Of a stretch of DNA of 64,000 nucleotides, positions 1-64,000 are shown piece by piece. The stretch's first letter is position 1, and every line of letters begins with the position of its first letter. The notes under the pieces are model-generated. The model was not told the origin of the DNA. It saw only the letters and a list, made by a program, of their open reading frames with translations, and ran no database searches. The DNA comes from an uncultured Verrucomicrobiae bacterium (GTDB lineage Bacteria > Verrucomicrobiota > Verrucomicrobiia > Chthoniobacterales > JAFAMB01). The DNA is taken from positions 352,001-416,000 of the forward strand of contig CAWEXO010000014.1 in assembly GCA_963813025.1 (NCBI GenBank), read 5' to 3'. Both the position numbers and the translations under genes were made by a program.

Positions 1-393
1 CTCTCCCGCCAGATTCTTGGTGATTGCGCCGGTAGTAAATACATTGATTCGCGCGGTCTCGCGAGCGCGATCCAGGATCCAGCTGATTTGCCCGGGATTA
101 TCAGCGGCCGGCTGCGTATTCGGCATACAGAGAACCGAAGCGAAACCGCCGGCTGCTGCTGCGCGCGTGCCAGACTCAATTGTCTCTTTGTGCGTCTGCC
201 CAGGCTCGCGCAGATGGACATGCATATCGATCAAACCGGGCGCGACGACGAGGCCGCGCGCGTCGATGATCTCTGCATCGGACTCGGATATTCGGTCGAC
301 GATCCGGCCTTGGTGAACGCAAATGTCGGCGATCTCATCCCGCCCATTAGCCGGATCGATGACGCGTCCGCCTCTGACGATGAGATTCTTCAT
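1..393 (-). CDS. pyrC: Dihydroorotase, 5' part (truncated by window edge)
   Basis: Manual translation gives [24 protein letters not shown]...[15 protein letters not shown]...AAAAGGF...MPNT. The ATG overlaps the pyrB stop (ATGA). Confidence 0.93.
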
Positions 394-1361
394 AGCGAGC
401 GGCGTAAAGTGCTGCTGCAAAGGTAGAGAACGGCCATCCGCACAGCGATCCCATTGGTCACCTGCTCAAGGATCACGCTCTGGGAGCCATCGGCCACGGC
501 ACTGTCGAGTTCTACTCCGCGATTGATCGGTCCGGGATGCATGATTAAGCAATTGGGCTTGAGCTGTGCCGCGCGTGCGCGGGTTAAACCGAAGAAACGC
601 ACATATTCGTTCAGACTCGGAAAATATTCGCGGCGTTGCCGCTCGTGCTGGATCCGCAGCAAGTTAATAACGTCAGCTTTTGGAAGCACGGGATCTAGCC
701 GGCGGACAACCGATACACCCATTTTCGCGAAGGATTCCGGAACGAGGGTTGTCGGCCCGACCAGAGTGACGTTCGCGCCGAGCTTTTGCAGCGCCCAAAT
801 GTTGGAACGCGCCACTCGGCTGAACAAAATGTCGCCCACGATCACGACGTTCAGCCCGGCCACCTGCCCAAACTTCTCCCGGATGGTAAAGACGTCCAAA
901 AGCGCCTGGGTGGGATGCTCGTGCGCTCCGTCGCCCGCGTTGATCACCGATGTCTCGAGCCGGTCCGCCAGGAACTTCGGGGCGCCCGCTGAGCTATGGC
1001 GCAGCACAATGATGTCCGCGTGAAGCGCCTGCAGGTTCAGGGCAGTGTCCTTCAAAGTTTCACCCTTTTGCAGGCTGGAGGCTGTGGCGGACACATTGAC
1101 CACATCAGCGCTCAGCCGCAAAGCAGCCAGTTCAAACGAGATGCGTGTCCGGGTACTCGGCTCGACAAAAAAGTTGACCAAGGTCTTGCCGCGGAGAGCC
1201 GGAACCTTCTTGATGTCGCGTGAGCCGACGGTTTTGAAAGCCGCCGCGGTGTCGAGCACGAGATTGAGTTCCTCGACGCTCAACTCTCGGATTCCGAGAA
1301 AATCCTTCCGTGTCCATTCGGGGGCCTTTGCCGCGGCGACGAGGTTTGACCGTTCGCTCAT
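390..1361 (-). CDS. pyrB: Aspartate carbamoyltransferase catalytic subunit
   Basis: Motifs [44 protein letters not shown]. Confidence 0.97.
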
Positions 1362-1897
1362 CGTTTCTCCAGGCGCACCGAATCAGGTTCGCCGTCGATA
1401 TTGGCCAAGCGCACCTTTACTCGCTCTGAGCGCGCTGTCGGCACGTTCTTGCCGACATAATCCGCCCGGATAGGCAGTTCGCGGTGGCCTCGGTCAACCA
1501 GCACGGCCAACTGGATCCGAGCGGGACGGCCAAACGAGCTGAGAGCATCCATCGCAGCGCGGCAAGTCCGGCCGGTGAAAAGGACGTCGTCGACCAAAAC
1601 AATGGTTAACCCATCGATGGCGAGCGGTAGACGGGTTTCCCGAACGCTCGGCAGCGTTTTTCGAAGCCGCAAATCATCGCGATGCATGGCGACATCGATC
1701 GCGCCGACCGGCGGGCGGCATCCCTCGATTTCTTCAATCAGATCTCCGAGACGGCGAGCGAGTTCAACGCCGCGCTCAGGAATTCCGGCCAGGCTGAAAG
1801 CCTCCGGATCCCGATTCTTTTCCAGGATCTCGTGCGCAATTCGCCGGAGGACGCGTCCAATCGCGTCTGCATCGAGAATCAGCACCGAGTCTGGCAT
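1358..1897 (-). CDS. pyrR: Pyrimidine regulatory protein / uracil phosphoribosyltransferase PyrR
   Basis: [42 protein letters not shown] at 1897. Confidence 0.96.
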
Positions 1898-1905
1898 CAA
1901 ATCTT

Positions 1906-1938
1906 ACCTTGGCAACCTCACCGGATTGCCTTAAAGGT
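1906..1938 (-). promoter_or_regulatory. PyrR-binding RNA stem-loop
   Basis: Minus strand ACCTTTAAGGCAATCCGGTGAGGTTGCCAAGGT contains the ARUCCNGNGAGGYU consensus and the CUUUAA bulge, with GGCAA/TTGCC and ACCTT/AAGGT stems. Confidence 0.85.
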
Positions 1939-1967
1939 CCCACCTCGAACACGAGGCTTAGCCGTCT

Positions 1968-2183
1968 TTAAACTCCTTTTGGCTGGCGATGGCGCCTTTC
2001 TCGCCAAGCCGACCGATATTTCACAATCCAGTCCAGCAAAGCCCGCTCAAAGCCGATGTCGTATCCGGCTTTTTCGCTCTCCAGCCATTTATGCCGGAGG
2101 ATTTCCTCGCGCTCCGCTAAAAATTCCTGGTAAAGAACGGAGTTTTTGACTAACTCCGTCGGATCGTCCTTTGGGGGTTCCAT
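1968..2183 (-). CDS. Small conserved hypothetical protein (DUF4032-like), 71 aa
   Basis: SVLYQEFLAEREEILRHKWLESEKAGYDIGFERALLDW resembles DUF4032-type proteins; ATG at 2183. Confidence 0.75.
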   Translation of the reverse strand: MEPPKDDPTELVKNSVLYQEFLAEREEILRHKWLESEKAGYDIGFERALLDWIVKYRSAWRERRHRQPKGV

Positions 2184-2223
2184 GGCTGATCGGGTGTCTA
2201 GTATCCGGATGGGCATCCGCGAG

Positions 2224-3294
2224 TCAATCAGTTTTCTGCCCCTGCACGCTCCGGAGTTGCTTGTGCAGGTGCTCGGCGATACCCAGAAAAACCTCGGCAA
2301 CGGCGCCTCTCGGGTTCTCAAGGACAATCGGCATTCCACGATCGCCCGCCTCTCGAGTGGCAATATCCAAAGGTATTTGGCCCAAAAACGGTACTCCGAG
2401 CCGCTTGGCTTCCCGTAATCCCCCGCCCGTGCCGAAGATGTCGTGACGCCGGTTATCGCTCGGACTCATAAAAAAACTCATGTTTTCGACGATACCAAGG
2501 ACCGGAACATTCACTTTGGCGAACATCGAACTCGCTTTGCGCGCATCGATCAAGGCGACTTCCTGGGGCGTGGTCACAATGACGGCGCCAGCCAGGCTTA
2601 CTGTTTGGACAACCGTAAGCTGAATGTCGCCTGTGCCTGGCGGCAGATCGAGCACGAGATATTCCAAGCCGGACCAATCGACTTGCCGGAGAAATTGCTG
2701 GGTCGCCCGGGTGACCATCGGACCGCGGAGGATCGCCGGTGACGTGTCGTCAAGCAGCGATCCCATGGAGATGAGCCTGATCCCGTAGCGGTCGATCGGG
2801 ATGATCACATTCTCTTTGGTTGCCATGGGCTGTTCGTGACTCGCTCCGAACATTAGTGAAATGCTTGGACCATAGATATCGCAATCGCAAAGCCCGGTGG
2901 GGGCCCCGAGCAGGTGCAGGGCCGCCGCAAGATTGGCGGCGACCGTCGATTTGCCGACGCCGCCCTTGCCACTCGCGACTGCGATCACGAAATTGACTCC
3001 GGGGATTCTGGTCGCAGCGGTCTGCGCCCCGGGCGTTTCCGGCGGGCTGGAGATATCGATCACCACCTTCGCCGATCCGATTCCGGGAACCTCGCGAAGG
3101 ACTCGCTCGGAATCTCGCTTCAACGTCTCCGGAATTGCCGGGTTGGCGGTAGCCACACTCAGATGCACGAGAACGTCCTGTCCGGATACCTGGACCGATT
3201 TCACCAAACCAAAACTGACAATGTCCCGGCTGTATCCAGGAAATTTTACGGTTTTTAGACGTTGCAGAACAAAATCTTCAGAGAGCGCGGCCAT
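2224..3294 (-). CDS. mrp: Mrp/NBP35 (ApbC) Fe-S cluster carrier ATPase
   Basis: N-terminal FeS-assembly domain, SGKGGVGKS P-loop, DIYGPS, DLPPGTGD, GIVENMS. Confidence 0.93.
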   Translation of the reverse strand: MAALSEDFVLQRLKTVKFPGYSRDIVSFGLVKSVQVSGQDVLVHLSVATANPAIPETLKRDSERVLREVPGIGSAKVVIDISSPPETPGAQTAATRIPGVNFVIAVASGKGGVGKSTVAANLAAALHLLGAPTGLCDCDIYGPSISLMFGASHEQPMATKENVIIPIDRYGIRLISMGSLLDDTSPAILRGPMVTRATQQFLRQVDWSGLEYLVLDLPPGTGDIQLTVVQTVSLAGAVIVTTPQEVALIDARKASSMFAKVNVPVLGIVENMSFFMSPSDNRRHDIFGTGGGLREAKRLGVPFLGQIPLDIATREAGDRGMPIVLENPRGAVAEVFLGIAEHLHKQLRSVQGQKTD

Positions 3295-3393
3295 AGGATC
3301 GTACTATCGCGATTTATTCCTCCCAGACAATACGTCGTGTCCGACTTGGCAAATGCGTCTATTTCGTCCGGTTCGTTCGCCCATCCAAGCGAT

Positions 3394-3621
3394 GTAGCGC
3401 GGACGGCCTCGTCCGTACTCTTGTGGCTGCGCCAGCGCACGGCAGGTTTCCTTTTGCTCCCAGGACACGTGAAGTAATGCATCAGGCTTTGGCGCGTGGT
3501 TGGCCACTCGCCCAAGAGTACGGACGAGGCCGCGTCTGTCGGACTTTGGTCATCTGTAGCTCGCGCAATCGAGCTAAGGTTCGAGACATGTCCCAAAGCG
3601 TCTTTGGTCCTGCGCCGGTAG
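3394..3621. repeat. Cluster of GTAG-type palindromic repeats (left flank of the IS110)
   Basis: GTAGCGCGGACGGCCTCG at 3394 (also at about 51870, and inverted at 5201-5219 and 14631-14649). 20-bp IR 3404-3423/3513-3532. Segment 3578-3621 is homologous to 46010-46054. Confidence 0.75.
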
Positions 3622-3636
3622 ATACGGTCTTGGATG

Positions 3637-4647
3637 TCAAGGGCATTGGTTTAAGGAATGGCGGGCCAGGTTAGGGTTGTAGGGTTGTTGGTGAGCGAGA
3701 ACACCGAAGGCGATGTGCAGGAGTTTTCGCATGACGGCACCGCGGATAGCCAGGGAGTGGAGCTTGCGCGACTCGAGACCTGCGGCCCATTGCTGGATGG
3801 GTTTGCACCAGCGGCGAGCAACGGCGGCCGGCAAATAGAGTGCTTTGCGCAGGAAAGCGTTGCCGATTTTGCACAGGGTGGTTTTGCCGTAGAGCGAGAC
3901 ACCGGAACGGAATTCAGAAGGAGTCAGCCCAGCATAGGCCGCCAACTGCCGAGCCGATTGGAACTCTTTACCGGCCAGCTCGGCCAGCAGCTTGGCGGCT
4001 GTGAGCTGGGCAATGCCGGGAATAGAGCACAGCAGTTGGCTTTGGCGGCTTAAAGCCTGATCAGCCGCGACTAAGCCGAAGATGGCCGACTCCAGCTGAG
4101 CGATTTCTTTCTTGAGCTGGGCGAGTCGTTGGCCACGCTGTTGGCTGACAAGCTCGGGCAGCGCAATTGGGTAAGGGTCTTTTTTCACCCGGTTCTGTTC
4201 CCGGATGAGCTCGCCAACCCGGCTTTCGCGCTCCCGCACCAGCAGTTTGAATTCTTCCTCAAGGGGGCGCAGCGGCCGAGTGGCCAGTGGTTTTCGCTCC
4301 AGACAAAACTGGGCAATGATGGCCGCATCAACCCGATCATTTTTGGTGCGGCGCAGGACCGAGAAAGCAAAGTATTTGACTTGGGCGGGATTGAGCACGC
4401 TGACCGCCAAGCCTGCTTGGTGCAGAGCGGCGATCAATCTCTTCCCGTAGACCCCGGTGGCTTCCAGGGCGAAGTGGATCTGGGAGAGCGGCCAAGAGCG
4501 GGCCTGGAGTTGGGCTAAAAATGCTCCAATGCCGGTCGCATCATTGCTGAACTTTCCCCGCCACAGGCGAGTGCCATTCTTGGAGAGCAGGCAAAAGTCA
4601 AAGCTTGCTTTTGCCATATCAATACCCATGCAGTAGCGTTTTTTCAT
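3637..4647 (-). CDS. IS110-family DEDD recombinase/transposase, 336 aa
   Basis: RuvC-like DEDD residues GIDMAK, LEATG, RTKNDRVDA; C-terminal SIPGI...AYAGLTPSEFRSG (catalytic Ser motif) and GNAFLRKALY. Likely ATG at 4647. Confidence 0.95.
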   Translation of the reverse strand: MKKRYCMGIDMAKASFDFCLLSKNGTRLWRGKFSNDATGIGAFLAQLQARSWPLSQIHFALEATGVYGKRLIAALHQAGLAVSVLNPAQVKYFAFSVLRRTKNDRVDAAIIAQFCLERKPLATRPLRPLEEEFKLLVRERESRVGELIREQNRVKKDPYPIALPELVSQQRGQRLAQLKKEIAQLESAIFGLVAADQALSRQSQLLCSIPGIAQLTAAKLLAELAGKEFQSARQLAAYAGLTPSEFRSGVSLYGKTTLCKIGNAFLRKALYLPAAVARRWCKPIQQWAAGLESRKLHSLAIRGAVMRKLLHIAFGVLAHQQPYNPNLARHSLNQCP

Positions 4648-4699
4648 CAGAGAGGAATTCGCGTTGAATTGGTTCTTTGTTTGATGAAGCGCTTGGGCG

Positions 4700-4928
4700 C
4701 GCGCCTGCTGACAGAGCCTTGTGAACACGGGCTTATGTTCCAACCCTGTTTGGAACGGCCTAAGATACGGTACGGTCTTATGCAGGTGCGGCACGAGGAA
4801 GGGTGGACTAATCTACCGGACAGGTCCTACCGACCTTTGGGCGAGGCAGTTTTCCACCCTCCTCGGCCAAGTTCTTCACTTCCAGAGTTCCGCCCTTGCG
4901 GGCGGCTTTAAAAGGGAAAAAAAATTGG
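4700..4928 (-). ncRNA. Predicted IS110 bridge RNA (5' hairpin, target-binding loop, donor-binding loop)
   Basis: 5' hairpin at 4890-4905. Target loop closed by the 4794-4807/4853-4865 stem, with guides CTCGCCC (4839-4845) and CCGGTAG (4813-4819). Donor loop closed by CCTGC/GCAGG (4782-4786/4704-4708), with guides ACCGTATCT (4763-4771) and ACAAG (4718-4722). Ends are approximate. Confidence 0.82.
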
Positions 4929-4945
4929 TGGGGCAAGGTACAAGA

Positions 4946-5062
4946 GCGAAAATTTATTCGAGCCTTAGCGAGAACTTGTTTGAGCCGTCTTCAGTGTGAC
5001 CTGCCCAACGCCCGGCTCAAACGAGTCTTCGCCGAAGGCTCAGATGAATTCTCGCCTTACCG
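4946..5062. repeat. GTAG palindromic repeat family A (remainder of the copy interrupted by IS110)
   Basis: GCGAAAATTTATTCGAGCCTTAGCGAGAACTTGTTTGAGCCG ... CGGCTCAAACGAGTCTTCGCCGAAGGCTCAGATGAATTCTCGCCTTACCG forms imperfect inverted arms. Confidence 0.85.
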
Positions 5063-5369
5063 ATTTTGGGATGTTGCGAAACATGCTCTAAATTTTCGCC
5101 CCACCGACACAGGACAGTGCGGCAATCTGAGACGATCTCTAACCGCTTGGGCGACCAATCGCTTGGGTGGCGTGCTACAGATTTCCAAAGTCCGACACGC
5201 CCGAGGCCGTCCGTGCTACCTCGCCTCTGCGGGCCGCGGGCCGAGGGTGATAGTCTAGTGGTCCTTTGCCAAATTGGATGAAATCGGGCGATCGTAATTC
5301 TCCAGATAACCACCGATAATTAGGTATTTCGGTTGAAATCTCTGGCGGCCAGCATGAACTCCTTAGGAT

Positions 5370-6407
5370 ATGCAGTTCAGCGAGTCCTCACCGTTCGGGT
5401 TCACCACCGGCGGCTTCGTTGAGACGATTGGCCGAACTCCGTTGATCCGGCTCGCTACACTGTCCGAAGCGACCGGATGTGAGATTTTTGGTAAAGCTGA
5501 ATTCTTGAATCCGGGTGGTTCCGTGAAAGATCGGGCGGCACTCGGCATTGTTCTGGATGCCGAAGAACGCGGTCTGCTGCGGCCCGGCAGTACTACCATC
5601 GTCGAGGGTACGGCCGGAAACACCGGCATTGGCCTGGCTTTGGTCGCGAATGCTCGCGGCTATCGGTCTGTCATTGTCTTGCCCGAGAATATGTCTCAGG
5701 AAAAGATTGATAGTTTGCAAGCGATGGGGGCGGAGGTCCGGTTGGTGCCTCCTAAACCTTACGCCGACCCAGACAACTACATCCATGTGTCGGAGCGAGT
5801 CGCCAGGGAGACACCGGGAGGTTTTTGGGCGAATCAATTCGATAATGTCGCGAATCGGCAAGCTCATTATCGAACAACCGGTCCGGAAATCTGGGAGCAG
5901 ACGGGGCGTGGCCTGACCGGTTTTGTCGCTTCGGTCGGGACCGGCGGCACGCTCGCGGGAATTTCGCTTTACCTGAAAGAACAGAGTCCAAACATCAAGA
6001 TAGTTTGTGCGGATCCCTATGGCGCGGCCATGTGGTCCTGGGTCAAACTCGGCCACACCAACGTGGCCGACGGCGATTCGGTCGCAGAGGGTATCGGGCA
6101 GAATCGAGTTACCAAGAACTTGGAAGACATAGTGATTGACGACGCTTATCGGATTACCGACAAGGTAGCGATGGAGATGCTCTACCATCTCCTGCACCGT
6201 GAAGGCCTTTTTTTGAGCTTGTCTTCAGCCATCAATGTTTGTGGCGCGGTGAGACTTGCGCGGGAGAGCGGTCCCGGCCAGACGATTGCGACCATTCTCT
6301 GCGATTCGGGTTCGCGCTATGTATCGCGTCTTTTCAATCCGGAATGGCTGGCTGAGCGAGACTTAACGCCAAAGGCGAAAGGCTTGGAGTTTCTGGAACT
6401 CCTTTGA
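5370..6407 (+). CDS. cysK: Cysteine synthase (PLP-dependent O-acetylserine sulfhydrylase family)
   Basis: KAEFLNPGGSVKDR, EGTAGNTG, NQFDN, GTGGT, EGIG. Confidence 0.88.
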   Translation: MQFSESSPFGFTTGGFVETIGRTPLIRLATLSEATGCEIFGKAEFLNPGGSVKDRAALGIVLDAEERGLLRPGSTTIVEGTAGNTGIGLALVANARGYRSVIVLPENMSQEKIDSLQAMGAEVRLVPPKPYADPDNYIHVSERVARETPGGFWANQFDNVANRQAHYRTTGPEIWEQTGRGLTGFVASVGTGGTLAGISLYLKEQSPNIKIVCADPYGAAMWSWVKLGHTNVADGDSVAEGIGQNRVTKNLEDIVIDDAYRITDKVAMEMLYHLLHREGLFLSLSSAINVCGAVRLARESGPGQTIATILCDSGSRYVSRLFNPEWLAERDLTPKAKGLEFLELL

Positions 6408-6446
6408 TCCAGGAAAATCTGTGGTTAAAACTGTTCTCCGAACTCG

Positions 6447-9400
6447 CTAGCAAAAGTCATGGGAACGAGCGGTCTCGAGCGAGGCGGTCGGCAACCGTTC
6501 GATGCGCTGGGCCCGAATGTGGATTGTTCCGGAACGTTTCTGGAGGACGCCCTCAATCAATAGAAAACTTTCCTGGCTAATAACCAGGCGATTCTTTTCA
6601 AAGACTTTTGGCGTGACGATCACGTTGGTAATACCGGTTTCATCTTCCAGGCTAAGAAAAACAAAACCTTTGGCAGTACCCGGACGTTGCCGGCAAATGG
6701 TCAGGCCGGCCACTCGCAAACGGATACCATCTGACCCCGCAACCAGATCAGCGCTGCGCCAAATGTCATCGGGCAAAGCCGAACGCAGGTAACCCATCGG
6801 GTGGGGACCAGTGGTCAGATGCATCGTGGAAAAATCCGCCGCCAATCTTTCGGCGGGTTCCATCGCGGACAGAGGCGATTTCCCGGTCGTCTCGGTCGCG
6901 GTGAAAAATTCATCGCGATGAAACTCTCCTTCCACCGACCAGAGAGCATTTCGACGATGGCCAGCTAGAGAGTTGAGTGCGCCGGCTTTGGCGAGGATCC
7001 GCAGTTCGTCCCGGGCAAAGGAAGTGCGGGCCAAAAAATCAGCAACATTGTTGAACGGATTTTGTTTTCGTTGCATCAGCATCTGTTCAAGACGTTCGCG
7101 GCTGACTCCCTGTAAGACGCAGAAGCCGAGCCGGATCGTGTCATCGGAGACAACTGTGCAGAGCCAATCGGACTCCGCCAGAGAGATCGGTTGAACGCGG
7201 ATGTGCCGTCTTTGCGCATCCTTGATCAAGGTAGCTGACGAGTAGAATCCCATGGGCTGGTTGTTCAGCAAGCTGACAAAGAATTCTGGACCACGATGCA
7301 CTTTCATCCAGGAACTCGCGTAGGTAATCAACGCAAAGCTGATCGCATGCGATTCCGGAAATCCATAGAGGGCGAATGAGGTGATGGCGGCGATGATTTT
7401 TTGGGCGATTTCCTTGCTGATTCCATTGGCGGCCAGCGCCCGGCGTAATTTCTTTTCAACGCGTTGCATGCGTTCCTGAGAACGATGAAAACTCAGGGCG
7501 CGGCGTAATTCTTCGGCTTCGTCTCCGGAAAAATTTGCCAAGACCATGGCAATCTTCAGCATCTGTTCTTGAAAGAGAGGAACCCCGAGGGTCCGCTGAA
7601 GAACAGGGATCAACCGATCGTCCAGATAAGTGATTGGCTCAGAACCTTCTCGCCGAGCAAGGTAAGGATGCATGAGGTGACCCTGGATTGGTCCCGGGCG
7701 AATGATGGCAACTTCAATCACCAGATCGTAAAATTCGCGCGGTTGCATCCGCGGCAATGTGGCCATTTGAGCGCGGCTCTCGACTTGGAAGACGCCAATC
7801 GTTTCGGCCCGGCAAAGCATGTCATAAGTAGCCGGATCGTTTTTCGGTAACTCTGTCAGATCAACCGGCCGGTTTCGTTGCTGACAAAGTTCAATAGCGT
7901 CCTGCAAGGCGGCCATCATGCCAAGACCCAGCAGGTCCACTTTGATAATGCCCAGATCTTCGCAATCTTCTTTATCCCACTGGATCACCGAACGGTCGGC
8001 CATCGTGGCGCTTTCAATCGGCACGACGGAATCCAACCGCCCTTCACAGATCACCATTCCGCCGGAGTGTTGTCCTAAGTGACGCGGTAATCCCTGAATT
8101 GCTTGATAGATGGATAAAAAAGCAGCTACCCGTGGATGATCAGCTGGTAAACCGGCTTGGCGAAGCTGATCGCCCGCCTGCATGGTATGCGGAAAATCAC
8201 CGTTCGCTTGTAAACGGGAAAAGCGGTCCATCACCTCCTCAGGCAGATTGAGCGCTTTGCCGGTTTCACGCATCGCGCTGCGATCGCGGAAAGTAATGAC
8301 GTTGGCCGTCATGGCGGCACCCCGCCGGCCATAACGCCGATAAACTTCTTGAATTACCTGCTCACGCCGGTCGCCGCTGGGAAGATCCAGATCGATATCG
8401 GGCCAGCCTTTGCGTCCTTCGCTGAGGAAGCGCTCGAATAACAGATTGGCGCCAACTGGATCGACTGCGGTGATGCCCAAGCTGTAACAAACCGAGCTGT
8501 TGGCCGCGCTGCCGCGGCCCTGTACCATGATATTGGCTTTTCGGCAATACTGCACCAGGTCCCAAACGATCAGGAAATAACCGGAGAACCCGAGCTGACG
8601 AATAAGCGCGAGTTCGCGTTCCAGTTGAGCGCGGACCTTACCGGTGACCTCATGGTAGCGTTCGGTTGCGCCCCGCCGGGTGACCTTGGTGAGGTAGCTG
8701 TCCATGTCCTCGCCAGCCGGCACTGGAAAATTTGGGAATTGATAACCAAGATTTTCCAGGGTGAACTCAATTTCCCGGGCTACCGCAACAGTGTTATCGA
8801 TTGCTTTGGCCAGGTCCGGGAAAAGCTCCTGCATCTCGGCCGCAGACTTGAGGTGGCGCTCGGCATTTGGCTCGAGCAAACGTCCGGCTGCATCCAAATG
8901 CGTGTGATGACGGGCACAGCTAAAAACGTCAAGCGCGGTGCGGCGGTCAGGGGTCGCGTAAAGCACTCCGTTGGTGGCCACTAATTTTCGGCGAAAACGC
9001 TCGGATAACTGAATGAGCTGCTGGTTGGCCCATTGTTCTTCACGGCGAGCGTGCCTCTGGATCTCCACAAAAAGGTGGTCGGCATCGAAAATCTGGCACA
9101 ATAATTCCAAACGTTGTTGTGCTTGACCGAAATCGCCGCGTGCAAGCGATTGACGCAGTGGGCCTTCCTCATCGCCGGTCAGGCAAATCAAGCCGGCGGC
9201 AAACTCGGGTAATTCTGCCCAACGAACCCGACCTTCATTTTTCGGGGATCGCAGTTTGTTCCGAGAGATCAAGCGACAGAGATTTTGGTATCCTTGCCGC
9301 GACTGGACCAGGACCGGAAGAACGGTTTCATCTTCCATTGTCAATTCGCTGCCCACCAATGCGCGGATGCCCGATTCCTGAGCAGCGGTGTGCAGGCGAG

Positions 9401-9539
9401 GTGCGCCAAAAACTCCGTCTCGATCGCACAAAGCCAGTGCCGGCAAATCAAGATGTGCGGCCCTATAAGCAAGATGTTCCGGAGAAGAACTGCCCCGCAG
9501 GAAACTGAAGGCACTGCGAGCATGAAGTTCAGCGTACAT
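6447..9539 (-). CDS. dnaE2: Error-prone DNA polymerase III alpha DnaE2 (ImuC)
   Basis: PHP domain YAELHARSAFSFL, GRGSAANS, PDIDLD, RQRPGTAKG OB fold, C-terminal SHDF motif. Confidence 0.96.
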   Translation of the reverse strand: MYAELHARSAFSFLRGSSSPEHLAYRAAHLDLPALALCDRDGVFGAPRLHTAAQESGIRALVGSELTMEDETVLPVLVQSRQGYQNLCRLISRNKLRSPKNEGRVRWAELPEFAAGLICLTGDEEGPLRQSLARGDFGQAQQRLELLCQIFDADHLFVEIQRHARREEQWANQQLIQLSERFRRKLVATNGVLYATPDRRTALDVFSCARHHTHLDAAGRLLEPNAERHLKSAAEMQELFPDLAKAIDNTVAVAREIEFTLENLGYQFPNFPVPAGEDMDSYLTKVTRRGATERYHEVTGKVRAQLERELALIRQLGFSGYFLIVWDLVQYCRKANIMVQGRGSAANSSVCYSLGITAVDPVGANLLFERFLSEGRKGWPDIDLDLPSGDRREQVIQEVYRRYGRRGAAMTANVITFRDRSAMRETGKALNLPEEVMDRFSRLQANGDFPHTMQAGDQLRQAGLPADHPRVAAFLSIYQAIQGLPRHLGQHSGGMVICEGRLDSVVPIESATMADRSVIQWDKEDCEDLGIIKVDLLGLGMMAALQDAIELCQQRNRPVDLTELPKNDPATYDMLCRAETIGVFQVESRAQMATLPRMQPREFYDLVIEVAIIRPGPIQGHLMHPYLARREGSEPITYLDDRLIPVLQRTLGVPLFQEQMLKIAMVLANFSGDEAEELRRALSFHRSQERMQRVEKKLRRALAANGISKEIAQKIIAAITSFALYGFPESHAISFALITYASSWMKVHRGPEFFVSLLNNQPMGFYSSATLIKDAQRRHIRVQPISLAESDWLCTVVSDDTIRLGFCVLQGVSRERLEQMLMQRKQNPFNNVADFLARTSFARDELRILAKAGALNSLAGHRRNALWSVEGEFHRDEFFTATETTGKSPLSAMEPAERLAADFSTMHLTTGPHPMGYLRSALPDDIWRSADLVAGSDGIRLRVAGLTICRQRPGTAKGFVFLSLEDETGITNVIVTPKVFEKNRLVISQESFLLIEGVLQKRSGTIHIRAQRIERLPTASLETARSHDFC

Positions 9540-9546
9540 GGGGAGG

Positions 9547-9640
9547 GGAGTTGCAGGAGTTGCAGGAGTTGCAGGAGTTGCAGGAGTTGCAGGAGTTGCA
9601 GGAGTTGCAGGAGTTGCAGGAGTTGCAGGAGTCAGGAGTC
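9547..9640. repeat. Tandem repeat (GGAGTTGCA)x9 followed by GGAGTC units
   Basis: Read directly; lies between the imuB stop and the dnaE2 start. Confidence 0.95.
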
Positions 9641-9681
9641 AGTTGTTCAGTTACCTCCCTCCGCTGAACCCGCTCCCTCCG

Positions 9682-11304
9682 CTAATCATACTCCCCCACG
9701 ATCGCCCAATGATCAGCCGTTTGGGCGACGCGATAAATACCGCCCTGGTCTAACTCGATATCCCATTCTTCGGTTCTCCAGCTGGCGCGATCCCACCAGT
9801 GACCAGATAGTTTCCAGGGACCGGCACTCTCCCGGATTTTTCCCGAGATTGTGCTGCTTTGCACGGTGGCAGGTTTACCTTGATGAATTTGGATCCGTGC
9901 GGACAGGGCAGGACGGTAACGGCGGAGAGCCGGTCCGATACGGAAAGTTCGAGCCGGACTGGCGGTCCGAGCCGGACTGGCGGTTCGAGCCGGACTGGCG
10001 GTTCGAGCCGGACTGGCAGAAACGCTTGACGACGATGACCAGGAGAAATCAGGCAGTTTTAATTGAAAGCAATCTGGCTGATGCGTGTCACTCTGACTGG
10101 GAACACCGATCTGATCATTGCCAACCAAAGCGGCTAGCCGGGCCAACGTTTGAAAAAAACGATTGGGATCTTTGAGGCCACCTTGAAAAAGATCGAATTG
10201 ATGATGGTCGGGATGGCTGGGCAGCGCCTCCATAAGAAATGCGACGATTGGGGCGGAAGTTTGCACCGTTTCCAGATATTGCCCGCAGATCCGAAAAAGC
10301 GCTTCGGGATCACGCGTAGGAGCAGGAATTTGCAGGTGACGCACGATTTTTTTACCATTTTCGAGCGAGATCTGCAGGCGCAGTGCAGCGATGAGCCGAT
10401 AAACTGCCTCTACCCGTAAAGAAAGCCGCTCAAGAAAGCGGCGGAGAATAAAAAGAAGCGCTTCGAGAGTTTCCAATCGGTAATCGAATTCGATGCTCTC
10501 GACGAAAGTTTCCGGCGGTTGAACATAGTGCAAAACATTCTTGAAACGTCCGGCTGCCCGATCCCAGAGCGATAGCCCTTCCAAGCCCAGCCGATGTCCA
10601 ACGTCCTCTCTGGGCAGACGAGTCAGATCTCCAAGTGTCCGAATTCCCCAATTTTGCAATATGTCGAGCAGGTAGGGAGAAGGGGAAAGCGATTCCAAGG
10701 GCAAGGTTTGTAATGAATCGCCAAAAATTTCCCGAATCGGGTCAGCAATTTTCGCGGCCTGTAAAGCGATCTCCGGATTCTGGCCAACTCCGGCTTGCGC
10801 TTTAAATCCGAGTTGTCGGAGCTGAGCCAGGAGTTCCTGAAGCCAAGATTGATGCGAATGGGTCTTCTTGCTTTTTAAGTCGAGGGTACAAACTCCTGGA
10901 GCAGTCATTTCCAGGTAGGGTGAAAATCGATAAGCAATCTGGAGTAAGGTTTGTTGGAGTTGTTCTTCGCGCGAAGGCTTAGCCCCGAGCAAAAGGATCG
11001 TCGGCGCTCGGGCGATCGCGAGTCCGGTAGTACTTCCCGGCGGAATACCCGCAGCGAGCGCAACGGGGTTCACTTCGCTGACATGTAATCCTTCTGAATC
11101 CAGTAGCCCAACTGGAATTTTAAAACACAAGTCATCAATTCCAAAGCCTGGCGTCCGGACCGATTGGACGGAGGTGAAAATACAAAGATTATTTGATGAC
11201 TGCTCATCGTATTTATCTCGTAATAGATGATCTTGCCAAGCACATTGTAATTTGTAGAAAGGCACATAAATCACGCCAAATGAGTGACTTTTAGGCGAAA
11301 GCAT
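9682..11304 (-). CDS. imuB: ImuB, catalytically inactive Y-family polymerase homolog
   Basis: FSPYLE, WGIRTLGDL, QFDLF clamp motif, GPWKLSGHWW...EEWDIE, ends GEYD; located between imuA-like gene and dnaE2; ATG at 11304. Confidence 0.9.
   Translation of the reverse strand: MLSPKSHSFGVIYVPFYKLQCAWQDHLLRDKYDEQSSNNLCIFTSVQSVRTPGFGIDDLCFKIPVGLLDSEGLHVSEVNPVALAAGIPPGSTTGLAIARAPTILLLGAKPSREEQLQQTLLQIAYRFSPYLEMTAPGVCTLDLKSKKTHSHQSWLQELLAQLRQLGFKAQAGVGQNPEIALQAAKIADPIREIFGDSLQTLPLESLSPSPYLLDILQNWGIRTLGDLTRLPREDVGHRLGLEGLSLWDRAAGRFKNVLHYVQPPETFVESIEFDYRLETLEALLFILRRFLERLSLRVEAVYRLIAALRLQISLENGKKIVRHLQIPAPTRDPEALFRICGQYLETVQTSAPIVAFLMEALPSHPDHHQFDLFQGGLKDPNRFFQTLARLAALVGNDQIGVPSQSDTHQPDCFQLKLPDFSWSSSSSVSASPARTASPARTASPARTASPARTFRIGPALRRYRPALSARIQIHQGKPATVQSSTISGKIRESAGPWKLSGHWWDRASWRTEEWDIELDQGGIYRVAQTADHWAIVGEYD
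9948..10018. repeat. In-frame 18-bp tandem repeat (about 4 copies) inside imuB
   Basis: GAGCCGGACTGGCGGTTC units encode SPARTA repeats. Confidence 0.9.
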
Positions 11305-11926
11305 AGTGTTTTTCCGAAGTGAAACCTCGGTGATAGGGTTGGAATGAAATTTTTGTGAGAATTTGCTGAGAGAGTGATGACAGATCAGCAAATGTCAGGG
11401 CTTCGTTCAGCTGGATCGTTGCTCCAGCGTTTATGACCGTTCGATCATGGGCCAAAACAAGGAGTGCCGTTCGGCTTTGCTCCGCTAACCGCTGAAGCCG
11501 ATACCATGTTGGTCCGGGAATTTTGCGGCTATCCAAATTCTGTTTCAGATCAAGAATGGCCAAAGCTAGGTTGCCGTCCCGGAGCAAAAGATCGGTGGCT
11601 TTAAGGGCTTGCGGCGTGTTCTGACAGCGAATCCAGAGCAAAAGGGGCATTTGTCCAAAAGGATCAAACCCGTTTTTGCCGTCCACGAGCCCGACAAATT
11701 GGGAAGATGCCTGCATCGCGAGAATGAGATGATGCAGCAGGAGAGCGGTTCCAGTGCTGGGAAGGGAACTTATTAATTGAGTGATTGCTCCGCGAACCAA
11801 ACCGCCTCCGAGAGCTTTGTCCAAAACGGGTATCCCCGTAGAGAGGAGGGTAACCGGTCTAAACGTTTCCTGCGGGAACCGGGTCTCCAGCACTTTCCGC
11901 AATTCAATGACTTTGGCGGCAGGCAT
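11291..11926 (-). CDS. imuA: ImuA / RecA-like accessory protein of the mutasome
   Basis: STGIPVLDKALGGGLVRGAIT, degenerate Walker A, VDGKNGFDP, ATDLLLRDG, WYRLQRLAEQS; ATG at 11926. Confidence 0.82.
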   Translation of the reverse strand: MPAAKVIELRKVLETRFPQETFRPVTLLSTGIPVLDKALGGGLVRGAITQLISSLPSTGTALLLHHLILAMQASSQFVGLVDGKNGFDPFGQMPLLLWIRCQNTPQALKATDLLLRDGNLALAILDLKQNLDSRKIPGPTWYRLQRLAEQSRTALLVLAHDRTVINAGATIQLNEALTFADLSSLSQQILTKISFQPYHRGFTSEKHYAFA

Positions 11927-11946
11927 AGTGTTCAAAAGAACACTAT
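11925..11946. promoter_or_regulatory. LexA (SOS) box, Verrucomicrobia type TGTTC-N4-GAACA
   Basis: ATAGTGTTC-AAAA-GAACACTAT, perfect 9-bp arms next to the imuA start codon. Confidence 0.85.
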
Positions 11947-11967
11947 CGAGAACGTTTTATTTGTCAA
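11940..11967 (-). promoter_or_regulatory. Putative sigma70 promoter of imuA-imuB-dnaE2
   Basis: TTGACA (11967-11962), 16-nt spacer, TAGTGT (11945-11940); the -10 overlaps the SOS box. Confidence 0.55.
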
Positions 11968-12185
11968 TCAAGTTGCGAGTCCCCGAGTCCCGAGTTCCGA
12001 GTGGCGAGTCCAGGAGTTGGAGAAGCCAGGAGTGATAAGTGATCAGTGATCGGTAATCAGTTGTTCAGCTAGTTCTTCCGCTCAAGCCGCTACTTATCCC
12101 GCCTTGGTCGTCATCGCGACTACGCCAGGATGCTGAAGCCGGCGTTGGCGCCTGTCGCAGTTCGCCAGGTAATCGCCTCAGCTAG

Positions 12186-12560
12186 ATGCACGCGAATCTC
12201 TGGTTTTGGATCGCCTTTCATGCCGGCGTGCTCGGCGTGCCGGCGGCCTATCAACACCGGGTGCTCTTTTGGGGTGTTCTGAGCGCGCTGGTTCTGGTGT
12301 TCTGATCGCTTTAGGTGTTGCGCTGATTCAGTTGTTTCACTGGGTGCTTTATCTCTTTTGGTGCCTTTTTGGTCGTCACAGGGATAAATGTTCTTTGGCG
12401 GAAGGAAAACGATTGATATCGAAAAAAACCGTTGATCTGGCTGGCGCGCAAGCTCTTGCCCGTAAGCGATACCTACGACGGCATGCGCTTTGCCGTTCGC
12501 CGTGGTTGGCCTGGTTCTGCTGGTCGCGACTGGGCTTTCCTTGCTGGTGAACCGGCAGCA
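12186..12560 (+). pseudogene. Degenerate TerC/Alx-family membrane protein remnant
   Basis: Fragments in shifting frames: MHANLWFWIAFHAGVLG, VPAAYQHRVLFWGVLSALVL, LIALGVALIQLFHWVLYLF, WLARKLLPVSDTYDGMRFAVR; large parts are missing. Confidence 0.7.
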
Positions 12561-12693
12561 TCCGGCCCGGAGAGTGCCGCTCGCGAAGCCCACTAACGAT
12601 TCACTACCGGTTACCAATGTACGATGATAACTAATCAAAACACCTCGCGTCTGTCGGCCGAGCTGGAAACCCTGCCGATTCCCGTTGGGCAGC

Positions 12694-12789
12694 TCAGGGT
12701 GATTGATTGGGATCGTCCCTTATACAGACCCACCAAACGCAGCCAACTAAGGTAATTCCTAGAAACAGAAAGACTCCCAACGGTAGCAT
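12694..12789 (-). CDS. Putative 31-aa small membrane protein
   Basis: MLPLGVFLFLGITLVGCVWWVCIRDDPNQSP, preceded by AGGGAGGG. Confidence 0.45.
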   Translation of the reverse strand: MLPLGVFLFLGITLVGCVWWVCIRDDPNQSP

Positions 12790-12944
12790 ATGCCCTCCCT
12801 GATGACGGAATGGGGCCCGTGAGTCAAAACCAAATTCTCAATTCGGATTAAAATTTTTCAGAATCGGGCAATAACCTGTCTCAGAATCCGCTTTCAACAA
12901 GCAACAGACTCTCCGGCGAAGCCGGCGAGTCCTGTTGCTGCAGG

Positions 12945-14252
12945 CTAATGGAACAGGCGGTCAAGCAGCGTTTTGGCAGCCTCTCTGGCGTTTTGTTTAA
13001 GGTCATTCGACAACGCGCCTCGGATCGCAGTCACCAAACGTTTCGAGAGATCTTCTCGCGGCTGGCGAAGTGTGCCACTCACGTTGACCCAGGTCCACCG
13101 CAGACCATCTCGCTGCTCCAGGAAAACTTTCTCAGTCGCGCCAGGAATTGATGATAAGAAGTCAGGAGCAACTCCGACCAGGAGAACGCCGGCTAGATCC
13201 TCTCCACGGATGGTGCCGCTGCCCGTGACCCGGATCTGGTCATCATGCCGCGCTTGCAGCTCGCTGATCGTCACGATCTGATCGGCGTACTGTATTTTTG
13301 CCGTCAATTGGTCAAGTGGGATTTCCGCAAAACCGCCTGCTTTGACGAAGGACTGAAATTTTCCGAAAAATCCGGAAAGATCCAGTTTGAGGTTGGTGAT
13401 TTGCAGGCCTCCGGTGGCTTGTCCGCGCTCGAACCGATCCAGATCGCCCGAATAGTCCGCTCTACCTGAGGCGATACCGTCTTGCCCGGTGCTCCGCGGA
13501 GAAATCGCGTTCAGACTGACGTTGGCAAACTCCGCATGAAGATGAGCCAGCGGCGGTCCAGGGACGGCGATTGAACCGCGAAGATGCACAATCCCGCCGG
13601 GGCCGGCCCGAAATGTCGCGTCTTGGATTTGGACGGACTGTCTGCTCACTTCGCCGGTGGCAGCAACCAGATTGGCCGGGAGGAATGCCGGGTGGGACAA
13701 CTCGCCTCCCATAACTTTCACGGTCCACACACCCGCACCATTCTGCTTGGCGTTTACCTGGGAGCCGGACAGCGTGCCCTGAATGTGTTCATCCTTGCTC
13801 CAGTGCAAATCCAGCCGCCTGATCAACAAGCTGGTGATTCGGAAATCGATATTCCAGGATGCCCAACGGAATCGAGGCGGGCTGGCCGGAGGATTTACTG
13901 GTCGCGGCTTTCGACCGAGCTCAACATCTACTTGATCGACGGTTAACTGATCGAAAATAACGCGACCGAGCAGAAGATCGAACCAGCGCAGGTGGGCTGA
14001 GATATTCTTGGCGTGGACCGAGATCAATTTACTTTTCGGTCCCCCGACCGCGTGAAAATCTTCTGAGTTAAAAGTCGTTCCCTTCCAAGTCAAGCGTCCG
14101 AATTGCCCGGCGGTTGCGCCTAAGGAATGACTTACCTTTCGGCTGAGCCAGCCACGAAAATTGTCGCTCTGGAAAAGGGCAATCGCGCTCAGCACGCCGA
14201 GCAAAACGACGATGACGATCGTACCACCAATGAGAAAAATCCTGCGTTTCAC
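12945..14252 (-). CDS. AsmA-like envelope protein
   Basis: N-terminal TM anchor, beta-rich body, C-terminal VSGTLRQPREDLS typical of AsmA-like C-termini; GTG start inferred. Confidence 0.65.
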   Translation of the reverse strand: MKRRIFLIGGTIVIVVLLGVLSAIALFQSDNFRGWLSRKVSHSLGATAGQFGRLTWKGTTFNSEDFHAVGGPKSKLISVHAKNISAHLRWFDLLLGRVIFDQLTVDQVDVELGRKPRPVNPPASPPRFRWASWNIDFRITSLLIRRLDLHWSKDEHIQGTLSGSQVNAKQNGAGVWTVKVMGGELSHPAFLPANLVAATGEVSRQSVQIQDATFRAGPGGIVHLRGSIAVPGPPLAHLHAEFANVSLNAISPRSTGQDGIASGRADYSGDLDRFERGQATGGLQITNLKLDLSGFFGKFQSFVKAGGFAEIPLDQLTAKIQYADQIVTISELQARHDDQIRVTGSGTIRGEDLAGVLLVGVAPDFLSSIPGATEKVFLEQRDGLRWTWVNVSGTLRQPREDLSKRLVTAIRGALSNDLKQNAREAAKTLLDRLFH

Positions 14253-14330
14253 GCTGCTGCCACTGTAGCTCAGGATTTGAAAGGGCAAAAATTTGGGTAA
14301 GACCCACGGTCTTGTGCATCAGCCTTCGAT

Positions 14331-14649
14331 CGGGCGTGTCGGACTTCGGTTTCTTGTTTGGCAGAGCCAATTTATCGTTCGGGCGCTATTCATCGGCAAA
14401 AAATCGGCGAATGTCCCCAACGTGGTCTTGTCTGACGGTCGGTAGGGCGAGAATTCATCCGAGCCTTCGGCGAGGACTCGTTCGAGCCGGACGTTGGGAT
14501 TTCGCCGCGCCCAAAAACGGCTCAAACAAGTTCTCGCCTGGCGCTCAAATGAATTTTCGCCCTACCGATCGTGTCCGGTCGCGAAACAAATTACAAAAAT
14601 CGTACCGACGTGCTCCAAAGTCCGACAGACCCGGGGTCGTCCGCGCTAC
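14331..14649. repeat. Nested repeat cluster: intact family A palindrome (14440-14567) inside GTCGGACTT/AAGTCCGAC arms
   Basis: CGGTAGGGCGAGAATTCAT...ATGAATTTTCGCCCTACCG; outer arms at 14331-14348 and 14615-14649. Confidence 0.85.
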
Positions 14650-14661
14650 GGGACGTAGCCG

Positions 14662-15237
14662 TCATTGCCGCAAAATCTGGCGTCGGAATACGAAAGCCAG
14701 GATGCCGAGCGGAGGAATTGCGAAAAGATGCCAGTACCCAGTCCAGGGCGGGAAAGGCGGTTTGACGTCGATAAAGGCGACCACCGTTGTAGTGTCTTCG
14801 CCCGCCCGAAGCTTAAGCTCTAGTTGCCACTTTCCGGCTTTCGGCAAGTTGACGGTGTTCGAGTACAGCAGCCGATTACCTCCCGCGCCGAGGATGAGGT
14901 GCACGCCGCCGGGCGTGATTGCTCGCGAATTTAGGCAGGCGGGCGGCATCCAGGCCGGCGCGGTCGCGTTTAACTCTATCGGAATGAGCGTGAGGAGAAC
15001 TGTTCCATCAAGCACCGGTTGTTTGGTGTCCAGTCCTTCCAGGAACAAGCTGAAATCGACCAGCCCCGCGCGGAGCGTGCCCGGGTCACTAAACAGTGTC
15101 ACGCGAAAAGGGCCGCCGGTGCTCTCCAACTGGACTGCGCCGCCGTCGCCTCGCGCATCCTGGCGAGAAGAGAGGGCCAGCACGGCGGCAAGCGCGACCG
15201 TCTGGAGCCATCGAAATTTCCCGCACTTCGTGTTCAC
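14662..15237 (-). CDS. Hypothetical exported protein with C-terminal membrane anchor
   Basis: Signal peptide, DGG start of mature protein, beta-rich domain (NRLLY...GKWQL), C-terminal TM; last gene of the respiratory cluster. Confidence 0.7.
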   Translation of the reverse strand: MNTKCGKFRWLQTVALAAVLALSSRQDARGDGGAVQLESTGGPFRVTLFSDPGTLRAGLVDFSLFLEGLDTKQPVLDGTVLLTLIPIELNATAPAWMPPACLNSRAITPGGVHLILGAGGNRLLYSNTVNLPKAGKWQLELKLRAGEDTTTVVAFIDVKPPFPPWTGYWHLFAIPPLGILAFVFRRQILRQ

Positions 15238-17494
15238 GGCATAAAAGACCCGCGCATTTCCATCGGTTCAAAAAGGATCAGCAGACCAACAAGGAAAAGC
15301 GAGGTACCAAGCGTTGCCCAAGGCAGGAAAGCTCTGATCGGCCGGGCCGCGGCATTGAGCTGGCTGATCTTCCAAAAAGCGTAGAGGGCAAGGAGCAGGC
15401 CAGCATCCAGAATAAGGATCTGAAAGTCGAGTATCTCGGGAATACCCCAGGACTGGATGTTCCAGGCCGGCGGGATTCCCGGGGTGATCCGCAGGTCGGC
15501 GGTGATCCTCTGAATCACGGGGATAAAAGCGTGCGCCGCGGTGAAGAGGTGAAAGCAGTTGTGGGCAATCCACATCGCTGCGCCAAGCGGAACGAGTCCC
15601 ATTGCGAAAGAACAGAACACGCGAGAAAAAGGTTTGGCAATCATTCCGGCCCGCCGGCTGAGGAAGGTGCAGCTCGCTACCAGGACCAGGGGCAACAGGA
15701 CCAAAGCGATCAAAAAAAAGACCAGTAGAGTGAGTGGACGCGAAAACAGCCCCGATTGCAGAGAGTAACGATTGATGGCAAGCGAGACGGGAGTCAGCAT
15801 GGCCGCGGCGCTGGCAAACGCCCCGAAAACCAGCACCAGCACAAGCGCCGCCAGATCAGGCCGGTTAGCAAAACGCCCGATGGAGGAGCGGACCCGATCA
15901 TTCCAGAGTTCCCGGCCGGGGAAGGATCGCAAAATGCCGACGTTCGTGTGGGGACATGCCTTCACACAATCCAGACAGAACGTGCAGTCGAGATTCCCTT
16001 TCTTCCGTGGCTGGAACAGTTGGAGTTCGCAACCGCGCTGCGTCGCGTTTCCATGCAAGCAATCGAACGTCCGGCAGGTCCGACAAACGTCCGGGTTCTG
16101 CACCCGCACTTCAGTTGGGGAAGTGAGCGCCTGGACGAAATGAAATTGACCGATCGGGCAGATGTATTTGCAGAAGCTCGCTCCTTTGAACCAGCCGTCG
16201 ACCAGCGTTGCCGCTGCGAAATAAGCGAGGACAATCCAAGCCGTCAGGAATGGAGAGTTCCATAAGCTGAAAGCTTCGTAGGCCCAGAGGTAGAGCGCGA
16301 CCAAGGCGACAGAAATCCACTTGGAGCGAAGCGCCCTGGGCCAAGCGTGGGAGGCCGGGAAAAGCGGCGTCCGACGTCTCGGACGAGCATAAATGGGCAG
16401 CTCATACAGAAGAGGTTACCGGCCAAGAGAAGAGCCAGAACGGTGAGACCGCGCCAGTGAACCCAGGGAAGGACTCCCGCCAGGTTCATCGGCCCGATTT
16501 GTGGACCCAGAAAGCCGTCGGCGATCACCATAAGAGCGATAACGAGTAAAATGATCTGCAGTGATCGCCGGAAAATTCGTGCGCGCAGCACGTAGATCAG
16601 ACGTGAACGCAGAGGCTGCGTCCGCCGACTTGGCAACGATCGTTTTGGCTTTGGGATCGGCGGTAAAGATTTGGGAAGGTTTCGCGGTGAAAGGAACTCG
16701 AGGGTAATCAACCCGGCTGGAATCAGAAAGATGATTGATCCAGGCACCCACATTATGGTGCCGGCGATGTTTTGATCAGCTACTGCGCTCAGGTTTCCAA
16801 GGCGCGGAACGAGGCCGTACGTTGGATAAAGGACAGCGTTATAGAGAGCGAGAAACGCGGAAAGGCCGGTGTTTTGAATGTCGGCCAGCAAAAGATAAGG
16901 AATCATCGCCCAACGCGGCCAATGCGGACGGCTCGGCCAGGGCTGAATCACCGGCCACCAGAAAAGCAATCCGGTGCTTAGGAAACAAAGGTGTTCAAGC
17001 CGATGCCAGCCGCCCGATTTCAAGGCAAGTTCGTAAAACGCGGGCAAATGCCACCCGAGAGTAACAACAATGAAGGAAACCCAACAGAACGACGGGGTGG
17101 GTTACCCGGCGGGCGATGGCCCGGAAAAAACTGGATTTGAGAATGGGAGCGATTGCCGTTCTGGTAAATGAGCGGGGCAAACCGGTAAGTAGTGGCAGAA
17201 ACGGCTGGCCGAGGAGCAGGAGGGGTGGAATGACCATCATCAGCAGCAAGTGCTGAGTCATGTGGACTTCCAGCAGCAGTCCGGCGAAAGTGTTCAAAGG
17301 CGAGAACAGGGCGATAAAAAGGAGCGGCTAAACCCCCTTCAAAAAAGAATAGTTGGGCCCAACCGAAGCGATGCGGCACCAGATGCCGCAGCTTGCTCCA
17401 GCCCTTGAGGTAGAGCAGGGAGGCGAAAGGAGGACGCCAAAGCAGGCCCGAGTTGGATCGACCAAGAGCTGAAAATTGCGTCAGAAAGATCCAT
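15234..17494 (-). CDS. CtaG-like (caa3 assembly factor) domain fused to a membrane polyferredoxin; frameshifted in this sequence
   Basis: HMTQHLLL, HRLEH..F..TGLLFWWPV, DQNIAGTIMWVPG (CtaG), then CMSCP, CKYICP, CRTCRTFDC, CTFCLDCVKACP, spread over ORFs 16995-17297, 16244-17047 and 15234-16304. Confidence 0.75.
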
Positions 17495-17676
17495 GTGGAC
17501 AGTGCCAGTGCGAGTGTCAGTGCCAGTGGCGATGCGAACTTGAAGGACTGCGATGAATGCTAGCCGCTCCCGCGGTGTCGGAAACTTCGCTGCTTTTCCT
17601 TACGAGAAAAGTTTGAAATAGTTCGTCGGACCTTGCGCGCGATTTTTCAGGCTAACAACTGGCACTGGCACTTGTA

Positions 17677-19164
17677 TTACTCTCCCGCCTGTGCCTGGCG
17701 CTTGCGCTCCAGGCTCCCCGGGGGTAGCAGCGGACCAATCGGTTCTTGGGCGGGAGCCGTGTTCGGTGGGCGGAGCGAGATCAGATAGGCCACAAGCGCT
17801 CTGGTTTCTGCCGGAGACAAATTGTTTCCGTACGCCGGCATGTTTCCCCCACCTTGGATGACTTGTCGAACAAGTTGCGGGCCGGCCATCTGTGCACCAA
17901 TCGAAGAGAGATCCGGTCCACGCTGACCGCCCTCTCCACCAATCGCATGGCAATTGCGACACTGCTTGTTCTGGAATACGACGGCTCCCTGGAGTTCCAG
18001 AGCGTGTCTTCCTTTGATAAACTCAGGTTTTGACGGTTGGCTCGACCACGCTTCCATGTGCGGAGACCAAGGACCGGCCATCCCCTCGTAGGTAAGGAGG
18101 CTATGCCGAGGTAGCTAAGAACCACCGTCAGGATGGAGATCGGTCTCCGCCGCCAGTTCTTTTCACCTTCGTTCGCGACGAAGGGCAACCCGAAAAGCGC
18201 AATAAACCAGCGCGGGAAGAACGAAAAACAGTAAAATTTCCGACCCGCTCGGCAAGCAGTGCAGCGGCTGCGAAAAGCGCCAGAAAAGGGTAGTCCGGCT
18301 TGCGTCAGAGATTTGCACGGTAGGGTCAGCCGGAATTCCCGGTCCCTTTGGCCCGACAAAAGCCGCCAAGAAAAACATTACAACAACAAAACACCATTAG
18401 CCACGACATCTTTGTTGATCACTCCCGGAACAAACGGGACACCCTCTTTTTTCAGGATTTCATTGTAGTGCTTTCGTAGTTCTCCTGTCGCACCAGGACG
18501 CCCGGTTCCGGCACTTCGTTGATTCCTTTACTGAGCACCAGGCGAAGGTGCATTCCAATCAGCGCGAGAATCCCACCCGGAAGAACAAAAACGTGCAGGG
18601 CGAAAAACCGGGTCAGCGATTCGTTGCCGATGATCGGACCGCCTAAAAGCAGATTCACCAGAGCTATCGCCGAGACGGGGATTCGACCAAAAACGGCGGC
18701 ACCGATACCGACTCCCCAATATGAGTCCGTATCAAATCGGAGCACCTGGCCAGAAAAAGCCATCCCCAGCACCAGAAACATCAGGACGCAGCCGGAGAGC
18801 CATGTGAGTTCTCTCGGGTACTTAAAGGCGCCCCACAAGAAGACCTGAGTCATGTGCAGGAACATGATCAAAACCATCAGGTTGGAGCCCCAATAATGTA
18901 TGCCGCGAATAAACCAGCCTAGCGGCTGATTGAAATTAAGATGCAGCAAGCTCTGATACGCTTCCGCGGCCGAAGGCACATACACCAGGCTTAGCAAGAT
19001 GCCGGTCAGGATTTGCACGGCGAAGCAGGTGAGCGTCATGCTGCCAAAGTGTAAAACCAGCTGCCGGTGCTCTTCGGAACTGGATGTCCAGCCGTTTGCT
19101 CCCAAAGCTTTACCAGATGCAACCGATTTTCCAGCCACATCGCCAGTTTTTGTAGCGTCTTCAT
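17677..19164 (-). CDS. Cytochrome b of a bc-type complex with C-terminal cytochrome c domain; frameshifted
   Basis: GWFIRGIHYWG, MFLHMTQVF, YPRELTW, LTRFFALH, C-terminal CRNCH...NMPAY; ATG at 19164 (MKTLQKLAMWLENRL). Confidence 0.85.
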
Positions 19165-19709
19165 TACGACGTGAGGGGATTGGCCAGCGTCGGTAAAACT
19201 CCGCCCAGAATCATCAGTTCGTTATTCTCGACTTTGTGCTGATATTCGTAGAGACCCCGCGGCGGCGGCCCCGCGGCGTGGGCCCCATCCGCATAAAAAA
19301 CACCTCCATGACAGGGACACATAAACAGCTTCGACTCCTCAAACCACCGAACCGGGCAACCGAGATGAGTGCAATTAACCGCAAAAACCTGAAAATCATT
19401 TCCTGCCTGCCGGCGTACCCAGCAAGGAATATGACTGGTCGATCCATCCTGCGGGTGCGGGTTCGGATTGATGAACGCCACCATGCGGGTCGAGTTTTCG
19501 GGAAATTGATCAATCCGTCCCAAATTAATCCAGCTTAAACCCGACTGTTTGATCAGGCTCGAAGCGATGAATCCGAGAACCGGAATTCCGATCATCGCAC
19601 CCGCGATCGCGTTGATAGCGATGCCCACTTTCAACAGAAAATCGCGCCGCGTTTCGCTGAGTATTTTCTTGTAGTCCGTCGGAGGGTGTTCCGGATCGAT
19701 CGAGCTCAT
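19164..19709 (-). CDS. Rieske 2Fe-2S subunit (Tat signal)
   Basis: TRRDFL, CTHLGC, CPCHGG. Confidence 0.93.
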   Translation of the reverse strand: MSSIDPEHPPTDYKKILSETRRDFLLKVGIAINAIAGAMIGIPVLGFIASSLIKQSGLSWINLGRIDQFPENSTRMVAFINPNPHPQDGSTSHIPCWVRRQAGNDFQVFAVNCTHLGCPVRWFEESKLFMCPCHGGVFYADGAHAAGPPPRGLYEYQHKVENNELMILGGVLPTLANPLTS

Positions 19710-20435
19710 AATCAGTGCTCCTACGGGTTCTGGACAGAGGCCTGTTGTTGGTTTCGGGAAGTCTCGGATTGCGTTGATTGCTTATCCAGGCCACGACATC
19801 AGTCACCTCCTCGGGGACATGGGTTTCCCCGGAGTATGGCGTTCGGAAATCGGGCATTCCGAACTCTGGGCGGCCAACAATAATGACACTGCGAAGATAT
19901 TGATCCGAAACCAGATGCAGATAGTCCGAATTCAGAATCGATCCGGCCGAGCCTCCCTTGCCTTCGGCGCCGTGACACTTCTCGCAATAATTATTATAGG
20001 CGGTGCGCCGCGCTTGGCTTCTCCTCCGGGGCGTTATAGGGTGGCAAACTGGGATCGACTTTGCCCGGTCCCCACCGATAGATCCCATCGACCATGATAT
20101 CGATTTGCTCCTTAGTCAGGTCTCGCCTATTCCCGGGGTTAAACTTAGGCATCAGTGTCCCGGGAACACCCGATCATGATGATTTGGTGCAGAGTGTCTC
20201 GAGGAATAATTGAAAGATAGAGTGGATTATTCATCGAAAGCGAAGCTCCAAAGGTCTTGCCGTCGCTGTGGCATCCGAGACAATTCGCTTCATAGAGGGA
20301 CGCGAAATCCCGGTCTCCGTTGACGGTTGCCAGACGTCGCTTTTTTTTGGTCTACCTGGCATCCAATCGCAGCCGTTAAACGACAGCGCCAAAGCCCGCC
20401 GCCGGCCAACGCTCCTATAAGACAAAAAAGTCCAT
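19706..20435 (-). CDS. Diheme c-type cytochrome, possibly a lipoprotein; frameshifted
   Basis: CLGCH (about 20270-20285) and CEKCH motifs, SFNGC lipobox-like segment; boundaries approximate. Confidence 0.7.
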
Positions 20436-21276
20436 CAGCTCTTTTCCTCGCCTTCCATCGCCTCGACACCCATGCGGGCGGCGAGCGACCAGCTCCGCAT
20501 CGTCTCGACCTTTTGCGATTTATAGACGACATAACCTCCGACTACGCCGAAAGAAATCTGACACAGACAAACCAGAGCCAATCCACCCTGCAGCCAGGGC
20601 TGGATTGATAACATAGAAGACCGGGTAAATCAGGGCGGTCCAGAACAACGGCGTAACAATCCCTCCCCAAAACCATTCGTAGCGCGCGGGTAACATCGGT
20701 AGCAGGACGGTGTAAGTAACCCGATCAGGATGGAGAGCGCTCCATGACTGATCAGCGCAACAACCAGACCCATAGCATTGAACTGTTGCAAAGTGTCCAG
20801 ATTTGCTAGCCGAGCGAGGGCACACCGGCCGCCGCCATCAGGTTAATCGGGTACCAGATGCTGTGCTTCGCGACCAGGCCGTAGAGCAGAGCCATCGCCG
20901 CCATCGTCGAGGCCGCCCGCCACTCCGCCCAGAAAGCCTGAATGATAAGCGATGGGTTTTTACGGGGTAGAACGACCGATGGCCGCCTTGCCCGATAGCC
21001 AGGCGATGGATATCGCGCTTCGACATCTTGATCGGGGCAGCCCGTTTTTCTGGGGCCACCAGAGGGACGAGTTCGTGTCGGGGTACTGGAAAGACACTGC
21101 GAAACCAGCCCACAGCCCCGGTCGCCGCGAGGACTAGTCCGACCAAACTCACGAAAAGGCTGGTGACAAGTCCGAATGCGATCAGCGTGAGCCCAGCTGC
21201 GGCGATTATGGCCAAGTGGTCGGCTCCGGCAAGTCCACCCGCTGCTGCCCTCGTGGGGATGGTGATTCGCGCTCAT
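20432..21276 (-). CDS. Membrane protein of the respiratory cluster; frameshifted
   Basis: Hydrophobic fragments AIIAAAGLTLIAFGLVTS, HSIWYPINL, YTVLLPMLP...PLFWTALIY in successive frames. Confidence 0.65.
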
Positions 21277-21279
21277 GGG

Positions 21280-21874
21280 TCATGAATAGGCTGAGATAAT
21301 ATAGACAACCGTTACCACTACGGCCCAAACCGCGTCGACGAAATGCCAGTACCAGGAGACCATCTCAATGTGTTCGTGGTGCCGATCCTGAATGTGGCCG
21401 CGCATACTGGCGATGAGAACGAGGGACAGCAGAATAAACCCAACCACACGTGGCTGGCGTGGAGCCCGACCAGAGAATAAAAAGTCGACCCGAACAGGTT
21501 GGTGCTGATCGTCAGATGGTCGTCATAAATCAGCTTGTGCCATTCGTATCCGGTGAAAATCAAAACCCGAGTCCTAGGAGCGCCGTGATTGCCCACCAGA
21601 GATGAAACCCGGTTTTTTTGCCCTTCTTAAGAAAGCGTTCGGCCATCACAATCGTTCCACTGCTGGAAAAAAGCAGAATGGTGCCGAGCCAGGGAAACTC
21701 CAGGACCTGGTGAGGATAAGGCGGATTGAGACTTTTCCCAATGTAGAAGAGGTAAGCGACGACAAAGATCGAAAACAGGGCGGATTCTGTGCCGATGAGT
21801 AGGATAACACCTACCTTACGAGGCGAGGGGAGCTGCCATTCGGAGTCGGGTGCTAAAAGGATTTGAGTGCTCAT
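21280..21874 (-). CDS. ctaE: Cytochrome c oxidase subunit III; frameshifted
   Basis: TESALFSIF, LLFSSSGT, FGSTFYSLVGLHASHV, WYWHFVDAVW. Confidence 0.85.
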
Positions 21875-21884
21875 GAGCAGCCGG

Positions 21885-23583
21885 TTATTCGAATTTCCAA
21901 TCAGGATCTTCGGGATGTTTCAGGTCCCACAACGGCCGTCGGCTCTTCACCTCGGGCAGCCGCTCAAAATTGTATTCCGGCGGAGGTGAAGTGGTGGCCC
22001 ATTCCAGGGTCCAAGCGTCCCATGGATCTTCGCCGGCCGGTTTGCCTTTCCAGTATGACCAGAACAGATTGATCACAAAGATCAGTGCCGCCACGCCTTG
22101 GACCACGGCGCCTATCGTGGCAATCAGGTTCCAGATTTCCCAGCCCCGTCCCGCTTGATAAGTGTAGATGCGGCGCGGCATTCCGAGGATCCCGCTGATG
22201 TGCAGCGGATCGAACGTCAGGTGAAATCCAAGAGTGAAGAGCCAGAAATGCCAAAGACCAAGACGCTTATTCATCATCCGGCCAAACGCTTTCGGATACC
22301 AGTAATAGGTCGCGGCGAAAATCGCGAAAACAATGCCGCCGACGAATGACGTAGTGGAAATGGGCAATTACAAAATAGGAGTCGTTGAGCTGCCAATCGA
22401 AGGGAGCGACTCCGAGCATCACCCCGGTCAAACCGGCGATCAGGAACTGGAATAGGAATCCGATGCAGAAAAGCATCGGGAGCTCAAAGCGCAGACGGCC
22501 GCCGAACATGGTCCCTAGCCAATTGAAAATCTTGATACCGGTCGGGATCGCAACCATGAGGCTGGCAAAGGCGAAAAAGGTTATACTGACGAATTCATAC
22601 CGACCGTGAACATATGATGTGCCCACACCGCCGAGCTGATAAATCCAATCAGAACAGCGGCGGCAACCATCATCGGGTAACCAAAGATTGGTTTGCGGGA
22701 AAACACCGGGACAATCTCGGAGACTGCTCCGAAAGCCGGCATCACCAGAATATAGACTTCCGGATGACCGAAGATCCAAAAGAAATGTTGCCAAAGAATC
22801 GGGGATCCACCCGCTTGAGCATCGAAGAATTTCGCGCCGAGAAAACGCTGCAGGCACAACATGATCTGGGCAGCGGAAAGCGCTGGCAGAAAAAGCACGA
22901 CCAGGAACATCGTTACCAGGGCCAGCCAGATAAACAGCGGCATGCGATAGAGCGTCATGCCTTTGCAACGATAACAGATGATCGTGACCATGATGTTAAG
23001 CGCGCCGGTCACGCTGCCAATGCCGCTGATTAGCAGCGACAGCGACCAGTAGTCGGTGCTTGGCCCGGGCGAAAAGGCGCGGGAAGTCAGCGGAGCCAAC
23101 GCAAACCAGGCGACTTGAGGGGGTCCGCCAGCGCCATAGAGTCCGGGGGCAGCGACAAAGCTCAGGAAAAGCAGTACACCGCCGAAAAGCGTCATCCAGA
23201 AAGAAAACGCGTTCAGCCGCGGGAACGCCATGTCCCGCGCGCCGATCTGCAATGGGACCACATAGTTGATCAGCCCAAAGATCATCGGCATCGCGACGAA
23301 AAAGATCATTACGGTGCCGTGCATCGTGATCAGTCCGTTGTAGGTGCCGGGGGGAACTAGATGAAGATTCGACCAGCCGAGTTGCAATCGAATCGTCATG
23401 GCCATGACCCCGGCGACCACAAAAAAGAACCAGGCCGTGCCAAGATACATCAGCCCAAGCTTCTTATGATCCACCGTAAAGACCAGATCCTGAATCCAGG
23501 CAGTCGGTGTACCTGTCTCCTGACCGGGTCTTGTACGGAGCTTGTTCTGTCCCGATCTCAGTAACTAAAGTTCCGTTCGCCAT
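21885..23583 (-). CDS. ctaD: Heme-copper oxidase subunit I (A1 type); frameshifted
   Basis: DHKKLG, TMHGT, DMAFPRLN, FGHPEVY, VWAHHMF, PTGIKIFNW, AHFHY, GMPRR. Confidence 0.92.
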
Positions 23584-23586
23584 AGA

Positions 23587-24737
23587 TCATTTCAAGGTAC
23601 GCAGGTAGGCGAGTATCTGGTCGACCTGCTGCGGTTTGAGTCTCATATTGGGCATCAGGCAGCCCGGTTTGAGGGTTTGCGGGTCTTTCAACCAAGTGCG
23701 CAGATGCTCTTCATCGTTCGGGGCCACGCCGGCACCGAGCGTCTCCCGGCTCATAAAATGCGTCAGGTCAGGACCAAAAATGCCGGGCGGAGGCAAACCC
23801 GCTACCCGGTGACAAGTGCCGCAAGTGTTGTCGAGAAATTGCTTTTTGCCTTTCTCCACTGCCGGATCGTTCGCTGGTGGTTTCTGCTGATTTTCCAGCC
23901 ATCGAATGTAATCTGCCGGCTCTGGACCACCACGCGAATGAGCATGTTGGCGTGTTGATCCCCACACAGAACAGTACAGTTACCCAGGTAAATTCCGGAC
24001 TTGAAGGGTTTGATCCAGAGCTCGTTCCGATAATTGGGCATCAGCCAGATTTTCCATTCAACTGAGCAACCCAGAACCCGTGAGCCACATCGGCCGACTC
24101 AAGCACGAAATCGGTGGCAATCGGCTTCTCCCGGGCTGTTGAGCGGGAATGGATTTCATTGGCCGTGATGATGTGATAGCGCGGATATTCTACTTCCCAC
24201 CAAAAACGATGCCCAACGACTCGGATCACTTCGTTATTGGCCGGAGGCCGCGGAATTACGAATTTCGCCGATCGTCCGTGCCGTCACCAGAACCAGCACA
24301 ACCACAATCAGGATGGGTGGCACTGTCCAGGCCAACTCAATAGCCGCGCTGCCATAGACCTGCGGGGGTTCTCTCTCGTCGTCTTCGGATCCACGCCGCC
24401 GGTAGCGCACGATCGCGTAGGTCAACAGTCCAGCGACTATCAGAAAAATCCCGGCGCATACTATCAAGGTCAGCACCGAGACTCGATAAATGATCTGTGC
24501 CGGCTCGGAGAGTCGGGATCGAAAATGTTCTGGATCGAACGAAGTGGCGAGCTGTTCCTGACCGAAACAGTTTCGGGCCGATAAAAGTCCCGCGACGAAA
24601 ATGGTTGCCCGATAAACCAAAGGAACCCGCTTTGCCTTCCCGCGGCGGGATGGCTGCACGATTTCGCGAAAAGCGTCCTGAACTGGCGCCTCAGAAACCT
24701 TCATTGGGTTTGCTTTGTCAAGTTCGTCAGCCGGCAT
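23587..24737 (-). CDS. ctaC: Cytochrome c oxidase subunit II with fused cytochrome c (caa3 type); frameshifted
   Basis: IELAWTVPP, GHRFWWEVEY, SADVAHGFW, CuA motif CTVLCGDQHANM, C-terminal CGTCH...MP; start uncertain. Confidence 0.88.
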
Positions 24738-24914
24738 CCGTAGGATATAACTATTAGTCCGGCTAATAGCTCTTCTTGGACGATTCGTCGCATCTTAGAC
24801 AGAAGAACCAAGGGTTTCGACAAGAATCTTCGAATCATTTGTTTGAGGCGCCGCGAAACGTCTTGGGCCTCGTCGCAGTTGCCCTTTAGCATCGGCGCCG
24901 TTAGCATGAGTTGA

Positions 24915-25811
24915 ATGTCCGGTCCGAAGATCGATCCATCGTTGCACCAGTCGACCAAGCCCGATTGGATAAAGGTCCGGTTGCCTTCGAATCCTGCTTT
25001 TTTCTCGACTAAAGCGCTGATCGCCGATCTGCGTCTCCACACGGTGTGCGAGTCTGCCCAGTGCCCCAATCGCTGGGAATGCTGGAGCCAAGGAACAGCC
25101 ACCTTCATGATTGCCGGGGATCGCTGCACGCGAGCTTGCGGTTTTTGTGCCGTCACTACGGCAAAGCCGTTTGCCCTGGAAAATGACGAACCCTATCGGG
25201 TCGCCGAAGCGGTCCGACGGATGCGCCTGAAGCATGTGGTGATTACCGCCGTGGCGCGGGATGACTTAGCCGACGGAGGAGCCGAGCATTTCGCCAGAAC
25301 GATCCAGGCGCTCCACAATCGCGATCCGGAGTTGGTCGTCGAAGTGCTGGTTCCGGACTTTCGGGGAAAAGAGGGATCTCTGCGGGCGGTGCTTGAGGCC
25401 CAGCCCGATATCTTTAACCACAATCTCGAAACGGTGGAGCGTTTGACACCGGCGGTTCGTTCTCGCGCAACGTACCGGCTATCGCTGCAAGTGTTGCGCC
25501 GGGCGCGTCAGATTGATCCATCAGTCGTCACCAAGAGTGGTATGATGCTTGGACTGGGAGAGACAGAAACAGAACTCTTTCAGGCGATGGATGATCTTCG
25601 GGAAGTTGAGGTGCAGGTGCTCACCCTCGGCCAGTATCTCCGGCCAACACCGAAGCATTTGCCGGTGGTCGAGTATGTGCGACCCGCCTCGTTTGCCCTT
25701 TATCGGGAAATTGCCGAACAGAAAGGGTTTTCGTACGTTGCTTCCGGCCCCTTGGTTCGCAGTTCCTATCATGCGGCCGACTTCAATCCGGGCCGTCGCA
25801 AGCGCGCTTGA
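24915..25811 (+). CDS. lipA: Lipoyl synthase
   Basis: CESAQCPNRWEC, CTRACGFC, GQYLRP, RSSY. Confidence 0.97.
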   Translation: MSGPKIDPSLHQSTKPDWIKVRLPSNPAFFSTKALIADLRLHTVCESAQCPNRWECWSQGTATFMIAGDRCTRACGFCAVTTAKPFALENDEPYRVAEAVRRMRLKHVVITAVARDDLADGGAEHFARTIQALHNRDPELVVEVLVPDFRGKEGSLRAVLEAQPDIFNHNLETVERLTPAVRSRATYRLSLQVLRRARQIDPSVVTKSGMMLGLGETETELFQAMDDLREVEVQVLTLGQYLRPTPKHLPVVEYVRPASFALYREIAEQKGFSYVASGPLVRSSYHAADFNPGRRKRA

Positions 25812-25814
25812 GGA

Positions 25815-26570
25815 ATGACGGCTAACGCTATGGCATCAGTTCGCGATCTCACCTGCGCTATCATTCCAGCCTATCAGGAGGCGCAGTTTGTTGCCGAAGT
25901 GATTCGCAAAACCAGGAACGAGCTCGGCCGAGTGGTTTTGGTAGACGACGGCTCAACCGACGAAACTGCTCAGGTTGCGGCCGTAGCCGGTGCGGAAGTA
26001 TTGCGCCACTCGGTAAACCAAGGCAAAGGCGCCGCAATCAGAACCGGCTTGAAGCATCTGCTCAGCGAGTCTTTCGAATATTTCCTGCTTCTTGATGCCG
26101 ATGGACAGCATGATCCGGCCGAGATCCCGCGATTCTTGGCTGCTGGCGGGAACTTGAAGGCGGGGCTGATTATTGGCAATCGGTTTGCCGACTCCAAAGG
26201 AATGCCTTTCATCAGGCGATGGACCAACCGTTTCATGTCATGGCAAATCGGTCGGCATTGCGGTTTCCGGCTTCCCGACAGCCAGTGCGGATTTCGTTTG
26301 GCGGAACGACGTCTGGTGCGGTTACTCTTGAACGCGACCAGCGGGTTCGAGTTCGAAACGGAAATGATTTTCGTGGCAGCGCGCAACGGTTTTCGGATCG
26401 AATCGGTGCCTGTCCAGACAATTTATCGCTCCGAGCAGAGTAAGATCCGGCCGGTGAGGGATACGCTCAGGTACTTGAAGCTTCTGCGAAGATATCAGAG
26501 CAAGCCTGGATCCGGCCGCCCTGTGCGTTCGACCCCTCTCGTGGCGGATGAACGGAACAGCGACATTTAG
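25815..26570 (+). CDS. Glycosyltransferase family 2 (DPM1-like)
   Basis: IIPAYQE, VDDGSTD, NQGKGAA, DADGQH, DSQCGFR. Confidence 0.9.
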   Translation: MTANAMASVRDLTCAIIPAYQEAQFVAEVIRKTRNELGRVVLVDDGSTDETAQVAAVAGAEVLRHSVNQGKGAAIRTGLKHLLSESFEYFLLLDADGQHDPAEIPRFLAAGGNLKAGLIIGNRFADSKGMPFIRRWTNRFMSWQIGRHCGFRLPDSQCGFRLAERRLVRLLLNATSGFEFETEMIFVAARNGFRIESVPVQTIYRSEQSKIRPVRDTLRYLKLLRRYQSKPGSGRPVRSTPLVADERNSDI

Positions 26571-26574
26571 GCGT

Positions 26575-26739
26575 TTTTGGAGTGCGCGCGACTTGTCGCC
26601 GCTTTGAGATCGCGCGAAGCGCGCTGTGAGCCAACGGCGTCCTCTCCGTCACGGAACTCGGCACTTCGTGGTTCTGTTCTCGGGCTAGGGCGCGCTCCGC
26701 TCGGTAAGAAAGCGGCGACAAGTCGCGCGCACTCCAAAA
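26575..26739. repeat. Repeat family B: 31-bp perfect inverted arms with variable spacer
   Basis: TTTTGGAGTGCGCGCGACTTGTCGCCGCTTT (26575-26605) and its complement (26709-26739); related copies at 33018-33184 and 53175-53312. Confidence 0.88.
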
Positions 26740-26764
26740 CGCTTCGGCCCGACCTGTCCGCACG

Positions 26765-27424
26765 CTAACGGCTCGCTGGACTCGGGCTTGAAGCGACCGG
26801 GGGGGAACTAAACTCCTTCTTGAGCTGCTCGACGATGACGACATTTCCGGCCTGGCGCTTCTCCTGAATTTCCCTGGCCAGCTGTTCTTCCAGTTTCCGG
26901 CGTTCCTGGAAGTAGTGTTTACGGAATAGTTGTCGCTGTTCTTCGTTCAGGTGGAGTCCTGATTTCTGGTATGCCTCGTTAGCCGACTTTTCTCTTTGCT
27001 CCTGATTGATACGCTGTTGCCGGCGTAAAGCTTCCCGCTCCTCTGGACTTAGGGTTTGCCAGCGATGCAGGTTTTGTAAAAATTTCTGAGGAGAGGCCTC
27101 CGCAGTGGAGGTCTGTTCCGCAGCGCTGGGCGAACGACGAGCGGTATCGGCCTTGGCTGTCGTTGGACCCTGCGGCGACGTAGTCGAGGCATTCCCATTT
27201 TCACTCGACCGGTGCTCCGACCGCGGTGAGGCCGCACTGGTCCCCGCGTTACCTGTTTGCTCCGCGGACCGGTGAATTGCTTCGCTTCTTGGGCTCGGGG
27301 AGGGGGTCGGCGAGACCACGGCTACTGGAGTCACCGGAGTTTGTGCCCAGCTCAGCCGCGCCACGGCCAGCAAGAGAACACTCAGCCCACAAAAATAACG
27401 TAAAAGCCGAAGCGACGAGCTCAT
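26765..27424 (-). CDS. Exported helical protein (DUF3106-like)
   Basis: Signal peptide, low-complexity linker, NLHRWQTLSPEEREALR helical repeat. Confidence 0.6.
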   Translation of the reverse strand: MSSSLRLLRYFCGLSVLLLAVARLSWAQTPVTPVAVVSPTPSPSPRSEAIHRSAEQTGNAGTSAASPRSEHRSSENGNASTTSPQGPTTAKADTARRSPSAAEQTSTAEASPQKFLQNLHRWQTLSPEEREALRRQQRINQEQREKSANEAYQKSGLHLNEEQRQLFRKHYFQERRKLEEQLAREIQEKRQAGNVVIVEQLKKEFSSPPVASSPSPASR

Positions 27425-27432
27425 TGCGGGTT

Positions 27433-27484
27433 AAAAAGCCTGCATCTCCCGCAAATTGCTAAAGATTTGCGGGAGATGCAGGCT
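27433..27484 (-). terminator. Long perfect hairpin, intrinsic-terminator-like
   Basis: 20-bp stem AGCCTGCATCTCCCGCAAAT / ATTTGCGGGAGATGCAGGCT followed by a T run on the minus strand. Confidence 0.65.
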
Positions 27485-27836
27485 AGCGGGACGCCGAAGA
27501 CTCTAACCATACCGAGGATTCCTGCGAGGCGAGGTTATAGTCAAGATTCTCGATGACCTCGGTATCGGTTGGCTCGTTTTGAGCCATAATTGCCGGTGTC
27601 GAATCGGCCTTACGAACATGGCTATGCGGACTCGAGAAAAAGGTCAGAAAAACGGCCAGCGCTCCGGCGGCAGCTCCCGGCAACCCGAATCGAAACCAAT
27701 TGCGCCAAAATGTCCGGCGTTGCTCCTTCGCTTGCCGAACGGCCGCAACCACTTTGGCGGCAAAGAAAGGAGAAGGCTCCGAGTGTCTTGCCCGCCCGAG
27801 CAACGCCCACAAGTCGTCGTTTTCTGGATCCTTCAT
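27483..27836 (-). CDS. Single-TM hypothetical protein, anti-sigma-factor-like
   Basis: DDLWALLGRA...PSPFFAAKVVAAVR, one TM helix, acidic tail (EVIENLD). Confidence 0.6.
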   Translation of the reverse strand: MKDPENDDLWALLGRARHSEPSPFFAAKVVAAVRQAKEQRRTFWRNWFRFGLPGAAAGALAVFLTFFSSPHSHVRKADSTPAIMAQNEPTDTEVIENLDYNLASQESSVWLESSASR

Positions 27837-27871
27837 TGCGATAGGTTGAACCCGGCAACCCGTTCAAAGTT

Positions 27872-29718
<1,847 letters not shown>

Positions 29719-29763
29719 ACTGCAGACCGACTCAGGAGAATAACATAGGAGCGTCCGGGGAAA

Positions 29764-31585
29764 CTAAAGGTTTACTCTCGCTGGCTCGCTGCCCGGGATC
29801 AAAAGTCGCGAAATATCTTTGATCGCACATTCGAGGTCAAGCACTTCTTTGAGTTCACCGGCAGCCCGGGCTGAGGCAGCGGCATCATCAACCGAAAGCC
29901 GAATGACTCCTTCCAGGTTTTTTCGGCGCCGCTTGAGCTCGCGCAGGGCGAACTCGATCCAGAAAACCCGGCCAATCGAGGAACTGACCGGTTTTTCCAA
30001 GAGAATCTGAGAAAGAGCGGCCGCCTCCGGCTTTTCCAATCCGGCCAGGAATGTTGCCAGACTGCTCGGGCTGGTTGGATCAACCTCAGAACCAAGAATG
30101 CCTTTCAACAGCTTCGCACCGTCAACCTCGGCCAGAATGCTTGGCCATGGCTGTGCCCGGATCCAGCCGAGCGTCTCCGCATCATTAAACACGACGCGGC
30201 ACAGGAAAGCGATCTCGTGCCGGATCGCGGCGGCAGCAGACGCGACTGCCTCAGGCTTATCGGGAGAGCTTTTCAGCCTTTTCTTAGGCAACCGGATCGT
30301 CTGATCGATCGCTTCGCGCGGCAGCGCCAGACGGGTGGCCAAGCGGCTGATGATCGTGTCGCGCAAAACCACGTCAGGGACCATCCCGACGAATTCGGCC
30401 ATGGATCGCGCAAAAGCGACGCGCGCGCCCGTGCCGGCGGAATCCCCCGAAAGGTTGCGATCAGTCGACGAACTCGAAAAAGTCGCGAGCTCCTCGGACC
30501 AGCTCCTGGAAAGCCGCTGCGCCCGATTTCCGAATCATGGAGTCGGGGTCCTCTCCAGCTGGCAGCCGGCCAATCCGAATTTGCAAACCGGCCTGCAAAA
30601 GGATGGCAAACGCGCGTTCAGTTGCACGATCGCCCGCGTGGTCCGCATCGAAGACGAGAACCACCTCCTCGGCAAAGCGACGCAGGAGCGCGGCGTGTTT
30701 TTCGGTGACCGCCGTGCCTTGAGGAGCGACCACATTCTGGAATCCGGCTTCATAAGTCGTTATCAGATCGAGTTGGCCTTCCAGGATGATGGCGCTCCGC
30801 GCATTTGCGATTGCCCGCTTCGATTTTTCCAAGCCGAACAGCACAGTACCTTTCGAGAAAAGCGGAGTCTCGGGCGAGTTCAGATATTTGCCTTCGGTTG
30901 TGTTCTCCTTCAAGATGCGGCCGCTGAACGCGATGACTTCGCCAAGATCATTGCAGATGGGGAACATCAAGCGGTCACGGAACCGATCATACACGGCGTT
31001 TGTCTCCTGGTCCTTAGCCTTCGCCAGACCGCTCAGAAGCAGTTCCTGGTGCGAATAACCGCTACCCAAAGCCCAATCCGAGAACACGCGCCAGCCGTCA
31101 GGGGCATAGCCAAGCCGCCAGCGCTTCGCCGTCTCAATGTTGATGCCGCGCGACGCGAGATAACTCCGGGCGTGATCGGCTGCCCGCGTCCTGAGCAGGT
31201 GCCGGTGAAACCAATCGGCGGCTTCGGCGTGTAACTGCAACAAACGGCGGCGTTGTTTCTGACGATGTTCCTCGTCAGCGCTCAACACTTCTTCGAGCAC
31301 CGGTATCCCAGCGCGATTAGACAATCGCCGGACCGCCTCAACGAACTCCACGTGCTCATAGTCCATCACGAACTGAAAGACCGTTCCTCCGGCACCGCAC
31401 CCGAAGCAGTAATAGGATTGCTTGCTCGGCGAGACGTAGAAGGAGGGAGTCTTTTCCTGGTGAAACGGACAGAGCGCCCGGAACTCGCTTCCTGCCCGCT
31501 TGAGCGGAAAATAGGAGCTGATGACCTCAACGATATCGGACGCTGCCGCGACCTGTTCGATACTCTGAGGGGAAATGCGCGGCAT
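29764..31585 (-). CDS. dnaG: DNA primase; frameshifted near 30410-30470
   Basis: CPFHQEKTPSF...CFGC zinc finger, KYLNSPET, EGQLD, DADHAG Toprim; C-terminal helical part in ORF 29764-30402. Confidence 0.93.
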
Positions 31586-31657
31586 GAGATTTTTTTGGCT
31601 GATTGGACCCGACCGCATCTTTCTGCGCTGGAACGCAGCGACGGTCACAAGGCTGGA

Positions 31658-31858
31658 TCAGCCGCCGGCTACCATTTGGATCAGTTCTATGCGGTCACCC
31701 TCGCCGATGGCTGTTGTTTCCAGAACTTCGCGACTGAGCGGTTGGCCGTTCTGCTCGACTAGAACGGTGTTCCGCGGCAATCCGAGCCGATCCAAAAGGT
31801 CGCAAACTGCGGAGCCGTCCGGCATGCTCCGACTTTCTCCGTTTACCACGATGTTCAT
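31658..31858 (-). CDS. thiS: Sulfur carrier protein ThiS
   Basis: MNIVVNGE...VEQNG...GDRIELIQMVAGG (C-terminal GG). Confidence 0.9.
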   Translation of the reverse strand: MNIVVNGESRSMPDGSAVCDLLDRLGLPRNTVLVEQNGQPLSREVLETTAIGEGDRIELIQMVAGG

Positions 31859-32970
31859 GAAGTCAGAATAGAGGCTTCCCAGTCCTTCCAGACAGCTTCG
31901 AGGCCGTGCATGCGCAAGCTTTGGACAAGCTCCGCCGGAGAACGATCGTCGTCGATAGCAAACTGTGCTTCGGCGTGCTCCGCTGGATGACAGGAGGTTT
32001 CTGGGCGTCCACGCACCGTGAGGTGCAGGGCTTTTTTCCCCTGGTTGGTGTAGCCGCCCGGTTCGGTGCGGCTGCCGGCGCTCATCGAGGTCACTCCCAA
32101 CGGGGCGACCAGGTCGCGCAGTCCAGCCGCCTCGCGGGTGCTCAGGACGATTCCGACCTGGGGAAAGCTCAGTCGCAAGGCACACAGCAGTTGCACAAAA
32201 TCGCGATCCGAAAGAGGTGAGGTTGCCTGGAATTCTCCGGCTGCAGGACGAAGGCGTGGCAAGCTGACTGTAATCTGGGCGCGCCAGCAGACGCGTAGCA
32301 AATATTCGATGTGTTCGGCGAGTGCCAGTGCTTCCCGGCGCCAATCGTCCAAACCGAGAAGGGCTCCTACGCCCAATCGTCGAAATCCCGCCTGATACGC
32401 TCGTTCAGGGGTGCCGAGTCGCCAGACAAAGTCGCGTTTCGGTCCCGAGGTATGCAACTCCCGGTAGCGATCGGGATTATACGTTTCCTGATAGACCACC
32501 AGTCCTTCCGCACCGGCCGCCACCAGCGTGCGATATTCCTCCGTTTTCAGCGGCGCTATTTCCAGGGCGAGAGACGGAATAAAAGGAAGAAGGCGGCCAA
32601 TAACGGCTTGGAGGTAGCCGTTCGAGACAAATTTTGGATGCTCTCCCGACACCAGCAGCAAACTGCGAAAGCCCTGATCAAACAGGTAGCGTGCTTCCCG
32701 TTCCACCTCTTCGGGAGAAAGTGTGAGGCGCAGGATCCGGTTGTCGCGGGAAAAGCCACAATAACGACAATTATTGATACACTCGTTGGAAAGATAGAGT
32801 GGCGCGAACAGGCGCATCGTTCGGCCAAAAAACCGACGAGTGATGCGCGCGGCCTTCGCGCTGTAGCGATCGAAGGTGGCGTTGTCCCACGGCTCGATTC
32901 GTTGAGCAAAGTCTCTCAGGAACGGGCTTTTTTGGCGATGTGGATCTTGGAAACGCTCGGCAAAGCACAT
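31855..32970 (-). CDS. thiH: 2-iminoacetate synthase (radical SAM)
   Basis: LFAPLYLSNECINNCRYCGF, YQETY, SLPRLRP, SAGSRTEPGGY, WKDW. Confidence 0.93.
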   Translation of the reverse strand: MCFAERFQDPHRQKSPFLRDFAQRIEPWDNATFDRYSAKAARITRRFFGRTMRLFAPLYLSNECINNCRYCGFSRDNRILRLTLSPEEVEREARYLFDQGFRSLLLVSGEHPKFVSNGYLQAVIGRLLPFIPSLALEIAPLKTEEYRTLVAAGAEGLVVYQETYNPDRYRELHTSGPKRDFVWRLGTPERAYQAGFRRLGVGALLGLDDWRREALALAEHIEYLLRVCWRAQITVSLPRLRPAAGEFQATSPLSDRDFVQLLCALRLSFPQVGIVLSTREAAGLRDLVAPLGVTSMSAGSRTEPGGYTNQGKKALHLTVRGRPETSCHPAEHAEAQFAIDDDRSPAELVQSLRMHGLEAVWKDWEASILTS

Positions 32971-33017
32971 CTAGCAGGAAACTCTGTTGAGTTTGCCTTT
33001 TCGGCAATGGGAAAGTC

Positions 33018-33184
33018 TTGGAGTACGCGCGACTTGTCGCCGCTTTACGACCCGCGCGGAGCGCGGAAAAAAAAGAGGAACCGGAAACACACGCCCCGGT
33101 TACCGCAGTTGTAAAATCCTGGATATCTCTCTGAGGCGCGCTCCGCGCGGATCTCAAAGCGGCGATAGGTCGCACGCACTCCAA
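33018..33184. repeat. Repeat family B copy
   Basis: TTGGAGTACGCGCGACTTGTCGCCGCTTT ... AAAGCGGCGATAGGTCGCACGCACTCCAA. Confidence 0.85.
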
Positions 33185-33196
33185 AAATCCGCCTCG

Positions 33197-35899
33197 TCAG
33201 CCCGTCGGGGGTTGACGAATCTGGTAGTTCGGAAAACGCTCCTTCAGTTCCGACAACGTCTTTGAGGCTTGCACTGCGTCGCCGCATTGGCGGAAAGCCT
33301 CGTAAGCCTTTTCTAAAGCGCTAGGCGTAACCTCGGGATCCTCGTATAACACAGCGATACTCAGATAAGATCGGGCCGCGTTCTGATAATTTCCTTTGGC
33401 CGACTCCACGTCGCCGACAGCCATCCGGGCAGCCGCATTCAGCCGTCCTTCGGGTTCCAAGCTCAACGCTTCTTGGGCGGAATGGGTCGCTTCTTCAAAC
33501 TGGTGGGCGCCCGCTTGGGCCTCGCTGAGCGGGATCAATGCCTGGGCGCGCATCGTCGGATCCGTCGCTTTCGCAAGATACGCGTTCAGAGCGGCGATCG
33601 CCTCCGGAAATTGCTTGAGCGCAAGCTGCGATTTCCCGAGCAGGAACCAGATATCCCGGTCTAGCTTCTCCTTATCGGAGTTTTGGGTCAGCAAGGAGAG
33701 ATACTTGGCAGCCGACGCATAATTTTTGTCAGCGAAGAAGCTGGTTCCAAGCCAGCGGCAGGTGTCGTCGACCAATTGCGTCTGCTTTGGATCGCTCTGA
33801 ATGAGGGCGTCCACCTCCCGGGCGGCGTCACTCTTTCGGTTGAGGAGCTGATAGGAATAGATGAGCCGCAGACTTACCTTCTCGTTATATTCCGCAGGAT
33901 CCAACCGGCGAGCGTTCGCGAGCGGTTGGAGCGCATCGGCATAGCGCTTGGCCTCGAAATCGGCCCAGCCCACCCAATAATTCGCTTGTGCCGCTCCTGG
34001 ACTGTTGGGGTAATCATGAAGGAATTGCTCAAAAGTGTTTGCCATCTCGGCGTACTGACCTTTTTGACCGAGCGTGAGAGCTTTCTGCAGCAAGGCGGTT
34101 TCGCGTTCCGGTGCGGAGGGATATAACTGGATAACCTTGTCGAAATCGGTAATTGCCGCCGGGTAATTCTTAAGCTGCTGATACAACAGGGCCCGCTTGA
34201 GAAGCGCTTTCACGGCCAGCTTGTAGGATGGGAACTTATCCAGGAGACCGCTAAACGCATTGATCGCCGCCTGCGGCGAATTCAGCTGGCTTAAACTATA
34301 TCCGGCCGCGTAATAACACTCCGCCTTGTAGGCATCCGGCAACGACGAATTAGCGAGTTCCAGGTAAAGCCTGGCCGAAAGATCGTATTTGCCCTGTTGT
34401 ACTAGAGCCTGGGCCTTCAACAGTTTCGCCTTGTCCGCCTTTTCGCCGCTTGGATTTGTTTCCAGGAAAGTATCGATGGCCATGATGAGGCTCGGATCCT
34501 TCGTCGCCTCGAACGACACCAAGCGCTGATAGCGGGCGTCGGCCGCTTCTGGAGTGGCGGGAAATTGGCGGATGAGCTGGTTATAAAACTCGAGCGCTCT
34601 TTGATGTTTCCCCAGTTGCCGGTAGGAATTGGCGACCAGCAGCAAGACACTTGGTTTAGTCTCTTCTCCGAGAGCATCAACATTGCGGCTGTAGGAATCC
34701 AAGACCTGGGAAAACTTGTCGCCATCGTACTGCAGCTTCATCAACTCCAGCTGAGCAATCTGTTTCCATTTCGGGTCGCTCGTGCCGCTGATGGCAGATT
34801 TGAAAAGCTGCTCCGCTCGATCCTTTTGGTTCAGATCGCCGGCCAGAATTCCCGCGCGAACGGTTGCCTCCGCGCGGACCGGCGGTTTGGTAGCCTCGTT
34901 GGCGAGTTCGGAAAATCGGTTAAACGCTTCCTGTTTGTCTCCATTGTCGAGCGCAAAATAAGCCAGCGAGAGATTCGCGGCATCGCGGTACGGGTTTTTG
35001 TTGTTGTTCGCGACTACATCCTCGTAAGCGGCTTTCGCTTCGGCCTTCTTATTCAGCAACTCGTAGGATTTTGCTTCATAATAGCGGGCGGTCACCTTCA
35101 CTTCCGGCGATTTCGCGTTGGCGTAAGCCTTTTCATAGAGCGGTATAGCGTCCCAGAACGCTTTTCGGTCGAACTCGCGAGAAGCGAGCCGGAACGCCGC
35201 GCTTCCGACGAACTCGCCGGAGCCGATCTCGCTGATGAGCATCCGGTAGGTATTCACGGCGGGACCTTCCTGTCCGATGCGGGCGTAGCAGTCCGCCATC
35301 CGGTACATGGCCGCGGCCCGTCCGGTCGCATCGCGAAACTCGCCCAAATATTTTTCGTATTCGGGCGCAGCCAGGTCATAGAGCTTGCGCTCGTAAAGGC
35401 CGTCGGCCACTGCTAATTGCGCTTTGGCGGGATCGAGGTCGGTTGGACCGCCTGAAGAACCGCTGGGGGCGAGCCGAATTTCATCATTGGTGCCAACCTG
35501 GTCTCTGGTCTTGATGTCGGGCTCGGCTGCACTGCCGGCTGAATCAGGAGCTTTGGGATGGGGTTGGACGATAGCCGCAGGCGTTTGCGGCGTACCCGGC
35601 CTCTCTTGGCGGATCCCCTCGTTCAGGATCGATTGCGGCTCCAGTTCCGAGGCGGGCGAACCTGGATTGACGGGCAACGCGCGCGGAGCAGGGGCGGGGG
35701 TGGGCGTCGGGTTAACGGGTAGTGCCCGTCGAACCTCCTGGCCTGCCACAGGCCGGAATGGCACAGAACCAAACAGCAAAAAAACCAGCAGCAGAGGATG
35801 TCCCCGGATGTGCCCGAACCACCAGCGCTTACGCGAGAACCCTCCAGCCAGATGCTTGGCCGTGTCCGATTCCTGAGCCTGTCTCCGAGGTTGTCGCAT
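33197..35899 (-). CDS. Large exported tetratricopeptide-repeat protein
   Basis: Signal-like N-terminus, Pro-rich linker, many TPR units (A..Y..G..Y, FL..YP.S); start uncertain. Confidence 0.85.
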   Translation of the reverse strand: MRQPRRQAQESDTAKHLAGGFSRKRWWFGHIRGHPLLLVFLLFGSVPFRPVAGQEVRRALPVNPTPTPAPAPRALPVNPGSPASELEPQSILNEGIRQERPGTPQTPAAIVQPHPKAPDSAGSAAEPDIKTRDQVGTNDEIRLAPSGSSGGPTDLDPAKAQLAVADGLYERKLYDLAAPEYEKYLGEFRDATGRAAAMYRMADCYARIGQEGPAVNTYRMLISEIGSGEFVGSAAFRLASREFDRKAFWDAIPLYEKAYANAKSPEVKVTARYYEAKSYELLNKKAEAKAAYEDVVANNNKNPYRDAANLSLAYFALDNGDKQEAFNRFSELANEATKPPVRAEATVRAGILAGDLNQKDRAEQLFKSAISGTSDPKWKQIAQLELMKLQYDGDKFSQVLDSYSRNVDALGEETKPSVLLLVANSYRQLGKHQRALEFYNQLIRQFPATPEAADARYQRLVSFEATKDPSLIMAIDTFLETNPSGEKADKAKLLKAQALVQQGKYDLSARLYLELANSSLPDAYKAECYYAAGYSLSQLNSPQAAINAFSGLLDKFPSYKLAVKALLKRALLYQQLKNYPAAITDFDKVIQLYPSAPERETALLQKALTLGQKGQYAEMANTFEQFLHDYPNSPGAAQANYWVGWADFEAKRYADALQPLANARRLDPAEYNEKVSLRLIYSYQLLNRKSDAAREVDALIQSDPKQTQLVDDTCRWLGTSFFADKNYASAAKYLSLLTQNSDKEKLDRDIWFLLGKSQLALKQFPEAIAALNAYLAKATDPTMRAQALIPLSEAQAGAHQFEEATHSAQEALSLEPEGRLNAAARMAVGDVESAKGNYQNAARSYLSIAVLYEDPEVTPSALEKAYEAFRQCGDAVQASKTLSELKERFPNYQIRQPPTG

Positions 35900-35977
35900 T
35901 CGATCAACGGTTAGCCGTTGCCAGCGTTAAGGGCAGCCACTCTCGCTCCTCGCCCGCTGTCGCGGAACAGCAAAATA

Positions 35978-36394
35978 TCATTGCCCCGGTTTCCCGGTCG
36001 CAAACGCAACATTCCAAATATCCGCTTGCCGGCAAATATCCAGCACTTGGACAATATGGTTGTATTCGACCGCCTCGTCCCCGCGCACGATTACCGCCTG
36101 ATCGGGATAGAGCTGGGCCAGTCTCTTTAACTGGTCGAGCAATTCCGCACCTGTCTTGGTCTGGCGATTGACGACGATTGTGCCGTCCGCTTTCACGTTA
36201 ATGACGACCTGGCCAACGTAAGGCTGCGGCTCATTGGCTTTGGCAGCACTCGGCACCCTGACATCCAGCTCGTTTTCGGTGAGGGCGAAATTCCAGGTAA
36301 CAATAAAGAAGACCAGGACGACAAGCAGTATGTCGACCATGGGGGCAATCATAAACCCGAAAACCCGGGGTTCGGCGTACTTACGAAAATTCAT
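35978..36394 (-). CDS. exbD: ExbD/TolR family protein
   Basis: IAPMVDILLVVLVFF, VIVRGD. Confidence 0.88.
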   Translation of the reverse strand: MNFRKYAEPRVFGFMIAPMVDILLVVLVFFIVTWNFALTENELDVRVPSAAKANEPQPYVGQVVINVKADGTIVVNRQTKTGAELLDQLKRLAQLYPDQAVIVRGDEAVEYNHIVQVLDICRQADIWNVAFATGKPGQ

Positions 36395-37140
36395 CAGACT
36401 TCCTTCTCCAGCACACGACTACGTTCCTGGCGTCGCGAATGCTGCGTAACGACGATACTCACCAGATGCGAAGTCGCCGCCTCCAAATCGGAGATCATCC
36501 GGGAAACCTTGCCGCGAAACAAGGAGTAGAAGGCCATCGCAATGATGCCGACCACCAATCCGGCGGCCGTTGTTACCAGGGCTTGAGCGACGCCGCCGGC
36601 AAGTAGGATCTGGCGTGGCTGAGTGGTATTGCCTGCCAGCACTCCAAAGGAGTTGATAATACCGACAACCGTTCCAAGCAGGCCGAGCATCGGAGCGAGG
36701 GTCGCGATGTCTGCCAAATAAACGATGCGTTGATTCAGACTACTGCTTACCCGGCTTCCCTCTGTTTCGGCGACCTCACGAATAGAATCAACCGGAGCCG
36801 ACGGGTTCTTTGTCGTGAAGTCCAGCACCCGGGCCGTGATGCGAGCAATCGCTTCGGAGTGCCGATTGGAAACCGCAATCAGTCCGAGATAGTCTCGCTT
36901 GCGCAACAAGGCTTCAGCAGTCTCCATGAAGCGGCGACTGACAACCGTTCCCCTCCGCAGACTGACCAGACAAGCGAAGACCAGGGCCAGAGTCAAAACC
37001 GACGCGAGCACCAGTGGGATCATGACCCAGCCGCCCGCCTGCAAAAGTTTGAGGACAGTCGCCTGCGCAGATCCGGGAGTGGGAGTGGCCTCCGCGGCTT
37101 GAGCGAGTAGCGGGACGAACGCCGGTACGAACAGATTCAT
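36394..37140 (-). CDS. exbB: MotA/TolQ/ExbB proton channel protein
   Basis: GGWVM, LAPMLGLLGTVVG, ALVTTAAGL. Confidence 0.88.
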   Translation of the reverse strand: MNLFVPAFVPLLAQAAEATPTPGSAQATVLKLLQAGGWVMIPLVLASVLTLALVFACLVSLRRGTVVSRRFMETAEALLRKRDYLGLIAVSNRHSEAIARITARVLDFTTKNPSAPVDSIREVAETEGSRVSSSLNQRIVYLADIATLAPMLGLLGTVVGIINSFGVLAGNTTQPRQILLAGGVAQALVTTAAGLVVGIIAMAFYSLFRGKVSRMISDLEAATSHLVSIVVTQHSRRQERSRVLEKEV

Positions 37141-37364
37141 GAAATAGGGGTGTATTTAAACGCACCCCCGCCAGAAGTGCAAACCCAATGAACAGTGGCC
37201 TGAGCCGCCTGAGCGGTGCGCCCTGCGCCTATTAGGTCCTATCGGTCCTGTGCGTCCCATAGGACTTGTGTGTCCCCGAAACAACCAAGCCCGCACGATG
37301 GAGCAACCCGCTCCCGCCTGCGCCGCTCGCTTCGCTCCGAGCTGTGGCGGGCAGGCAAGCCGCC

Positions 37365-37427
37365 GGCACCAGCACTAGCACTAGCACTGGCACTGCCACT
37401 GCCACTGACACTGGCACTGGCACTGCC
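37365..37427. repeat. Degenerate hexamer tandem repeat (GCACTG/GCACTA)
   Basis: About 10 units read directly, upstream of uvrC. Confidence 0.85.
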
Positions 37428-37451
37428 TTCCCACCCGAGGTAGTTTGAATT

Positions 37452-39026
37452 GTGGAAGTGCTCGGCGAGAAACCTGATCTGAACGTCAAGCTGCGCGACG
37501 CGCCGCACAAGCCTGGTGTTTATCTGATGCGTGATCGATTGAAGCGGGTCATCTACGTCGGAAAGGCCAGGGACCTGAGGAAACGGCTCGCTCAGCATTT
37601 TATGCCGTCGCGCCGCGTCACGGCCGATCTGAAAAGCCGCGCCTTGCTGGATAGCGTCTGGGATTTCGAATTTCACGTGGTCAAGAACGAACCGGAAGCT
37701 TTGTTGCTTGAAGGAAAGCTGATCAAAGAATTTCGGCCAAAGTACAATATCAGCTTTCGGGACGATAAGAGGTTTCTCCTGGTCAAGGTGAATCTCGGTG
37801 ATGCGATCCCCCGATTTCAGCTTGCTCGCTTGCGCAAGGATGACGGATGCCGCTATTTCGGTCCTTTTGCGCATGCGGGAGCGCTCCGTTCGACCCTGAG
37901 CTGGATGCGGAAGCGCTTTGGCATTCGGTCCTGCCGCGCCCCGGAACCGGGCGAAGTCGACTACCGCCGCTGTCTTGATCACATAATCAAGAATTGTTCG
38001 GCACCCTGTATTCGCAAAGTTAGTTTGGAGGAGTATCGGCAGCGCGTATTGGCCGCCTGCGAATTCCTGGAAGGCCAAAGCCAGGAGATGCTGGCCCAAC
38101 TCGAGGAAGAGATGCAACGCGCAGCCGCCAAACTGGATTTTGAGCGTGCGGCAGAGCTGCGCAACATGATTGACGACCTCCGGCGCACTACTCGCCCGAC
38201 GAGGAGGTTCACCCGGGGTTCTTTGCCATCCGCGCTCGACCCGGAGGCCGATGTGCATTCCCTTGCTGACGCGTTGCATCTGTCGGAGCCACCGGTCGTC
38301 ATGGAATGCTTTGACATCTCGAATATTTCGACCACGCACATCGTCGCGTCGATGGTCAGTTTTCGATCGGGCGTTCCCGATAAATCCAATTATCGTCGGT
38401 ACCGCATTCGGACAGTGGCCGGGCAAGACGATTTTGCGAGCATGGCGGAAGTAGTCCGTCGCCGTTACTCCCGCGTTTTACTGGAAGGCAAACAACTCGA
38501 CCCGGAAGCGACGGAGTACACGCAAGAGGTTCCCAGTGCCGCGCTGCGGAGGGTAAACAGATCCCAGGGCGAAAGACTCGTCCGGCTGCCTGACCTCATT
38601 ATCGTGGACGGCGGCAGAGGTCAGCTCAATGCCGCCTGCCGCGAACTGCAGCGGCTCGGACTGAGCGACTTGCCGATTATCGGTCTCGCCAAAGAATATG
38701 AGGAAATCTATCGGCCCGGCGAAGCGATACCGCTCCGTCTACCGGAAGAGTCTGGCGCTCTGCAACTTCTGCAGCGGATCCGGGACGAAGCACATCGTTT
38801 TGCTAACGGGTACCATCAATTGCTCATGAAGAAGCGCGTCGCTGAGAGCATCCTCGATGACTGTCCGGGGGTGAGCGAGAACCGGAAACAAGCGCTTCTG
38901 CGCGCCTTCGGTTCCGTCGACCGCATCCGGAAAGCTGCCCGTGAAGAATTAGCAAAGGTTGGTGGAATCAGCGATAAGCTGGCCGAAACCATCTGGCGCT
39001 TTCTCAGAAGAGCAGGAGGCAGCTGA
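37452..39026 (+). CDS. uvrC: Excinuclease ABC subunit C
   Basis: GIY-YIG (PGVYLM...YVGKA), ECFDIS, DGGRGQ, RDEAHRFA, HhH C-terminus. Confidence 0.96.
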   Translation: MEVLGEKPDLNVKLRDAPHKPGVYLMRDRLKRVIYVGKARDLRKRLAQHFMPSRRVTADLKSRALLDSVWDFEFHVVKNEPEALLLEGKLIKEFRPKYNISFRDDKRFLLVKVNLGDAIPRFQLARLRKDDGCRYFGPFAHAGALRSTLSWMRKRFGIRSCRAPEPGEVDYRRCLDHIIKNCSAPCIRKVSLEEYRQRVLAACEFLEGQSQEMLAQLEEEMQRAAAKLDFERAAELRNMIDDLRRTTRPTRRFTRGSLPSALDPEADVHSLADALHLSEPPVVMECFDISNISTTHIVASMVSFRSGVPDKSNYRRYRIRTVAGQDDFASMAEVVRRRYSRVLLEGKQLDPEATEYTQEVPSAALRRVNRSQGERLVRLPDLIIVDGGRGQLNAACRELQRLGLSDLPIIGLAKEYEEIYRPGEAIPLRLPEESGALQLLQRIRDEAHRFANGYHQLLMKKRVAESILDDCPGVSENRKQALLRAFGSVDRIRKAAREELAKVGGISDKLAETIWRFLRRAGGS

Positions 39027-39042
39027 CAGCTGGACCGTAGAT

Positions 39043-39209
39043 CAGTCGATCGAGCGGCGGGAGCGGCGGGAGCGGTTTCAGCGGCGGAAGTTAGTGCGAG
39101 AGCAGCGGGAGGTACGAGCTACGGGGAAGTCAGCGCTGTTCGGATTTTTGTTTTCCTAACTGGCACCTACCTCCCACCGCTCCCGCCGCTCCCGCCGCTC
39201 GATTGACTG
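39043..39209. repeat. About 34-bp inverted repeat built from GAGCGGCGG units (family C)
   Basis: CAGTCGATCGAGCGGCGGGAGCGGCGGGAGCGGT / ACCGCTCCCGCCGCTCCCGCCGCTCGATTGACTG. Confidence 0.85.
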
Positions 39210-39277
39210 CCTCCTGGACTTCTGCCTTCTAAAAAGTGGTTGCGCCGGTCGGGGTCCGGTGGTGATTTACCTGCCCA

Positions 39278-41147
39278 ATGGGATGTAAGCTGCTTCTGTG
39301 GACTTTATGCGTCGCCCCAGTGCTATTTTCTACGGCGCAGGCCCAGGAGCCAACGGCAACCGAACCGCCGCATCTGCAACCTAGCTGGGAAACGCAGAAG
39401 CGCTCCGCGGCCTACACCATGGCGATTCCGGCGCCTCGCGGCCAGATCACCGATCGCAACGGAGTGCCGCTGGCCCAGACCCGCATTGCCTATAACCTGA
39501 GCATCGTTTTCCCGACACCGCTCAACTTCACCGACGCGCAGATAATCGATTTTGCTAATCGCGATGCCGCCGTGGCCAAGGCGTTGCTGAACCGGCCGGT
39601 GAATGTATCACCCGACTTGGTCGTTCAGCATTATCGAAACCGTGGATTGATCCCGTTCGATATCGTCACCGATCTCCCGGAAGATCAGGCCAACGCCCTG
39701 CGCAAGCAGTTGCCGTCAGAGATGGTGCTCCGGGCCGTTTACCTGCGTTTTTATCCGCAGGGATCCGTGGCGGGACATATTGTTGGTTACATCGGACGAA
39801 CCAGCCGGGCTAGTACCAAGGTGCTGCAAAATAACGATCCGCTCTTGGCCCGAAAGCGAAGGCCGCGAAGGCTTGGAGCAGAGTTTCGATGAGCAGCTCC
39901 GCGGTAGAGATGGCCAGCTGGAGTTCACCTTTGATAAAGACGGCAACAAGGCCGGTGAACGGATCACGGCCCCACCCGAACCAGGTTACAACGTAGTCAC
40001 GACCATCGATATCGATTTGCAGCGGCTTGCGGAAAAGATCCTGGCAAAGCGCTGCCGCCGGGGTGCTCTTGTCGTCATCGATCCGAACAACGGCGAAGTG
40101 CTGGCAATCGCCTCCTGGCCCACGTTTGATCCCAACGATTTTGTTCCCTCGATTTCGCCCGAGAAATTTCAACGCCTGGTGAATGATCCGAACATTCCGC
40201 TTCTGCCCCGGGCTTTCCGTTCGGCCTACCCGGCAGGCTCAACTTTCAAAGTATTTGTGGGGGTTGCGGGTTTCCAGACACATCGGATCAATCCGGATAC
40301 ATCGTTCGACTGTGTTTCAGCAATGGACATTGGAAATCTGGTGTTCCACAACTGGCGACACCACGATGCGGGCGATCTGGATTTTCGGCAGGCCCTCACC
40401 CAATCCTGCGACACCTGGTTTTACCGTCTTGGCCTGCGGCTCGGGGCAGCTCCCATGGTGGAATGGGCGACTCGATTCGGTCTGGGGAGAAAGACGGGAG
40501 TTTTACTGAATGGGGAGGCCGATGGCCGCATTCCAAACAATGATTACATGCAGGTGACTTACCATCGCCGTTTCGCGCCGGGCGACCTCGCCAATTTTGC
40601 GATCGGCCAAGGCGATATTCTGATCTCGCCGCTTCAGATGGCCCAAGCCATGGGAACTATCGCCAATGGCGGAACGCTTTACCAGACGCGCATCGTTCGC
40701 CAAGTCCAAACATTGAACAACGAGGTGGTCTACAGCTACCCTCCGCGCGCGATCGATCTTTTGAAATTGGAAACGGTCACGCGAGACCAACTTCGCCAAG
40801 CGATGATTGGGGTAGTCTCCGGCTCGGACGGGACGGCTGGTGCGGCCCAGGTCGATGGGGTGAAAGTGGCCGGCAAAACGGGAACGGCTCAGTGGGGACC
40901 GAAAGCTAAGGAGCGAACCGCCGCCTGGTTTGCCGGGTTTGCGCCGGCGGAGAAAAGCCGATATGCCTTTTCCGCGCTTTACGAGGGAAACGTGAGGGAA
41001 AAAGTACACGGAGGTACCCAGGCCGCCCCGATCATTGGACAATTCCTCCGAACAGTTTTCAAAGATGAATCGGCTCCCAAAAAAGGGCAGGGGAGCCAGG
41101 ATGAGATGGATGATGAGGCGCCTTCGGGTTCCGATCAAAGTGACTGA
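39278..41147 (+). CDS. mrdA: Penicillin-binding protein 2 (class B transpeptidase); single frameshift near 39845
   Basis: APRGQITDRNG, YPQGSVAGH, GSTFK (SxxK), SCD, KTGTAQ. Confidence 0.88.
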
Positions 41148-41194
41148 CCCAAAAACCGTTTGCAGGTTTTCACCTTTGCGTGGAGGGTCGCCCG

Positions 41195-42037
41195 ATGTTG
41201 ATTAAGAGGTTTGTTTTGGCGGGGCTCCTCGTGGCCGCCCCGGCTTTTTCACAAAATACAGCGCCGAGCCCCGCGACGAGTAATAGTTCCCCCGCGGCAG
41301 CCAATCCGTCCTCGCCCTTCAAGGACAAGAAAGACAAAGTTAGCTACAGTTTGGGAGTTGATATCGGGCGTACGCTTACCCGGCTGCAGTTGGATCTCAA
41401 TCAGGACGCGCTCACGCAGGGCATGGGTGATGTGCTCGCCAAGAAGCCGCTCGCGATGAGCGATCAAGAGCTGCAACAGACTTTGCAAAGTTTTCAGCAG
41501 CAGATGATGCAGAAGCAGCAAGCGGCCATGGCCAAGAAGCAGGAAGAGATGAAGGCGAGCGCCGGTCGGAACAAGGCTGAAGGGAAAAAGTTTCTGGACG
41601 AGAACAGCAAGAAGCCCGGAGTCAAGACCCTGCCCAGCGGGTTGCAGTATAAGGTTGTCAAAGAGGGTACCGGTGAGCGGCCGAAAGATACCGACGTCGT
41701 TACGGCAAATTATCGGGGAACATTAATTGACGGGAAAGAGTTTGATAGTTCGGAGAAGAATGGCGGACCGGTTAGTCTCCCGGTGAGCGGGGTAATCAAA
41801 GGCTGGTCGGAGGCTCTCAAACTGATGCCGGTTGGTTCGAAGTGGGAAATTTATGTTCCCTCTGAGCTGGGTTATGGTGACGAAGGCGCCGGTGAGGACA
41901 TCGCGCCCGGTTCCACTCTGATTTTTGACGTCGAATTGCTTGGCGTCAAGAAAGGCGCGAACACTGCTCCGCAAGCCGGACCATCGCCTCAAGGCTCTCC
42001 GACGACGGAATCCGCTCCTCCCGGCAAGAATCCTTAA
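41195..42037 (+). CDS. FKBP-type peptidyl-prolyl isomerase (FkpA/Mip-like)
   Basis: Signal peptide, KVSYSLG, SGLQY, YRGTLIDGKEFDSS, VIKGW, LIFDVELL. Confidence 0.93.
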   Translation: MLIKRFVLAGLLVAAPAFSQNTAPSPATSNSSPAAANPSSPFKDKKDKVSYSLGVDIGRTLTRLQLDLNQDALTQGMGDVLAKKPLAMSDQELQQTLQSFQQQMMQKQQAAMAKKQEEMKASAGRNKAEGKKFLDENSKKPGVKTLPSGLQYKVVKEGTGERPKDTDVVTANYRGTLIDGKEFDSSEKNGGPVSLPVSGVIKGWSEALKLMPVGSKWEIYVPSELGYGDEGAGEDIAPGSTLIFDVELLGVKKGANTAPQAGPSPQGSPTTESAPPGKNP

Positions 42038-42054
42038 TCTTTGACACGGCGCCG

Positions 42055-42245
42055 TTAGGGCGAGAATTCATCCGAGCCGGACGCTGGGGATCGCCAACCG
42101 GGCGCCTCAAACAAGGTTCGAAGGCTCGCACCCGGCGGTCGGAGGTTCCGAGACACCCCCGGGAGTTGCCGTCACCAACAATCAGCTTCCGAGACGGCTC
42201 AAACGAGTCCTCGCTGAGGCTCGGATGAACTTTCGCCCTACCGGA
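42055..42245. repeat. Repeat family A copy
   Basis: TAGGGCGAGAATTCATCCGAGCC ... CGGCTCAAACGAGTCCTCGCTGAGGCTCGGATGAACTTTCGCCCTACCGGA. Confidence 0.85.
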
Positions 42246-42317
42246 CCCGGAAAAGCAGGTGGTTGCGTAACCCTCCACGATGATCACCTGCTCGGGAGCG
42301 AATTCTCGCCCGACCGA

Positions 42318-44093
42318 TCAACGGCCGTCGCCGTTTTTTCTTAGCTGAAGGTGGACCTCTCGGAGCTGCTTATCCGGCACGCTGGTCGGTGAGCCCATCA
42401 TCAGATCGTATCCTCGAGAATTCTTCGGGAACGCAATCACGTCGCGGATGTTCGCGGCCTGAGTGATCAGCATGACCAGCCGATCTACTCCGATCGCGAT
42501 GCCCCCGTGCGGGGGCGCTCCGAAGGTAAATGCTTGCAACAGATGGCCAAACAAGCGTTGCTGCTGCTCGGCTGAAATGCCTAGTGCGCCAAAGACCTTC
42601 TGTTGAAGGTCCGGTTCGTGGATTCGGAGGCTGCCGCCCGCGATTTCGACTCCATTCAGAACACAATCGTAAGCCTCCGCCCGGATCGCTCCGTATTGGC
42701 CTTGTTCCAGGAGTGGAATGTCTTCTGCCTTTGGACGCGTGAATGGATGATGCCGCGCGTTCCACTTGTTCTCGGTCGCCGAGAATTCCATCAATGGAAA
42801 ATCGATTACCCAGAGAAACTTGAGCTCGTCGGGATCCTTGGCCAGAGCGAGAAGCTCGGTAACCCGGAGCCGGATTCGCCCCAAAACCGTACAGACGGTT
42901 TCCCACTGGTCGGCGCCAAAAAGCACCAGGTCGCCTTCCTCAATCCCGAGGCGCTGTTGCAAGACAGCTTTTTCGTTTTCGGATAAAAACTTGGCAATTG
43001 GCGATTTCCATTCTCCGCCTTCTATCTTGATGAACGCGAGTCCCTTTGCGCCGGCTAGTCGGGCGAGTTCGGTGAGTTCTTCGATTTGGCCAGTGGTGAT
43101 GCGCGCGAACCCTTTGGCATTCATGGCTTTCACGACACCGCCCCGATCGAGGGCGCCGCGAAACACCTTGAACTCCGTTTGCCGGAATGCGTCACCTAAA
43201 TCAACCAGCTCCAGGCCAAAGCGCAGATCCGGCTTGTCCGTGCCAAAGCGATCCATCGCTTGCTGATACGAAAGGCGGGGAAAAGGCAGCGAGGGAGTAA
43301 GACCCCGGGTTGCTTGAAAAATCGCGGTCAACAGGCCTTCGACCAGGTTAATGATATCAGCAACCTCGATGAACGAAGCCTCCACGTCGATCTGCGTGAG
43401 TTCAGTAATCCGATCGGCCCGGGGATCCTCGTCGCGAAAACATTTGGCGATCTGGTAATAGCGTTCCAGGCCACCCACCATGAGCAACTGTTTATATTGC
43501 TGTGGGGACTGCGATAACGCGTAGAAATGTCCGGGAATCAGCCGGCTGGGAACCAGGAACTCCCGAGCGCCTTCCGGAGTGCTCTTGGAAAGCACGGGTG
43601 TGTCGACTTCGATGAATCCAGCGCGATCCAAATATTCGCGGGCAGCCTTGTTAAAGGCGTGGCGCACCCGCAAATGTCGCCGCATCGCCGGGCGGCGCAG
43701 GTCGAGGTAGCGATACGCGAGACGAAGATCTTCGTTGGCGACCGAACCGTCGATCTGAAAAGGCAATGGGGAACAGCGATTCACAATCCGCATTTGTTCC
43801 GCAACCAATTCAACTTCCCCCGTTGCCAGCCGCGGGTTTTCTGTGCCCGGCAAACGGGCGGCGACTTTGCCGCTCACCTGAATCACATCTTCGTCACGCA
43901 GCGTTTCCGCCTCGTTCGCGCTTTCGGGGAACTGCTCAGGCCGAAAGACCACCTGGGTAATTCCTTCACGATCGCGTAAATCGATGAAGATGACGCCCCC
44001 GTGATTGCGCCGCGAAGCGACCCAGCCGGCCAGGGTCACCTGGAGGCCAACGTCGGACGTCCGCAGCTCGTTGCAATGATGGGTTCGGTACAT
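42318..44093 (-). CDS. aspS: Aspartate--tRNA ligase
   Basis: MYRTH, STPEGAR, QSPQQYKQ, CFRDED, HHPFT, GAPPHGGIAIG. Confidence 0.97.
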   Translation of the reverse strand: MYRTHHCNELRTSDVGLQVTLAGWVASRRNHGGVIFIDLRDREGITQVVFRPEQFPESANEAETLRDEDVIQVSGKVAARLPGTENPRLATGEVELVAEQMRIVNRCSPLPFQIDGSVANEDLRLAYRYLDLRRPAMRRHLRVRHAFNKAAREYLDRAGFIEVDTPVLSKSTPEGAREFLVPSRLIPGHFYALSQSPQQYKQLLMVGGLERYYQIAKCFRDEDPRADRITELTQIDVEASFIEVADIINLVEGLLTAIFQATRGLTPSLPFPRLSYQQAMDRFGTDKPDLRFGLELVDLGDAFRQTEFKVFRGALDRGGVVKAMNAKGFARITTGQIEELTELARLAGAKGLAFIKIEGGEWKSPIAKFLSENEKAVLQQRLGIEEGDLVLFGADQWETVCTVLGRIRLRVTELLALAKDPDELKFLWVIDFPLMEFSATENKWNARHHPFTRPKAEDIPLLEQGQYGAIRAEAYDCVLNGVEIAGGSLRIHEPDLQQKVFGALGISAEQQQRLFGHLLQAFTFGAPPHGGIAIGVDRLVMLITQAANIRDVIAFPKNSRGYDLMMGSPTSVPDKQLREVHLQLRKNGDGR

Positions 44094-44106
44094 GGGTAGT
44101 GGAGGA

Positions 44107-44205
44107 GTCAGTGGTAGTGTCAGTGGTAGTGTCAGTGCTAGTGCTAGTGCTAGTGCTAGTGCTAGTGCTAGTGCTAGTGCTAGTGCTAGTGCTAGTGCTA
44201 GTGCT
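44107..44205. repeat. Hexamer tandem repeat, (AGTGCT)x12 plus variants
   Basis: Read directly, between hisS and aspS. Confidence 0.95.
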
Positions 44206-44235
44206 GTTAATTGGCTATCTGCGATTGGTCATCGG

Positions 44236-45495
44236 TTATCGGCTGGCGGCCTCCGCGAGCAGCACCGTTAATTCCTCGCTACGAACCATCTTCTCGCTCC
44301 GGTCGGACTGCATGCGCACGCGGACCAGCGGCCATTCGCGTCCGACGACGACAACGACCTTTGCGCCAAGCACTTCGGCCAGCTCAAATTGTTTGCCGAC
44401 CTTCATCGCTTGCAGCGGGAAGTCCAGAAAAACGCCCTGTTGACGGAGAGATCTGGCGATTTCGAGCGCTTCCGGTCGTCGATTTTCCTCGGCAATCACG
44501 ACGTAAGCAGACAAGGCATCGCGCCGGATCGTGCTCTCCGCGCGCTCCCGGGCATGCGGTAGTTCTTGTAGAAGGTTGGTTAAAACCAAGTCGCCAATGG
44601 CGAAACCGGCGGCCGGTAAGTCCACCGCCCCATCGCTGACGGTGCTTACGAGGTTGTCATAGCGACCGCCGCCCGCAATCGAGCGATTCTCCCGCTGGCG
44701 ATCGAATAACTCGAAGACTAGACCGGTGTAATAATCCAGACCACGCACAATCCGGAGATCGAGATCGATAAAGCTCTCGATGCCGCGCCAGTGCAGTTCC
44801 TGCCAAAGTCGTTTAAAGCCCGGGATTGCTTCCGGCGAGGTCTGGAGAACTGCTTCCACGTCGCCCAACGCGATTCCCAAGGCCGCAAGGTTTTTTTCGA
44901 TCGTGACCGGCGATTCCCTTTCCCACTTGTCAACAATTGCGAGAAATTCCGGCAAGCGCTCCGGCGGGCCCTGGTGGCGAGCAAAAAACTCCGCCCACAG
45001 TCTGCGGTCATTCAAGCGAACGGAAAAATCGTCCTGCGTTAAGCCGAAAGCCCGCAACATCTCGACGGCCAAGGCAACAATCTCCGCGTCGGCGCCCGGA
45101 GAATTATCGCCGAAGATATCGCAATTGACCTGATAAAACTCTCGGGCCCGACCCTTTTGCGGGCGTTCGAACCGGCAGAAGCCGCCGATGCTGAACCATT
45201 TGAGCGGCTTGCGAAACTCGCGCCAGCGAGTGGTTACCAGGCGTGCCACCGTCGGTGTCATTTCGGGACGCAAACAAACGTCGCGACCGCCTTGATCCAC
45301 AAACCGGAACAGCTGGGTCTTCAGCTCCTCTCCGCTCTTCTTTTTGTAGAGTTCAGTCGGCTCGAGGATCGGGCCGTCATATTCCTGAAATCCAAAACGG
45401 CGCGCGACTTCCCGCCACGTTTCAAAAACGTAGTTTCGAAATGAGCAGTCTTCTGGATAGAAGTCCCGGAAACCGGGCAGCCGTTGAATTTCCAT
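44236..45495 (-). CDS. hisS: Histidine--tRNA ligase
   Basis: LPGFRDF, LRPEMT, RFERPQKGRAREFYQ, RGLDYYTG, GGGRYD; ATG at 45495. Confidence 0.96.
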   Translation of the reverse strand: MEIQRLPGFRDFYPEDCSFRNYVFETWREVARRFGFQEYDGPILEPTELYKKKSGEELKTQLFRFVDQGGRDVCLRPEMTPTVARLVTTRWREFRKPLKWFSIGGFCRFERPQKGRAREFYQVNCDIFGDNSPGADAEIVALAVEMLRAFGLTQDDFSVRLNDRRLWAEFFARHQGPPERLPEFLAIVDKWERESPVTIEKNLAALGIALGDVEAVLQTSPEAIPGFKRLWQELHWRGIESFIDLDLRIVRGLDYYTGLVFELFDRQRENRSIAGGGRYDNLVSTVSDGAVDLPAAGFAIGDLVLTNLLQELPHARERAESTIRRDALSAYVVIAEENRRPEALEIARSLRQQGVFLDFPLQAMKVGKQFELAEVLGAKVVVVVGREWPLVRVRMQSDRSEKMVRSEELTVLLAEAASR

Positions 45496-45609
45496 GCTGA
45501 GAACCGACAAGAACGCATTGAAAGTAACCTTTTGCAACGCTTCCGGCGGCAAGTCCGACCGAGAAGAATCACTGGCGCGCCCGAAACTCTCTGCCATGTT
45601 GTCGACCCC

Positions 45610-46002
45610 ATGAATGCGAGAACACTGAAGGTCGGTTTGCTGCCTGGGAGTCTGGCGGTGTGTCGGCTGAAGCCGGAATCGAGCGTGCCGGACTGGGCCC
45701 TGCAAGGAACGTTTTCCTCTGTGACGCGTACGCTGGAAGCGTTGTCCGTGATCTGCGCGGCTGAGAATGTTCCGCCCGATGTTTATGCCAGCCGTGACTG
45801 GCGCGCTCTGAAGATCGAGGGGCCGTTGAATCTGGAGCTTGTAGGAATTCTGGTTTCCGTCGCGGTGCCTTTGGCCCAAGCTGGTGTCGCCATTTTGCCG
45901 ATAGGCACGTTCGACACCGACTACATCCTGGTGCAGGAAGATCGTCTGGGAACCGCTCTAGAGGCGCTTCGCGCAACCGGTTTGGAAGTTGACGGCACGT
46001 AG
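45610..46002 (+). CDS. ACT-domain protein
   Basis: FSSVTRT..LSVIC, WRALKIEGPL..LVGIL, TFDTDYILV. Confidence 0.88.
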   Translation: MNARTLKVGLLPGSLAVCRLKPESSVPDWALQGTFSSVTRTLEALSVICAAENVPPDVYASRDWRALKIEGPLNLELVGILVSVAVPLAQAGVAILPIGTFDTDYILVQEDRLGTALEALRATGLEVDGT

Positions 46003-46009
46003 GGAAGAG

Positions 46010-46202
46010 AGGTTCGAGGGATGTCCCAGGGTGTCTTAGGTCCTGTGCCGGTAGGGCGGAAAATTTATTCGAGCCTTCGCGAGAACTTGTTTGAGCCGGA
46101 CACTTGGTGAGCCACCCGCTCCAGATGACTCCGCCTTCGCCAAGGCTATGGCGGACACGTCCAATAAGTTCTCGCCTGGCGCTCGAATGAATGTCGCCCT
46201 AC
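46010..46202. repeat. Repeat family A copy with flank homologous to the IS110 insertion site (empty site)
   Basis: GGTTCGAGGGATGTCCCAGGGTGTCTTAGGTCCTGTGCCGGTAGGGCGGAAAATTTATTCGAGCC aligns with 3578-3621 joined to 4946 onward. Confidence 0.88.
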
Positions 46203-46252
46203 TCCTATCAGCCAGGGCGAGACTGAAATAAAGGCTGCGTTTAACCGGTTTC

Positions 46253-47458
46253 TCAGAGCGTCGACACCACCTCGGCGGTCTGCCGGGCGATCATCAGCTC
46301 TTCATTCGTGGGGACTACCAAACATGTCAGGCCGGGCTCGCGCGTGATCCGGCCATTTTGACGCTCGCCATTTTCCTCGTTCCATTCCGGAACCAGATCT
46401 GGCTGGAGAAGCGCGAGGTGTTGGAGAGTGCGCGCCCGGATGAATGCGCTGTTTTCTCCAATGCCGCCCGTGAAAATCAGCGCATCAACACGTTCCAGAC
46501 CAGCCGCTAAACCAAGTAACCCGCGGGCCAGACGATAACAGAAGAGTTCAACGGCCAAACGAGCGTTGCCGTCGCCCTGGTTGACTGACTGCAGAATGGT
46601 CCGCATATCCTGGCTCAAGCCGGAGACGCCTAACAGGCCACTTTTCCGCGTCAGCAAGTCGGTGACTTGCTCGACACTCAACTGCTCCTTCTCGTTCAGA
46701 AAAAGATGGAGGTTGGGGTCGACGTCACCGCTGCGAGTGCCCATGACAAGCCCTTCGAGCGGCGTCAGCCCCATCGTTGTGTCGACGCTCTGCCCGTTCC
46801 GGATCGCGGCCGCGCTGCAGCCGTTTCCCAAGTGGGCGGTCAAGAGATGAAGACTCTCCAGAGGCCTGGCCAGCCGCTTGGCCGCCTGCTGCGCGACGTA
46901 CTGATGGCTCGTCCCGTGAAAGCCATAGCGCCGAATCCGGTATTTGCGATAAAGATCGAGAGGGAGAGCGTAATGAAAGGCGAAGCTCGGCAGGGTGTGA
47001 TGGAAAGCAGTATCGAAAACGGCCACCTGCGGCACGTTCGGAAAGAGTTCAGCGGTGAGTCGGATGCCCTGGGCCGCGGGTGGATTGTGCAACGGAGCGA
47101 GCTCGCTCAACGACTCGATGCGGCTGAGCACCGACGAGGTAACCAACGTGGCTTCGCGGAAATCCTCGCCACCGTGCACTACGCGGTGTCCGATCGCCTG
47201 GACCTCAACCGGCCCTTGAGCGGATAGATGATCGATTACCCGGTGGAGAGCTGCTCGGTGATCGGCTTGGTCCTCCGGCAAGGGATTCGTCTGTTTTGCC
47301 CCGTCGGATAAAACAAACTTGAGCGACGCTTCCTTGGTGTTCAGTCGTTCTGCTATCCCGGAGGCAAGAACTGCTTCCGTCGAAAGATCGAATAGCGTGA
47401 ATTTCAGCGAGGAACTGCCGCTGTTGATAACAAAGACGTACCGTATCGCGGTGGGCAC
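46253..47458 (-). CDS. ackA: Acetate kinase
   Basis: INSGSSSLK, GHRVVHGG, APLHN, YGFHGTSH, HLGNG, MGTRSGD, TNEE. Confidence 0.96.
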   Translation of the reverse strand: MPTAIRYVFVINSGSSSLKFTLFDLSTEAVLASGIAERLNTKEASLKFVLSDGAKQTNPLPEDQADHRAALHRVIDHLSAQGPVEVQAIGHRVVHGGEDFREATLVTSSVLSRIESLSELAPLHNPPAAQGIRLTAELFPNVPQVAVFDTAFHHTLPSFAFHYALPLDLYRKYRIRRYGFHGTSHQYVAQQAAKRLARPLESLHLLTAHLGNGCSAAAIRNGQSVDTTMGLTPLEGLVMGTRSGDVDPNLHLFLNEKEQLSVEQVTDLLTRKSGLLGVSGLSQDMRTILQSVNQGDGNARLAVELFCYRLARGLLGLAAGLERVDALIFTGGIGENSAFIRARTLQHLALLQPDLVPEWNEENGERQNGRITREPGLTCLVVPTNEELMIARQTAEVVSTL

Positions 47459-47704
47459 ATCGGCTATCGTACCCGAAGCACCAGAAGGGGCAACGAATGG
47501 ACGTCAAAGAAAACAGATCGTTTCCGTGGAAATGGATCGCGGTTGGCGTCTTGATCCTCGCGTTGCCCGGCGAGAGCTAAACCAAGGTATCCTAAGCAAA
47601 AGCAATACGGAGCGATAGGCGTCAGCTGCCCGGTTGCAATTTGCGCAAAATAAGATCTTCTAATCCCCCGTAACTCGGGACCGGGGACTCGGGACCCGCG
47701 CGCT

Positions 47705-48193
47705 ATGAATATTTTTGATCTGCCTCCGATCAACGCCACGCTCAATGGTGTCAGCACCTGCCTGCTGACGGCCGGCTGGGCCGCCATCGTGCGTGATCGA
47801 AAACGGCTTCATATCGCCTGCATGATCACTGCGCTGGTCTGCTCCACGGCTTTTCTGGTATGTTACCTGACCTATCACTTCGGCTTGATGCACGCTTTCG
47901 GCGAGGGATCGATCCGTTTCACTGCTGAAGGCGTGATCAGACCGATCTACTATCTCATCCTTTTCACGCATTTGGCGCTGGCGGTGATCATTTTGCCGCT
48001 TGTGATTCTCACCGTCGTTCCCGCTCTGCGGGCTCGATTTGACCGGCACCGCCGGATGGGAAACTTTACTCTCCCGATTTGGTTGTACGTCTCAGTGACC
48101 GGCGTTCTTGTTTACTTCATGTTGTACCATTGGTTTCCCTCGACCCACTTTGACGAGCTTAAGCGCAAGTACGAGCTCAGGACAGCGCGATGA
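47705..48193 (+). CDS. DUF420 family membrane protein
   Basis: LPPINATLN, H..CM, FLVCYLTYH, WLYVSVTG. Confidence 0.88.
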   Translation: MNIFDLPPINATLNGVSTCLLTAGWAAIVRDRKRLHIACMITALVCSTAFLVCYLTYHFGLMHAFGEGSIRFTAEGVIRPIYYLILFTHLALAVIILPLVILTVVPALRARFDRHRRMGNFTLPIWLYVSVTGVLVYFMLYHWFPSTHFDELKRKYELRTAR

Positions 48194-48834
48194 TCAGGAT
48201 TTTCGGGTGCGAGAGGCTGACGCTCCGCGCGAGCCTTCTTTTTTCGATTTGCCTCTGCGCGAGTTGCGATCAGCAGCGGATCGAGGTTTATCAGATTCCG
48301 AAACAGAACGTCAGTATGGAAGATTCCAGTCGGCTGGCTCCGCCGCCTCCGGCCCAGCCGGCCCGATGGGAGAAGCCGGCTGATTGGCAGGAGCAGCCGC
48401 TTACGGAGATGCGCCAGGGAAGCTTCAAGGTCGCATCGTCCGACGGGACTTCTGCCGATATTTCGGTGACGTCTTTTCCTGGAGCAGCGGGAGGAATTGA
48501 TTCAAACGTGAACCGCTGGCGCGGCCAGTTGGAGCTATCCCCTTTGGCGGGCGACGAATTGGACAAGGTCATCGTGCATCGCGACGTTGATGGTGTTCCT
48601 GCGATGCTCGTGGATTTCCAAACCGCGCCGGGGGCGGCCAAACCATCGCGTATTCTCGGCGCAGTATTCGAGCGGCCAGACCGAACTTGGTTCGTTAAAA
48701 TGACCGGCGAACCGGCTCTACTCGAGAAACAGAAAACCCACTTCGACCAATTCGTTCAGTCCTTCCGATTCTCGGGCCAAGGGCAGGAGAGTCCGGGTGC
48801 TTCAACGGGAGCGAAATCGACCAATGATAAATAA
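48190..48834 (+). CDS. Hypothetical lipoprotein associated with cytochrome c biogenesis genes
   Basis: CASC lipobox-like, NVNRWRGQL, TWFVKMTG. Confidence 0.75.
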   Translation: MIRIFGCERLTLRASLLFSICLCASCDQQRIEVYQIPKQNVSMEDSSRLAPPPPAQPARWEKPADWQEQPLTEMRQGSFKVASSDGTSADISVTSFPGAAGGIDSNVNRWRGQLELSPLAGDELDKVIVHRDVDGVPAMLVDFQTAPGAAKPSRILGAVFERPDRTWFVKMTGEPALLEKQKTHFDQFVQSFRFSGQGQESPGASTGAKSTNDK

Positions 48835-49975
48835 GCTCCTCAAGTTTTTTCGTCCGCTGGCCTCGCTGAAACTGACCATTGGCTGTCTCGCTTGCGCGCT
48901 TGTCCTGATCTTTGTCGGAACACTCGCCCAGGTGAATATCGGGATTTACGAAGCGCAGAACCGCTATTTCAAAAGTTTGTTCCTCTATTTTCAACCTCCG
49001 GGAACCGGCCTCCGCATTCCTTGGTTTCCGGGCGGCTATCTGCTTGGCACGGTCCTGCTGGTGAATCTGATCGCGGCTCACGCGGCGCGTTTCAAATTTT
49101 CGATAAAAAAACTGGGAATCATCGTCCTGCACAGTGGGTTGATTCTTTTGCTGATTGGCCAGCTCCTCACCAGCCTTTTCCAGATCGAAAGCCAAATGCG
49201 GCTCGATCAGAAAGAGTCCAAGAATTATTCGGAAAGTTTTTACCACGACGAGGTGGCGCTGGTTGACACCTCCGATCCGCACCACGACACGGTGGTCTCC
49301 GTGCCCGCTGATCGGCTGCGATCACAAGAACACATTCGTCTCCCGATCAATTCCTTGGAGCTGGTGGTCGACGAATTCTATCCGAACGCCGCCCTGATCA
49401 ATCCGAGTCAGTTACCGTCGCGGGAATATCCCCATTTGAAACTGGGTCCGATGGCGGTGGCGGTTCCCGTCGCGAAAACTTACAAGCAGGACGAGCGCAA
49501 CCAGCCGAGCGCGGCGCTGCAAATTCTGCAGAATGGTCAGGCGGTCACCACAGTGGATCTGGCGGCCGGCTTTCCTCGTTCGGCAACGTTCCAAGCAGGG
49601 GGAAAAACGTACGAAATCAGTCTCCGGCCGAAGCGTTACTACAAACCGTTCTTTGTGCGCTTGGACGAGTTTCGGCATGATCGTTATCCTGGGACGGAAA
49701 TCGCGAAAAACTTCTCGAGCAAAGTCAATCTGCTTGATCCGGCCAATCACGAAAATCGTGAATCCCTGATCTACATGAACCACCCGTTGCGCTATCGCGG
49801 GTTGACCTTCTACCAGGCCGGTTTCGATAATAACGACCAGACAACCATTCTCCAGGTGGTGAAAAATCCGAGCTGGCTCATCCCTTATATCTCTTGCGCC
49901 TTGCTGGCGTCGGGTATGGTGATCCAGTTTGGGATGCATTTGGTAAGCTTCCTGCGCCGTCGGGTCATCACATGA
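48824..49975 (+). CDS. ResB/CcsB-like cytochrome c biogenesis protein
   Basis: LASLKLT, GTLAQ, HSGLILL, MNHPLRYRGLTFYQ. Confidence 0.85.
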   Translation: MINKLLKFFRPLASLKLTIGCLACALVLIFVGTLAQVNIGIYEAQNRYFKSLFLYFQPPGTGLRIPWFPGGYLLGTVLLVNLIAAHAARFKFSIKKLGIIVLHSGLILLLIGQLLTSLFQIESQMRLDQKESKNYSESFYHDEVALVDTSDPHHDTVVSVPADRLRSQEHIRLPINSLELVVDEFYPNAALINPSQLPSREYPHLKLGPMAVAVPVAKTYKQDERNQPSAALQILQNGQAVTTVDLAAGFPRSATFQAGGKTYEISLRPKRYYKPFFVRLDEFRHDRYPGTEIAKNFSSKVNLLDPANHENRESLIYMNHPLRYRGLTFYQAGFDNNDQTTILQVVKNPSWLIPYISCALLASGMVIQFGMHLVSFLRRRVIT

Positions 49976-51864
49976 AAAGGTTTCTCCCCTGGGCAATCAG
50001 CCTAGTTTTCGTGCTTGGAGTGCTTGGCCGGATGCTGCCCGGAAGGCCAGTGCCCGGTGTTGACCTCCAAACCGTGGGCCGTCTGCCAGTACTGGTCGAC
50101 GGACGAGTGATGCCGTTGGATACCCTCGGCCGTCTGTCCCTGTCTTCGATGAACCATCACGGGCTTTACGAAGCGCCCGATGGAAGCAAAACGATCGGCA
50201 CGCCCGTCCAATGGGTGCTCGATGCTTGGATGCAACCGGAACACGCTGACGCGACAAAGTTGTTCGAGATTAGCGAAGCGCGGAATCCTGATCTCTTCGA
50301 ATTTCTTGGCGCAAAGGACGTTTCCGCCACCCACTTCTCATTTAACGATCTCAAACCGCTTTTTCCCAAGATCGAAGAGCAGGCTGGTTTGGCTGCGCAA
50401 AGTGACCCAGAGACCCGCAGTGCTTTTCAGCGCGATATTTTGAAGCTGAAGACCGCGTTGCTCTTTTATCTTCGATTAAAAAACACGGTGCAGGTGGAAG
50501 ACTCCCCGGATTTCGGACAAGAGGTTGCAGTCTTTGGCAGCTTGATCCGGCCGGGGTTGCAAGCGATCCGCGATCGGGATGCCGGCCGGCCCTACAGCGC
50601 TGCCGATTTCGAACACATGCTGCTTTTCACGAAGCGGTACCAGAACGTACTTCAGGCCAAGTATGTGTTGGCTTTCCCCAATTCGACCGGGAGTAATCCT
50701 GATGAGCATTGGGAGTCCTTGGGAGAGGCTCTTCTGAGCGCGGTTGGCACCGGACAAATTCCCTATCCGGTGACGGCATATGCCAACATGATCTCAGCGT
50801 ATCGCAGCAACAACGTCAGCGGTTTCAACCAGACGCTGCACAATTATTACCAATATTTGCAGAAAACTATTCCGGCGGAATTGGTTCGACCAAAGGTGGA
50901 AGTCGCTTTTAATCAGGCCGCTCCTTTTCTCCAGGCGATGGTGCTCTACCTGGCGGTCTTACTTCTGGTCGTCGGCGCTTGGCTTATTTGGCCAAAGACC
51001 TTGGCAAAAACGGCAATCATCCTGCTTTGCTTTGCCTTCCTGATCCATACCGCTGGACTGATTACCCGGATGTATTTGCAGGGGAGGCCGCCGGTGACCA
51101 ATCTTTACAGCTCGGCGATCTTTCTTGGCTGGGCGGCAGTCCTGCTTTGTCTACTGCTGGAACGTCTATATCGGAATGGGATTGGCAGCTTTTGCGCGTC
51201 AATCATCGGATTTCTCACGCTGCTCATCGCGTACAACCTCCAACTGGATGGCGACACGCTCGAGATGTTACGCGCCGTGCTCGACACAAATGTCTGGCTG
51301 GCGACGCACGTCGTTACTGTCGTGCTGGGATATTCCGGCACCTTTCTCGCCGGGCTGTTGGGCGTCATCTATATTTTCCGCGGACTTTTTACGACGAGCT
51401 TCGACGAGAAAACAGCCAAGTCGCTCAGCCGCATGATTTACGGCATCGTCTGCTTTGCCGCGCTTTTCAGTCTCGTTGGCACGATCCTCGGCGGCATCTG
51501 GGCTGATCAATCCTGGGGACGTTTCTGGGGTTGGGATCCCAAGGAAAACGGGGCTCTTGGGATTGTGATTTGGAATGCCATTATTCTGCATGCGCGCTGG
51601 GGTGGGTATGCGCGGGAGAGGGGAATCGCTGTGCTGGCGGTTTTTGGCAACATTGTTACCAGCCTTTCCTGGTTCGGCGTGAACATGCTTGGTGTGGGAC
51701 TGCATTCCTACGGATTCATGGATCACGCGTTTGGTGTCCTGATCGGCTTTATCATCGGCCAATTGCTGATCATTGCGCTCGGCCTGGTACCACTTCGTCA
51801 CTGGCGTGGCATTCAGGCACGGAAGAGGTCCGTGCAGCCGGCGGCTCAACCCGCGGCGGTGTGA
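49972..51864 (+). CDS. ccsA: Cytochrome c biogenesis protein CcsA (system II)
   Basis: GRPPVTNLY, WLATHV, GGIWADQSWGRFWGWDPKE (WWD), GLHSYG. Confidence 0.92.
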   Translation: MKRFLPWAISLVFVLGVLGRMLPGRPVPGVDLQTVGRLPVLVDGRVMPLDTLGRLSLSSMNHHGLYEAPDGSKTIGTPVQWVLDAWMQPEHADATKLFEISEARNPDLFEFLGAKDVSATHFSFNDLKPLFPKIEEQAGLAAQSDPETRSAFQRDILKLKTALLFYLRLKNTVQVEDSPDFGQEVAVFGSLIRPGLQAIRDRDAGRPYSAADFEHMLLFTKRYQNVLQAKYVLAFPNSTGSNPDEHWESLGEALLSAVGTGQIPYPVTAYANMISAYRSNNVSGFNQTLHNYYQYLQKTIPAELVRPKVEVAFNQAAPFLQAMVLYLAVLLLVVGAWLIWPKTLAKTAIILLCFAFLIHTAGLITRMYLQGRPPVTNLYSSAIFLGWAAVLLCLLLERLYRNGIGSFCASIIGFLTLLIAYNLQLDGDTLEMLRAVLDTNVWLATHVVTVVLGYSGTFLAGLLGVIYIFRGLFTTSFDEKTAKSLSRMIYGIVCFAALFSLVGTILGGIWADQSWGRFWGWDPKENGALGIVIWNAIILHARWGGYARERGIAVLAVFGNIVTSLSWFGVNMLGVGLHSYGFMDHAFGVLIGFIIGQLLIIALGLVPLRHWRGIQARKRSVQPAAQPAAV

Positions 51865-51951
51865 GTGCTGTAGCGCGGACGGCCTCGTCCGGACCTCAGT
51901 AGTGCAATTGCATTGCGCGATTTCCCCGGGCGCCGGCAGGCGAAAATTCAT

Positions 51952-51982
51952 CGGTAGGGACCGGCTCCTGTCGGTCCTTCCC
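51952..51982. repeat. GTAG repeat family D, left copy
   Basis: CGGTAGGGACCGGCTCCTGTCGGTCCTTCCC, exact reverse complement of 53107-53137. Confidence 0.85.
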
Positions 51983-52086
51983 TCTTCGGCTTAGCTGGCG
52001 ATTTCCTCGCTAGCTTTAGCTAGTGTGCTGGCGCGTTGCAGGATTGCGCTTTTCGTGGTTCCGCGTTTGAATTGCCTTTTTCCAGA

Positions 52087-52992
52087 ATGAGCAAGCGTCC
52101 CGAAATAGTCGTAGTTGGCAGTTCTAACACCGATCTGGTCATCTTTTGCGAGCGCTTGCCTAAACCTGGCGAAACTGTTTTGGGGGGCGACTTCCAAACT
52201 TTCGGGGGAGGTAAAGGCGCCAACCAGGCAGTGGCGGCTGCGCGCGCGGGTGGGTCAGTAAGCTTCATCGGCGCTTTTGGTTCCGACGACTTTGGGGAAG
52301 CCGCCCGGGAACGCCTGGCCAGGGAACGGATCAACACGGAATATTTTCGATGCACGACAGCGGCCCCGAGCGGAGTAGCTCTTATTCTGGTTGACGGCGC
52401 CACTCGGGATAATCTCATCGCGGTCGCCAAATCAGCGAACGACTTGGTCGATTCGACGATGGTCTCAGCGGCTCGACCTGCACTGGAACGCAGCGACGTC
52501 GTTATTGCCCAGCTGGAGATTCGGGACAGCGCGATCGAAGCAACCGCCCGGCTCTGTCAGGAGTTGAACAAAATTTTTCTGCTTAATCCCGCGCCATCAA
52601 GAAAATTGCCCAGGCCGATCCTCGAACGGGTTTCTGTGATCGTGGTCAACGAGCACGAAGCGCGTGATCTCACCGGGGAAGAGGAAGTTGATCGAGCTAT
52701 CGCCCGCCTGCATGAAGCCGGTTGCCGTAAGGTTGTGGTGACGCTTGGGCCTGAGGGCGCTCGACTTTCTGTGGGCGCGGCGATCATCTCAGTGCCCGCG
52801 CCCAAAGTCGAAGCAGTTGATACGACTGGGGCCGGTGACTGCTTTGTTGGTTGGCTTGGCGTCGGCTTGGGCGAAGGACTCACTTTCGAACAGGCTGCGC
52901 GCCGCGCCTGTATCGCGGCTTCATTGGCCGCCACCCGGCCCGGAGCGCAACGGGGCATGCCTTTCCGCGATGAAGTGATTGCGGGTTGCTGA
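52087..52992 (+). CDS. rbsK: Ribokinase (PfkB family)
   Basis: VGSSNTD, GGKGANQAVAAAR, NPAP, NEHE, DTTGAGDCF. Confidence 0.9.
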   Translation: MSKRPEIVVVGSSNTDLVIFCERLPKPGETVLGGDFQTFGGGKGANQAVAAARAGGSVSFIGAFGSDDFGEAARERLARERINTEYFRCTTAAPSGVALILVDGATRDNLIAVAKSANDLVDSTMVSAARPALERSDVVIAQLEIRDSAIEATARLCQELNKIFLLNPAPSRKLPRPILERVSVIVVNEHEARDLTGEEEVDRAIARLHEAGCRKVVVTLGPEGARLSVGAAIISVPAPKVEAVDTTGAGDCFVGWLGVGLGEGLTFEQAARRACIAASLAATRPGAQRGMPFRDEVIAGC

Positions 52993-53025
52993 CCCACCCG
53001 CGTTGGGCGACGCACGAGGCGCGAG

Positions 53026-53312
53026 GGTAGGGCGAAAATTTATTCGAGCGCTAGCGAGAACTTGTTTGAGCCGTCTCGGGTGTGGCGCGAAGGACAAAGC
53101 GGCGGTGGGAAGGACCGACAGGAGCCGGTCCCTACCGCTGCGGGGCGATCAGCGCCCGGTAGGGAAGGACCGACTGGAGCTACGTGCCGTTGTCGCGCTC
53201 TTTCAGAGCTGGGCGCTCTCTTATCCGTGTTCCTAGGCCTGCGGCCTAGGCTTTCTTGCATCGCGCCTTCGGCGCTCTTTCGCGCTGAAAGCGCCAAGTC
53301 GCACGCACTCCA
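53026..53312. repeat. Composite repeat cluster: family A arm (53026-53073), family D (53107-53137), family B (53175-53312)
   Basis: Each unit matches copies elsewhere in the window. Confidence 0.8.
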
Positions 53313-53318
53313 TAACCT

Positions 53319-53927
53319 TCATCCAATTAACTGTTCCAGGTGCCGTACACAGATCCGGGACCACGTCTCGAATGTCGTTTCCTCGGCTCGCAACTCGGCC
53401 GGAGTCAGAAATTCAATTCCGGTGATCATGCTCTCTCGCTTCTCCACCTTTGCCGATGGCAGTTCTACGAGATGAACAATTCCTAAATGCACTTGGCCGA
53501 CCTCGTTTGAGTCGTCATTCAGCAGTCCAACGATCTCGTTCCGGAGCGGAGGAGGGATCTCGATCTCCTCGTTTATTTCCCGCTCGACTCCACCGAGATA
53601 GGCGTCGCGGTTGAGCGCGAAAAGACCTTCGTCCCGGTCGTTCATGTGGCCCCCGATGCCGATCGAGCCCTTCGCCACCAAACGCTGTTCCCCGGCTTTC
53701 TTACCGCGACGATACCGGAGGACGCGGTCCTGATACTTCAAAATGGCGTAAGGAATAATCTGCTTCAGACTTGGATCGGTCTCCGCGGCTGAGCGAGGCG
53801 CGAAGAAGTTATTCTCGCGCGCGAGGAGCGCGGGCAAGTACTGGTCAACCTGTAAGCACAAACCCTGAAACATCCCCAACTCTTCCAGGAGCTTTCGGCG
53901 GACAACCAGAACCATTTCCTCCTTCAT
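53319..53927 (-). CDS. Predicted NUDIX-family phosphoesterase
   Basis: ETDPSLKQIIPY, SIGIGGH, REINEE, VGQVHLG. Confidence 0.8.
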   Translation of the reverse strand: MKEEMVLVVRRKLLEELGMFQGLCLQVDQYLPALLARENNFFAPRSAAETDPSLKQIIPYAILKYQDRVLRYRRGKKAGEQRLVAKGSIGIGGHMNDRDEGLFALNRDAYLGGVEREINEEIEIPPPLRNEIVGLLNDDSNEVGQVHLGIVHLVELPSAKVEKRESMITGIEFLTPAELRAEETTFETWSRICVRHLEQLIG

Positions 53928-54388
53928 TGTTCCGCCGCGACTTTCAGTCGCCCAGTCTCCTCCAGTTTTGGTTCTCGCCCTTCATCGACTTCGATGTAAT
54001 CAAACATTGTGAGAATGTCCGTGCGATCTTCGAGCCCGCTCTGCGCGAGGCGGAATTTCAGACGCTCGGTGCTGGGATCGTGCCAGCCATGTTTACGGTT
54101 CCATTGATTCCACATCTCGATCTCCTCGTCATTCGGCGTGCGTCCACGGTGAAAACACCATTCCATTAACTCGTCATCGGTCCCCCCGTCCAGAACACGT
54201 TCGACTAAATCGGCGTAACTCACTCTCAAAAATCGGCAAAGCTTTCCATCAAACCCATCTCCTAACGTGGCGCGGTATTCTTCGGGGAGCTGGCCTTTCG
54301 CCTGCAACCGGATCTTATCGACGGTTCGCGCAAAAAAATAGATGCCGGCGGTTTTGACGTAGGGACTCCGGAGATTTGGTACCTTCAT
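53924..54388 (-). CDS. DUF5069-like protein
   Basis: LRSPY..GIYFFARTVDKIRL, FDGKLCRFL, DYIEVDEGR. Confidence 0.72.
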   Translation of the reverse strand: MKVPNLRSPYVKTAGIYFFARTVDKIRLQAKGQLPEEYRATLGDGFDGKLCRFLRVSYADLVERVLDGGTDDELMEWCFHRGRTPNDEEIEMWNQWNRKHGWHDPSTERLKFRLAQSGLEDRTDILTMFDYIEVDEGREPKLEETGRLKVAAEQ

Positions 54389-54503
54389 CTGACGACGATA
54401 AGGAACCTCGGACGGTTCCTCAACTTCTGGATTTTATCACACCAGCGCGCCGCCTTCGTGCGACATAGTGTGATAAAATCCTTCTTTGCGATTGATCAAC
54501 GCT

Positions 54504-55541
54504 ATGGAAAGAAGACGTCAGTTTGCCAGTGACAATAATTCCGGGATCTGTCCCGCGGCTCTGGCCGCATTGAGCGAGGCCAATCGCGGACACGTGACCG
54601 GCTACGGGGATGATCCTATTACCACGCGCGCGCGTGAGTTATTCAATGAACTCTTCGAAACGCGCTGTGCGACGTTCTTTGTCTCCAATGGCACAGCGGC
54701 AAATTGCCTGGCCCTGGCTGCGTTGGTGCAGCCGTTTGAAGCGGTGATCGCGCACACCGACTCGCATCTGGAGACCGACGAATGCAATGCTTTGGGCCGG
54801 TTTGTTCCCGGCGCGAAAATTCTCCACGCATCCGGCCCGTTCGCCCGCATTGATCCAGCTTGTCTGGACCGGTTGATCGAAGGTCAGCGCCCGATTCACT
54901 CTTCCCGGCCTGCGGCGATTAGTTTGACCAATGCAACTGAGCTGGGAACGGTTTATCGCCCCAGGGACATTTCCGCGATTGCCGCGATGGGCCATCGTCG
55001 CGGGATGTTCATTCATCTCGACGGTGCGCGCCTGGCGAATGCCGCCGCCAGCCTTTCCTGTTCCTTAGCTGATTTGACCTGGAAAGCGGGCATCGATGTC
55101 GTCAGCTTTGGGGGAACGAAAAACGGTCTCGGTTTTGGCGAGGCCATCCTTTTGTTTCGCGAGGAACAGGCCAGCCACTTTGCCTATCGGATGAAACAGG
55201 CCGGACAACTCGCCTCGAAGATGCGTTTTCTAGCCGCTCCCTGGATTGGTTTACTCCAGGATGATGTTTGGCTCGAAAACGCCGAACATGCGAATGCGAT
55301 GGCGAAGCTGCTGGAGGAATGTCTGAGCGAAGCCGGTCTGCAGTCGGTGTACCCGCGCGAGGCGAACGCGGTTTTTGTGCACCTTCCTTTGCCTCTTGTG
55401 CAAGCGCTCTACGGGCTGAACTGGCATTTCTACACCGATGTCGGGCCGGATAACGCCGCCCGACTGATGTGCTCGTGGGACACCACCGAGCACGATGTGG
55501 CGGGGTTCGTCGCTGACCTGAAGCAAAATTTGAAAACTTAG
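54504..55541 (+). CDS. ltaE: Low-specificity L-threonine aldolase
   Basis: FASDN, YGDD, NGTAAN, TELGT, HLDGAR, GGTKNG, SKMRF. Confidence 0.9.
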   Translation: MERRRQFASDNNSGICPAALAALSEANRGHVTGYGDDPITTRARELFNELFETRCATFFVSNGTAANCLALAALVQPFEAVIAHTDSHLETDECNALGRFVPGAKILHASGPFARIDPACLDRLIEGQRPIHSSRPAAISLTNATELGTVYRPRDISAIAAMGHRRGMFIHLDGARLANAAASLSCSLADLTWKAGIDVVSFGGTKNGLGFGEAILLFREEQASHFAYRMKQAGQLASKMRFLAAPWIGLLQDDVWLENAEHANAMAKLLEECLSEAGLQSVYPREANAVFVHLPLPLVQALYGLNWHFYTDVGPDNAARLMCSWDTTEHDVAGFVADLKQNLKT

Positions 55542-55622
55542 CGAGGCCGCTTGAGTGCAACCAGTGCCGCTCTCGGCATTGCCTGACTACGCGCTTGTCT
55601 GAGTCGCGGCCTCGGTCGGCCT

Positions 55623-56204
55623 TTACCGCGTCAGGCGGAAACTCTGCAGAAACGAACGCAGGTCCGCGTCTTTCAGCGGGTCGTCAATCTCTGAGAGCGC
55701 GGCAACCTGGTACACTAGACCGTTCGCCTGAAACATATCGACGACCAGGTTGTAATTGTTGTTAAAATAGCGATGCGTACCAGTGATTCGATAGCCGGCC
55801 AAACCGTGATTGGTAATTGGTTTTACGTCGTGTTGAAATCCGAGCGCTTTCCCAAAGAAAGGGCCGGTCAGTTGTCCCACCGTCTTCTCGTTGAGCTGAA
55901 AGTGCGGTCGGTCATTTAAGTGCACGATCCCCAGATAAACGATGGCGCTCTTGTCGACCCGACGCGCCCCGGTAATTCCGGTTGTCTCTGCGGTAGCATC
56001 GGCCGGCATCATGGTCACCCAGGGATTCACTTGCGGTGTTCCATCCGGCAGATTGACTTCGCAATGATAAGCTGAGGAATTCCAAAGTATCGCTAGACCG
56101 GAGTCACGCGGCAGCAGCCAGAAAAGTGCGATCAAGAAGAAAGCCAGGCCCGGGTGCGGTCTGCGCTTTGCCGGGCACGGGGAGAGGAGAAAATAGCTAT
56201 TCAT
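55623..56204 (-). CDS. Hypothetical exported protein
   Basis: Signal-like hydrophobic N-terminus; ends SFLQSFRL; fills the gap downstream of the uracil-DNA glycosylase gene. Confidence 0.6.
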   Translation of the reverse strand: MNSYFLLSPCPAKRRPHPGLAFFLIALFWLLPRDSGLAILWNSSAYHCEVNLPDGTPQVNPWVTMMPADATAETTGITGARRVDKSAIVYLGIVHLNDRPHFQLNEKTVGQLTGPFFGKALGFQHDVKPITNHGLAGYRITGTHRYFNNNYNLVVDMFQANGLVYQVAALSEIDDPLKDADLRSFLQSFRLTR

Positions 56205-56216
56205 AGCTTCCAATTT

Positions 56217-57029
56217 TCAAGGACTCTGTCGGATATTCTCGATTTGGTTCAAGTCGTGAGTGCCGTGGGATAGAAAGAAGTTTCGTTGGCGTTCGGTGAT
56301 CTGCCGTCCGAGTTTTTCCAGGACCAGCAGCATGTCCTCCCAGAGTTTGCGCTTTTCGCTCAGGACCTGATTCCTCAACAAGTACGAGGGGTGAAACGTC
56401 GCCATCAGAGGAATCGAACCAAATTGATGCCACCGGCCTCGCAGGTTCTTCATCGGCGCGGCAACTCCGAGGAGCCCGCGCATGGCGGTGCCGCCGAGCG
56501 CGACCATCACCTTGGGTTGAATAATTTCGATCTGGTTCCGGAGATAGGGGAGGCAGGTATTCATTTCTTCGGGTGTCGGAACTCGATTACCTGAGGTCCC
56601 TGGCGGCATATCGGGTCGGCACTTGAGAACATTGGCGATGTACACGGTCTCGCGGGAGAACCCCATAGTCTGGATGATGCGAGTGAGCAATTGTCCGGCT
56701 CGCCCGACGAAAGGTTCGCCTTGCAAATCTTCGTCCGCCCCGGGGGCTTCGCCGACAAACATGAGTTCGGCCTCCGGACTGCCAGTCCCAAACACGACCT
56801 TGTGGCGAGAGGCGACCAGGTGCGGACATTTGCGACAAGCTAGCACCGGGCCGCTCAGTTCCGCGAGCGCACGCGCTTTCGCTGTGGCGTCAGATGGCTC
56901 AGCTACACTCCTATTGGCCAGTCCCTTTATTCGAATCAAGATCTCAGGATTGACGCCTGAGCCGAATCGAGGAGCGCTGCCGCGCAGATGAGTGATCACA
57001 AGCTCCAGGCCATTCTCAAAAGGGGTCAT
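56217..57029 (-). CDS. Uracil-DNA glycosylase family 4 (Fe-S)
   Basis: CRKC, GEAPG..ED..G.PFVG, NVLKCRP, HPSYLLR. Confidence 0.93.
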   Translation of the reverse strand: MTPFENGLELVITHLRGSAPRFGSGVNPEILIRIKGLANRSVAEPSDATAKARALAELSGPVLACRKCPHLVASRHKVVFGTGSPEAELMFVGEAPGADEDLQGEPFVGRAGQLLTRIIQTMGFSRETVYIANVLKCRPDMPPGTSGNRVPTPEEMNTCLPYLRNQIEIIQPKVMVALGGTAMRGLLGVAAPMKNLRGRWHQFGSIPLMATFHPSYLLRNQVLSEKRKLWEDMLLVLEKLGRQITERQRNFFLSHGTHDLNQIENIRQSP

Positions 57030-57122
57030 CAGGTGGATTTTCTGGCGCGATTCTCTCCTGCGACCTCTGATCCTAGGCCATCGATCCGCAATTACGCAAC
57101 GCGAAACGTGAAACGTGCTCGG

Positions 57123-58076
57123 CTACGGCGCGGCAGACCCTCCGCTGAACCCGCTCCCGCCGCTCCCGCCGCTTTCCACAATGACTCCGGCTTCGAGAAA
57201 ATCCGCCGGAATCGGCGCTTCGAAACGCATTCTCCCCCCGTGCCGCGGGTGGAGGAAACCTAAACGCCAGGCATGGAGCATTTGGCGGGAGAATCGTGGA
57301 TCGGTTCGTCCATATACCTTGTCGCCTTGCACGGGATGCCCAAGATGATGCAGATGAACTCGAATCTGGTGTGTGCGACCAGTAAAAAGGCGGCAGAGCA
57401 CCAGGGTGCTGCCGCCGATTTCCTGTCGGACTTCGTAAGCCGTCCGCGCGGCTCGACCCCGGGTGACCACAGCCATTTTTTGTCGTTGAATCGGATGGCG
57501 CCCGATCGCGCCACTGATTTCGCCGCAGCGCTTGGCGAAACGGCCTCGGCACAGCGCCAGATACCACTTCTCGACTTCTCTTTGGGCGAATTCGCGGCTC
57601 AAGCCAAGGTGAGCTTCGTCGTTCTTCGCGACAACCAGACAACCGGTCGTGTCTTTGTCGAGCCGATGAACGATTCCCGGCCGCACCTCTCCCCCAATGC
57701 CGCTCAAAGCCGGGCAGTGAAATAACAGAGCGTTCACCAGTGTGCCAGCCTGCCGTCCCGCTCCCGGATGCACACTCAGACCGGCGGGTTTGTCGATCAC
57801 GATCAGATCATCGTCTTCGTAGAGGACAGATAGCGCGATTCGTTCGGCAGCCAGTTCGCTGGACTCCGGAGGTGGAACCCGTACTTCGATTTGGTCGCCG
57901 GCCTGCACCTGATCGCGCGGCCGGGCTGTCCGGGCATTGCGCATCACGTGACCGGTATCGATCAAACGCTTCAATCGTGATCGCGAAAGTTCCGGTACGT
58001 TTCGGGCCAGAAAAACGTCAAGACGCTGTCCCGCCTCTTCGACCAGGACCGTCAGCTCTTCTACTCTGTCGGCCAA
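57123..58076 (-). CDS. rluD: RluA-family pseudouridine synthase (RluD-like, S4 domain)
   Basis: RLDVFL, KPAGL.VHPG, HRLDKDTTG, TGRTHQIRVH, QMLHA. Confidence 0.88.
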   Translation of the reverse strand: MADRVEELTVLVEEAGQRLDVFLARNVPELSRSRLKRLIDTGHVMRNARTARPRDQVQAGDQIEVRVPPPESSELAAERIALSVLYEDDDLIVIDKPAGLSVHPGAGRQAGTLVNALLFHCPALSGIGGEVRPGIVHRLDKDTTGCLVVAKNDEAHLGLSREFAQREVEKWYLALCRGRFAKRCGEISGAIGRHPIQRQKMAVVTRGRAARTAYEVRQEIGGSTLVLCRLFTGRTHQIRVHLHHLGHPVQGDKVYGRTDPRFSRQMLHAWRLGFLHPRHGGRMRFEAPIPADFLEAGVIVESGGSGGSGFSGGSAAP

Positions 58077-58091
58077 GCGTGACCCTGCCAG

Positions 58092-58892
58092 CTAAGCGGC
58101 TTCATTGGTTCTATATGGAGCAGCCGCCGCGGCAAAGGCCTGGAGCAAGCCTTTCGGGTCGTCCGCTCGCATCAATGCCTCGCCGATTAGCGCCGCATCT
58201 ACCCCGGCCTCCGCTACTCGTTGAATGTCTTCCGGCGTGCGAATGCCACTTTCACTGACCACCACGCCGTCATCCGGGATCAGCGGGGCGAGATCTTCCG
58301 TCGTCCCGAGATCGGTCTGAAAGGTGGTGAGGTCGCGATTATTAATTCCGATGAACGTCGCCTCGGCTTCCAATGCCAGCTCCAGTTCCGATTCGGAATG
58401 GACTTCAACCAGGCAATCGATCCCGAGCTCGCGGGCCACCTTCATCAGATGACTAAGGTCCGGCTTGGTCAGCGCCGCCACAATTAAAAGAACCGCATCC
58501 GCCCCGGCAAGAGCGGCTTGGTAAATCTGGACTTCGTGCAGCGTAAAGTCTTTGCGCAGCAAGGGAAGGGGAACCTTGGTCCGCACGAGCGCCAGGTAAT
58601 CCAGGTGTCCTTGGAAAAACTTCTCGTCCGTTAAGACGGAGATACAGTTGACCCCGGCCTCATTATAAAGTTGGGCAGTGCGAACCGGATCAAAATCCGC
58701 CGCGATCAGGCCGGCTGAAGGGGAGGCGCGTTTGATCTCGCCGATAAACCCAAACGAACCGGTGCGGAGCTTCGTGGTGAAACCGCGGAACTGAGGGTTT
58801 TTCAGGGCGCGTTCCCTCCATTCATTGGTGTGCTTCACCCACGGTCTGATTTCTTCACGTTTATAAGCAACAATACCGGCCAGATGACTCAT
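58092..58892 (-). CDS. trpC: Indole-3-glycerol phosphate synthase
   Basis: EIKRASPS, SVLTD..FFQG, LRKDF, VEVH, GINNRDL, SESGI. Confidence 0.96.
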   Translation of the reverse strand: MSHLAGIVAYKREEIRPWVKHTNEWRERALKNPQFRGFTTKLRTGSFGFIGEIKRASPSAGLIAADFDPVRTAQLYNEAGVNCISVLTDEKFFQGHLDYLALVRTKVPLPLLRKDFTLHEVQIYQAALAGADAVLLIVAALTKPDLSHLMKVARELGIDCLVEVHSESELELALEAEATFIGINNRDLTTFQTDLGTTEDLAPLIPDDGVVVSESGIRTPEDIQRVAEAGVDAALIGEALMRADDPKGLLQAFAAAAAPYRTNEAA

Positions 58893-59311
58893 AACTGATT
58901 GGGGTGGATCGAGGTTCGGCTAAACTTTATCGGAGGCGCAACGGAGAAATCTCGCATGCCGCAGCGATCTTCGAGCCTAACATGAACCAGCATCGAGAGC
59001 GTGTAAAACCGGAGTTCCCGGCCGATGACCGATGACCGATGAGCGATGACTCATGGCTCCCGACTCCTGACTCCCAACTCCGCTAGCGCTCCACTTCGGC
59101 CCGACGCTTTCGCCCCTCGCCGCACGTTGTAGGTATCAGAGCGCGGCGTAGCCGCAACCAAAGCGGCCGCGCAGTCCACTGACAGGCTGGAAGCCTGTGC
59201 CACTTTTCCATGTGACACCGGCATCTTGCCGGTCAACCTTCAAACTGTTCAGCTCCTCGCAAATCCTCGCGGGAAAACAACATTTTCACGGACAGTAGCA
59301 CAGGGTGCCAA

Positions 59312-59384
59312 AGCGGGTGACGCGACTCGAACGCGCGACATCTTCCTTGGCAAGGAAGTGCTCTACCAACTGAGCTACACCCGC
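59312..59384 (-). tRNA. tRNA-Gly (GCC), CCA not encoded
   Basis: GCGGGTGTAGCTCAGTTGGTAGAGCACTTCCTTGCCAAGGAAGATGTCGCGCGTTCGAGTCGCGTCACCCGCT folds as a cloverleaf. Confidence 0.96.
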
Positions 59385-59520
59385 AGGCTTTTCTTACGAA
59401 GGCTCAAATCATGCCCCTGAACGCAGCGCAATCAAGCAGTTTTTCTGTTGACCTGCGTAGTCCTCCCAGGGTGAAAGCGCCGCGTTTAAGGAGCCGCTGA
59501 CCGACGGTCTTGAACCGGGT

Positions 59521-59943
59521 TCAGACCACGACGCTGATCATCCAGCCAAGGCCGAAACGATCGGTCAACATACCGAAACATGGTGACCAGAAGGTCTTGG
59601 CCAGTGGCATCCGCACCTCGCCGCCATCCGCGAGCGCGGTGAAAGCACGATTGGCCGCGGCCTCATCGGGGACGGCGAGTGACAGTGAAAAGCCCTTGAA
59701 GCCCTTTTCGCTCTCGCAACCACCATCGGAAGCCATAATTGTGCTTTCGCCGATCTTGAAAGAGGCGTGCATGATTTTTTCCTCCCATCCCGGAGGAACC
59801 ATGCCGGGCGGAGGCGGTTCGGGACTTTCTTTGAAGCGCACGATCATGGAGACCTCGGCGCCGAGCGCAGTGCGGTAGAATTCGACGGCTTCTTCGCAGC
59901 GGCCGTCAAACGAGAGATAAGGTTGAACGATGGTGTTTGACAT
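59521..59943 (-). CDS. VOC / PhnB-like (glyoxalase superfamily) protein
   Basis: QPYLSFDGRCEEAVEFY, IMHA, MASDG, TFWSPCFGMLTDRFG..W. Confidence 0.9.
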   Translation of the reverse strand: MSNTIVQPYLSFDGRCEEAVEFYRTALGAEVSMIVRFKESPEPPPPGMVPPGWEEKIMHASFKIGESTIMASDGGCESEKGFKGFSLSLAVPDEAAANRAFTALADGGEVRMPLAKTFWSPCFGMLTDRFGLGWMISVVV

Positions 59944-60020
59944 AACGGGTTGTGGTTCGGTGTTGAGGTTGGGTTCGGGTTTGGGTTTGTTGGCGTGGAG
60001 TGAGGTGGCGGATTGCGGAG

Positions 60021-60404
60021 TCAGTTCAACAGGTTCGCAAAGGCTTTTCGGCCGACCCACACCAGATAGAGAGCCAGGGCAACGACAGCAATCAGGACAG
60101 GATCGAGAAGCGTTGTGCCTTTCATGATGAAGACGTGAAAGGCGAGGATGTTCACGAGAATGGGTCCGAGCACGAGCAACCCCAAAATCCGAGTGCGCGG
60201 GATAGCGACGAGGATGCCGCCGAGCAGCTCGCAGACCTTGACGAAAGCGAAGTAGCCCGTCGGACCGAACGCCCCCATGAACATTGCCGCAGGTGTGCCT
60301 GCCGGTAGCGCAGGCATGGGGACAAGATTGAACAGGACGACCACAGAAGACATGATGAAGAGCAGTCCGAGCACAACCGCGGCGATGGTGGGCAAATATT
60401 TCAT
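60021..60404 (-). CDS. DoxX-like membrane protein
   Basis: LGLLF, GYFAFVKVCELLGG, LGPILVNILAFH. Confidence 0.8.
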   Translation of the reverse strand: MKYLPTIAAVVLGLLFIMSSVVVLFNLVPMPALPAGTPAAMFMGAFGPTGYFAFVKVCELLGGILVAIPRTRILGLLVLGPILVNILAFHVFIMKGTTLLDPVLIAVVALALYLVWVGRKAFANLLN

Positions 60405-60815
60405 AGCTTGGTATTTTAATGTCGCTGCACGACGTTCGTTCCATGTTCCTGAATGGCCGATTTCAAAGGGACGACGAAGAACCGGATCCGTCCAGGACAT
60501 CCTTGTCAATTTTGTCGAGAATATTTCGGAAACGGAGGGACAAAGCCGCCCAGCCGGCGTGCAAACTGCCGCGATGGACGTTCCCGTCACCAGCGGAACG
60601 GGATTGTGCCCGCTCGTCAGCCTCTGGCGGCAACCGTCGTGCGGGCGCTGGTGGATCTACGGGGCGAGCCTTATTTTTGCCACCGCTGTCCGGCAAGGAA
60701 ATATCTGCTTTACTACCATTGGCTGTTGCCACTGCGGTAAGTTCCTGCCTCAGCCTGAAAATGCTGCTGAGAATAGGGTTCTTCGCTTTGAGACAAAGGA
60801 AAACGTAGAACCGAT

Positions 60816-62324
60816 TTAGTACCCGCCGGCCTGCATTGTCCAATTGGACAGTTGCGCTCGCTCACCGGTATTCGGATCAAGAATCAATCGGTGTGCGTGA
60901 TGCTCGGAGAAAAAGTCGAACATATTAAGCAGGGAACCCGCCAGCGCATCAAATGAGTAGTCACCGATCCGGCCTAACTTCCAGTTGTCTTCGATAAATC
61001 GCAAAATGGACGATTGATCACTGATAGTGTGATCAACAAAGTTTTGCTTTGCGAACGGCGAAATCACGAGAAACGGCAAGCGGGGACCATAGCCGAAGCG
61101 TCCTTGATAACCACCCAGCGGCGGATTGGTTCCAGATTGGCCGTTTCGGGTAAAGACATCATAGCGAGTTTGCGACTGATTGACAGTGGGAGGCATTGCG
61201 TGATCATACCAGCCGTCTGAATCGTCATAGGAAATGATGATCGCGACGTGGGCCCAATAGGGCGATTTCATTAGCCGATTTATCGTCTCAACCAGAAATG
61301 TCTGTTCCAATAGCGGGCTGGAATACCCGGCATGACCGTCCTGATAGGCAGGCGCCTTGAGGTAAGAGACGGCCGGCAGATTATGCGCATCCAATGCCTG
61401 CCAGAAATCAGTGATATCATATTGATGATTCGCCTGGTCCGTGTGCCCGATGGCAGCGACTGATGTGGGCGGTTTATGATCCGGGTTTGCGGTGGAAGCG
61501 TAATATTGGAAAGGCTCATGGTGAGGGATATAATCCTTCGTCGGAGAACCGTTCGCGCCGATGTGGCCGTTGCGCGGATCTTTAAATCCTCCTTCGAACC
61601 AACCCCAGGTGATCCCTTTAGCGTTAAGCAGGTCACCAACGTTTTTGCCAGTCATCGCGAAAGTCGGAGCTCTTGAAGCGATATCGCCGGTCGGGTCGAC
61701 ATCAGAAATATCCGTACCCTGGAAAACTGCGCCGGGGATTTCCGGGAACGCGCCGTGCGTCTGCCCGGAAATTAGATTTAATGCGCCGGGAGTCGACGGG
61801 CCAGTCACTGTGCCATAGAAATTGTCGCTCATCGAAAAATTTTGAGCGTAATTCCAAAGAGCCGTAACCGTGTTTCCATCAAAGTAATCCATGACGGTGG
61901 TCGGAAATCCGTGTTCGGGTGTTCCAGTAGACTGGACAAACTTGTCCATCAGCCCATGGTCAAACGCTTTTTGTTCCGCTTGGTACTCATGATCTTGGTC
62001 TGCGGTTGCCGCATGGCCTCGATCCAGACGCTTCGGTTGTAACGAGTTCGGATTACTGGTCAGCAGTGTCTCATTGAGTCCGTTCACCTTTGGAGTGTCT
62101 GGTTTAGCTTCAAAGCGAGCTTCGCCAGCCGCATTCAGGGCTTTCGGATATGTAGCGAAGTAATGATCGAAGGAGACGTTCTCCTGAAAAATAACTACGA
62201 CATGGCTAATCGGGTAAGTTGTCTTACTACCAGCCGTATCATTGTGTGGATTGGCAAAACCGGTACCTGCGAAGGGCACTGTTCCCGTTAGCGCAATCAG
62301 ACACCAGGTACAAAATATTCTCAT
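60816..62324 (-). CDS. Secreted phosphoesterase / phospholipase C family
   Basis: Signal peptide, HVVVIFQENVSFDHYF, GPSTPG, HHEPFQY, YDDSDGWYDH, GPRLP..VISP. Confidence 0.9.
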   Translation of the reverse strand: MRIFCTWCLIALTGTVPFAGTGFANPHNDTAGSKTTYPISHVVVIFQENVSFDHYFATYPKALNAAGEARFEAKPDTPKVNGLNETLLTSNPNSLQPKRLDRGHAATADQDHEYQAEQKAFDHGLMDKFVQSTGTPEHGFPTTVMDYFDGNTVTALWNYAQNFSMSDNFYGTVTGPSTPGALNLISGQTHGAFPEIPGAVFQGTDISDVDPTGDIASRAPTFAMTGKNVGDLLNAKGITWGWFEGGFKDPRNGHIGANGSPTKDYIPHHEPFQYYASTANPDHKPPTSVAAIGHTDQANHQYDITDFWQALDAHNLPAVSYLKAPAYQDGHAGYSSPLLEQTFLVETINRLMKSPYWAHVAIIISYDDSDGWYDHAMPPTVNQSQTRYDVFTRNGQSGTNPPLGGYQGRFGYGPRLPFLVISPFAKQNFVDHTISDQSSILRFIEDNWKLGRIGDYSFDALAGSLLNMFDFFSEHHAHRLILDPNTGERAQLSNWTMQAGGY

Positions 62325-62519
62325 TTAAACATCTCGAGTCTATCCGTGCCTTACTCAGCTGCCCATTTTACTCCGTTCCTGCGTGCTTTTTCAAATGGTT
62401 CGGGAGCGAGCCGGGGACCAATACCGACGACAGAGCGTGCGATGACACAACTCTTCGTCCAGATCGACGATTCGCCCGCCTTGGGCGCCGGGGCTTCGGC
62501 GGACGGCTGCGACGCTCCT

Positions 62520-62964
62520 GCATCAGGCCGCTCTCGTACACAACTTTGCCGCGGCGGTCCGCCTCCCGATAAATGAGGCCGAGCCTTTCGCGAAGCGCTT
62601 CAAATCGGCTATAAGGCACAACCAAGATGTCCATTGGCATGTTGATGTCACGAACGGAATTCCGTAGTCGGATGCTTGTCTTCGTGCATCCGAATCTGCT
62701 GTGGCTCGTTGTTCATCGCTAGATCCACACTGCTTCAGCTGCCCGGGTGTAAGCGGCTAAGGCCGCCACGCGCCCGTGCTCCCATCCAACGCTATGCTGG
62801 TCGCAAAGGCGGGCGTAGTCTTGTTCGAGTCTGGATGCGAGCTCATCCGGCTTCAGGTTAGCGGACGCAACGGCCAGCCTCCGTCGGGAAGGAGGTTTGG
62901 CCACTTGAGCCGCCGCCAACGGCGATCCGGCGCAGCGGGTCAGCAGTTCTTCTGATACTGGCAT
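62520..62964 (-). pseudogene. Degenerate minimal nucleotidyltransferase (MNT-like) gene
   Basis: SIRLRNSVRDINMPMDILVV...IYREADRRGKVVYE resembles MNT C-termini; GS...ADSD lies upstream in another frame. Confidence 0.45.
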
Positions 62965-62997
62965 AGCGCGCCGATGATCTTTCCTAATTCACTAACT

Positions 62998-63807
62998 TTA
63001 CACCCGGGCCGGGCTGGTCACCCCGATGAACTCGCGCGGGGTTCCGGCGCGGCCGCCCAGAGCTGCGGCCAAGGCGCCGAGGATTAAGGCCAGGGTAGCG
63101 GCCAAAGCGACTTTGGCGGCACTTTTACGCGTAGCGTCGGCGACTTTCTGAGCTTGGGCTTTGGCTTGCTCACCCAATTGCTGAGCCTTGGCTTGCGCCT
63201 GTTGGAAGGTTCGCTGATAGCCGGCTACGATCTGTTCGGCTTCCGGGCGACTCTTGCCTGTGCGATTCATGATCACGTTGACCAAGGCATCGCGGTCGAC
63301 TGCGTTAGCCACGTCGCCGTTCTGGGCGAAGGCGCGGTTGACAATGCCTTTGACATCCTGGTTGGGATCTTGGGCTGCGTTCTCGGCCTGAGTGACCGCA
63401 CCTGCCGAACGGTTCTGTAGGTTTTCAGGCTGCAACTGAGGCGTGCCGGTCTGGCGCAGAAGTTGGTCTACTTGTCCCTGAATGTTGGATAAGTCCACGC
63501 CACCTTCCTGCAGTTTCTGTTTAGCAGCATCAACCAGTCCGGGTTCAGCATGTGCCGCACCTTGGCCCGCGGCGCTTACCACCGAGGAGACCAGGCCGAG
63601 CAAGCTGAAAGCCAGCTGAATGACCAGCGCCATCACCACCCCGGCCAGGATTGCGCCCCAGGAAATGCGCTTAACAAAAGTTTCAGGTGCGGCAATGGCG
63701 TCCGTTGTGCCCAAGGGTCGGCCGCCGTCGCTTCGATAGGGTCGGGGTACAGTGGCCGTTTCCAGCGGTCCGTCGGCAGTGCGGCGAAGATTGTCGTTTG
63801 TGTCCAT
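62998..63807 (-). CDS. Hypothetical membrane protein with helical Gln/Ala-rich region
   Basis: RISWGAILAG N-terminal TM, RTGKSRPEAEQIV, C-terminal TM LILGALAAALGG. Confidence 0.7.
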   Translation of the reverse strand: MDTNDNLRRTADGPLETATVPRPYRSDGGRPLGTTDAIAAPETFVKRISWGAILAGVVMALVIQLAFSLLGLVSSVVSAAGQGAAHAEPGLVDAAKQKLQEGGVDLSNIQGQVDQLLRQTGTPQLQPENLQNRSAGAVTQAENAAQDPNQDVKGIVNRAFAQNGDVANAVDRDALVNVIMNRTGKSRPEAEQIVAGYQRTFQQAQAKAQQLGEQAKAQAQKVADATRKSAAKVALAATLALILGALAAALGGRAGTPREFIGVTSPARV

Positions 63808-64000
63808 AAGTCTTAAGTGGATTCTCTAATTGGTCAGTCCTGACAGGCACCTGTTGGATTGGTGCAGGCCTTCCGTGCCACGAATGCCGCATGGGCATCT
63901 TTCGCTCCGATTTGGGCAAAGGCCCATACTGTTATGGTCGAGTTATGATCGCTTTCCGGTATGCTGAGCAGCCTGAGCACTTCTTCTTTGAAGTGACGAA

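Follow-up and report, generated by a model that had tools for sequence, protein, structure and literature searches.

An IS110-family element inside a composite host repeat

Within the window (by which we mean the whole stretch of 64,000 nucleotides analysed), a comparison of all copies in the genome (G000) placed the boundaries of an insertion sequence (IS) at 3622..4942 on the minus strand, giving an element of 1,321 bp that lies between two CT cores and whose ends are identical across all full copies. A span of 3578..5062 had been given in the first-pass annotation; the IS does lie inside it, but 3578-3621 and 4945-5062 are host repeat. The element encodes a DEDD recombinase of 336 amino acids (3637..4647, minus strand), in which a profile search on 3640-4650 found both PF01548 and PF02371 of Pfam, which scores above the cut-off of the NCBIfam model NF033542, and which aligns with IS621 at E = 2.3e-46. 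Both the DEDD RuvC-like domain and the Tnp domain with its catalytic serine are present, and the counterparts of the IS621 catalytic residues (D10, E62, D104, D107 and S248) are intact and conserved. Judged by its sequence, the element is a member of the IS110 family, within the IS621-type group.

The recombinase gene is bordered by a long non-coding left end (4648-4942) and a short right end (3622-3636). Of the 25 longest among 32 inverted repeats, none pairs one end of the IS with the other; a short CT core is present at both ends, and empty sites carry a single copy of it. Sequence and copy comparison place the core of the right junction, which is the AG of GTAG on the plus strand, at 3620..3621 and that of the left junction at 4943..4944 (both minus strand), bearing out the earlier claim that the IS sits in a GTAG repeat, with the break at the CT opposite this AG. 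Beyond the cores, the host repeat contributes a right target arm, ACCGG (3615..3619, minus strand; found at 12 of 12 right junctions), and a left target arm, TTTCGCT (4945..4951, minus strand), in which T replaces the usual C beside the core, as seen at one of 13 left junctions; this is the TCGCT that had been reported next to the core.

The IS interrupts a composite repeat (3517..5217) that measures ~340-370 bp when empty and has 48-nt inverted outer arms (3517-3564 and 5170-5217). Its first REP end is occupied by the IS; the second end of the inverted doublet (5050..5063, plus strand) now has TT as its core and ACCGA as its right arm, and a third REP end (5094..5107, plus strand) now has the core CC. 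In a sister of this composite repeat, a derivative of the IS on contig C12 occupies the third end, which there carries ACCGG. The composite repeat in the window is framed by a second GTAG palindrome family, here called family B: one member lies at 3394..3415 (plus strand), and it has inverted partners close to 3513-3532 and 5197-5224. The genome contains 179 family B ends at no more than one mismatch. Repeats similar to family B surround RAYT-like genes other than those described below, at C5:183910-187140 (L002) and C14:329317-332538 (L003) of G000.

When rejoined, the flanks of the IS align, as had been noted, with the empty copy at 46010-46100 (78 identities in 88 columns), and closer empty sisters lie elsewhere in the genome, where 66 matches span the junction, the best at 95.6% over 344 bp. 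The repeat-end 12-mer is matched six times in the window at up to one mismatch, against 0.58 matches expected by chance. Several named empty copies had been said to suit the left guide of the element better than the occupied site does. They do so, with 5-6 matches out of 7 against 4 out of 7, but only the site at 42231..42244 (plus strand) combines the better left arm with the full right arm ACCGG, which makes it the sole empty site in the window with a consensus left arm and a full right arm. The right arm reads ACCGA at 14452 and 14555, the two ends of an empty inverted REP doublet (14439..14568), and ACCCT at 53037. The empty copy of the earlier comparison (46048..46061, minus strand) has the full right arm (5/5), and its left arm matches at 4/7, the same as the occupied site.

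A predicted bridge RNA in the left end

The left end of the IS folds more stably than shuffled sequences (z = -3.3 for 4690-4900), and the parts of a predicted bridge RNA can be delineated there, all on the minus strand. These include a 5' stem-loop (4890..4906), the six pairs of which are found in 16 of 16 sequences and are all invariant, and a target-binding loop (4790..4868, drawn from this fold and a consensus fold) that comprises an outer stem, a left guide, an inner hairpin (4822-4836) and a right guide. The putative left target guide, CCUCGCCC(A) (4838..4846), matches the left arms of the junctions, and the putative right target guide (4811..4819), a 7-nt CCGGUAG with the handshake bases AU, is complementary to the core plus ACCGG; both covary in relatives. 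The left donor guide, ACCGUAUCU (4763..4771), equals the last seven bases of the right end plus the core, and the right donor guide, GU[UC]ACAAG with the handshake bases GC (4716..4726), is complementary to the core plus the start of the left end and is split as in IS621, its register being the one we infer. Both donor guides fit the element's own ends and vary little among relatives. In a consensus fold of 16 relatives the stems were kept but, because they are nearly invariant, there was little covariation (at 3 of 46 pairs); the guides were paired with each other in this fold. An Rfam search returned one chance match only.

No promoter was found when the linear sequence was scanned. Two putative promoter halves on the minus strand could, however, form a promoter only in a circular form of the IS: TTGACA (3635..3640), the TTGAC of which is kept at this place in relatives, may act as a -35 half, and TACCTT (4935..4940), as a weak -10 half, would then lie 17 nt from it across the circle junction. 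This IS110 element is very probably steered by a guide RNA of its own.

We infer the steps of expression, circle formation and catalysis. By analogy with IS621, and from the -35 and -10 halves, a circle would join the right end of the IS to its left end across the CT core, assembling the promoter. The donor loop of the bridge RNA made from the left end would hold the circle junction and its target loop a host GTAG REP end, with TCGCC paired on the left and CT-ACCGG paired on the right by the 7-nt right guide. The recombinase would then insert the IS at the core, so that a CT remains on either side of it.

Copies of the element occupy one position in the repeat

The genome assembly (4.4 Mb in 16 contigs, 80% complete) contains seven intact copies of the IS. 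A further copy has lost 77 bp, another is split by a different element, and four are diverged, internally deleted derivatives. Every one of the 13 left junctions has TCGC(C/T)-CT, and CT-ACCGG is present at each of the 12 right ones, in agreement with the earlier prediction of a single position and one orientation within the repeat; a thirteenth match to the right-end 12-mer, at C13:611517, lay outside every element match and was dropped as chance. The left flanks are repeat-derived in 12 of 13 cases, the remaining left junction lying in unique DNA that still matches the guide. Two of the derivatives share their deletion breakpoints at different sites, which suggests that the deleted derivatives moved in trans.

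The window copy differs from the consensus of the IS at 4 of 1,321 bases. Shared SNPs among intact copies (on C14, C8, C11, C13 and C4) form a mosaic that no single tree fits, which suggests recombination between copies or mixing during assembly. At C4:5754-5894, 141 bp of the bridge RNA region survive, joined to an empty sister repeat through a short sequence common to both; this remnant is probably a deletion product. Other insertion elements interrupt the copy at C9:67400-68850 and truncate the repeat to the left of C11:733732.

The target repeat and RAYT-like genes

The target repeat, a GTAG palindrome, has 308 ends in the genome at up to one mismatch. Among the 74 inverted pairs shorter than 400 bp that these ends form, 49 span 120-129 bp. 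The first three Y1 matches in the genome were considered as the cognate RAYT and set aside, as the target repeat does not flank them. A tblastn search with the proteins of relatives found three near-identical RAYT-like genes that have the target repeat on both sides (C14:454609-455082, C15:124761-125234 and C11:605018-605458) and that score 60-68 bits against NF047646, for which the cut-off is 80. The copy on C11 has an altered C-terminus. A gene in the related genome G015 reaches 80.3 bits against the same model, and the repeat motif lies on either side of it, too.

Two of the 13 IS copies lie in repeats beside RAYT-like genes. Insertion of the IS parts the GTAG, on one side, from the hairpin, on the other; given what RAYT proteins require of their substrate, such a split would disable it. 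The repeat had been described as lineage-specific, a description that is too narrow: its motif is family-wide and is present in four of five relatives tested, from two genera (in G001, G007, G015 and G023; not in G012).

Guides and targets in relatives

Close relatives of the IS were found in 6 of 42 other genomes of the family at E 1e-70. We parsed 29 loci at 45-79% identity out of at least 102 listed, leaving aside those of ~40% identity (L087-L140, except L089). In G015, which has the same repeat motif, the right guide places an A opposite position 13 and the right junctions read ACCT in six of six cases, as against 10 of 99 empty sites (p = 5e-6). The right guide of G023, ACGGUAG, goes with a target arm ACCGT, and that of G012, CACAAAG, with TTGTG at seven of seven distinct right junctions; 16 empty copies of the G012 target are present. 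Among the relatives, 14 of 21 scorable right junctions match their guide at all five bases, and the other seven match it imperfectly, at 2-4 of 5. Mismatches are found in L069 (2/5), L075 (3/5), L081 (4/5) and four copies with a GCUAG guide (3/5), and in the left arm of L067.

When the ten distinct right guides were permuted (a set that leaves out the window, the G012 type and one other row), 43 of 50 target bases matched, against 29.7 (p = 3e-5); for nine left guides, with two registers allowed, the figures were 48 of 63 against 38.3 (p = 2.5e-4), and the kinship among relatives means that both p-values overstate the significance. The junctions in this genome and the covariation of guide and target in relatives support the earlier claim that an RNA directs the element to one site in the repeat, in one orientation.

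Some features of the guides recur. The right guide reads GCUAG for GGUAG in several separate lineages (L006, L012, L015, L018 and L027 of G015; L065; and C9:218161 and C4:5754-5894 of G000), and the readable targets still have C at the facing position, so that C faces C. The left guide seemingly works in two registers that are offset by a single base (L061, L065, L072, L068, L078 and L079; L006 and L064). At L071, L073, L074, L142 and the G012 loci, the CT core is retained and the target ends are GGAG or AAAG instead of GTAG.

The right guide and the choice of site

The empty sites in the genome allow the chosen repeat ends to be compared with those available. Of 249 empty sites reading TCGCC-CT-AC, 95 end in ACCGG, compared with 12 of 12 occupied sites (Fisher p = 1.5e-5), and under a stricter definition of the repeat 87 of 205 empty sites do so (p = 5.5e-5). 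At position 2, the left arm carries the C of the guide in 6 of 13 occupied and 13 of 100 empty sites (p = 0.008), a count in which two of the six left flanks are identical over 101 bp and may not be independent. Positions 1-2 of the commonest left arm are mismatched with the left guide; at the window site, position 7 is mismatched as well. The natural 7-nt right guide would explain which repeat ends get occupied, and the main determinant of site choice is this extended right guide, which was absent from the first-pass annotation. The right guide of IS621 pairs with four target bases, and longer natural guides in orthologues and a gain in specificity are described in the available part of the IS621 study (PMC11208160).

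In all likelihood, the element is an IS621-type bridge recombinase whose bridge RNA guides it to the ends of GTAG REPs. Were the site picked by the recombinase protein or by REP structure alone, the guide-like matches would be incidental; all sites in this genome do have one short sequence in common that a protein could read, but among recombinases 49-79% identical the targets shift with the guides, including single-base shifts within one repeat family, which makes such a reading very improbable. A requirement for both guide pairing and a target hairpin, with the REP stem-loop as a second gate, has a precedent in ISPpu10, as far as the accessible text of that report goes (10.64898/2026.03.19.712850). 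It would fit the repeat origin of 12 of the 13 left flanks, the position of the left arm on the 3' side of an imperfect palindrome, and the left flanks of several relatives, which fold with the arm paired. We nevertheless regard it as unlikely: occupied flanks fold no more stably than empty ones (medians of -3.5 and -2.9 kcal/mol for 13 and 100 sites respectively, p = 0.65, a comparison of low power in which most of the empty sites are repeats too), the window site's own hairpin is weak (-1.7), and one left junction lies in unique DNA.

Genomic context of the sites and the variant base beside the core

With guidance by the bridge RNA as the preferred reading, the context of the sites can be considered. 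By a crude ORF test, 9 of 95 empty perfect sites fall under a long ORF, compared with 372 of 500 random positions. The idea that the repeat offers a safe harbour holds as a tendency, from which two of the occupied junctions depart. Once rejoined, 4 of 12 occupied sites lie under an ORF of at least 200 amino acids, and one of these was inspected. There (C13:239139-239996), the right junction meets a conserved gene where a homologue has its start codon, and no in-frame start is left in the gene; this suggests a rearrangement or a half-match event of the kind described in the available portion of 10.64898/2026.08.31.748434. The gene is of the secreted type, and an ATG in the right end of the IS is in frame with it. 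This copy and the one at C11:733732 have 101 bp of identical left flank.

Tolerance of an off-consensus base at position 7 of the left arm is plausible, and is put no higher because the T of the window site could have arisen after insertion. That the T predates the insertion is more likely, given that the IS is young and that four empty sites with T exist. Later mutation of a site that had the consensus C at insertion, with no tolerance at position 7, is a real but lesser possibility. This repeat copy does have other private changes, including in both of its other cores, and most of its sisters carry C; in IS621, moreover, the complex was kept in a state preceding strand exchange when the handshake A paired with T at position 7 of the target, according to the part of PMC11208158 available, and such targets might therefore be disfavoured. 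Against this, the IS is off its consensus at 4 of 1,321 bases while its flanks are ~4% off their nearest sister, so that most of the flank changes probably preceded the insertion, and four empty sites have the T variant, versus 87 with C, and one of the four belongs to another copy of this composite repeat.

Two candidates for an empty allele of the locus were rejected. In G001, which belongs to the same genus, the two flanking genes are adjacent, with neither repeat nor IS between them, and this genome cannot serve as a source of the empty allele. In contigs from one DNA sequencing run, which contained 36% of the words, the flanks are joined and the consensus base is present; these contigs do not reach the flanking genes, and the joined form is most simply a sister repeat.

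Relation to known systems

The closest parallels are with IS621 of Escherichia coli, which, in the available parts of its descriptions (PMC11208160, PMC11208158), shares with the window element the domain pair, the catalytic residues, the CT core, a left-end bridge RNA with a 5' stem-loop and two loops, AU handshake bases following the right target guide, a right donor guide that is split and insertion at the CT of CTAC in REP elements. The window element differs in its REP family, in its left guide and in having a natural right guide of the full 7 nt rather than 4 nt. The Pseudomonas elements ISPpu10, ISPpu9 and ISPa11, as far as they are covered in the accessible text of PMC1525189, PMC12288879 and 10.64898/2026.03.19.712850, are likewise IS110 elements with all copies at one REP position, a two-base end repeat and a mostly intergenic location. 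In contrast, the strong conserved target stem-loop of ISPpu10 was not seen here in a folding comparison of low power, and non-autonomous forms in this genome are internally deleted copies, not separate small-RNA modules. With the GTAG REPs of RAYT systems, as portrayed in the available part of PMC3733652, the target repeat shares an imperfect palindrome preceded by GTAG, an abundance of ~300 ends in each genome, inverted doublets that mostly span 120-129 bp and copies on both sides of RAYT-like genes, whereas the RAYT-like genes of this genome fall below the NCBIfam cut-off and three of them are close copies.

IS110 insertion at one base of a REP has been published for IS621, ISPa11, ISPpu9 and ISPpu10 (PMC1525189 and PMC11208160, in their accessible parts). 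REP targeting by IS110 elements is thus already known, and the present element shows it with an unusually clean natural match of a guide to the sites chosen. Our literature searches for IS110 with bridge RNA and RAYT, or for Verrucomicrobi IS110 with bridge and REP from 2024 on, found nothing, although the natural-target tables of PMC11208160 may include this clade. Occupied and empty repeat variants provide a clean natural test set for control of site choice by a 7-nt right guide, which parallels the right guide engineered in IS621 for higher specificity. The element also adds a clade of bridge recombinases that look active, with more than 100 relatives at 64-81% identity among the matches listed. 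The natural guide variants of this clade, its two left-guide registers and its tolerated mismatches should be useful for predicting off-target rules.

The host of the window element is, to judge from relatives, probably a soil Verrucomicrobium. We tentatively propose, as a broader reading that we hold to be possible though somewhat doubtful, that this soil IS110 clade repeatedly reprograms its bridge RNA, tracking different families of RAYT-type palindrome (with GTAG, GGAG and AAAG ends) and even picking different flank variants within a single shared family through the 7-nt right guide, with each insertion splitting GTAG from its hairpin in a way that would remove the RAYT substrate. If true, RAYT, REP and RNA-guided parasite would form a natural three-way system in which the evolution of guides can be read against that of repeats, and the recurrent G-to-C change in the guide may tune activity. 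At L025, a locus of G012, the left junction shows the opening bases of the left end three times in tandem.

Follow-up and report, generated by a model that had tools for sequence, protein, structure and literature searches.

The 64,000-nt stretch of Verrucomicrobiota DNA analysed here (the window) carries on its minus strand an insertion sequence of the IS110 group. The non-coding left end of this element contains a predicted bridge RNA in which guides for both halves of the target site and for both ends of the element can be read. We consider it highly probable that the 1321-bp element is complete, likely to be active, and works in the manner of IS621. Every feature of the IS110 group that could be tested here was found in it. 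A first-pass annotation, made from the letters of the window and its open reading frames, had described such an element with four readable guides and called it complete; both ends and an uninterrupted recombinase frame are indeed present, in this copy and in all seven full copies of the genome. We have little doubt that the original observation is correct and that its interpretation is supported. The coordinates of the features discussed below are collected in Table 1.

Table 1. Features of the insertion sequence and its surroundings, in window coordinates.
Feature	Position	Strand	Basis or remark
IS110-group insertion sequence, 1321 bp, no terminal inverted repeats	3622..4942	-	7 full copies, derivatives and empty sites
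Recombinase gene, 336 aa	3637..4647	-	single long frame; Pfam, NCBIfam and structure matches
Predicted bridge RNA, ~230 nt	4699..4928	-	start from the -10 position; end at the close of the donor-loop stem
5' hairpin GCCGCCC-GCAA-GGGCGG, atop a weaker extended stem	4890..4906	-	6 pairs, 99.2% of cells paired
Target-binding loop (loop 1)	4790..4868	-	outer stem 4868-4853/4807-4790; inner hairpin 4836-4822
Donor-binding loop (loop 2)	4699..4789	-	outer stem 4789-4782/4708-4699; inner hairpin 4756-4737
Left target of the window copy, TTTCGCT + core CT (4944-4943)	4943..4951	-	copy comparison
Right junction, core CT (3621-3620) + right target ACCGG	3615..3621	-	copy comparison
Left target guide (LTG), CCUCGCC + CA (CCUCGCCCA)	4838..4846	-	same sense as left target plus first core base
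Right target guide (RTG), CCGGUAG	4813..4819	-	exact reverse complement of CT-ACCGG
Candidate handshake guide, AU	4811..4812	-	complementary to donor positions 6-7 (AT of ACCGTAT)
Left donor guide (LDG), ACCGUAUCU (DNA ACCGTATCT)	4763..4771	-	equals right end ACCGTAT + core CT
Right donor guide (RDG), split: GU (4726-4725), bulge UC, ACAAG (4722-4718)	4718..4726	-	reverse complement of CT-TGTAC
Candidate donor-loop handshake guide, GC	4716..4717	-	G could pair with target position 7 (C)
Putative -10-like hexamer TACCTT, left-end positions 3-8	4935..4940	-	function inferred
Putative right-end -35 hexamer TTGACA, 13 nt from the tip	3635..3640	-	overlaps the recombinase stop codon

Extent of the element and its recombinase

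The termini were set by comparing 13 copies and fragments from the same genome (16 contigs, 4.4 Mb) with one another and with empty sites, in which the two flank matches overlap by 2 nt, a pattern seen at many other places. Read on the minus strand, the element starts with TGTACCTTGCC (TGTACC at 4942) and finishes with AAGACCGTAT (ACCGTAT at 3622), with the core dinucleotide CT on either side (4944-4943 and 3621-3620). Of the 14 inverted-repeat pairs detected, none links one terminus to the other. The non-coding left end measures 295 nt (4942-4648), in agreement with the earlier estimate of roughly 295 nt upstream of the recombinase.

The recombinase matches PF01548 (9.3e-32, residues 8-155) and PF02371 (7.3e-22, residues 204-281) in Pfam, and scores 207.7 bits against a cutoff of 140 with the NCBIfam model NF033542, "IS110 family RNA-guided transposase". 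It aligns over its full length with the structures of IS621 (8wt6; HMMER, E 2.3e-46) and ISCro4 (9t56; E 1.2e-44). Identity to IS621 is about 35%, or 112 of 321 aligned residues by a hand count of the identity line. The catalytic residues of IS621 are given in the accessible part of PMC11208158 as D11, E60, D102, D105 and S241, and the corresponding columns of the 8wt6 alignment, read by eye, hold D10, E62, D104, D107 and S248. The closest relative of the recombinase on a plasmid is 41.7% identical, and a phylum-wide protein search found relatives at E <= 1e-40 in only 1 of 400 other sampled genomes.

Seven of the 13 copies and fragments in the genome are full-length, at 99-100% identity. The other six comprise one with an internal deletion of about 80 bp, one interrupted by another insertion sequence, and four diverged or deleted derivatives. 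All seven full copies retain the intact 336-aa frame with zero to five amino-acid differences, their near identity indicates recent spread, and no guide base differs among them. These observations make a loss of mobility unlikely, whether of the window copy alone or of the entire family in this genome; the element would in that case be a true IS110 member whose guides preserve only a fossil specificity. What speaks for such a loss is that no circle junction was seen in the contigs of three runs, that the site of the window copy has an extra mismatch beside the core, and that the window copy has private changes in its RNA, namely G for A in the inner hairpin of loop 1 and A for G at left-end position 64. 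The hairpin change, however, turns a U-A pair into U-G or adds a C-G pair and so leaves the stem unbroken, and a probably active element is the reading that we prefer.

In the interrupted copy (G000 C9:69145-67091), a 1449-bp IS3-like element stands in place of positions 297-1011. The IS3-like element has two overlapping frames, one of 110 and one of 345 aa, and is present in three copies in the genome (99.6-100% identity).

Target site and host repeat

The sequence to the left of the element reads TCGCC-CT in 12 of the 13 copies, the exception being the window copy itself with TCGCT-CT, and the right flank is CT-ACCGG in all 12 copies that have a right end, the thirteenth being without one. 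The core CT is present on the left side of every copy (13/13) and on the right side of every copy with a right end (12/12). The left target consensus first proposed, T(T/C)TCGCC-CT, holds for the family and fails for the window copy, which is inserted at TTTCGCT-CT. The variant target TTTCGCTCTACCGG was found twice as an empty site.

When a natural empty site was used as the query, the insertion point was spanned by 144 HSPs, identifying it as part of a host repeat. The exact 12-mer TCGCCCTACCGG occurs 95 times in 4.4 Mb, against about 0.5 occurrences expected by chance, and these 95 are perfect sites without an insertion. The repeat has a core unit of about 50 bp, represented by more than 200 HSPs, with the target at the 3' end of this unit. 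A guide mechanism explains why at least 12 insertions fall at one position of a repeat present in more than 140 copies. IS621 inserts in REP sequences, and the element described here likewise targets a multicopy host repeat.

Inverted arms of the host repeat, GCTAAGG(C/T)TCGA, flank the target on both sides (3573-3584 and 4958-4969 in the window, and in the empty site at G000 C4:5924-6041). The target is thus enclosed by a palindrome, with the insertion point between its arms, much as in the REP-type targets of other IS110 elements. An enrichment of C at target position 2 among occupied sites was judged too weak for use. A single contig joint that skips the element (3621-4946), found among the contigs of three runs, was considered as a sign of excision at this locus and rejected; its shorter side has 23 letters and it contains one extra letter, and we ascribe it to another, empty copy of the host repeat.

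Structure of the predicted bridge RNA

The IS621 bridge RNA starts at left-end position 15 according to the accessible part of the PMC11208160 supplement. By analogy, the bridge RNA of the present element would start near 4926-4929, close to the upper coordinate of 4928 given in the first-pass annotation. Folded as a single sequence, the 295-nt left end has an MFE of -102 kcal/mol, with a z score of -3.27 relative to shuffles. An alignment was assembled of 22 distinct left ends, taken from this genome and from related elements that scans of named genome contigs and of metagenome contigs had revealed. The consensus fold of these 22 sequences consists of a 5' hairpin, an outer stem and inner hairpin forming loop 1, and an outer stem forming loop 2, which bears out the 5' hairpin and two large internal loops originally proposed. 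Across the 35 pairs of this structure, 97.4% of cells are paired. Compensatory change is found in 10 of the 35 pairs, compared to 2.6 +/- 1.2 in shuffles, none of 500 of which reach 10, and to no more than three in slid controls.

Most of the compensatory changes are found in the outer stem of the target loop (7 of 16 pairs), whose inner hairpin has five pairs, and a further three are found among the eight pairs of donor-loop helices 4 and 5. The 5' hairpin is without covariation because it is nearly invariant. Support is weaker for the extended lower 5' stem and for a small 3' hairpin (80.4-80.5% paired), the extended stem having three double-change pairs. The inner hairpin of the donor loop was misaligned by MAFFT; it forms in all 22 sequences when these are folded singly, and its stem sequence differs in L017, L046-L068, L022 and L075. 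The guides fall in unpaired parts of this covariation-supported structure. In the single-sequence MFE fold, part of the RTG (GGUAG) pairs with CUGCC located just 5' of the LTG, a pairing that is absent from the consensus fold. The fold check that had been proposed for this region leaves the guides unpaired in the consensus, with the RTG partly paired in the single-sequence MFE.

At the gathering score, Rfam 15, which may hold no bridge-RNA model, returned no family in the bridge-RNA region, and at E values up to 10 only chance-level microRNA and sRNA matches were found between 3400 and 5200. Elsewhere in the window, Rfam identified an Acido-Lenti-1 sRNA (53232-53276, plus strand; 41.6 bits, gathering score 37) and a tRNA (59312-59384, minus strand).

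Guides for the target and the donor

All four guide strings that the first-pass annotation had reported are present on the minus strand where it had placed them. Together, the four motifs did not occur in any of 100,000 mononucleotide shuffles of the left end; taken singly, they occurred in 1.9% (RTG, 7 nt), 0.12% (LDG, 9 nt), 3.6% (LTG, 7 nt) and 25% (RDG, 5 nt) of shuffles. The LTG corresponds to CCTCGCCCA on the minus strand (4846-4838), which includes CTCGCCC. It has the same sense as the top strand of the target and would thus pair with the bottom strand. Its second core base is A rather than U, and its first position (C) never matches the T of the target. At the site of the window copy, where a T stands beside the core (TTTCGCT-CT), the LTG matches only four of seven non-core positions and the first core base. 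The RTG is, as had been noted, exactly complementary to a flank that is found at every right end recovered in this genome.

The RDG is longer than first recognized. The ACAAG originally identified is present, and the guide extends through a split GU..ACAAG arrangement that spans CT-TGTAC, as in IS621, for which discontiguous RDG pairing is described in the accessible part of PMC11208160. The candidate handshake guide AU that follows the RTG matches A81/U82 of IS621 in position and identity (PMC11208158, accessible part), and being invariant in the 22 relatives it offers no covariation test. For the candidate handshake in the donor loop, covariation was not seen: in the L041 group, target position 7 is G and the RNA still carries G. 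None of these irregularities, that is, the LTG mismatches, the additional mismatch of the window copy, the pairing of the RTG in the MFE fold and the non-covarying handshake, contradicts the model. Tolerance of mismatches at the core is a subject of PMC11208160, as far as its accessible part goes.

Covariation of guides with targets and ends

Guides and flanks of related elements were extracted with motif patterns of our own design, and elements not fitting the patterns were dropped. The loop-1 pattern was matched by 53 elements, 46 of which have a right flank and provide 17 distinct combinations of RTG and flank. Ten of these combinations, representing 37 elements, are perfectly matched at all five non-core positions and correspond to ten right targets (CCGG, CCGA, CCGT, CCGC, CCTG, CCAA, CGGG, TCGGG, CCGGG and TTGTG). 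The remaining seven combinations, in 9 of the 46 elements, are imperfect (L013/L014, L015/L019, L011, L050, L053, L060 and L074). In total, 73 of 85 RTG positions match, and none of 10,000 shuffles reached this number (mean 46.3, maximum 62). For the LTG, 117 of 154 positions match over 22 distinct combinations when each is scored in the better of two registers that differ by 1 nt, and again none of 10,000 shuffles reached the observed value (mean 93.5, maximum 114). As the sequences are related and not independent, the shuffle counts overstate significance, and the number of different specificities that are perfectly matched is the stronger argument. The check on guide and target covariation suggested along with the original observation was thus positive when run on the relatives.

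The donor guides follow the ends of the element in the same way. The LDG variant ACCCUAUCU, a G-to-C change present in four elements, is accompanied by the right end ACCCTAT in both of those that could be tested (L046 and L053). The split RDG has GU in elements whose left end is TGTAC and AU in those with TGTAT, in all seven distinct combinations.

These results bear on whether the guide-like strings might act as DNA, either as subterminal protein sites or as copied end and flank sequence, with no bridge RNA being made. Such an explanation would account for the presence in the left end of ACCGTATCT and AAGACCGTA, which repeat right-end sequence as subterminal repeats would. An internal protein site, however, would not track sequence outside the element, as the RTG and LTG do at ten or more different host sites. 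The strings are also located in loops closed by stems with compensatory changes, indicating constraint at the level of RNA. Where the LDG has G in place of A, in L062 and L070, G-T pairing with the bottom strand is still possible. Homologous systems have moreover been shown to use RNA (PMC11208160 and PMC11208158, in their accessible parts). We regard a purely DNA-level role as very improbable, and a guide-bearing bridge RNA as the reading to be preferred.

Several further observations were made among the relatives, which form a clade with 71-79% protein identity and one conserved RNA scaffold. Relative to the window element, the LTG register is shifted by 1 nt toward the inner hairpin in L041-L072, L022-L031, L046, L047 and L075, with the loop length unchanged. 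In three lineages (L011 together with the fragment at G000 C4:5894; L013-L015 and L019; and L050) the RTG has changed from GGUAG to GCUAG while the target keeps C at +2, resulting in a C-C mismatch. This mismatch may be tolerated, given that the L013 family has at least four copies with both ends in one genome. Relative L027 (1185-1215) has three tandem copies of the 11 nt with which its left end begins (TGTATCTTCCT).

Two deletion derivatives, L010 and L011 (G000 C15:124627-123620 and C9:218161-219169), are 1008 and 1009 bp long and share 99.4% of their sequence. In both, the bridge-RNA region and the two ends are preserved, and the part of the recombinase gene containing D104 and D107 is gone. 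Each is inserted, between normal CT flanks, in a different copy of the host repeat, which suggests that they moved once the deletion had occurred, presumably in trans. The deletion is larger in a 628-bp relative (C12:154618-155245). No full-length parent of the deletion-derivative subfamily, which has 89% and 82% identity to the main one, was found in the assembly. The clade could conceivably represent a natural retargeting series that reveals undescribed rules for bridge RNAs (two LTG registers, a C-C mismatch at +2, and 1-kb derivatives moved in trans, presumably driven by full-length copies), a suggestion that we put forward tentatively and with some doubt.

Putative junction promoter and proposed mechanism

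A scan for promoters and terminators between 3500 and 5100 identified none of either, and no sigma-70-like promoter was found in the integrated state, so that expression would depend on a circle junction or on read-through. Joining of the two ends through CT places TTGACA of the right end 17 nt from TACCTT of the left end. Left-end positions T1, G2, T3, A4, C6, T7 and T8 are invariant in the 22 relatives. TTGAC(A/T/G) with the same spacing is present in every recovered right end, which is not an unbiased count because the extraction pattern required TT[GT]AC. The stop codon of the recombinase, TGA, lies inside the right-end TTGACA box.

Based on these findings and by analogy to IS621, the element would excise as a circle, and the joining of its right and left ends would set TTGACA 17 nt upstream of TACCTT, forming a putative promoter from which a left-end non-coding RNA of about 230 nt could be transcribed. 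This bridge RNA would be bound by the recombinase, which combines a DEDD RuvC-like domain with a serine Tnp domain. At the host site TCTCGCC-CT-ACCGG, loop 1 would then pair with both strands: on the left side the LTG would bind the bottom strand, and on the right side the 7-nt RTG would bind the top strand. Loop 2 would pair with the joined ends ACCGTAT-CT-TGTAC, the LDG on the left and the split RDG on the right, and strand exchange at the CT core would insert the element. The enzyme may accordingly be regarded as a probable programmable recombinase, as the first-pass annotation had proposed.

Comparison with known systems

A comparison with the IS621 RNA, made by eye from the sequences printed in the accessible part of the PMC11208160 supplement, shows that the layout is followed position by position, as originally claimed. 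The IS621 target loop is described there as a 9-nt LTG, a hairpin ending in ACCUGU and a 9-nt block made up of a 3-nt RTG extension, a 4-nt RTG and a 2-nt handshake. Loop 1 of the present element consists of CCUCGCCCA, a hairpin ending in (G/A)ACCUGU and then CCGGUAGAU (CCG-GUAG-AU). The IS621 donor loop reads ...CCGU-NN-UU-N7 in the same source, and loop 2 here reads ...CCGU-GU-UC-ACAAGGC, comprising the GU guide, the UC bulge, the ACAAG guide and the GC handshake. The IS621 donor that had been quoted, ACAGTATCTTGTAT, is as printed in that supplement, and it is identical at 12 of 14 positions to the donor of this element, ACCGTATCTTGTAC.

As far as the accessible parts of Durrant et al. 2024 (PMC11208160) and Hiraizumi et al. 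2024 (PMC11208158) describe IS621, the two systems share a two-domain recombinase with aligned catalytic residues, and a left-end RNA, predicted in the present element, that precedes the recombinase gene and is composed of a 5' hairpin, a target loop and a donor loop. They also share the 9-nt LTG, ACCUGU before the RTG, the AU handshake, the LDG, the split RDG and the CT core. The putative junction promoter of the present element has the geometry found in IS621, with the -35 box in the right end, the -10 box at left-end positions 3-8 and a 17-nt spacer. Unlike IS621, whose host is Escherichia coli, the present element resides in a member of the Verrucomicrobiota, apparently a soil bacterium to judge from the names of relatives, and its protein is only about 35% identical. 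Its predicted RNA of about 230 nt, compared to 177 nt in the accessible description of IS621, exceeds the latter in the length of the 5' region and the size of the loops. With 7 nt (two core and five further positions), the native RTG is longer than the 4-nt RTG of IS621, and the target is TCTCGCC-CT-ACCGG rather than ATCGGGC-CT-ACGCA, again by the same partial sources. In addition, the second core base of the LTG, being A, is unpaired here, unlike that of IS621. The 7-nt RTG had been singled out at first as a distinguishing feature; its length stands but is not new, as the accessible part of PMC11208160 reports some IS110 orthologues with a longer RTG than that of IS621.

In the literature searched, no published work joining "bridge RNA" and "Verrucomicrobi" was found, and the RNA and donor strings of the element have no occurrences in the readable part of the PMC11208160 supplement, which does list Verrucomicrobia proteins. 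Within that literature, the element is probably uncharacterised. It is a real but ordinary IS110 element whose proposed mechanism is known from IS621 and, with that mechanism already established, it opens no new question. It does provide a fully readable bridge recombinase from a phylum for which we found no described example in print, and is a candidate orthogonal enzyme for genome engineering. Its close relatives, which combine one scaffold with at least ten target specificities, constitute a natural dataset on which positions of the scaffold tolerate reprogramming.

Among other characterized members, ISCro4/IS622 (PDB 9t56; 10.1101/2025.05.14.653916, accessible part) belongs to the same family and, judged by its full-length homology to the recombinase, is no closer than IS621. 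By their descriptions in the accessible parts of PMC12288879 and 10.64898/2026.03.19.712850, ISPpu10 and ISPpu9 of Pseudomonas putida differ from the present element in host phylum and in the repeat that they occupy, and resemble it as multicopy IS110 elements that target one repeated intergenic sequence of the host.
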